Under the pieces are notes generated by a model that saw only the letters and a list, made by a program, of their open reading frames with translations, searched no databases and had not been told where the DNA came from. Positions 1 through 35,278 of a stretch of DNA of 35,278 nucleotides are shown here, one piece after another (position 1 is the first letter of the stretch; every line of letters starts with the position of its first letter). A program made the translations under genes and the position numbers. The DNA is from Candidatus Hermodarchaeota archaeon (GTDB lineage Archaea; Asgardarchaeota; Hermodarchaeia; Hermodarchaeales; Hermodarchaeaceae), in the NCBI GenBank assembly GCA_016839805.1, contig JAEOTO010000021.1, forward strand, positions 1-35,278, given 5' to 3'.

Positions 1-432
1 AGAGCGGAATTACCACTCCTTTCGCTCGACCACCGCCGAACTTCTTTCGACGAAGTTGAGTTAGCGCTTTCAAAGGAACTGGCAATAAAGGAAGCTCAGC
101 GGTGTCTTCAATGTGAACTTCGCCTCAGAATTACTCCACCAACACCGCCACCCGAATCCTGGATCCTCTTTAATGTCGAGCATATTCAGTCAATTCCACA
201 AGGACCCGGTGTCTTCACGCTTGCTGACCAAGAAAAAACGATTTTAATTATCAAAGGTACAGCGAACCTTCAATTAACCTTGAAAGAACAACTGACCCTT
301 CAACCAAATGCCAGACTTTTCAAATTCGAAGAAGATCCGATGTACACTCAACGAGAAACGGAGCTTCTCCAACAATATGTCCAAGATCACGGTAAAATGC
401 CCGGTGAGGATGAACTTGATGACCTCTTCTAA
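1..432 (+). CDS. 3' fragment of FAD-dependent oxidoreductase (GltD/NfnB/BzdV-like) with C-terminal GIY-YIG-like domain; 5'-truncated by window edge
   Basis: Frame 1 is open from base 1 to TAA at 430-432 (not in the ORF track): RAELPLLSLDHRRTSFDEVELALSKELAIKEAQRCLQCELRL...IPQGPGVFTLADQEKTILIIKGTANL...RETELLQQYVQDHGKMPGEDELDDLF. The 'F-x-EVE...EAxRCLxC' motif is typical of GltD/NfnB-type oxidoreductases. Confidence 0.7.
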   Translation, partial: RAELPLLSLDHRRTSFDEVELALSKELAIKEAQRCLQCELRLRITPPTPPPESWILFNVEHIQSIPQGPGVFTLADQEKTILIIKGTANLQLTLKEQLTLQPNARLFKFEEDPMYTQRETELLQQYVQDHGKMPGEDELDDLF

Positions 433-467
433 ACCAACTACTTCGACGCTCAATTAGGTTGATTACA

Positions 468-686
468 ATGACCAACACGACGGATAAAGAATTAGAAAAA
501 CAGGGATGGACTAAACGGTTTAGTGTTGAAGAAGTTAGGGCAGTCGAATATAAGACTAATTACGAAGAGCTTGGTTTTGAGGTTCTGATTTTACCAACCG
601 CTGAAGTTGAAACCGATATAACCTGTGATCAATGTATCCACGCAGGTGCCTGCACATTGGTCACTATCTTTACAAAACCGAAATAA
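468..686 (+). CDS. Small conserved hypothetical protein with CxxC (putative metal-binding)
   Basis: ATG at 468 after AGGTTGA. Sequence GWTKRFSVEEVRAVEYKTNYEELGFEV...CDQC...C..TIFTKP. Lies 35 bp after the upstream oxidoreductase, likely co-transcribed. Confidence 0.7.
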   Translation: MTNTTDKELEKQGWTKRFSVEEVRAVEYKTNYEELGFEVLILPTAEVETDITCDQCIHAGACTLVTIFTKPK

Positions 687-705
687 TCAATAAACAATGA
701 TGGTA

Positions 706-1578
706 CTAGGATTCAAGTCCAAGTAGTCTTATAGCGTTCTCACCAAGAATTTTGGCTTTTGTTTTTTCACCGATTTCGAGGTCTTGAATGATTTCAATAT
801 TATCGGCTATACTCGAAACCCCTGGCCAGTCACTGCCAAAAAGTACCCTTTCAGCAACTTTTTCTAGTTGAGGGAAGTATCGAAGCAGATTCTTGGGAGG
901 CAAACCAGAAATTTCGAGGAATACATTGGAGTGGAGCCGGGTAACATAAAATGCCATATCAAACCAAGGACCTCTGCCACCATGTACGACAATGACAGGC
1001 ATTTTTGGAAAATCGGATGCCACATCATCTAAGAATAATGGATTTCCATATTTCAGCCGGGCACCCGGGAAAATACTAGTCCCAGTATGAAACATAACAG
1101 GAATACCAAGACTCTCCGCTTTTTCATATAATTCGCGTAATCCTTCCATTCGTTGGGAGGTCGCATACGCATTCGGATAAAAGTATTGATAGGTGGGATA
1201 GAGCTTCAAACCTCGCATACCAAGAGCCTGGATAGCATGTTCAAGAGTGCCTTTAGAGTCTTGATCTTCAGTGGGATCAATGGAACAAAAAGGAATAAGG
1301 CGGTCACGGTGGTTTTTACAAAACTCAGCGATGAACTCGTTGGTTACTACACCAGTGACCTTAGGTGAGATTTCAGCTAAAATGACTGCCCAATCCACAC
1401 TACTATCATCTAACATGGCAATGATATTTTCAGGTGTCATGATTTCATTTTGTATCTCATAAAGGCCTGGATTTAGTTTCTTGAAGAGCTTGTGTATTGC
1501 GGGATTCCAATGTTCACGTTTTCCTACATGTATATGAAAATCTACAATTCTCATCTTTTTTGTTGCTTTCCTGCTCAT
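706..1578 (-). CDS. Amidohydrolase family protein (Amidohydro_2, TIM-barrel metallohydrolase)
   Basis: Motifs DFHIH, GLKLYP, VMFHTG, VHGG and FGSDWP. Confidence 0.9.
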   Translation of the reverse strand: MSRKATKKMRIVDFHIHVGKREHWNPAIHKLFKKLNPGLYEIQNEIMTPENIIAMLDDSSVDWAVILAEISPKVTGVVTNEFIAEFCKNHRDRLIPFCSIDPTEDQDSKGTLEHAIQALGMRGLKLYPTYQYFYPNAYATSQRMEGLRELYEKAESLGIPVMFHTGTSIFPGARLKYGNPLFLDDVASDFPKMPVIVVHGGRGPWFDMAFYVTRLHSNVFLEISGLPPKNLLRYFPQLEKVAERVLFGSDWPGVSSIADNIEIIQDLEIGEKTKAKILGENAIRLLGLES

Positions 1579-1737
1579 ACCTCATCAACTATTGTTATGG
1601 CGTAATTGTGTGGTTATTCTTCGTTTCTGATTGGTATTTCTTTACGAGGTTGGTTGTGGCTAAAAGGTTTTATTATAACAGGACCTTCACGTAGTAACTC
1701 CATTATACTTTTTCCAATTGTGATGGTGTGTATAGAA

Positions 1738-3642
1738 ATGAGTAAATCCCTAATGACCGGTAAAGCTGGTGATGTGTTCATCGGCTTGGGTAATGATGCA
1801 ATTGCTCGTGGTGCCTTCGAAGCAGGCGTTCATTTCGCTGCCGCATACCCTGGTACACCATCATCAGAGATTTTAGGGAATCTAGCCACAGTAGCCAAAG
1901 ATTCTGACCTCTATGTGGAATGGAGTGTCAATGAAAAAGTTGCCTTTGAAGCCGCCACAGCCGCAGCCTGGGCAGGTCTTCGTGCCATGGCTTCAATGAA
2001 GCTCAATGGGCTCTTCGTTTTATTAGACTCCTTAATCAACATTGCTTATACTGGTCACGGTTCAGGTGGATTGGTCTTAGTAGTAGCGGATGATCCATTT
2101 GCTCACAGCTCCACAACTGAAGGTGATGCCCGACCCCTAGGGTATTATTCTGACATCGTTGTGCTTGAACCATCTACTCATCAAGAAGCAAAGGATATCA
2201 TGTCTTACGCCTTCGATTTATCTGAAAAATTTGGCATCATTGTCATGGTACGAGAAACAACACGTTTAGCCCATAGTCGAGCTCCATTCAAATTAGGAAA
2301 ACCTATTCGGCAAAATAGAACCGCGAAATTTGATTATAATCTTCCTTTACACAATCTTCCTCGCCCTCATTTACGACATGGCACGCTACATGCTAAGTTA
2401 GAAAAAATCCGTAAAGATGAATTTGAAAAATCTCCTTGGAATCGGTATGATGGACCGTCAAAACCCTCCCTACTAATTATCACATCAGGTGTAGCTTGGA
2501 AATATGCACGAGAGGCAGTTGATATTCTCCAATTACAGGATGTCGGGATTCTTAGAATTGCTACACTTGCACCATTGCCCAAATCAATGATTCTTAAACG
2601 ACTAAAGACGACAACTGGTGTACTCTTCTTCGAAGAGGTTGATCCATATTTAGAAGAGCAAGTCCGCAGCTTAGCTTCGGAGTTGTCATCCAAGACAATT
2701 CCTAGATTTTTTGGAAAATTATCTGGGCACATACCAAGTTATGGCGAAATTGACATCAATCTAGCAATTAAGGCAATAACATCTTTGAGGAATCTAAAAT
2801 ATTCTCCAGTTCAGGAAGAATATCTAAGCATTGTAAAAGATGCTCCTGATATTGTTCCAAGGCGAATTCTCACCTTCTGTCCTGGTTGTCCTCATCGACC
2901 TGCTTATTATAGTATTTACCGAGCGATTAAACGCAATAAGGGCAAAGGGATTGTCACCGGAGATATCGGGTGTTATTCACTCGGCGTGTTCTATCATGGA
3001 GTCATGCGTAACCAGCATTCGATGGGTGCTGGAGTTGGAATCGCTAGTGGCCTTGGCAAACTAGACCAGTTTGGTTTAGATGACCCAGTTATTTCAGTGA
3101 TTGGGGATTCAACTTTTTATCATGCCTGTCTCCCCGCCCTAGTCAATATTATCTATAATCAATCAAAGGCGATTGTATGTGTGCTAGATAACAACGCTAC
3201 CGCAATGACAGGGTTTCAGCCACATCCTGGTACAGGCTTTACAGCAACCGGAGACGTGACTTCTAAGGTTCCTATAGAGCGAGTGCTTCAGGGGATTGGT
3301 TATCAATCCATCTCAGTTGTGGATCCATTTAACATCAAAGAATCAATCGATACCGTTTTCAAAGCCCTGAGATCAGCTGACAGTGAAGCTATCATCTTTC
3401 GACGAGAATGTGCATTAATCACTAATCGCCAAAGACGACAACAGCAAGAACCCATTCCATTATTTACTGTTGATATTGACAAATGCTTTGGAGAACAATG
3501 TAAGATATGCTCAGTAGAATTCAATTGCCCTGCATGTGTCTGGGATAACGAATCCAATAAAGCGCGAATTGATATCACTTTATGTAATGGCTGTGGAGTT
3601 TGTGTTGACGTGTGTCCTCACAATGCTATCCACGCTCTTTAG
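1738..3642 (+). CDS. iorA: Indolepyruvate:ferredoxin oxidoreductase alpha subunit
   Basis: GNDAIARG, YPGTPSSEI, EWSVNEKVA, FCPGCPHR, GDIGCY, GDSTFYH, AMTGFQP and a C-terminal ferredoxin CNGCGVCVDVCP. Likely start is ATG 1738 (MSKSLMTG) rather than 1606. Confidence 0.95.
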   Translation: MSKSLMTGKAGDVFIGLGNDAIARGAFEAGVHFAAAYPGTPSSEILGNLATVAKDSDLYVEWSVNEKVAFEAATAAAWAGLRAMASMKLNGLFVLLDSLINIAYTGHGSGGLVLVVADDPFAHSSTTEGDARPLGYYSDIVVLEPSTHQEAKDIMSYAFDLSEKFGIIVMVRETTRLAHSRAPFKLGKPIRQNRTAKFDYNLPLHNLPRPHLRHGTLHAKLEKIRKDEFEKSPWNRYDGPSKPSLLIITSGVAWKYAREAVDILQLQDVGILRIATLAPLPKSMILKRLKTTTGVLFFEEVDPYLEEQVRSLASELSSKTIPRFFGKLSGHIPSYGEIDINLAIKAITSLRNLKYSPVQEEYLSIVKDAPDIVPRRILTFCPGCPHRPAYYSIYRAIKRNKGKGIVTGDIGCYSLGVFYHGVMRNQHSMGAGVGIASGLGKLDQFGLDDPVISVIGDSTFYHACLPALVNIIYNQSKAIVCVLDNNATAMTGFQPHPGTGFTATGDVTSKVPIERVLQGIGYQSISVVDPFNIKESIDTVFKALRSADSEAIIFRRECALITNRQRRQQQEPIPLFTVDIDKCFGEQCKICSVEFNCPACVWDNESNKARIDITLCNGCGVCVDVCPHNAIHAL

Positions 3643-3644
3643 GG

Positions 3645-4259
3645 GTGAGCAAAATAATATACGATGATCCATTCAACATTGTGATTGCTGGTGTGGGGGG
3701 TCAAGGGAATGTCCTCTCTTCACGCTTAATTGCTGATGCAGCAATTACTAAGGGTTTCATTGCTGCGATTGGAGAAACCTATGGAGCTGCCCAACGTGGT
3801 GGATCAGTGATGTCTCATATTCGGATAAGTAAACATGATGTTGGGCCACTTATCCCACTACACTCTGCCCATTTACTCTTGGGCTTTGAACCAATTGAAG
3901 CACTCCGAGTAGGCGCTCGCTACCTTAATCCTTCAAGCGTTGCCATCGTGAACATGCATCCAGTCTATCCAGTTGAGGTACTCACTGGCCAACTTAAATA
4001 CCCTTCAATTGATGAAGTTGAAAGACGGCTCAAAACACTCTGTTCACGTTTATTTACACTTGATGCGGTGGAATTAGCGGAACAAGCTGGGAACCCCCTG
4101 GTAATGAATACTGTAATGGTAGGCGCCCTGGCAGGGGTTGATCTCATGCCAATAAAAACTCTGATGCTGGAGAAAGAAATCGCGAAAATTCGTCGCTTAA
4201 AGGAAGTCAATCAAAAAGCATTCAATCTTGGTGTCAATGCTATTAAGACAAATTTGTAA
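3645..4259 (+). CDS. iorB: Indolepyruvate:ferredoxin oxidoreductase beta subunit
   Basis: IVIAGVGGQG, GETYGAAQRGGSVMSHIRI, FEPIEALR, NTVMVGAL. GTG start 2 nt after the iorA stop. Confidence 0.95.
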   Translation: MSKIIYDDPFNIVIAGVGGQGNVLSSRLIADAAITKGFIAAIGETYGAAQRGGSVMSHIRISKHDVGPLIPLHSAHLLLGFEPIEALRVGARYLNPSSVAIVNMHPVYPVEVLTGQLKYPSIDEVERRLKTLCSRLFTLDAVELAEQAGNPLVMNTVMVGALAGVDLMPIKTLMLEKEIAKIRRLKEVNQKAFNLGVNAIKTNL

Positions 4260-4293
4260 CAATTATTCATGCTTTTTAGAGATACGTTTGATA

Positions 4294-5289
4294 TTAGCTC
4301 TTCAATAGATGTTTGTCAATCCCTGCTTTAGCCAGAAATATTTCAAATTCCCCTTTATTGACATTTGAATCTGGGGTTCTTCCAATGATGAGTTTGCCAT
4401 CAAAAAGTGCGACATTTCTAATTGGAATGCCACCTTGCTCCAAGTAGAGGTCAAAGAAAAAGGGTAGAAACGCTAACTCGCTGTATTCTTCTAGTAATTG
4501 GGCTACAGTCTGGTTTTCGAATTGAAGGAAACTGGTTATGATTTCTCGGGCTGTTACTGGTCCTTCCTTACTTTCGAAGTGGTAAGGGACCTTCCCTAGC
4601 TCAATAAATTCTTGGGCTTGAAGGCTGCTAGGAGAATAGAGGATGATTCGTCCGTCTTCTAATGTGAAAGAGGAGGGTTTAACAGTGGTCTCTTCGGGTT
4701 TCTTCAAACTTTTTAATTGAATTTTCGGGCCAGGTTTACTTCGAAATAATGTTTCTCGAATTGCCAGTCTAAGTTCTAGTGGGATGTTGATTTCTGCCAG
4801 AAGTTCATTTGCAGTGAGTATCTGTTTTCCTTTTACCGATTGGCGATGTAAAATAAGTGGCTTATCTCGGGTTGAAATGCGGATTACTATCGTACCGAAT
4901 CGTCGTCGAATGATATCATCTATGGCTTTAAGATAGGGCGTCACTGCCTTTACAAAGAATCCCACATTATCTTTCAGGTCTTTCTTCTCAGGCAGTTCAA
5001 GTTGGTCATGAGTAATGACTAAGAAACTATCAAGGATTTTCAGTTCTTTCACATAATACAAGCGTTTTCGATACGCAAATGCCCCTTCCCGATTTAGTAG
5101 ATTTGGATGCACCTTAACAGGTTTAGTGAAGTTCACTTGAGCACCAGATTTTGTACAAATAGTAAAAGCGCAATCTCGATGTTTCACAGCATACTCAAAG
5201 GCTTTGGAAAAAACATAATTCGCTGGGAAAGTTGTCCGTGAGAGGACTTCAAGTCGTTCAGAGATAACCTGATCAATAGTCTCCGACAT
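4294..5289 (-). CDS. Hypothetical protein (~331 aa)
   Basis: Long ORF with ATG at 5289 preceded by AGGGGA. No recognisable motif. Confidence 0.75.
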   Translation of the reverse strand: MSETIDQVISERLEVLSRTTFPANYVFSKAFEYAVKHRDCAFTICTKSGAQVNFTKPVKVHPNLLNREGAFAYRKRLYYVKELKILDSFLVITHDQLELPEKKDLKDNVGFFVKAVTPYLKAIDDIIRRRFGTIVIRISTRDKPLILHRQSVKGKQILTANELLAEINIPLELRLAIRETLFRSKPGPKIQLKSLKKPEETTVKPSSFTLEDGRIILYSPSSLQAQEFIELGKVPYHFESKEGPVTAREIITSFLQFENQTVAQLLEEYSELAFLPFFFDLYLEQGGIPIRNVALFDGKLIIGRTPDSNVNKGEFEIFLAKAGIDKHLLKS

Positions 5290-5368
5290 AAGTATTCCCC
5301 TGCTAAAACACAATCAAAATTGTGCATTGTGAGATTATAAGCTTCGTGCACCAATTATTGAATCTCAT

Positions 5369-5929
5369 TCACCTATCTGGTTGGTTGTCTTGTTTTTTTG
5401 CTGATACTTTCGTTCCCCGTCGTTTACGAGGTTTCTTGGAGACAGAACGAGATTTCATGGCCTTCCAAGCTTCTGCACCCACCTTCAGTGAATGGTGGGG
5501 TGTATTGGAAGATATGACGCAATCCGTCTCTGTAATTTCAGTAGGAACTGGTAAATTCAATTGTTCACAGATAAGTGTTCGAGTGGCAATCAGACAATCA
5601 CGGGGATGACACAAAGCCAGTCGAAGTTCCAATTTATCTTCCACATAGTTTGGAACCCATGAACGACCTGCACGGGGAAGGTCATAAAAGGGATAAACAA
5701 ACAGGATGGCTGGAAACTCAGCTCGCTGAGCTTTCACCGAATTATATAAGACACGAGCAAACAACCATTTTCGAGAACGTTCAAATTCCACTGCTAGTAG
5801 ACGCTGGGATCCTTTAGTGATAGCAAAATCAATTCGTGTTCGATCAGGTGTTAGGAACTCATGCCAACCTTCGACACCCAATTCTTCCACTAACTCTGTG
5901 AGTCCAGCAACTAGGGCTTTAACTCGCAT
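5369..5929 (-). CDS. Putative PD-(D/E)XK restriction-endonuclease-fold protein with basic C-terminal tail
   Basis: E..TPDRTRIDFAI...LLAVEFERS fits an E/D/ExE nuclease core. Tail KKPRKRRGTKVSAKK. ATG preceded by AGGTG. Confidence 0.6.
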   Translation of the reverse strand: MRVKALVAGLTELVEELGVEGWHEFLTPDRTRIDFAITKGSQRLLAVEFERSRKWLFARVLYNSVKAQRAEFPAILFVYPFYDLPRAGRSWVPNYVEDKLELRLALCHPRDCLIATRTLICEQLNLPVPTEITETDCVISSNTPHHSLKVGAEAWKAMKSRSVSKKPRKRRGTKVSAKKQDNQPDR

Positions 5930-6100
5930 CGATTGAACACCTGAACTATGTCAAATGATGCACCCAATTGCATTAATTATTTCGGCTACTAGCAGACTCG
6001 TGCCAAGGAGCACTCATATTGCAGCCGACAGCTTCAAAAATGAAATCACATATTATCTGGATTAAGTTCGACTTTGTTACCAATTATTGGAGGAAAATGA

Positions 6101-6388
6101 ATGTCTCCGACTTTAGGAAAATTAGAATCTTCAAAGGATAAATGGACATCTATTGGCATGACGACTAACACAAAAAAGCGATTCGTCGCCATGAAAAAAG
6201 CATTTGAGAAAGCCTTGAATCTTGGTCCTCAGACTTGGGACTACTTTTTCAACGCACTACTAGATTTAGGTCCCCTTACTTGGAATTTCCTAATCAAAGA
6301 ATCCGTGAAGAGCATTCAAGCCTCCATGGAACCATGCCCCTTCCCTAGACAACGAACCAATAAATCAAAAGAGACCCCCGCATTATAA
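6101..6388 (+). CDS. Small hypothetical protein, probable ribbon-helix-helix/antitoxin-like DNA-binding protein
   Basis: GGAGGA SD upstream. TSIGMTTNTKKRFVAMKK...G..TWD resembles archaeal RHH 'TTI.VS.ETK.RL..LK..G.TWDE'. Internal 15-aa repeat. Confidence 0.55.
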   Translation: MSPTLGKLESSKDKWTSIGMTTNTKKRFVAMKKAFEKALNLGPQTWDYFFNALLDLGPLTWNFLIKESVKSIQASMEPCPFPRQRTNKSKETPAL

Positions 6389-6488
6389 TCTGCAACGTTA
6401 CTCATTCATCATCGTAACTATCAAATGTATATAAAGAATAAGACTTAGTAACCCGATCTCTTGGTTTACAAAAACGAGGGAAGATTCG

Positions 6489-7940
6489 ATGTCAAAAAGT
6501 CAACAGCTAATAATCTTGCAACTCAACGATAGCCATGGTTACCTCGAACCACATAACGAAATCTTCAGGAAAGGAGGACGCACACTAACCCGCAAGGTTG
6601 GTGGATTCGCTCGTATTGCTACACTATTCAACCAAACACAAATAGAGCATCCTAACGCCGTGCTAACCTTTGATTGCGGAGATACCATCCATGGCACCTA
6701 TCCCGTCGTCCAAAGTCAAGGCAAAGCCATGATTCCCATTCTCAATGCCATGGCCTTTGATGCCATGACAGCTCACTGGGAATTCGCCTATGGACCCGCC
6801 GAATTTCAAGTGCTGACACACCAACTCAACTACCCCATGCTCGCTATCAACTGCTACGAAAAAGACACTAAAACCCTCATCTTCTCACCGGGCACCATCA
6901 TCGAACGCAATGGTTTACAGGTTGGTGTTGTTGGCATTGCCTCCAATATCGTCGATAAGACTATGCCTCCTTCCTTCAGCGAAGGCGTATATTTCACTCT
7001 CGGCAACGAAAAACTCCCAAATTATATCACAAACCTTCGTGAAAAGGAACGCGTTGATCTCATCCTCGTTTTATCACACCTTGGCTATCCACAGGATCTT
7101 AAACTCGCAGCTGAAGTGGACGGTATTGACATTCTCCTTAGTGCTCATACCCACAATCGCTTATACAAACCTGTAGTTGTCAACCGCGCTGTAATCTTTC
7201 AATCTGGAAGCCACGGCTCCTTCATTGGGCGTCTTGATGTAACGATTTCCAACAAACGTGTGAAGACCTTTAAACATCAACTAATTCCAGTCGAGGAATC
7301 CATCACTCCCAATCCTGCGGTCCAGGACATGATTGGAGGCATTCTCACCAAATCCCAATGTTCCATGCTAAATAGTGTGGTTGGGAAAACTCGCAGTACA
7401 CTCAGCCGTTGGCGGACCCTCGAATCAACTATGGATAATCTGCTCCTAGAATCCTGTTTAGAGGCAAGTGGCACTGAAATTGCCATTTCAAACGGTTGGC
7501 GCTATGGTGCCCCTATTCCACCCGGAAATATCACCATGAATGACCTTTGGAACATCATTCCAGATAATCCTCCAATATCCATCTGTGACATCACGGGCGC
7601 AGAACTCTGGCAAATGATGGAAGATAGCCTTGAAAACACCTTCTCCCGTGACCCCTATCGACAAATGGGAGGCTACGTCAAACGCGCCTTGGGCATCAAC
7701 TTCTACTTCAAAATTGAGAATCCATACCGGAAACGAATTCAGGAGTTCTTCGTGGGTGGACAACACCTGAATCCAGCTAAGACCTATCAGGCCTGTTTCT
7801 TAACAGTTCAAAGCATTCCTACCCGTTATGGTAAGAACCGACGTGGGATTCCGGTTAAAGCAATTGATGCATTAAAGCAATACGTTGAGACTCATACTCC
7901 GATTACTTCTGTTTTGAAAGGAACAATCGTTCCAATCTAA
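6489..7940 (+). CDS. Metallophosphoesterase/5'-nucleotidase family protein, SoxB-like
   Basis: NDSHG, DCGDTIHG, DAMTAHWEF, LSHLG, SAHTH and C-terminal 5'-nucleotidase domain (SNGWRYG, QMGGY). No signal peptide. Confidence 0.85.
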   Translation: MSKSQQLIILQLNDSHGYLEPHNEIFRKGGRTLTRKVGGFARIATLFNQTQIEHPNAVLTFDCGDTIHGTYPVVQSQGKAMIPILNAMAFDAMTAHWEFAYGPAEFQVLTHQLNYPMLAINCYEKDTKTLIFSPGTIIERNGLQVGVVGIASNIVDKTMPPSFSEGVYFTLGNEKLPNYITNLREKERVDLILVLSHLGYPQDLKLAAEVDGIDILLSAHTHNRLYKPVVVNRAVIFQSGSHGSFIGRLDVTISNKRVKTFKHQLIPVEESITPNPAVQDMIGGILTKSQCSMLNSVVGKTRSTLSRWRTLESTMDNLLLESCLEASGTEIAISNGWRYGAPIPPGNITMNDLWNIIPDNPPISICDITGAELWQMMEDSLENTFSRDPYRQMGGYVKRALGINFYFKIENPYRKRIQEFFVGGQHLNPAKTYQACFLTVQSIPTRYGKNRRGIPVKAIDALKQYVETHTPITSVLKGTIVPI

Positions 7941-8521
7941 TTATCAAACAGCACTTTTGGAGAGGACCAATGAATATCATTTGAAGCATTATTCTGTTTA
8001 AAGGTTAATTTGAAAACCCGATCAACACTCAGAAATGCTACAGCTCCAACGATACTGCCAAATGTCACCTGAAAGATATTTCCAGGAACCTCCACTACTG
8101 CTGCAGCAAATCCATACATCACGGTCTCTGCTATAAAATATCCAGAAACCATCACAACACTACCAGCTAGCAACGCTAGAAATAATCGCCATTCAACTCG
8201 ACGAACTGGTTTCCATACCCAAAAGATTGTTCCAGTCACTGCTCCCTCAAGACCCTTTACGACGAATGTAATTGGAATATAGTGAATATACCCTAAAGCG
8301 TAATCTGCAAGAGCTGACCCTAACCCGCCAGCAATCCCGCCCAGAGGTCCTAAAAGCAACCCTGATAACAAAACACCAGCATCCCCTAAGTTAATATAAC
8401 CCTGAGTCGCGGGAATCGGAATCGAAACGACCATGGTCAAAACAGTCGTTAATGCCGTAAGAATCGCTAAAAACGCTAAGCGAAACGATAAACGGTTTGT
8501 CCAATCATTTCCTTCTACCAA
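7937..8521 (-). CDS. ECF transporter S component (vitamin/precursor-binding)
   Basis: Multi-TM protein with IPIPATQGYINLGDAG, GSALAD and TFVVKGLEG. GGAGGTGA SD before TTG. 4-nt convergent overlap with the upstream gene. Confidence 0.9.
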   Translation of the reverse strand: MVEGNDWTNRLSFRLAFLAILTALTTVLTMVVSIPIPATQGYINLGDAGVLLSGLLLGPLGGIAGGLGSALADYALGYIHYIPITFVVKGLEGAVTGTIFWVWKPVRRVEWRLFLALLAGSVVMVSGYFIAETVMYGFAAAVVEVPGNIFQVTFGSIVGAVAFLSVDRVFKLTFKQNNASNDIHWSSPKVLFDN

Positions 8522-8560
8522 CTAATCACCTCCCATCAAACTAGTTTTTCCCCACCAACA

Positions 8561-9448
8561 CTAAATCTGTGTACCATATTGGGGATCTTTTCTTCGAGCC
8601 TTATACTCTGTAATCAAACGCTGCGTCACCGGACCAGGCGTTTGATCTCCAACTGATTGTCCATTGATACTCCGCACCGGTGTAATTTCTCCCATAGTAC
8701 CACAAAGAAACACCTCATCAGCCATCAGTAACTGAAAAAGCGTCATATCTCGCTCATGAACCGGAAACCCAAGTTCTCGCGCCAAATCAAGGACAAATCG
8801 CCGAGTTATGCTATCCAAAATACTCGCTGTCAACGGGGGCGCATGCAACTCGCCATTCCACACTGCAACTAAGGTAGTACCTGTCGCCTCTGCGACAAAA
8901 CCCCGGTGGTCTAACATAATCGCGTCATCCGCACCCTGCCGATTCGCCTCTAACGTGGCGAGTATACTATTCAAGTAATTCAATGACTTGATTTCATGAC
9001 TTGCTGAATCAGGGGTCTGACGACGAGTACTCGCAATAATAGTCGATATACCCTGACTCTTCGACCCATGCCCATGCATCGGCTCCACCTGGATGTTAAT
9101 GATAACCACCGATGCCTTGGGACATTTTTTCGGGTTCACACCTAAATCCCCCTTCCCCCGAGTCACGAGTAACCGGATATACGAATCCGTATACCCATTC
9201 CGACGAAGCGTCTCCAACAACGCTGCCTTCAACGCCTCCTTCTCCAAGGGAATATTCAACTCGATGGCCCTAGCACTCCGATACAATCGGTCTAAGTGAG
9301 CATCCAACTTGAACACAACGCCATTATAGACACGAATACCCTCAAAGATGCCATCGCCATAGAGGAGCCCATGATCAAAAACTGAAACCTTAGCCTCCTC
9401 TCTGGGTACAAATTCACCATCAACGTAAACAACTGGATCCTTTACCAT
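8561..9448 (-). CDS. ilvE: Branched-chain amino acid aminotransferase (PLP class IV)
   Basis: VSVFDHGLLYGDGIFEGIRVY, HLDRLYRSA, IKSLNYLNSI, EVFLCGT. True start is ATG 9448 (MVKDPVVYVDG). Confidence 0.95.
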   Translation of the reverse strand: MVKDPVVYVDGEFVPREEAKVSVFDHGLLYGDGIFEGIRVYNGVVFKLDAHLDRLYRSARAIELNIPLEKEALKAALLETLRRNGYTDSYIRLLVTRGKGDLGVNPKKCPKASVVIINIQVEPMHGHGSKSQGISTIIASTRRQTPDSASHEIKSLNYLNSILATLEANRQGADDAIMLDHRGFVAEATGTTLVAVWNGELHAPPLTASILDSITRRFVLDLARELGFPVHERDMTLFQLLMADEVFLCGTMGEITPVRSINGQSVGDQTPGPVTQRLITEYKARRKDPQYGTQI

Positions 9449-9579
9449 TGGAATCCACCAATTATATATAAAGAAGCACGAGAACCCACCAAAATCAAAT
9501 AGGAAAATTTGTGTAACCACCATTACTTTTTAAGGTGATGACGAAAAGTGGCTAGAATCAGTATGAAAAGTAGTAGAAA

Positions 9580-9601
9580 ATGGGCAGAACGAAATGCCCA
9601 T
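9580..9601. promoter_or_regulatory. Inverted repeat (candidate Lrp operator) in ilvE/lrp divergent region
   Basis: ATGGGCA-N8-TGCCCAT, a perfect 7-bp IR between a TATA-like TTTTAAGG (~9528) and the lrp start. Confidence 0.35.
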
Positions 9602-9624
9602 AAAAATGTTATGGAAGTGACAAT

Positions 9625-10095
9625 ATGATGCAATTCCGGATTAATGAAACCGATCGACGAATTCTTCGTCACCTCGTACTTAATGCCCGACAACCCGTTG
9701 CCAACCTAGCACGAACCCTTGGGCTGTCTGAATCAGCCGTCCGACGCCGCATCGACAATCTAGTCAAATCCGGGGTCATCCAACGGTTCACCGTCGCCAT
9801 CGACTACGAGAAGGCTGATAATCCCATTACAGTCTTGGTAGGTGTTAATGTGGGGAGGAGGCGTGGACCAGAGATCGCCAAGTCTCTCAGGAATATCGAA
9901 AATATCGTCGAAATCTATACCGTGACTGGTGAATACGACCTCATCATCAAAATCATCTGCCCGGATATCAACGGCTTTGAAGAAATTATCGAGCAGATCC
10001 GCAAGCAAGACTTTATCGAAAAAACCCGATCCTTCGTGGTTCTGAACAAAATCCGTGAAGGACACTATGATGACATCATCAAAGTGTCAGAATAA
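9625..10095 (+). CDS. Lrp/AsnC family transcriptional regulator
   Basis: HTH DRRILRHLVLNARQPVANLARTLGLSESAVRRRIDNL and RAM domain VTGEYDL. Divergent from ilvE. Confidence 0.95.
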   Translation: MMQFRINETDRRILRHLVLNARQPVANLARTLGLSESAVRRRIDNLVKSGVIQRFTVAIDYEKADNPITVLVGVNVGRRRGPEIAKSLRNIENIVEIYTVTGEYDLIIKIICPDINGFEEIIEQIRKQDFIEKTRSFVVLNKIREGHYDDIIKVSE

Positions 10096-10120
10096 ATCAC
10101 CACAAGGCAAGAAAGGCTCA

Positions 10121-10987
10121 CTAACCTTCAATGACTTGAATGTCTTCATCACTAGTAGCGCCGAATCCGATTTCTTTGGCTCGTGCTATTTGACCTAACT
10201 CCCAGACAGGTTGATCGAGTTTGTTCTTGGCGTTATAACTTTGTAGAACCCGAACGCCTTCAACATCAATTGCGACCATATCATGACTAGCTAAGATGAG
10301 ATTTGGTGTCTCAAGTTGTCCGGATGCAGGTCCTTTCGTAACGAAGACTTTCCGAGCATCCATGATAACCAATGCTGGGTGAAAATAGGAGGCGAGATCA
10401 GCGATTTTGTATTCGAGTTTCCGCATATGCATTTTGAGACGATCTTGGCGTTTCAACAAGCCCATCATAACCTTCATGCTCGCGGTGAATTTTGCCAGAA
10501 AATGGGTTTTCAAACAAGGCGCAATGACAAGTTTCCCAAGATTCAATGCGGGTTCACCGATATGTCCACTCTTCAAGTATTTCCCTAGTGGGAATGATTG
10601 TTTGATCCAGGGGTGTTCGTCAAGAGAGATGAAATCAGCGTTGAGGTCCATTGCCACATCACAGAGTCCAATCTCTTCGCCGACATCTCTTGTGCAGACG
10701 CGCTGGGTGGAGGCGTCCATAATTTGGAGTTTCCCAGCCCCTGCGTCGAGCAGGACTTCACCAAGGGCTTGAATGAAATCAGCGTCACTGGAAGCCGGAT
10801 AGGGGTCAGCAGTGTTCATATTCGGTTTAATAGTGACCAGATCGCCTGGCTGAATTAGTTGGCGAAAACCGCTAATAAGCTCGACGGCTTGCTCAATGTC
10901 AGCTCTGAGATTGGCACTAGCCTGAACGCGGCTCACTAAAAACGGCGGGTTTTTCTGCAAAGATTTGGTTGAACTTTGACTCGCCAT
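10121..10987 (-). CDS. DUF362 domain-containing protein
   Basis: VTIKPNM, PCLKTH, TASMKVMMG, IMDA...GP..G, ASHDMVAIDV. Start is ATG 10987 or GTG 10996. Confidence 0.85.
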   Translation of the reverse strand: MASQSSTKSLQKNPPFLVSRVQASANLRADIEQAVELISGFRQLIQPGDLVTIKPNMNTADPYPASSDADFIQALGEVLLDAGAGKLQIMDASTQRVCTRDVGEEIGLCDVAMDLNADFISLDEHPWIKQSFPLGKYLKSGHIGEPALNLGKLVIAPCLKTHFLAKFTASMKVMMGLLKRQDRLKMHMRKLEYKIADLASYFHPALVIMDARKVFVTKGPASGQLETPNLILASHDMVAIDVEGVRVLQSYNAKNKLDQPVWELGQIARAKEIGFGATSDEDIQVIEG

Positions 10988-11126
10988 ACTATTCACAGGT
11001 TTTCTAGGGGAGATCTAACCGTAATTAAATTCGTTGCCTTTACCAAAGTGGTTAGGATAGTGGAAGTTTATATTCCTGCATTGACTAGAATTTCTTGAGC
11101 CAGGTCGTTTCGGGCTCGATATCATT

Positions 11127-11333
11127 ATGGTTAGATGTAATCGCTGTCAAGAAGAAATCATTGGTAAGGAACACCATTCAGTGATTTATACAGGCCTCTG
11201 GATTCCAGTCTCATATTGTAAATCTTGTTATAGAGAGATACAATCTCAATGTGAAAGTGTTGGTTCGATCCTCACTTTTTTCATTTTCACTATCGCTATT
11301 TTCGTGGTGTTCGGGATTCTTGTAAGTAGATAA
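11127..11333 (+). CDS. Small Zn-finger membrane protein (CxxC...CxxC plus C-terminal TM helix)
   Basis: CNRC and CKSC followed by hydrophobic ILTFFIFTIAIFVVFGILV. Confidence 0.65.
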   Translation: MVRCNRCQEEIIGKEHHSVIYTGLWIPVSYCKSCYREIQSQCESVGSILTFFIFTIAIFVVFGILVSR

Positions 11334-11336
11334 TAG

Positions 11337-12185
11337 CTAGGGTAAGAAGTCAATGGTGTCGATTTCCATCTTGCCCCAGTCCACCGTCCGTTCCAAGCTT
11401 GCGCGAATGATATCGATTGCCTTTGTTCGGTCATTCGGATTTATCGCTGTTAATCCATAACATTTGACGCCTAGAAGGCGTTGGACCAGATGTGGCTGCA
11501 ATGCGCCCCGGAGATCTTGTTTATTGGCGATAGCCACAATTTCGCCACTGACGCCTTGCTGTTGTAAAAAGGAAATGATGTCCTTGGTTTGTAAAACGTT
11601 CTCGAGGGTTGAATCTGTAACTAAAAAGACGATTCGGCTTCGAGAGAAGAGTGCTTTCCACAGCTTTCGGAATCGTTCTTGCCCAGCAAAATCCCAGGTC
11701 ACAATTTCATAGGTTCCGATGCGTGCCCCTTCGATTTTTTGGATGTCAATGCCAATGGTTGGAATGTAGGATTGAGGAGGTTCCCCACCATTCAGGAGCT
11801 GAACAATGGTGGTTTTGCCCACACCACCATAGCCCAGAATGCTGACCTTTAATTTAGTGGTGACGTATTTGTCAACTTTCCTCATGAAGTCTTCATATTC
11901 TTCGTCGTAACTGATGACTCGCCGGAATTCTTCGGTGACCTTTTCAAGTTTTTCCATTAATGCGCCTTCCTCATCAACGTATTCAGCGCATAAGACTACA
12001 ATACCCCGACCAAGTGGCTGACCGACGTATTTGGTTTCACCAATTTGTTCGAATAGGAGGCTCTGTGCGTCTTTAACCCGTGAAGCAAAATTCTGGACTT
12101 CAATTGTGTTAACGTCAATGATCCAAAACTTCTTCTGTACAACAATCTCGTCGCGAGCATCAATAATGAAGACGTGATGGATCAA
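11337..12185 (-). CDS. Arf/Rab-like small GTPase with N-terminal longin-like domain
   Basis: G1 GYGGVGKTT, G2 PTIG, G3 WDFAGQERF, G4 NKQD, G5 TA. N-terminal ~110 aa MIHHVFIIDARDEIVVQKKF is longin-like. GAGGTG SD before TTG. Confidence 0.85.
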   Translation of the reverse strand: MIHHVFIIDARDEIVVQKKFWIIDVNTIEVQNFASRVKDAQSLLFEQIGETKYVGQPLGRGIVVLCAEYVDEEGALMEKLEKVTEEFRRVISYDEEYEDFMRKVDKYVTTKLKVSILGYGGVGKTTIVQLLNGGEPPQSYIPTIGIDIQKIEGARIGTYEIVTWDFAGQERFRKLWKALFSRSRIVFLVTDSTLENVLQTKDIISFLQQQGVSGEIVAIANKQDLRGALQPHLVQRLLGVKCYGLTAINPNDRTKAIDIIRASLERTVDWGKMEIDTIDFLP

Positions 12186-12247
12186 TCTAATAACACCTCA
12201 GCATGAAATCGACTTAGTATTTTATTATAAAACTATTAGTTAGTCTC

Positions 12248-12271
12248 CTTAAGAAAACTTTAGTTCTTAAG
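12248..12271. promoter_or_regulatory. Inverted repeat upstream of GTPase gene promoter
   Basis: CTTAAGAA-N8-TTCTTAAG, a perfect 8-bp IR just upstream of the minus-strand TTTTATAA box (~12224-12231). Confidence 0.35.
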
Positions 12272-12326
12272 AGGAAATGAGTCTTTTGTTAGTATTTTCT
12301 CATGGATTCTGCGAGTTTAGCCGTCT

Positions 12327-13847
12327 TTACACATTGAATATCTGATTGTACTTGGTCTCCAGGTATTTCGTGAAGGGTTGCGCGTTTAATCCTTCACCAG
12401 TGATGCGTTGGATGAGATCCTCGGGGTCGTATAAGTTTGCTTTTCTGTGAACCTGGTCTACCATCCATTGTTTGATCGTTCCAAACTTACCTGATTCAAT
12501 TTGATCTAACCAATCTGGTATGTCTTTTTCCATCACATTGATTAATTGTCCACTGTAAATATTTCCGAGTGCATAGCTGGGGAAGTAACCGTGATACCCT
12601 GACGCCCAATGCGTATCTTGTAAGACACCTTCCGAATCGTTTTTGATATTAACTCCCAGGTATTTTTCGTATTTTTCGTTCCACACACTGGGGAGGTCTG
12701 AGATGCTGATTTTATCTGCGAATAAGTCTCGCTCAATTTCAAAACGGATAATTACATGTAACGAATAGGTGACCTCATCAGCTTCTATTCGGATTTTAGT
12801 GCGTTCAACTCTATTTACTCCTTGAGCGAATTGGTCAACGCTAATGTCTTTGAAGGTGTTGTTTGTTAATTTGTTTAGAATGGGGAGAAAGTGATTAATG
12901 AATTCTGGAGATCGACCTACTATGTTTTCGACGAATCGTGATTGTGATTCATGAATTCCATAACTGGCTGCATCACCCCATGGTTGAAATTTGGCGTCGG
13001 AATGAAAGTTTTGTTCATAGAGAGCGTGTCCGCCTTCATGAAGAACCGAATAGATTGAGGATGTAAAATTATCTTCATAGTAATGGGTGGTGATACGCAC
13101 ATCATCGAAATATCCAGCGGTGAACGGGTGTTCGGTTTCATCAATACGACCTCCAGCGTGCTTCGATGTAGTGTCATATTGAATAAACTCCGTGAGTGCC
13201 GTACCAATTTTTCGTTGGGTTTCAATTGGCACTTTTCGTGTGAGGAACGTGAAATCCTTTCCTTTCATCGCTGCTGTATATTTATTCACAAGGGGAATGA
13301 GGCTGTTGCGAAGATCGGTAAAAACTTTTGAAATAGTCTCCTGGGTCATTTTGGGTTCGAATAAGTCGATAAGTGCATCATAGATGGTGGGGGTTTTTCG
13401 GACCTCCATGAGGATTTCTCCCCGTTGTCTGACTAGATCCACCATTTTCGATAGTTCAGGTTCGAAGAGTTTCCAATCGCTTTTTGCTTTAGCCTGCTTC
13501 CAGACATTCACAGCCAGCGTAGCCTGTTTGGCTAGCGCTGCAACGAGTTCCTCCGGAAGTTTTGTCATTGCATCATATTCACGGCGAAAGAGGTAGATGT
13601 TTCGTTGCTGCACTTCATCTAGTTTGTTTAAGACGGATTTGCTTTCAGCCTTGTCTAACAGTGTACCAATTGCGGGGTTTGTTGCCATGCGATGTTGTAA
13701 TTGGCCTAAAAGCGCCATCTGTTCTCCTCTTTGGGGGAATGCCATGGGAGGAATGTAAGTTTCCGTATCCCAGGCCATAATCGTCATAATCGATTGTGTT
13801 AATGCGATTTCCCGGTATTTTGCTATAAGCTCGTCATAGACCGCCAT
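12327..13847 (-). CDS. Carboxypeptidase, peptidase family M32 (carboxypeptidase Taq/Pfu)
   Basis: HPF, DVRITT, HEGGH, HESQ, IRIEADE, QDTHW and YFPSYALGN motifs. Confidence 0.96.
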   Translation of the reverse strand: MAVYDELIAKYREIALTQSIMTIMAWDTETYIPPMAFPQRGEQMALLGQLQHRMATNPAIGTLLDKAESKSVLNKLDEVQQRNIYLFRREYDAMTKLPEELVAALAKQATLAVNVWKQAKAKSDWKLFEPELSKMVDLVRQRGEILMEVRKTPTIYDALIDLFEPKMTQETISKVFTDLRNSLIPLVNKYTAAMKGKDFTFLTRKVPIETQRKIGTALTEFIQYDTTSKHAGGRIDETEHPFTAGYFDDVRITTHYYEDNFTSSIYSVLHEGGHALYEQNFHSDAKFQPWGDAASYGIHESQSRFVENIVGRSPEFINHFLPILNKLTNNTFKDISVDQFAQGVNRVERTKIRIEADEVTYSLHVIIRFEIERDLFADKISISDLPSVWNEKYEKYLGVNIKNDSEGVLQDTHWASGYHGYFPSYALGNIYSGQLINVMEKDIPDWLDQIESGKFGTIKQWMVDQVHRKANLYDPEDLIQRITGEGLNAQPFTKYLETKYNQIFNV

Positions 13848-13869
13848 AATCGTGTGTTGGGTTCGCTTG

Positions 13870-13877
13870 CTTTAAAA
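13870..13877 (-). promoter_or_regulatory. TATA box of M32 carboxypeptidase gene (probably leaderless mRNA)
   Basis: TTTTAAAG on the minus strand at -30..-23 from ATG 13847, with no SD motif. Confidence 0.45.
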
Positions 13878-13940
13878 GAAAGACGGATAGTGGAAAATAT
13901 CACTTCATTCAAGCTAAGATTGTGTTTTCTAACACAACGA

Positions 13941-14146
13941 TAAGACTCAGCTCTTTATGGCAGTGATGAACCGTGGAGTTTAAATTAGTTTTTAAGACTT
14001 CCTTGTTGAGGTCCTGGTCGGTGACCAAGAACCAAGGTCCTTGACTGGGTAACATCGCCGGAACGGCGAGTAGAGCCTGTGGACTAGTCGACAAAGGTCG
14101 ATGGGATGAAGCAGGAAGCCCTATCCTTCGGGTCGGGGTAGTTCAC
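13941..14146 (+). mobile_element. Possible non-autonomous IS605-family derivative (PATE/MITE-like); left boundary uncertain
   Basis: Clear right end ...GGGGTAGTTCAC. Only a degenerate left-end-like motif (TAAGACTCAGCTCTTTATGGCAGTGATGAA, 13941-13970). Confidence 0.4.
14005..14146 (+). ncRNA. Orphan TnpB omega-RNA (reRNA)-like scaffold / IS200-IS605 right end
   Basis: TCGCCG-GAA-CGGCGA hairpin (14055-14069); CCTGT(14076-80)/GCAGG(14111-15) stem enclosing TCGAC-AAAG-GTCGA; GAAGCCC...TTCG...GGGT terminal hairpin; TGAA(14107-10)/TTCA(14142-45) pseudoknot; ends in GTAGTTCAC. No tnpB ORF upstream. Confidence 0.7.
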
Positions 14147-14222
14147 CCGTACAACCACTGCCTTTAAGGCGTCTGTAGGATGCATAGATAGTCTCAATCA
14201 AATGATTGGGGTGAGACGCCTT

Positions 14223-15320
14223 ATGGGCGATGTTTCACACTTATTGAAATCACATATTCAAGAAGGCAAACCCTACAATCCGACAGCCATCCTTAGACTC
14301 TTGTATCAAGAACGTCCTGAATACGCCAGGTTAATGGGAAACGAATTACCCTATGGTATCTCTCCACAAGCCCGACAAGCAATCATCGATGAAATAGACA
14401 ACGCTCATCTTTATCCTGATTCCTCTTATTACGAACTCAAACAAGCTTTGTCAACTTATACCGGATTTCCAGACACCCATATTGTTGTGGGTAATGGGTC
14501 TACGCAGTTTATTGACGCCTTATACTATGGCTTCCTTAATCCCGGAGATGCCGTACTCTTTGCTCCACCTGATTATGCTCCCTATCGAATTCGGCTTGAC
14601 ATTTACGGAGGTACTCCTCAGCTTGCGCCACGGTCACCGCCTGATTATGGTTGGTCGGTTGATCACCTAATCGAATCAGTTACCCCCGAAACAAAAGAAA
14701 TCGTCATTGTCAGTCCTAATAATCCAGTAGGTAACTGTATACCCGAATCAGAGTTACGGCGGCTACTAGAACTAGATCTACTCGTTGTTGTCGATGAAGC
14801 TTATTATGAATTTGCTGGAACTACGCACAAGCCACTCATCCACGAGTACTCTAACCTTATTATCACTCGGACTTTGGCTAAAGCTTTTGGATTTGCGGGG
14901 CTTAGATTAGGTTACGCGATTACTAATCCAGGGTTAGCCGCTTACCTCACCAAAGTGATGCACCACTTCCCCGTCAATCGCATCACAGCGAAAGCGGCAA
15001 TCGCGGCTCTAGAAGACACTGCTTATTTAGATTTTGTCATACGGGAGATCAAGAAGGGAAGAGAGTATCTCGAGGCTGCTCTCAATTCTCTTCCTAATGT
15101 CAAGGCTTACCCCTCCAACACGAATTTTGTCCTCACGAAATTTTCTGCTCCAGACGCTAGCTCATATGATATTACACAACAACTAATCAAAGCAGGTATC
15201 ATTGTGAGGGATTATACAGGAAAAACTGGGCTCGATGGCCAATTCGTTCGAATTACTGTCGGAACCCAGAAACAGAATGAAACATGTGTCGCTGCTATCA
15301 AACATGTTCTATCGCATTGA
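14223..15320 (+). CDS. hisC: Histidinol-phosphate aminotransferase family (PLP class I/II) protein
   Basis: GNELP, YPD, VVGNGS, SPNNPVG, VVDEAYYEF, RTLAKAFGFAGLRLGY, RITVGT. GGGGTGA SD before ATG 14223. Confidence 0.85.
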   Translation: MGDVSHLLKSHIQEGKPYNPTAILRLLYQERPEYARLMGNELPYGISPQARQAIIDEIDNAHLYPDSSYYELKQALSTYTGFPDTHIVVGNGSTQFIDALYYGFLNPGDAVLFAPPDYAPYRIRLDIYGGTPQLAPRSPPDYGWSVDHLIESVTPETKEIVIVSPNNPVGNCIPESELRRLLELDLLVVVDEAYYEFAGTTHKPLIHEYSNLIITRTLAKAFGFAGLRLGYAITNPGLAAYLTKVMHHFPVNRITAKAAIAALEDTAYLDFVIREIKKGREYLEAALNSLPNVKAYPSNTNFVLTKFSAPDASSYDITQQLIKAGIIVRDYTGKTGLDGQFVRITVGTQKQNETCVAAIKHVLSH

Positions 15321-15380
15321 ATGTCGTGTAGGCGTAAGCCTTTATCCAAGTTCCCTCCCTAATGATAAGGAGGGTTGTTA

Positions 15381-16913
15381 ATGTCAACAAAGTATATTTT
15401 GGCCTGTGATTTGGGAACCAGTGCCACAAAGGCTAGTATTGTGGACACACAGGGCAGTGTATTAGGGACGGTGCAACAAGCTTACCAGGTAGAGTATCCA
15501 CAGGAGCGTTGGGCTGAACAAGACCCACAAGTGTATTGGGACGCAATCAAGTCGACATCCCGAGAAGTCATTGCGAAAACGAAAATCAATCCTCGAAGTG
15601 TAATTGCCTTCACTGTCGATGCAATGATGGCTTCTGTTATTCCAGTAGATGCTCAGGGTCGTGCGCTGCGTAAAACGATTCTCTGGCACGACGTGCGCTC
15701 AGTCGATTATGTTACGCCCTTTATGAATCAATTCTCGTTCCCCGACATGATCTCAAAAAACATCATACCCGTAATGTCAGCTAAGGATCCTCTCGCGAAA
15801 ATTGCCTGGGTGAAAAACGAGGAGCCCCATATCTTCAAAAAAGCTACGAAGTTTGTCGATGTTAAAGATTGGATTCTTTTTCAGGCGGGTATCAAGGATT
15901 TCTATACGGATTGGAGTCATGCGTGTCTGTGGAACTACTTCCGAATAGACACTCATCAACCTGAACCCGAAATCATTGAAGAGGGACTAGGGCTGTCCAT
16001 GGATCATTTTTCAACCATTGTGAAAACCACTGAAGTTCTTGGTACGCTGTCCCCAGAATCTGCAAAGAGTGTGGGCTTGACCCCTGAGGTTCAGGTTGTA
16101 TGTGGCTGCGGAGATCTTGTCGCGGTTTCCGTTGGCTCTGGAGCTATCACGCCCGGGAAACCACATTTGTACATCGGGTCTTCAGGGTGGATCTCTCAAC
16201 ACCAGGAGACTCCTCAATTCGATTTATGCGGAGCCGGTACTATTGAGAGTGCAATTCCTGGGCGTCTACTACTCACAGGTCATATGGAGAGTGCAGGATC
16301 CTGTCTAGCTTGGCTGGTGGAAAATGTATGTACCTCGGAAGGTGAACAAGCTTCAGCTGTTAATAGGGATGTCTACGAGCTTGTCACTGAACAGGCCAAG
16401 GCGGTTCCTCCAGGCAGTCAGAATCTTCTCTATCTCCCTTGGCCCATTGGTGAGCGGTGCCCTTTCATCAACCCCTATGTTCGGAGTGCATTTTTGAATC
16501 TTAGTTTCGATCACAGTCGTCCGCATATGGTCCGCGCCGTCCTCGAAGGCGTTGCATATAATACACGTTGGGTGAAAGAAGCTCTGAGTAGTATGGGCCA
16601 CGAGGTGAATCAGCTGAATGTCTGTGGAGGTGGAGCTAAGAGTGATTTATGGCTTCAAATCTTTGCTGATGTCCTGAATGTTCCTTTGCGACGTGTTACC
16701 ACCTTGCAAGATGCAGGTACGGTCGGTGTAGCAATGGTTGCAGCCGTTGCCCTCGGTGAATTCAAATCCTTTGATGAACTTGAACGCTTATTCAAGTACG
16801 ACAAAGAAGTCAAACCAAACAAAAAACGAGTAGTGGTCTATGATAAACTCTACAAAGCCTTCCGTGATATATTCGACAACTTCAGTAGCGTTTGCTATCA
16901 ACTCAATGCATAA
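15381..16913 (+). CDS. FGGY-family carbohydrate kinase (xylulokinase-like)
   Basis: ACDLGTSATKA, WAEQDP, ILWHDVR, GCGD, GERCP, AVLEGVA, GGGAKS. AAGGAGG SD. Confidence 0.9.
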   Translation: MSTKYILACDLGTSATKASIVDTQGSVLGTVQQAYQVEYPQERWAEQDPQVYWDAIKSTSREVIAKTKINPRSVIAFTVDAMMASVIPVDAQGRALRKTILWHDVRSVDYVTPFMNQFSFPDMISKNIIPVMSAKDPLAKIAWVKNEEPHIFKKATKFVDVKDWILFQAGIKDFYTDWSHACLWNYFRIDTHQPEPEIIEEGLGLSMDHFSTIVKTTEVLGTLSPESAKSVGLTPEVQVVCGCGDLVAVSVGSGAITPGKPHLYIGSSGWISQHQETPQFDLCGAGTIESAIPGRLLLTGHMESAGSCLAWLVENVCTSEGEQASAVNRDVYELVTEQAKAVPPGSQNLLYLPWPIGERCPFINPYVRSAFLNLSFDHSRPHMVRAVLEGVAYNTRWVKEALSSMGHEVNQLNVCGGGAKSDLWLQIFADVLNVPLRRVTTLQDAGTVGVAMVAAVALGEFKSFDELERLFKYDKEVKPNKKRVVVYDKLYKAFRDIFDNFSSVCYQLNA

Positions 16914-17021
16914 TTAAAATCGTCTTTTAATTTCACTTGGTCATTTCAAAAGGATTGAATTTAATTCAACCAAGGAACTTTTAACCCAAAACCACTCCTT
17001 GAGTGGACGGGGCAATTTATT

Positions 17022-18809
17022 ATGACAATTAAGGGTGAGACATGGGACCTGAGTCCAATGGTTCCATCAACAAAATTAGACGCGCTGAAAGCACTCATGG
17101 ACGAATGTGTGCAAGATGCTGAGCAAATTGCATCTGAGTATAAGGGAAAAGTTACATCACTCACAGCAAAAGAACTCAAAACCTTTCTTGAACGCAATCA
17201 GGAACTATTTCTCAAGCGAGAAGGCGTCTTAAAATATCCACGCTTAAGCTATTCTGCCAATTCTCTGGACCCGGAAATAAAACAAGCTGCTGATCTAGCT
17301 CGTCGGAAGAGTATGACGCTCGCACAGATTCTAGCCTTCACGGAAATTGAAGTTTCTCAGCTTATTGAAGCAAAACCAGACCTCATTAACAATCCCGAAC
17401 TGGCGGAATATAAGCACGCACTTGAAATCGCAAAACGTCGGGCGCCTCACATGTTAAGTGACATCGAAGAACAGCTTATCATCCAAAAGGATCGATTCGG
17501 CATTGACTCCTGGTCTCAACTCCAGGGTGACTGGTTATCTACCCGCACCTATGAAATTGAGATTGAAGGGAAAACCAAAATCATGCCTTATGGAGAAATC
17601 ATCTCCTTATACGAACATCCCAACCGGGACGTTCGGAAAGCCGCCAAACAAATTGTCTGGACTGGCCTTAGTCAAGATGAAATCATGTGGGCTAGTGCTC
17701 TCCGAGCTATTGTAGGCGATCATATCGCAACTAGCAAGAAACGAAACTGGCCTACACCCCGAACACAAAGCTTCATAGACAATGACGTCGACGCAGAAAC
17801 CATCGATGTCCTCATGTCTACAGTTGCAAATAATGTGCCCCTCTTCCGTCGCTATCTTCGAGCAAAAGCCAAAGTCATGGGACTACCCAAACTTGGAGAA
17901 TGGGATGTGGTTGCTCCACTACCCAATATGCCCGATCGAAAATTCACTTGGAAAGACGCTCGGAAAATTTCCATCGACACATATGAAGGCTTCGATCCAG
18001 AACTCGCAAAAATTGTCCAAGACATGTTCGATAAACAACGAATTGATGGAGAAGTTCGAAACGGGAAACGTTCGGGTGCTTTCTTTTCTTCCTGGCAAAG
18101 TGGCAATTCCGGCTTCATTCTCCTGAGCTATAATGGACGGCTAGGTGAAGTGTTTACACTTGTTCATGAAAATGGTCACGCCGTACACAGCGTCCTCATG
18201 TCTACAAATCAAAAACCCATCAATACGGATATCGGCATGTGCATTGCTGAAGTGGGCAGCATTTTTGGAGAATTACTCCTTGTTGACAAACTTATCGCAG
18301 AGGCAAAGACCAAAGAAGAAAAACTTGAAGTCCTGGCAAAAGTGCTCGATGAATTTGGCATTGCTGTTTTTCAAGTCTCTGCCCGATACTTCTTTGAAAT
18401 GGATCTGTATGATGCCTTCGAACGGGGCGAATACTTAGACGGAGAAACGATTAGTAAATATTGGGTTAAAGGACGGGACAAAATCTTTGGTGATGTTATC
18501 GAATGGCTTCCTGAAAGTATCTGGGAATGGACGTTCAAGGTGCATTACTACATCCCCCGATTTCGATTGTACAACTATCCATATGTGTTTGCCAATCTCT
18601 TTGTCTTTGCCCTATATCGGCTCTATAAAGAACAGGGCAAGGATTTTGTTCCTAAATTGAGACGCCTGCTTTCTGCTGGAAGTACACATTCACCACGAGA
18701 ATTAGCTGCTGAACTTGGATTTGATATTTCAACCACACAGTTTTGGAATTTGGGTATGAAGCAGGCCGAGGAATTCATCAATGAATTTGAAGCGTTAGCC
18801 AAAGACTAG
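17022..18809 (+). CDS. pepF: Oligoendopeptidase F (peptidase M3B)
   Basis: TWDLS, GKRSGAF, TLVHENGHAVH (HExxH), AEVGSIFGE, HYY...YNYPYVF. Confidence 0.92.
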   Translation: MTIKGETWDLSPMVPSTKLDALKALMDECVQDAEQIASEYKGKVTSLTAKELKTFLERNQELFLKREGVLKYPRLSYSANSLDPEIKQAADLARRKSMTLAQILAFTEIEVSQLIEAKPDLINNPELAEYKHALEIAKRRAPHMLSDIEEQLIIQKDRFGIDSWSQLQGDWLSTRTYEIEIEGKTKIMPYGEIISLYEHPNRDVRKAAKQIVWTGLSQDEIMWASALRAIVGDHIATSKKRNWPTPRTQSFIDNDVDAETIDVLMSTVANNVPLFRRYLRAKAKVMGLPKLGEWDVVAPLPNMPDRKFTWKDARKISIDTYEGFDPELAKIVQDMFDKQRIDGEVRNGKRSGAFFSSWQSGNSGFILLSYNGRLGEVFTLVHENGHAVHSVLMSTNQKPINTDIGMCIAEVGSIFGELLLVDKLIAEAKTKEEKLEVLAKVLDEFGIAVFQVSARYFFEMDLYDAFERGEYLDGETISKYWVKGRDKIFGDVIEWLPESIWEWTFKVHYYIPRFRLYNYPYVFANLFVFALYRLYKEQGKDFVPKLRRLLSAGSTHSPRELAAELGFDISTTQFWNLGMKQAEEFINEFEALAKD

Positions 18810-20767
18810 GTGTCCTCAGGTTCGTCAGACTCAGTAAATTCTTCAAAAGTTTCTCCACACTTTGGACAGAATTTCGCTTCGTCGGGAAATGCTTCACCAC
18901 ATTTTGCACAAATACCTGTGACAGATGTTTTAGATTCATCTGCCGATGGGGTTTCACCTTCACTGGGAGGTGTTTTTCGTAGGCGTCGTAGGTATTCTGC
19001 CAGCTGATGACGGCGCCGATATAGGAGTAAACCAATGTAGGCGATGAGTGCAATCAAACCAATTATGATACCTGCAAGAATCACAAATGTGATGGGATTG
19101 ACAGGTGAACCTGCGATGACAATAATTTCGAATGAACCGAGTCCAAAGCTAATATGCGTACTGGGATGGGACAAGGCGCGGATGTAATAATATTGTCCTG
19201 GAACCATGGCGTATTGGATAATTTCAGTAGAACCTAGCTCTATGGATTGGGTTAACCGATTCATGCGACTATCATATAGGTACAGATCGAAATCTGCTTG
19301 ATAGCCTTGGAAAGCTTCCAGATGGATGGTATATTGAGCGGCAATTGGTGGAGTGATGTAATAATAAACTGAGTCGTTTTTCCCATCGAGGTAACCGTAT
19401 AGAGTGAGGATATTGGTTGGGAGAATTGGAGTTTGTTCTGTTCCTCCAATGGTTTGAAATTCGGAGATGAAGTCTTCATACCGGGTGTCGTTAAGTAAGG
19501 ATAAGGGAATGGATTCATAATCAGCCAAATTGATGCCCAGTCCCCTGGCGCGTTTAGTTCCTTGGCTTGTACGGTGATAAGCAACCGCGATATCTACCGC
19601 TATGGAAAGGTTGTATGCAAGACTTGCTAGGTGTGGGTTCGTCGGTTGTTGGAATATCTGGAAGGCGAAGCAACCTAAGTCAATGTAATTCGGTATGTTA
19701 AACTGCTGAGTATAACCGCGGGCAGCGCAGATGTTTGCATAAAATGTGGAAATATTTGGAGGAGTGAGTAGATAGTCGATGATTTGGTTGAACCATGTAA
19801 TTATCGAAGCAATTTCGGTGGTATTAATCACAGATAGGGTCAGCGTTGAAGGGAGCGCAGTATAAAGGTTAGCGTATTGTCCTCCAAGTGAATACGCCTC
19901 GATATATCGGTTCACAATTTCTACTGCCAAAAGAAATGAGGTACTTTCAGGAAATAGCGTCAAACTATGAAGGAATTGGTTGTAAGGAAGCCGCTGTTGG
20001 GGAATCTCAGCTTCGGAAAAGATAATCAAATCAACAGATTCTTGAATTTCGTAAGCTAGCTCGAACTGTCCCATGAACGAGGCATCAAATGCAATAACAT
20101 TGATGGGTTCAATAGTGTCGTTAGCCAGAACTGAGGCGATTTCGTGGGGGAGAAGGCGGTCATTTCCATTCGTTACATCATCACACACGCCAAGGTAACC
20201 ATGGCCAATATCCCATAGGACGAGTAGATACTTTTCCGCCTGTGAATAATTTTGGCCAAATTGAATAAATGCTAGTAAGGTTGTTGGGTCACCCATATTC
20301 GGTTCAACAGGAAGTGGAGTAGTTAAGGGTGGTGAGATAATCGTGTCATTAGGCGGTTCATGATCTTGGGTGATGTTGAAGGTCACCGCACCCGAACCAT
20401 ACCCTGTCAAATCGGAAAGAAAATCAACGAAGACAATAATATTGACTTGTTCCGTGGAACCAACCATTTCCATTTCTTTGATATCAGCAAAAGCTGCCGT
20501 TTCGAGGTTATTATCAGTCGCCATGTAAATGAGAATAGTCCAATTACGCGGTGCATTACCATTAGTAACTGGTTTCCTAAGTCGAGAAGGTTCTAAACTA
20601 TTTGGGAGTTCATCCTGCTTGTCTGCATTACTAAATGAATTATCAAAGGAAACAAGCTCTGGTTCAGGGAATGTTCGGACTTCTTTAGCGGTCCAAAGAA
20701 GGGTAAGGGGCTGAATTAAGGTCACCGAGACAAATAAGACAAGGAGGAGTGTTCGGACCCCTTTCAT
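18806..20767 (-). CDS. Clostripain (peptidase C11)-like membrane protein with PPC domain, TM helix and cytoplasmic zinc ribbon; catalytic residues substituted
   Basis: N-terminal signal, WTILIYMATDNNLE, EPNMGDPTTL, LWDIGHG, FDASFMG, SEAEIP, PPC ADFDLYLYD, TM followed by RRRH, CAKC...FCPKCG. Start ATG 20767. Confidence 0.85.
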   Translation of the reverse strand: MKGVRTLLLVLFVSVTLIQPLTLLWTAKEVRTFPEPELVSFDNSFSNADKQDELPNSLEPSRLRKPVTNGNAPRNWTILIYMATDNNLETAAFADIKEMEMVGSTEQVNIIVFVDFLSDLTGYGSGAVTFNITQDHEPPNDTIISPPLTTPLPVEPNMGDPTTLLAFIQFGQNYSQAEKYLLVLWDIGHGYLGVCDDVTNGNDRLLPHEIASVLANDTIEPINVIAFDASFMGQFELAYEIQESVDLIIFSEAEIPQQRLPYNQFLHSLTLFPESTSFLLAVEIVNRYIEAYSLGGQYANLYTALPSTLTLSVINTTEIASIITWFNQIIDYLLTPPNISTFYANICAARGYTQQFNIPNYIDLGCFAFQIFQQPTNPHLASLAYNLSIAVDIAVAYHRTSQGTKRARGLGINLADYESIPLSLLNDTRYEDFISEFQTIGGTEQTPILPTNILTLYGYLDGKNDSVYYYITPPIAAQYTIHLEAFQGYQADFDLYLYDSRMNRLTQSIELGSTEIIQYAMVPGQYYYIRALSHPSTHISFGLGSFEIIVIAGSPVNPITFVILAGIIIGLIALIAYIGLLLYRRRHQLAEYLRRLRKTPPSEGETPSADESKTSVTGICAKCGEAFPDEAKFCPKCGETFEEFTESDEPEDT

Positions 20768-20918
20768 GCAACTACCCTCGTTAAGCTCCAAATAGAGTTT
20801 CGCCCAATAAACTTATCCAAATCAACAGCAGATTGATATCCTCCACTGAATGGTGTTAATCTTTAAAAGGTCTAGTTCTAGGTCATTTCCCCCTTGACCC
20901 TAATTCGAGGTTAGAAAA

Positions 20919-22247
20919 ATGTCTGTCGATCCAATTCAAAGCGAAGGTCGCGGGAAAATCCATTTTGTTGAAATTCTCACTGTAGATATTGATGGTGTGC
21001 TCAAGGGCATGACAGTGCCGATCAGTCCTGTTGATTCTGTAACACCCTTACAAAAGGGCTCAACTCGGGTTCCTGATAGTGGAATTGATGGGTCCTCGGT
21101 TAAAGGCTTGGCATCAATTACGACTTCTGATTTACGATTAAAACCTGATCTGAGTACACTCAAAGAATTACCCAACAGTTATCCCCGACGTGCCATCGTA
21201 ATTGCTGATGTGTTTCAACGCAGTACTGACGGGGGACTCGCCCCGCACCCCTTAGCACCCCGGACTATCTTAAAACGAAATACCGAACGTCTAGCTGCAA
21301 AGGGGATGCAGCTTCGTGTAAAACTTGAACCCGAATTCTATTTACTAACCGAAGAGGGTATACCCCTCGATGATGCTAAGTATGCGGATATATTTCCCGA
21401 AAATAAGGGGATGGACCTGCTGTTAGAAACAGCACTAGATTTACGGGCAGCAGGTATTGAAACCGCTTGGCTTCATTCTGAACATGGAGAAAGCCAACAA
21501 GAAATCGAACTTGACTTCACTGAACTCAGTCAAGCGGCAGATAATGTTACCTTATTCAAATTGCTTGTCCGCCGTCGAGCAGCTCTTTATGATATTGAAG
21601 TAAGCTTCATGCCCAAACCCTTTCAAAACGAAGCTGGCAGTGGTATGCACTGCCATTTGCAACTTTGGAAGGGCAATCAGAATATCTTGGGGAATTCAGA
21701 TGGAACACTCACCGAAACTGGAAAGCATTTTGTTGCGGGTCTACTCCATCATGCTCCGGCAATTACGGCAATAGCTAATCCTACTATCAATTCATTCAAG
21801 CGCTTAGTTCCGGGTTTCGAAGCTCCGGTCTATATCACCTGGGGGTATCTCAACCGGTCTGCTCTTATTCGCATTCCATTATTTACCTCCTCTGCAAAAG
21901 CCGCTATTGAATTTCGATCACCTGACCCTCTAGCGAACCCCTATCTCCTGTTTTCCGTCCTCATTGGGGCAGGAATGGATGGAATCGAACGCCAGTTACA
22001 GCCACCAGATCCAATAACCGAAGATGTTTACCACCTACCATCAAAACGACTCACGCAATTAAAAATTCAGCAACTCCCTGACACTCTCCGTGGCGCTCTC
22101 ATTGCCTTAAGGAAGGATAAAGTTCTATGTGAAACTCTTAGTCAAGACTTTTGTAACAGCTACCAAAAGATCCGGGAAGACGAATGGTATCAATACACTC
22201 ACGGCGTGATAACAGATAAAGAATGGGAATGGTATATCCATCGCTAA
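20919..22247 (+). CDS. glnA: Glutamine synthetase type I family protein
   Basis: DGSS, EPEFYL, FMPKP, GSGMHCH, NSFKRLVPGFEAP, NRSALIRIP, IEFRSPDPLANPYL. Confidence 0.88.
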   Translation: MSVDPIQSEGRGKIHFVEILTVDIDGVLKGMTVPISPVDSVTPLQKGSTRVPDSGIDGSSVKGLASITTSDLRLKPDLSTLKELPNSYPRRAIVIADVFQRSTDGGLAPHPLAPRTILKRNTERLAAKGMQLRVKLEPEFYLLTEEGIPLDDAKYADIFPENKGMDLLLETALDLRAAGIETAWLHSEHGESQQEIELDFTELSQAADNVTLFKLLVRRRAALYDIEVSFMPKPFQNEAGSGMHCHLQLWKGNQNILGNSDGTLTETGKHFVAGLLHHAPAITAIANPTINSFKRLVPGFEAPVYITWGYLNRSALIRIPLFTSSAKAAIEFRSPDPLANPYLLFSVLIGAGMDGIERQLQPPDPITEDVYHLPSKRLTQLKIQQLPDTLRGALIALRKDKVLCETLSQDFCNSYQKIREDEWYQYTHGVITDKEWEWYIHR

Positions 22248-22292
22248 ATTTTTGAACCGATAGCTCTCGTAGGATACACAGGTTAGACTATC

Positions 22293-22745
22293 ATGACGGA
22301 TATTAGTGAAAGCATCGAGATCAAAGCACCTCTTGAAACGGTGTTCAAGTACGCAGTTAGTTTCCGAAATGCTCCCAAATTTATTGCTTCAGTTGTTAGT
22401 TACCATCCTACCACTGAGGCTCTCTGGGGTGTTGGTGCCCGATTTGCCATGGAAGTAAGCGTGATGGATTTCCGGTTTACGCAAGAGCTTGAAGTCGTTG
22501 ACTTACAGCTTGGGCGATCTCTTCAGGTTAGATCTCTTTCTGGACAACCTTTTCAGGATGCCAAATGGTTCTTCGAGCACACAGCGAACGGAACACGTGT
22601 TACTTACGAACTCTCATATCAATTACCAGAAGTATTTCTTGGTCGAAAAATCGATGAAAAAATCCAAACGCAATTAGACGAGCAGATACGATCCGATGCT
22701 CGAACGACACTAACAAACCTGAAACAGTACCTGGAAACTCCCTAA
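22293..22745 (+). CDS. SRPBCC (polyketide cyclase/START-like) family protein
   Basis: ISESIEIKAPLETVFKY, GVGARF, GTRVTYELSY and C-terminal LTNLKQYLE. Confidence 0.85.
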   Translation: MTDISESIEIKAPLETVFKYAVSFRNAPKFIASVVSYHPTTEALWGVGARFAMEVSVMDFRFTQELEVVDLQLGRSLQVRSLSGQPFQDAKWFFEHTANGTRVTYELSYQLPEVFLGRKIDEKIQTQLDEQIRSDARTTLTNLKQYLETP

Positions 22746-22896
22746 GAGTTATTTTGATAAGAATACGATGCATGTTATTAGAATTCATTTATAAAATATA
22801 CACTCTAATTTAGATATCTGTGAATCCTGAAAAACACAAGCTTTTTGTGATAAATCCCACACACACGGTGCTACGTCAATTCTGAGGAGGCGTGCC

Positions 22897-24477
22897 ACGG
22901 TTCTTCCGCAAAATGGCACAAAAATTGTGTTAACTGCATCTGAAATTGAAATGAGCCATTTCGGCGATGACCCCTTTGGAGCCTTCGCTGGGTCATTCCT
23001 CCTGATTCCTAATTTCCTCAAACCCTTCTATATGCCCAAAGAAAAAGACTTGGAAAACGGTACAGCAAAAGCTGCACCCTATGGTCTTCGTAAAGCCGAA
23101 GCGCTCCTCCTCAATAATGGATTTGATGAATCGGATGTTGCAGTAGTCCATCCAAAGAACTTGAGTCGGTTCATTGGACCCACCACTCGTGCGATTGGCA
23201 TCTCAAGTATGGATCCCTTAGGAATCGCTTACGTGAGTCTTACCTATTCAAACATGTTTGCCCTTGGAAGTGAGCCACGTAATCGAGTCGAATTCCGCAA
23301 GTTATTACGAAAAACACCAATTGCGAAAGTTCATGATCGTGGTCAAGCAAAAGTAATTGTGGGAGGCGCGGGAGCCTGGCAAGTAGCAGGAACCGAGGCT
23401 CGAAAAACTTTTGGAATCGATTGTGTTATCACGGGAGAAGTGGGTCCAGAAGTTATCGATATCTTCCACCAAGCAATAAACGGTGAGACTCTGCCACCTA
23501 AAGCAGTTGGTGGTATACTCAGGGCAGCTGAAGATATCCCACTCATTCGTGGTGGATCCATGCATGGAGCCGTTGAAATCACTCGTGGGTGTGGTAGAGG
23601 TTGTCAATTTTGCTCACCGACACAACGTCGCCGATTTTCTTTACCTATCGAACATATCCTGAGAGAAGTACAAGTGAATGTTGACGCAGGCAATGAAATG
23701 ACTATTTTAGCAACAGAAGATCTGTTTCTTTATGGATTAAAGAACTCACGATTCATTCCAAACCGTAATGCAATTGTTAATCTGATTGAGAATCTAGTGA
23801 ACGTACCAGGATTGAAATACATTCAACCTGCCCATATTGCCCTTGCACCTGTTGTGACTGACCCCAAATGCACCGAGGAAATTGCGGAACTCCTTGTATC
23901 CCGTGGTCGCTATACGCTTGGAGGAAAATCCTACGTTACAGCGGAAGCTGGAATTGAAACGGGAAGCGTTCGTCTTTTCAAAGAGCGAATGGCAGGGAAA
24001 GCCTTACCCTTCAAACCAGAGGAGTGGCCTGAAATTGTCAAACAGGCTATTGGTATTTTGAATGATAATCGGTGGTTTCCATTAACCACTTGGCTCGTGG
24101 GTATCCCCGGAGAAGATGAAGAAGATGTAAATGCCACTCTTGAATTGCTTGACGATCTCAAAGGAATGAAATTATTTATTACACCGCTCCTTTGGGTGCC
24201 ATTACGCCCCTCAATTCTTAGTGAAGGTAGTCGACCAGAGATAGAAGCTCTAAACGATCTTCAATGGGAAGTCTTTACTCGATCATGGCAATATAATCTT
24301 GATGTCTGGCGACCACCTCTGAAAATCAATTCATGGAAGGCATTTGCAAGCAGCTTTTTAGTGCCCATTTTTGGCAGTTTGATCTATTTCCTCTATGCTC
24401 GATATAATCCTACAGCTCCAATGATAAAGCGCCTACTCTTCCATTCTTTCAATAAGGCCTTCTTCGAATCAGCCTAA
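22897..24477 (+). CDS. B12-binding radical SAM protein, related to archaeal GDGT-modifying enzymes (GrsA/B-like); start uncertain
   Basis: KIVLTAS, APYGLRKAEA, GISSMDPLG, IVGGAGAWQ, EITRGCGRGCQFC (CxxxCxxC), GIETGS. First canonical in-frame start (GTG 22927) falls inside the conserved N-terminal motif. SD GAGGAGG at 22884-22890. Confidence 0.8.
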   Translation, partial: TVLPQNGTKIVLTASEIEMSHFGDDPFGAFAGSFLLIPNFLKPFYMPKEKDLENGTAKAAPYGLRKAEALLLNNGFDESDVAVVHPKNLSRFIGPTTRAIGISSMDPLGIAYVSLTYSNMFALGSEPRNRVEFRKLLRKTPIAKVHDRGQAKVIVGGAGAWQVAGTEARKTFGIDCVITGEVGPEVIDIFHQAINGETLPPKAVGGILRAAEDIPLIRGGSMHGAVEITRGCGRGCQFCSPTQRRRFSLPIEHILREVQVNVDAGNEMTILATEDLFLYGLKNSRFIPNRNAIVNLIENLVNVPGLKYIQPAHIALAPVVTDPKCTEEIAELLVSRGRYTLGGKSYVTAEAGIETGSVRLFKERMAGKALPFKPEEWPEIVKQAIGILNDNRWFPLTTWLVGIPGEDEEDVNATLELLDDLKGMKLFITPLLWVPLRPSILSEGSRPEIEALNDLQWEVFTRSWQYNLDVWRPPLKINSWKAFASSFLVPIFGSLIYFLYARYNPTAPMIKRLLFHSFNKAFFESA

Positions 24478-24505
24478 ACTACCTATACTAAAGGGGATAC
24501 AACGG

Positions 24506-25033
24506 TTAATCAATCGCAGACCCGCAAATAAAACAAAAATTGTCATGTGTCCGAATCTTATGCCCACATTGAGGACAGAAACCGGGTTCGATGCTGGATT
24601 CAGGGGCTTTCGCTGGTTCTTTCTTCGCTTTAGGAGTCGCTTCCTCTTCGACAGGACTGGGTTGGAATGTTCGTTTTTGTTGAACCTCTGAAAGCAGTCG
24701 TCGATGGAGTACACTCCAGACCGTTCGAGTATTTTTTTGGGTGCCATGGACCGGACAGTTGAGAGTAAAGGTTGTGGCAACTTCGGATGAACTCACACCT
24801 GAAGCTGGCGCTAGCTCCCTACCACATATGGCGCATCGATATAGATGATCTGCGACAACGCTGGCCCATAGATCAAGACCTGAGTGGTCAAGCGTGATAT
24901 GGTGACCTACCTTATGACGAGGACAGACTAATAGTGCTGTGACTTTGTCATTCGGAGCGGGATCTAATGTCATAACAATGAAGGGAGCTCCACAGGCGCA
25001 AGTGAAATTAGCTTCGATTGCGGCTATGACCAT
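24506..25033 (-). CDS. Multi-zinc-site protein with C-terminal zinc ribbon
   Basis: CACG...CPRH...CAICG...CPVH, Pro/Glu/Lys linker, FCPQCG...FCFICG. Start ATG 25033, 14 nt after the upstream stop. Confidence 0.8.
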   Translation of the reverse strand: MVIAAIEANFTCACGAPFIVMTLDPAPNDKVTALLVCPRHKVGHHITLDHSGLDLWASVVADHLYRCAICGRELAPASGVSSSEVATTFTLNCPVHGTQKNTRTVWSVLHRRLLSEVQQKRTFQPSPVEEEATPKAKKEPAKAPESSIEPGFCPQCGHKIRTHDNFCFICGSAID

Positions 25034-25047
25034 ATTGTTCACTTCTT

Positions 25048-26100
25048 TCAACTTATTTTGGTACCACAACGAAAACAGTAAATGTCTGTTATTTCGATTC
25101 GGACGCCGCAATTGCTGCAGTATTGCGGGTGTCTGATGTGTTCAATAGGTGGCTGGCTTGTTGATATGGATATGGGTTGTGTTACGGAAGCAGCTTGGTG
25201 TATTGTCTGTGGGTGAAGCCAAATATGACCTAGATTTATGGGCTGGGTTTGTGTGGTGGAAACAGAGGGAGTGAATCGGGGGTGTATCTGGGCAGTTCGG
25301 AACCCGACATCAATAATAGGTGTGCGAGCGACATGTGGGTACAGAGGTGTCCAGATCCTTCGGAAAAATCGGTTCAAATGTCCATAGGGACAAAATGCTT
25401 GAAGCCGAGTATTTAATCCATCTTGACCTAAAACGATGAGGGCTGCGGTTCGGTTACCACATTGTTCGCATCTATGGAGTCGATCGGCCATATAAGATGA
25501 CCACGCTTCTAATTGCGATAATGGTAATCGGATTGTTTCAGTGGTTTTATCCAAGGAGCAGTGCGATTCTACTTGTACTGAATCTCCTCGGGATGTGGCT
25601 GTCTTGATGATGAGTGGTGCACCACAAAATCGGCACGATAACCGACGAGCCCAAGTATTTCCCATGGCTGTTGGGATATTGCGATGTGGCCAACCTGTCT
25701 GCCTTCGTGCTCGTTGAATGCGTTTCCACACTGCATCAGATTCTGATCCAGCCACTAAGATGACAATCCCAGAAAGAATCGTTAGCCAACTGAACATGAT
25801 TATTAATCCGACTATAATCACAACGATTCCTAACGTAATTAGTTCATTTGCTGCACGTTTGGGCATATCCGCAACAAAACGAATAGTCCGAATGGTTAAT
25901 AATAATACAATAAGACCTGTGAAAAAAGAAAACATGAAAATTAACAATGGAGGGCTCAAGAAGTAAGTGGAGGAGTAATAGGGATAATCTGGCATGTAAA
26001 CCCAGGGACTCATGAATAACATGATGATTGGACTCAACACCGTACCAAGTCCACCCATAATCGCCAAGGTTTCTATTGTGTCTGGCTTCGTTACAGCCAT
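25048..26100 (-). CDS. Membrane protein (3-4 TM) fused to multi-zinc-site domain and C-terminal zinc ribbon; paralog of downstream gene
   Basis: Hydrophobic N-terminus, CRFCGAP...CSLD...CEQCG...CPYGH, YCSNCG...YCFRCG. GGAGGA SD. Confidence 0.8.
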   Translation of the reverse strand: MAVTKPDTIETLAIMGGLGTVLSPIIMLFMSPWVYMPDYPYYSSTYFLSPPLLIFMFSFFTGLIVLLLTIRTIRFVADMPKRAANELITLGIVVIIVGLIIMFSWLTILSGIVILVAGSESDAVWKRIQRARRQTGWPHRNIPTAMGNTWARRLSCRFCGAPLIIKTATSRGDSVQVESHCSLDKTTETIRLPLSQLEAWSSYMADRLHRCEQCGNRTAALIVLGQDGLNTRLQAFCPYGHLNRFFRRIWTPLYPHVARTPIIDVGFRTAQIHPRFTPSVSTTQTQPINLGHIWLHPQTIHQAASVTQPISISTSQPPIEHIRHPQYCSNCGVRIEITDIYCFRCGTKIS

Positions 26101-26224
26101 TCCTCCATTTTAACGTGTATCCATTCACCTGAGTGCGTATTCAAAATTCGTGAATTAAAAGGTTAACTTTACGGCATATAGGCTGTGGACCTATTCATTA
26201 CACTTGAGTATATAAAAACGAAAA

Positions 26225-26782
26225 TCATTCCCATTTTCTTAAAAATTGGTTAACAGCCCAAAATTCTCGAACAAGTGGCATATAGGCTGGAATCGCGAAT
26301 TTTGTTAAGTCTGGTTCCCCATTCGCGTCAAGCACGGCTTCATCAATATGAACTGCAACCACATCACCGATGAACAGATTATGAGAACCAACCTCAATAA
26401 CCTTCCAGGTCTTGCATTCAATATTGAGAGGGCATTCAGATATCATTGGAGAGGAAATCTTTGTTGAAGGCATTGGTGTGAAACCTGTGGCTCCAAACTT
26501 ATCGATATTTTTCCCAGATTTTGTTCCACAGATCATAACTGCATCCATATGATCCGTTGTTGGAATATTTATTACAAAATCACCAATACGTTGCAGCAAG
26601 TCATAGCTGTGGCGCTTTGGTACAACGCTAATTCCCATTCGAGGAGGCCTAGAACCCACATTTGCCGTCCATGAGATAGTAATGATATTAACTTCAGTTT
26701 CATCTCCTACACTCACAAGGGCAACTGGACAAGGTACCAATACGGTTCCCCATTTTTGTGTGCGTTTCACCGTATTCACCAA
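26225..26782 (-). CDS. Flavin reductase-like (flavoredoxin) family protein
   Basis: PCPVALVS, NIITISW, GDFVINIP, CGTKSG, ECPLNIEC, GSHNLFIGDV. Confidence 0.92.
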   Translation of the reverse strand: MVNTVKRTQKWGTVLVPCPVALVSVGDETEVNIITISWTANVGSRPPRMGISVVPKRHSYDLLQRIGDFVINIPTTDHMDAVMICGTKSGKNIDKFGATGFTPMPSTKISSPMISECPLNIECKTWKVIEVGSHNLFIGDVVAVHIDEAVLDANGEPDLTKFAIPAYMPLVREFWAVNQFLRKWE

Positions 26783-26923
26783 TAAGCAGTTTATAAGACT
26801 CGATGTTTTGTGGATTTTTATAGCTTACCTACAAGATTTGTGATCACAGTAAAGCCTTATATAATCCAACACAAGAAACGCGGTTTTTAGTCACAATATC
26901 ACGCTTTGTGTAGGTGTCATGAG

Positions 26924-27550
26924 ATGGATGATGAACAGAATGCCATTCCTGTGTCTTTTGGTTCGATTGGATTCGGATTTGCACTCATTCTCTTATCGCT
27001 TTATTTTGCAGAAATTCTGGATATCAATGGATTGGGTGTCGTCCTTGCTACAGGATTATTCGCTGGTGGAGTAGCTCCTTTAATTGCTGGGTTATGGTCG
27101 ATAAGAACAGGTAATTCCTTTGCTGCAACTGTGTATCTGTTGGGAGCGACTTTTTGGTTTTCTTATGTTTTCATTTTCTTCCTTCCCGCCCTAGGGCTAG
27201 TTCCTACAATCACTGAACCCGCTCTAGCAATGTGGGTGCAAGTTCCCTTCTTCTTCTTATGGGGGCTTTTTACCTTCTGGCTTTTCCTTAGTTCCATGAA
27301 GACGAACCGAGTACTGCAGCTTTTCTTTTTTCTATTAGCGATATTCTTTTGGCTCGTGGCGTTAGGTCACTGGTTTGCATGGGACACATGGCATAACTCG
27401 GGGGTAATGAATACAATGATCAATGTCTTTGCTGGATGGGAAGGCATCGTATGTGGTTTCGTAGGTATATATTATGGACTGGCACAAGTTTTCAATGATG
27501 CATTCAAGCGGGATCTTATGCCCCTCGGGAGAGTCCAAGAGAAATCATAA
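26924..27550 (+). CDS. GPR1/FUN34/YaaH (SatP) family acetate uptake transporter
   Basis: Six-TM pattern with GGVAPLIAG, GNSFAAT...FW, LWGLFT, LQLFFFLL, AGWEGIVCG...Y, LPLG-like end. Confidence 0.85.
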   Translation: MDDEQNAIPVSFGSIGFGFALILLSLYFAEILDINGLGVVLATGLFAGGVAPLIAGLWSIRTGNSFAATVYLLGATFWFSYVFIFFLPALGLVPTITEPALAMWVQVPFFFLWGLFTFWLFLSSMKTNRVLQLFFFLLAIFFWLVALGHWFAWDTWHNSGVMNTMINVFAGWEGIVCGFVGIYYGLAQVFNDAFKRDLMPLGRVQEKS

Positions 27551-27604
27551 GAAAGTGACCACATTCCAAAGAATAAAGGGCAACTTTGCGTTCCAGACTA
27601 AACC

Positions 27605-28111
27605 ATGCAAGAAGGGTTTATTGAACTTTCAATAGAGGACGCTTATGCTGAATTGAGAGTTATTCTTCGAGACATGAAATGCCAATTCTTGCAAACCATT
27701 CCACCAAATGCAATTGAAGCTAGACAAGGCCGGTGGAATGGATTAACTCCTGTGAGTATGGCGAAGAACCTTAAATTTCGATTATTCAATAAACCCCAAG
27801 GAACCCGCGTTGAAAGCTCTGCTTACTGGCCATTAGAACTATTAGCAGCAATAATCGGGTTCTATTCTCTTTGTTTCTTTCTCATGATGGTTGGTATAGC
27901 GATTTTAACAAATTGGTTCACTCTTCCTCTCACCGGACTTTTTGGGATAATCTACGTCTTCTTATTCGGGTTCTTCTTCATACTCGCACTGATTCACATT
28001 TTTTGTTATCTGAAACGAACGGTAGTAATCCACAAAATATTGAATCTACTAAAAATTCGTGGATCACATCTACATCGACGTATCAAAGAAGGACATAGAC
28101 GCAAGAGCTAA
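27605..28111 (+). CDS. Hypothetical membrane protein (2 C-terminal TM helices)
   Basis: ATG start, soluble N-terminal domain followed by two hydrophobic segments. Confidence 0.7.
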   Translation: MQEGFIELSIEDAYAELRVILRDMKCQFLQTIPPNAIEARQGRWNGLTPVSMAKNLKFRLFNKPQGTRVESSAYWPLELLAAIIGFYSLCFFLMMVGIAILTNWFTLPLTGLFGIIYVFLFGFFFILALIHIFCYLKRTVVIHKILNLLKIRGSHLHRRIKEGHRRKS

Positions 28112-28172
28112 TGATACTTGATTAGCTTGTGAGAATCTATCTTTTTAGGAGGTAATACACAACGAATCTAAT

Positions 28173-28700
28173 ATGCAGATTGTTGTTGGATCCCAGAATC
28201 CCGTTAAGCTGGAAGCCACACGGCAAGCTTTTAATTTATATTTCGATGACTTTGAGGTAATCCCTGTTGGGGTGGAATCTGGAATTCATCCGTTTCCCAT
28301 GTCCCAACAGGAAACTTTTACTGGGGCCTTGAATCGTGCCCGAAAGGCATCTACATTCCATCCACTCGCAGCTTATGCGGTTGGTATTGAATCAGGGTTG
28401 ATGGTCATAGATGATCATTACTTTGTCCAAGCTTTTGCCGCAGTAATGAAAAACAGTACGATTGGATTCGGAGCTTCAGTAGCCTTCGAAGTATCCTCCA
28501 ACTTCGTAGCAGCTATTGATCCCACAACAGATAAAAGTAAACAGACTATTGACCAACTTCTAAAACGGTCAAATCTCTTTCAACGTGAAGGAGTTGTTGG
28601 TGTCTTAACTCAAAACCGTCTAAACCGCACCCAAATACTTAGAAACACAGTTATTTGTGCGCTTCCTCAATTTTTACAACCTCAATATTTTCTGTCATAA
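28173..28700 (+). CDS. yjjX: Inosine/xanthosine triphosphatase (YjjX/DUF84)
   Basis: VGSQNPVK, V.SG, ET..GALNRA, GIESG, GVVGVLT...R. AGGAGG SD. Confidence 0.88.
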   Translation: MQIVVGSQNPVKLEATRQAFNLYFDDFEVIPVGVESGIHPFPMSQQETFTGALNRARKASTFHPLAAYAVGIESGLMVIDDHYFVQAFAAVMKNSTIGFGASVAFEVSSNFVAAIDPTTDKSKQTIDQLLKRSNLFQREGVVGVLTQNRLNRTQILRNTVICALPQFLQPQYFLS

Positions 28701-28707
28701 CCACCTC

Positions 28708-29208
28708 TCATTGCTCTTTGGGTGGTATACGCAGGTTATCCAGGGTTTGTTGGATACGAGTCCAATGCCGTCCTTGCCAATACACCTTTCCACATTGGGG
28801 ATTAAGGCATTGCCAGAACTGATGATGTCGATCTAAAGATTTCTTAGGCACCCTGTCTTGGATCTCTTTTCGTGTAGTAGATTTCAAATGGGAATTACAT
28901 TGGGGACACCGGCTCTGATTCGGATCACCTAAAAAACAAATTCTCAGCCTGTCTTGGAGATGTTGAAGCATCTCCTGAATGAGACCAGAACCAGGGTTGA
29001 TTACCATTACTCCGTGTTTTTGAGCTCGGACTAATAACGTTTTATCACGAGTGAGGAGAATGCGGTGCTCGGTCTGTTCAAGTATTTCGTCATCTGATTG
29101 GGTTTCGTAATAGAGCGTATTAAAACCTAATAATCGGAGCCAACGAGCTAAAGAACCTAACATCCCATCGAGTATAAACTTGGGCTGTTCTCTCGGAGGC
29201 TGCTCCAA
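28708..29208 (-). CDS. Mut7-C RNase domain (DUF82) protein
   Basis: FILDGMLGSLARWLRLLG, RILLTRD, SRCPQCN, C..CGKVYWQGRHW. Confidence 0.92.
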   Translation of the reverse strand: MEQPPREQPKFILDGMLGSLARWLRLLGFNTLYYETQSDDEILEQTEHRILLTRDKTLLVRAQKHGVMVINPGSGLIQEMLQHLQDRLRICFLGDPNQSRCPQCNSHLKSTTRKEIQDRVPKKSLDRHHQFWQCLNPQCGKVYWQGRHWTRIQQTLDNLRIPPKEQ

Positions 29209-29327
29209 ATTATCAAGCTCCAGGAGGATATTATAGTTTCAATCTGCTAGAATGTACTATATCCAATTTTCTTTTAAAGGTTCAAAACTAACCAGCAGAA
29301 ACACCCAATTCTAGATTCTCTTTTGGA

Positions 29328-30731
29328 GTGAGTATGTTGATTGATAAACTGCAGAAAGCTGCTGATTATGGAGAAACGCTTGGTGCAACTTATGTAGAGC
29401 TCCGAGCTGAAGCCCTTAATCGAAGCAATACTCAGTATGAAGATGGTCGGGTTCGCAGCATCAGCCAACGCATTGAAGATGGTGTAGCAATTCGTCTTTT
29501 AGCTGGTGGAACATGGGGCTTTGTCTCCTCCAGCGATTTGTCCCTCAATGGATTGAAGGATTCTGTTAAAGACGCCTATTCTCTTGCAAATAGTGCCAGT
29601 AAAGCCCGTAAGGACCCAATAAAACTTGCAGAAATTAAACCCATTCAAGAATCGGTTCCTTTGAAAGTATCACGAAATCCTACAGATGTGGATCCCAAAG
29701 AAAAGATTGCATATATGGCGAAGCTTTGGGAAGAGACTCAACGCCTCGACTCTAGAATTTCCGCAATTACAATTCGTCAACGCGACGGCATTGGGACCAA
29801 GTGCTTGGTGACGAATGAAGGCACCCAATTAGAACTTGGCTTTGGACACGTTCATCTATGGGTTTGGCTCACAGGAAAAGAAAATGGGAAAATTACAGGC
29901 GCACGAGATGAATCGGGATCGACAGCCAAAGGATGGGAATATTATGAAGATAATCAGACCCCAGACGTGGTTGCGGAACGGTTGGTTGATCGGGTGAAAA
30001 AACAACTTGCGGGATCAAAGCCCAAACCAGGAAGCTTTCCATGCGTTCTTGGTCCCAAAGTTGTTGGAACTCTCGCACATGAAGCCTTGGGACACCTTGC
30101 TGAAGCAGATCTTACCCTACAAAGTGCTTTTGCAGGAAAAATGGGTCAGGAAGTAGCTCCCAAAGGAGTAAGCATGATTGATGATGGTACTATCAAAGGG
30201 GGTTTGGGTACTTCCAAATACGACGACGAAGGGGTGCCTACAACCCGCGTTGAGCTGATTAAAGACGGGATTCTCAATGCCTTAATGACGGATCGTGAAT
30301 ACGCCTACAAAACCCAATTACCACCCTCGGGTAATGCCCGAGCAGAAGACTACAGGTATGTACCTCTTATTCGGATGCGAAATACCTTCTTTGAACGAGG
30401 TGATGCATTCGACGATGAGCTCTTTGAAAACATCGACTTTGGTTACTACTGTTTAGGCGTTGCCGGAGGCCAGGCTCAGATGAATGCTAGTTTTCAGGTG
30501 GGTATCCAGGAAGCGTTCGAAATTGTTAACGGTGAACTCGGGAACTCTGTGACAAATATGTCCATCTCCGGTATCGCCACGGAGGCACTATTAAAAATTG
30601 AAGGAGTGGGTAAAGACACCTTTAATTTCGGCGCCGGACGTTGTGGTAAAGGACAAGAAGCCCTAATCAGTGATGGAGGACCCCTGATTCGATTTGGAGC
30701 CGGACCTATAACCTTTGGAGGAAAAGCGTGA
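29328..30731 (+). CDS. tldD: TldD/PmbA family metalloprotease, catalytic TldD subunit
   Basis: HEALGH, DDEGVP, SGNARA, PLIRMRNT, CGKG. Start GTG 29328 or ATG 29334. Confidence 0.93.
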   Translation: MSMLIDKLQKAADYGETLGATYVELRAEALNRSNTQYEDGRVRSISQRIEDGVAIRLLAGGTWGFVSSSDLSLNGLKDSVKDAYSLANSASKARKDPIKLAEIKPIQESVPLKVSRNPTDVDPKEKIAYMAKLWEETQRLDSRISAITIRQRDGIGTKCLVTNEGTQLELGFGHVHLWVWLTGKENGKITGARDESGSTAKGWEYYEDNQTPDVVAERLVDRVKKQLAGSKPKPGSFPCVLGPKVVGTLAHEALGHLAEADLTLQSAFAGKMGQEVAPKGVSMIDDGTIKGGLGTSKYDDEGVPTTRVELIKDGILNALMTDREYAYKTQLPPSGNARAEDYRYVPLIRMRNTFFERGDAFDDELFENIDFGYYCLGVAGGQAQMNASFQVGIQEAFEIVNGELGNSVTNMSISGIATEALLKIEGVGKDTFNFGAGRCGKGQEALISDGGPLIRFGAGPITFGGKA

Positions 30732-30753
30732 TTCAAAGGAGGTTCAAAGAATA

Positions 30754-32127
30754 ATGAAAGACAAACAAAACAATTTGGTATCACTAGCTGAAAAAACAAT
30801 AACCTACGGCTCTGAGAAAGTTGATCAGCTCGAAGTTTTGATTCAGGATAACTATGAGTTAAGCTGTGAATTAGTCCTTGGGCAGATCAATAAGGCTGTT
30901 AAGTCACAAGAAGCAGGCGCTTCTGTTCGATGTGTCATTGAGCACCGTATCGGATCCGCTTTCACGAATAGTCTTGACCAGCCAACTCTGGAAAAAACTG
31001 TTAATCGGGCAATTGCTGCAGCGAAAGCGAGTACACCTGACAAAACTTGGAAAGATTTCCCACAAAAACTCAAAGCATCGAAAATCTCAGGGACGTGGGA
31101 TGATTCCATTCCTGAAAAGGATCCCAGTGTGTTCGTAGATATCGTGACAAAGATTGGAAAGCGGATTTCCGAACGTGATTCCAGTATCATAATTGGAGAA
31201 GCTGGAACAGGCGGGTTTTATGGCTGGACAGCTTATGCCAATACAAACGGTGTCGCACTTTCTGATAAAGGAACAGGAGTTTTTGCCTACGCGGTTCTCG
31301 TTGCACCAACGGATTCCGGAATGACTCCTGGCGTGTGGTCAATCGATGTGAACCGCAAATTTAACCTCGACTTAGATTACGTAGTTAATAATACTGTAGA
31401 CAAAGTTCTCCTTGCTAAAAAAACAGCGAAGGGACAAACGGAATCTGGTACAGTCATTTTTGGAGCCGAAGCTCTCGGTGAATTACTCTATTTTGCTCTC
31501 TTAGATTCGGTAAAGGGAGAAAATATTGTACGGGAGAAATCAAAGTTAGCAGATAAACTAGATGATACAATCGCTTCGAAGATCCTAACTATCACCGATG
31601 ATGGTCTTCAGAAGGGTGCCTATGCAACTAGCCTTTTCGATGGCGAAGGAGTGCCTCGTCAAACCACATCTATCATTGAGAAGGGTAAGCTCCGGTCATT
31701 CTTATGGAATTGCTACTGGGCCCAGCGTCATGGTGTAAAGAGTACAGGTAATGCTAGTCGCAATCTCCGAACCGGTGTAGTGGATATTGCCCCAACGAAT
31801 ATGATAATCCCTGGTGGAAAACGGTCACGAGAAGATATGTTAAGCGATATTAGCTCGGGATATCTCATCCAGGGACTGCAAGGAGCTCATTCTTCTAATC
31901 GGGAAACTGGTGATTATAGTGTCGTGGGGAATCCTGCCTTTCGCATTGAAGACGGAGAGCTCACCGGTGCAGTTCATGGATTAATGCTCGCCGGCAATGC
32001 CTTTGAATTGCTGAAAAAAGTAGTAGAAGTGGGAAGTGATGTGCGAAGCCACCTCATCGGGGGCAGTTCACTCATCGGGCCCTCAATTCAGTTCAATGAT
32101 ATCCAAGTAGTTGCTAAAGCAGATTAA
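30754..32127 (+). CDS. pmbA: TldE/PmbA family protein (non-catalytic partner)
   Basis: FDGEGVP, STGNASR, GAHSSNRETGDYS, no HExxxH. AAGGAGG SD before ATG 30754. Confidence 0.9.
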   Translation: MKDKQNNLVSLAEKTITYGSEKVDQLEVLIQDNYELSCELVLGQINKAVKSQEAGASVRCVIEHRIGSAFTNSLDQPTLEKTVNRAIAAAKASTPDKTWKDFPQKLKASKISGTWDDSIPEKDPSVFVDIVTKIGKRISERDSSIIIGEAGTGGFYGWTAYANTNGVALSDKGTGVFAYAVLVAPTDSGMTPGVWSIDVNRKFNLDLDYVVNNTVDKVLLAKKTAKGQTESGTVIFGAEALGELLYFALLDSVKGENIVREKSKLADKLDDTIASKILTITDDGLQKGAYATSLFDGEGVPRQTTSIIEKGKLRSFLWNCYWAQRHGVKSTGNASRNLRTGVVDIAPTNMIIPGGKRSREDMLSDISSGYLIQGLQGAHSSNRETGDYSVVGNPAFRIEDGELTGAVHGLMLAGNAFELLKKVVEVGSDVRSHLIGGSSLIGPSIQFNDIQVVAKAD

Positions 32128-32135
32128 TTCGTGAA

Positions 32136-33263
32136 TTACCGTGAGGACTCATCGAGCTCCTTCGAAAGTTGTTCTAAGAGTTCACGTTGGTGAGGTTTCA
32201 ACTTCTTAGGAACTGTAACCTTAATCTGAATGAGCTGGTCGCCATTCCCACGCCACCGAACCCGAGGCATCCCTTGTCCTTTCAACCGTAAAACGGTATC
32301 AGGTTGCGTACCTGCTGGTATCTTCAACTTCGCCCGAGAAGTGAGTGTAGGCACCTCAATTTCAGTGCCTAATGCTGCCTGTGTAATTGTGATTGGCAAT
32401 TCAATGAGAACGTCATCGCCCACACGTTGAAATGTCTTATCCGGTTTGATATGAACGACCACGTAGAGGTCACCAGGCTGTCCTCCATCTCCCGAGGCCC
32501 CCTGCTCTTTAAGTCGAAGCATTGACCCTGATTCGACACCGGGCGGGATTTGCACTCGGAGTTCACGTTTTTGTCTTACTGTACGTTTTCCCTTGCATTG
32601 AGTACACCGGGTTTCAGCGATTTGCCCCCTACCATTGCATGTTGGACAATTCGCGACTCGAATAATTTGCCCAAACATCGTCTGCTGGACTTGTCGGAGT
32701 TCCCCTCGTCCTCCACACCGTGTACAGGTATTCAGGGGTGTTCCTGGTTCAGCACCGCTCCCGTTACAATTGGGGCACTGTTCATCACGATTCAAAGTAA
32801 TTTTCTTTTCAAGACCAGTGGCAGCTTCCTTTAGAGTAATTTCGAGATCGTAACGTAAATCAATAGCTGTGGATTGACGAGTGGCTCGTCGATTCCGTCC
32901 TCCCATGAAAAAATCGAAGATGCTGCCAAAGCCTCCGAGGCCTCCACCTAAGCCAAAACTGCGAAGGATATCTTCAAAGTTTATCCCTCCGAAGATATCT
33001 TCTGCGCTCCATCGTCCAGTAACGCCTGCATGGCCAAACTGGTCATATTGTCGGCGTTTTTCTTCATCGGAGAGTATGGCATACGCTTCGGAAATTTCTT
33101 TAAATTTCTCTGATGCATTCGGCTCCTTATTTCGGTCAGGGTGATATTTTAGCGCGAGTTTCCGGTACGCACTTCGAATCTCTGCTTTCGAGGCTGTCCG
33201 TGGGATGCCTAGTACTTCGTAATAATCCCGTTTTTTATTTCCACTATAACTCACGCTAGTCAC
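32136..33263 (-). CDS. dnaJ: Chaperone protein DnaJ
   Basis: J domain with HPD, G/F-rich region, four CxxCxGxG repeats, C-terminal domain. Confidence 0.97.
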
Positions 33264-33363
33264 CGTATTCGTGTAACACGAAACGAAATTGAGCTTTTAT
33301 TTGTTCTGCCAGTATGAACCTGATCTTTGAAAGACACAAAGAAAACGGATTCTACGAGCTAAT

Positions 33364-35268
33364 TTATTTCTTATCTTCGTCGTCGACGACTTCATATTCA
33401 GCGTCCACGACTTTCTTTTTTGATTTCTTCTTCTTTTTCTCAGGTTCTTCTGATGCTTCTTCTGGCGCTTTCGCTTGTGCTTGTTGACGCGCTTGTTCTT
33501 CTGCTACACGTTGGTACACTGCAGTACCCAATCCCTGTAGGACTTCTGTGAGTGTTTCCATCTCTTGTTTTGCTTTGGCAAGATCCTTGTCTTGAACGGC
33601 TTTTTCCAGTTGGTTCGCTGTCTCTTCGACCTTTTGCTTATCTTCCTCGCTGACCTTGTCACCGAGCTCTTTCAAGGTTTTTCGCGCAGTGTACACCATT
33701 GATTCAGCTTTGTTTAGCTCTTCAACTTCTTCTCGAAGTCGTGTATCTTCTTCTTCATACTTCTCAGCATCAGCAACCATCTTTTCCTTTTGATCATCAG
33801 TAAGTTTTGTTGAAGCTGAGATTGTGATTTTTTGCTCGTTCCCTGTTCCGAGGTCTTTCGCTTTAACGTGCAATATTCCATTCACATCGATATCAAAAGT
33901 AACTTCAATTTGAGGTACACCCATCGGTGCAGGTGGAATACCGGTGAGGTTGAACTGACCGAGAGAGATATTTTCGCTTGCACGAGTCCGTTCACCTTGA
34001 AGGACATGAATGGTCACAATGGTTTGCATATCACTAGCAGTACTGAATATCTGACTCCTTTCAACTGGAATAGTCGTATTCTTTTCAATGATGGGAGTCA
34101 TGATCTCACCTTTCGTTTCAACACCTAGCGAAAGAGGAGTGACATCAAGCAATAAGAGCTCCTTCACATCGCCTGTAATCACGCCACCTTGAATTGCGGC
34201 ACCCAAAGCAACTGCTTCCATTGGATCGACACCTCGTTCCGCTTTCTTGCCAATGAACTTCTCAACATATTGTCGCACAATCGGCATACGCGTGGGTCCG
34301 CCAATGAGTATAATTTTGTCCATTTCATTCGGACGGAGTTTTGCGTCATTGATTGCAGTTCGCATCGGACCATCACAACGATTGATGATGTCTCGTACTA
34401 AATCCTCAAGTTTTGCTCGCGTTAATTTTCGCTGAATGTGCTTTGGTCCTGTTTTATCTGCTGTTAAATAGGGGAGATTGATTTCAGATTCTAATACATT
34501 GGAGAGCTCGATTTTCGTCTTTTCAGCGGCTTCGAGTAATCGTCGCCAAGCAGTAGGATCATCGCGAAGATCCATGCCATATTCACCCTTGAACTCATCA
34601 GCTAACCAACTGGCCACAGCCAGATCCATATCCGTCCCACCAAGTTGTGTATCTCCAGAGGTAGCTACAACTTGGAAGATACCACTTCCTGTTTCCGGAT
34701 CTGGTCCAAATTCCATTATGGTGACATCAAGAGTGCCACCACCGAAGTCAAATACGAGAATTCGCAATTCTTGATCGAGCTTATCAATCCCAAATGCAAG
34801 TGATGCGGCAGTGGGTTCATTGATGAGACGAACCACCTCAAGTCCTGCGAGTTCACCAGCATCTTTGGTTGCTTGACGCTGATTGTCATTAAAATACGCA
34901 GGAACTGTGATAACTGCCTGTTTCACAGGTTCACCCAGAAACGCTTCAGAATCGGTTTTGATTTTCCTCAAAATAAATGAGGATAATTCCTCAGGAGTAA
35001 ATGTTTTATCACGAATCTTAATCTTTTTTCGCGTTCCCATTTTCCGTTTAACAGCTGTGACAGTTCCTTCTGGGTTGGCAACAGCCTGTCGTCGGGCAGG
35101 TTCACCCACTAATCGAGTCCCATCATCAGTGATGGCAATATAAGAGGGAAAAGCTTTTCCTGACACTGTGGGTCCTTCAGCACTTGGGATAATAACCGGG
35201 CGATCACCACGCATCACTGCTGCAGCAGAATTGCTTGTCCCCAGATCAATTCCAATTATTTTCACCAT
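33364..35268 (-). CDS. dnaK: Chaperone protein DnaK (Hsp70), archaeal/Gram-positive type
   Basis: [48 protein letters not shown]. Lacks the ~24-aa Gram-negative insert. Start ATG 35268 or 35274. Confidence 0.98.
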
Positions 35269-35278
35269 TTTCATCAAC

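Follow-up and report, generated by a model that had tools for sequence, protein, structure and literature searches.

What kind of genetic element separates the divergently transcribed genes of an M32 carboxypeptidase (12327–13847, minus strand; PF02074, E 2e-172) and HisC (14223–15320, plus strand; TIGR01141, 310 bits against a cut-off of 276.55), and what could an RNA made from it guide? In the window, i.e., the whole stretch of 35,278 nucleotides analysed here, this intergenic region was assigned in a preliminary description to an orphan guide RNA locus of the TnpB type. The hisC start at 14223 is conserved and aligned in relatives. The best reading is that the M32–hisC feature is a protein-free derivative, of the PATE type, of a TnpB-only (IS1341-like) IS200/IS605 element, a kind of element that has already been published. 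Judging from its sequence, the mini element retains both transposon ends, the tnpB promoter and the omega-RNA. The window also encodes (11337–12185, minus strand) an Arf/Roc/Ras-type small GTPase with an N-terminal extension, which is typical of Asgard archaea.

Extent and insertion of the mini element

The non-autonomous IS200/IS605-type mini element is 218 nt long, contains no open reading frame and occupies positions 13929–14146 on the plus strand, as delimited by ten copies in the host genome and by its exact absence from 11 congeners. The preliminary description had placed the start of the feature at 14005 and overlooked the left end: the homology continues upstream to 13929 and comprises the TT(A)T motif, a 10-nt leader, GAGAAGAC and a hairpin that resembles the right-end hairpin. 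From left to right, the element consists of the left end, a TATA box, a 5' hairpin, the omega-RNA and the right end, with the scaffold making up its 3' part.

The target motif to the left of the element (13925–13928, plus strand) is host DNA and reads TTTT, the consensus being TTAT, which is found in 15 of the 25 scored copies. The left end (13929–13966, plus strand) is homologous to that of a tnpB element on contig C41; it contains the 10-nt leader, the tetranucleotide AAGA (13942–13945), which, from the IS608 pairing rule, we take to be the DNA guide, and a subterminal hairpin (13947–13966) that is eroded in the M32–hisC copy (12/20 positions as in the consensus, -1.8 kcal/mol). The right end (14115–14146, plus strand) consists of a putative DNA guide GAAG, a hairpin at 14118–14139 and the terminal TCAC; TTCAC is invariant in 32 aligned copies, and the identity between copies stops at 14146, where the terminal GTAGTTCAC ends, as had been described. 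The terminal hairpin is also present, but its UUCG cap is a variant, most copies having TTCA. The near-terminal palindromes at the two ends are similar in direct orientation, and there are no terminal inverted repeats. No protein-coding gene was found within the 218 nt, and no tnpB ORF upstream of the scaffold. The earlier statement that no tnpB coding remnant is visible holds for the zinc-finger and RuvC part, whereas the scaffold itself resembles, in one frame of the core, the C-terminal tail of TnpB (SPERRVEPV...MKQEA), which in the M32–hisC copy contains a stop.

A BLAST search of the region against the host genome (2.31 Mb, 86.7% complete) identifies nine further full copies (74–86% identity, E<=1e-28). 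All ten copies end at GTTCAC, and their 3' flanks are unrelated, so that copies with other flanks, for which a BLASTn search had been proposed, do exist. The designation as an orphan, in contrast, is untenable given these ten copies and the intact cognate-type tnpB genes on C41 and C22. The M32–hisC copy (contig C8) scores 155 bits on the family model, which was built with this copy included, and ranks fourth among the ten; strongly decayed copies are found as well (L017, L142, L146). The exact core pattern matches Ca. Hermodarchaeum yapensis and three other Asgard MAGs, and the class scoring above 120 bits is limited to the host genus, probably Hermodarchaeum, among the 121 Asgard genomes scanned. 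Of 39 distinct copies with the mini-type core, collected from genomes and metagenomes, not one is attached to tnpB; therefore, the family spreads as a protein-free lineage. Two loci, L013 and L130, are alike in the left flank and the element and differ in the right hairpin and the right flank, which can be read as inter-copy recombination, guide exchange or an assembly chimera. Four elements of about 45 nt in the host genome (G000; C19:8575, C39:4280, C45:7723 and C29:695) consist of a fused left and right end only, as expected from core deletion between the two hairpins.

The M32–hisC intergenic site is empty in all 11 congeners that have the locus: exactly 218 nt are absent, without a target duplication, and the empty sites read TTTT, ATTT or AATT followed by C(G/A)GTACAACC. 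Conversely, the host genome holds empty TTAT sites for copies present in other genomes (L012, L031, L027, L050). Insertion was precise, after TT(A/T)T and without duplication; an 8–9-nt duplication is seen in two other copies of the family. To insert precisely 3' of a short motif and to leave no duplication is characteristic of IS200/IS605 elements (PMC3119063; Meers preprint 10.1101/2023.03.14.532601).

Structure of the scaffold RNA

By its architecture, namely stem 1, stems 2 and 3, the right-end hairpin and the TCAC end, the scaffold at 14005–14146 is recognizable as a TnpB-type omega-RNA. The predicted RNA 5' end, placed near 14007 from the TATA spacing, opens a 5' hairpin domain (14007–14049, plus strand), in which the stem 14013–14019/14043–14049 shows two-sided changes in six of the seven pairs and encloses a loop motif at 14025–14037. 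Stem 1 (14055–14069, plus strand), which coincides with the TCGCCG-GAA-CGGCGA hairpin reported previously, carries the loop GAAC (14061–14064) and is indicated by covariation and by a topology as in the ISDra2 structure (PMC10097598). Stem 2 (14076–14079/14112–14115) and stem 3 (14084–14104), which together cover 14076–14115 on the plus strand, are likewise indicated by covariation, and the previously noted GCCTGTGGA at 14075 and TGAAGCAGGAAGCCC at 14107 are found in place. Over 32 copies, 95.5% of the cells in the helices are paired, compared with 24–41% in slid controls, and two-sided changes are recorded for 17 of the 33 pairs, a count that, the copies being related, does not represent independent events and carries no p-value. 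Single-sequence folding performs no better than with shuffled sequences (z -1.08), which is not significant, and was dropped as support. The covariance-model check proposed earlier gives no Rfam match above threshold, the only match being a sub-threshold one to RAGATH-18 (26.8 bits against a gathering score of 44.9).

The pseudoknot probably forms between the stem-1 loop GAAC (14061–14064) and GTTC (14141–14144). In the C22 scaffold, both sides are changed (GAGC/GCTC), which keeps the loop pairing and breaks the TGAA/TTCA pseudoknot proposed earlier; the latter is further disfavoured by the disruption of one of its pairs in 9 of 16 tnpB-linked scaffolds. The loop pairing is thus supported by this one compensatory change and by the analogy with ISDra2, whose structure shows the 3' UUC paired to the loop of stem 1 instead of to the partner that the sequence had suggested (PMC10097598). 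The conserved 5' loop (14025–14037 in the window) resembles the RENQ codons of tnpB, with a 10-nt exact match around nt 796 of the L085 CDS; it also resembles stem 1 of the tnpB-linked scaffold, and both resemblances may be due to chance.

Promoter and pattern of conservation

Upstream of the scaffold lies an archaeal TATA box, TTTAAAT (13979–13985, plus strand), homologous to the box TTCAAAT of the tnpB promoter. It is one of two TATA-like boxes that had been proposed at 13979–13996; the other, TTTTTAAG at 13989–13996, falls within the unconserved spacer. This spacer (13986–14006, plus strand) is of fixed length and free sequence, with a pairwise identity of 0.36, the flanks being at 0.24–0.28. 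The distance between the TATA box and the RNA 5' motif TGAGG is 29–30 nt in 33 of the 34 measurable copies, as expected of an archaeal promoter, and points to a start near 14007. The box would then drive a transcript of the ~140-nt scaffold plus ~16–20 nt of flank.

When the ten copies are compared pairwise, identity reaches 0.97 in the TATA box, 0.96 in the end, 0.95 in the core and 0.90 in the 5' loop motif; the spacer stands at 0.36, the left hairpin at 0.59 and the guide/3' flank at 0.28. The M32–hisC copy agrees with the consensus in 7/7 positions of the TATA box, 34/36 of the core and 9/9 of the end. The TATA box, its spacing to the RNA and the helices are conserved, with covariation, and the spacer is saturated; therefore, the pattern is not one of random decay, and the suggestion that the feature might be a decayed IS end with random mutations is contradicted. 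Orthologous filled pairs have 60/65, 64/65 and 63/65 identical core positions versus 37/46, 41/46 and 40/46 in the left end, numbers that are small and not relied on, and part of the conservation may predate the insertion. In a metatranscriptome, run X1, 5% of words are shared, and a contig of 160 nt, at a depth of 7.8, represents a relative's copy at another locus.

Candidate TnpB partners and transposase

The host genome contains 13 TnpB-like loci, two of which, C41 at 89 bits and C22:21756 at 72 bits, are the only ones that match the family covariance model. Both encode TnpB with all three RuvC residues (D-E-D) intact, so that a tnpB is indeed present in the genome. The C41 element shares its left end, the TTAT motif and the right end with the mini element and has the box TTCAAAT ~23 nt before the tnpB ATG; by homology, the TTTAAAT of the mini element appears to be this tnpB promoter, inherited. 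The cores of the mini element and of the tnpB-linked scaffold are collinear over 87 nt from the loop to the end and differ by seven whole-pair swaps (three in stem 1, four in stem 3). Because the stem sequences differ, the true TnpB partner may be unassembled or lost. No intact close TnpB was found in G002, G005, G008 or G012, though copies of the mini-element family are present there. The cognate TnpB protein scores 388 bits on IS200_TnpB versus 211 on IS607_TnpB, both under the cut-off.

None of the 19 genomes of the class, which are incomplete (the host genome, 86.7% complete, has no TnpA), yielded a Y1 transposase with these ends, and no resolvase matching the mini element was found. The sole Y1 transposase in the 19 genomes (L091) has ends that differ from those of the mini-element family. 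The C22 tnpB locus (C22:22975–21756) lacks a left end, and the same is true of L033, L038, L039 and L118. In G000, L038 and L039, a tRNA-like 3' end immediately precedes a locus of the C22 type, and the right flank is shared by several congeners; G002 and G005 have lost most of the ORF but retain the promoter and the omega-RNA. Two other TnpB-like proteins of the host (C26:95408–96727 and C46:3292–4353) seem, by eye, to miss the usual RuvC-II glutamate (LGALD/LGALN); these proteins use another scaffold, and their active site would be inactive or rearranged. The guide of the G010 tnpB element (L104) matches an empty TTTAT-adjacent site of the host genome (C21, minus strand, 200717).

The guide and the hisC promoter

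The would-be guide (14147–14166, plus strand) lies outside the element, in the host hisC promoter, which in 11/11 empty alleles contains the conserved GTACAACC motif and a TATA box, TTTAAG (14163–14168). That the guide overlaps the hisC promoter was described earlier, and the overlap reaches as far as the TATA box; since the site is empty in 11/11 congeners, without duplication, the guide consists of hisC promoter sequence that was there before the insertion. Conservation in 12/12 genomes extends to the divergent promoters of M32 and hisC and to the GTACAACC motif (14149–14168, 13871–13879), and a regulator-binding site may be present. In the filled allele, the guide is preceded by TTCAC, not by the TT(A)T motif. 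The guide search against host and viral sequences that had been proposed returned no other target above chance in the genome, where the best TTNT-adjacent match is 7 nt, i.e., at chance level, and no exact match to motif plus guide in 2.9 million viral contigs. Viral copies of the element were not found either. Read-through from the element towards the co-oriented hisC could occur.

A parallel family in another Asgard lineage

A second family of protein-free, promoter-bearing omega-RNAs is present in another Asgard family (G058, G066 and G073; L139, L141, L153–L155, L159–L172). It has a left end of the same type and a TATA box, from which 30–31 nt lead to a different 5' hairpin, and its core is almost identical to its own tnpB-linked scaffold; among the 20 loci examined in the three genomes, 14 are protein-free copies. 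Thus, the design is recurrent. A related form with a different upstream region is found in G027 (L032, L174, L177). This parallel family and the possible homing footprints of 8–12 nt described below are the additions to what is known.

Proposed mode of action and alternative explanations

The reading that we favour, with a probability of roughly 0.7, is one of homing by a guide RNA in trans. The inherited TATA box would drive the scaffold RNA plus flank; a TnpB such as that encoded at C41:10495–9290 would take up this RNA in trans; the loaded TnpB would cut element-free alleles only, in which the motif and the flank are rejoined; and repair from the filled allele would restore or spread the element. 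The feature is a TnpB-type omega-RNA that has its own TATA box and no nuclease of its own, and it probably acts in trans for the protection of a non-autonomous element, as one of the two options in the preliminary description had it. Because its left hairpin is eroded and its motif, TTTT, is non-consensus, the M32–hisC copy itself is unlikely to be mobile and would serve as a weak homing guide at most. TTTT may be a weak motif; with an archaeal (Sulfolobus) TnpB, weak motifs still support homology-directed editing (PMC11043419).

In two copies, TTTAT is directly followed not by the left leader but by the first 9 nt (C41:21397) or 8 nt (C4:7805) of the right flank of the respective copy, and in a copy of the second family (L162), the left leader is likewise replaced by 12 nt of its own right flank. 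These replacements, which are not seen in the M32–hisC copy, lend indirect support to homing at the level of the family, as they could be footprints of TnpB break repair, in which a cut target would be incompletely trimmed and then primed at microhomology; other routes are possible. A broader proposal is that such cassettes, with the inherited promoter, the added 5' hairpin and the recoded scaffold as their features, are a dedicated, recurrent Asgard class of guide genes that persist, protein-free, by homing via TnpB in trans even where access to a transposase is lost, the 8–12-nt replacements being cut-and-copy footprints; we put this forward tentatively and consider it doubtful as a whole. 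The mini-element family supplies many natural pairs of guide and empty site and possible in vivo homing footprints, the mini element is a single-guide design found in nature, complete with an archaeal promoter, and the seven natural base-pair swaps probe sequence versus structure recognition by TnpB.

An unlikely alternative, although the most probable of those considered, is that selection acted on the family as a guide as long as it was mobile and that the C8 copy, no longer guiding, is a dead passenger. The left hairpin at 12/20 to the consensus, the non-consensus TTTT motif, the lack of a matching transposase among the genes found and the existence of strongly decayed copies are compatible with this, but the TATA box (7/7), the core (34/36) and the end (9/9) are intact while the left hairpin and the spacer have drifted, and the copy ranks fourth of ten at 155 bits on the model that includes it. 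Considerably less probable is that the conservation reflects requirements at the DNA level or homogenisation, i.e., transposase recognition or gene conversion, and not RNA function. The end hairpins of such elements act as single-stranded DNA structures, and the difference between L013 and L130 is what inter-copy recombination would give; however, internal helices and TATA spacing are not among the known requirements of transposases, end-only elements of ~45 nt exist in the same genome, and the copies differ by compensatory changes instead of being identical.

The preliminary description also considered domestication for regulation, in which the RNA would guide TnpB or a nuclease-dead TldR-like protein to the hisC promoter. 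Nuclease-dead TldR repressors reportedly have guides that overlap promoters; here, the guide spans the hisC promoter as far as the TATA box, and the C26 and C46 genes seem, by eye, to lack the RuvC-II glutamate. Nevertheless, we regard this as very improbable: the insertion is private to one genome, the guide predates it, and the overlap with the promoter follows from the insertion point; the filled allele lacks the motif, and the best other TTNT-adjacent match, of 7 nt, is at chance level; the scaffold of C26 and C46 is different (15.7 bits or no match to the family model), and the matching TnpBs are catalytically intact. Hence the M32–hisC locus is unlikely to be a gene regulator. A regulator of the TldR type in particular was rejected on the D-E-D residues of the C41 and C22 TnpBs, the mismatch of the other TnpBs to the scaffold, the unconserved locus and the lack of a motif-adjacent target. 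A guide against viruses or plasmids is the least probable of all and largely refuted, as nothing was found in its favour, the guide is host sequence that is conserved at orthologous positions, and no exact match exists in the 2.9 million viral contigs.

Comparison with known systems

The mini element resembles the PATEs of Haloquadratum walsbyi in its near-terminal palindromes, shared with IS605-type elements, and in the lack of inverted terminal repeats and of a target duplication, a length too short for a transposase, strain-specific insertions and end-only, core-deleted forms (PMC3119063). Like PATEs, it is multicopy, shows lineage-specific insertions, has ends in common with tnpB-bearing elements and contains no coding gene; the Haloquadratum PATEs are mobile without an evident intact TnpA (PMC3119063). 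Unlike these, the Asgard element has a documented conserved promoter, a covarying omega-RNA and an extra 5' hairpin. The omega-RNA itself is comparable to that of ISDra2 (PMC10097598), with a GGAAY-loop stem 1 that here, too, probably pairs with the 3' UUC, the 3' strand of stem 2 at -35 to -32, a right-end hairpin and the guide directly 3' of the end, but its core is shorter, its sequence is different, and it does not overlap a tnpB gene. A stem CCUGUGGA...GAUGAAGCAGGAA is shared with RAGATH-18 (RF03064), the reRNA of IS607 TnpB (PMC11061315), from which the scaffold differs in a score below the gathering threshold, in ends of the IS200/IS605 type and in that no resolvase was found; identity with the RAGATH-18/IS607 reRNA was rejected given this sub-threshold score and the absence of a serine-recombinase element. 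Unlike the TldR repressors, the present system has intact matching TnpBs, a locus that is not conserved and a target without an adjacent motif, and it keeps both transposon ends.

Stand-alone omega-RNAs have been described as acting in trans, with a biological role stated to be unknown (PMC10691335); if the homing class proves true, they would gain a testable role in nature. Close parallels in this respect are such omega-RNAs and the PATE-like ISGst elements of Geobacillus stearothermophilus, which, like the mini element, are protein-free and have the same ends as nuclease-bearing elements of the genome (10.1101/2023.03.14.532601); in all of these, an omega-RNA would act in trans with a guide that equals the right flank and hence the empty site (10.1101/2023.03.14.532601; PMC10691335). 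In contrast to ISGst, no matching TnpA was found for the Asgard mini element, which is further distinguished by seven base pairs swapped relative to the cognate scaffold, by the TATA box TTTAAAT in place of TTCAAAT and by the added 5' domain.
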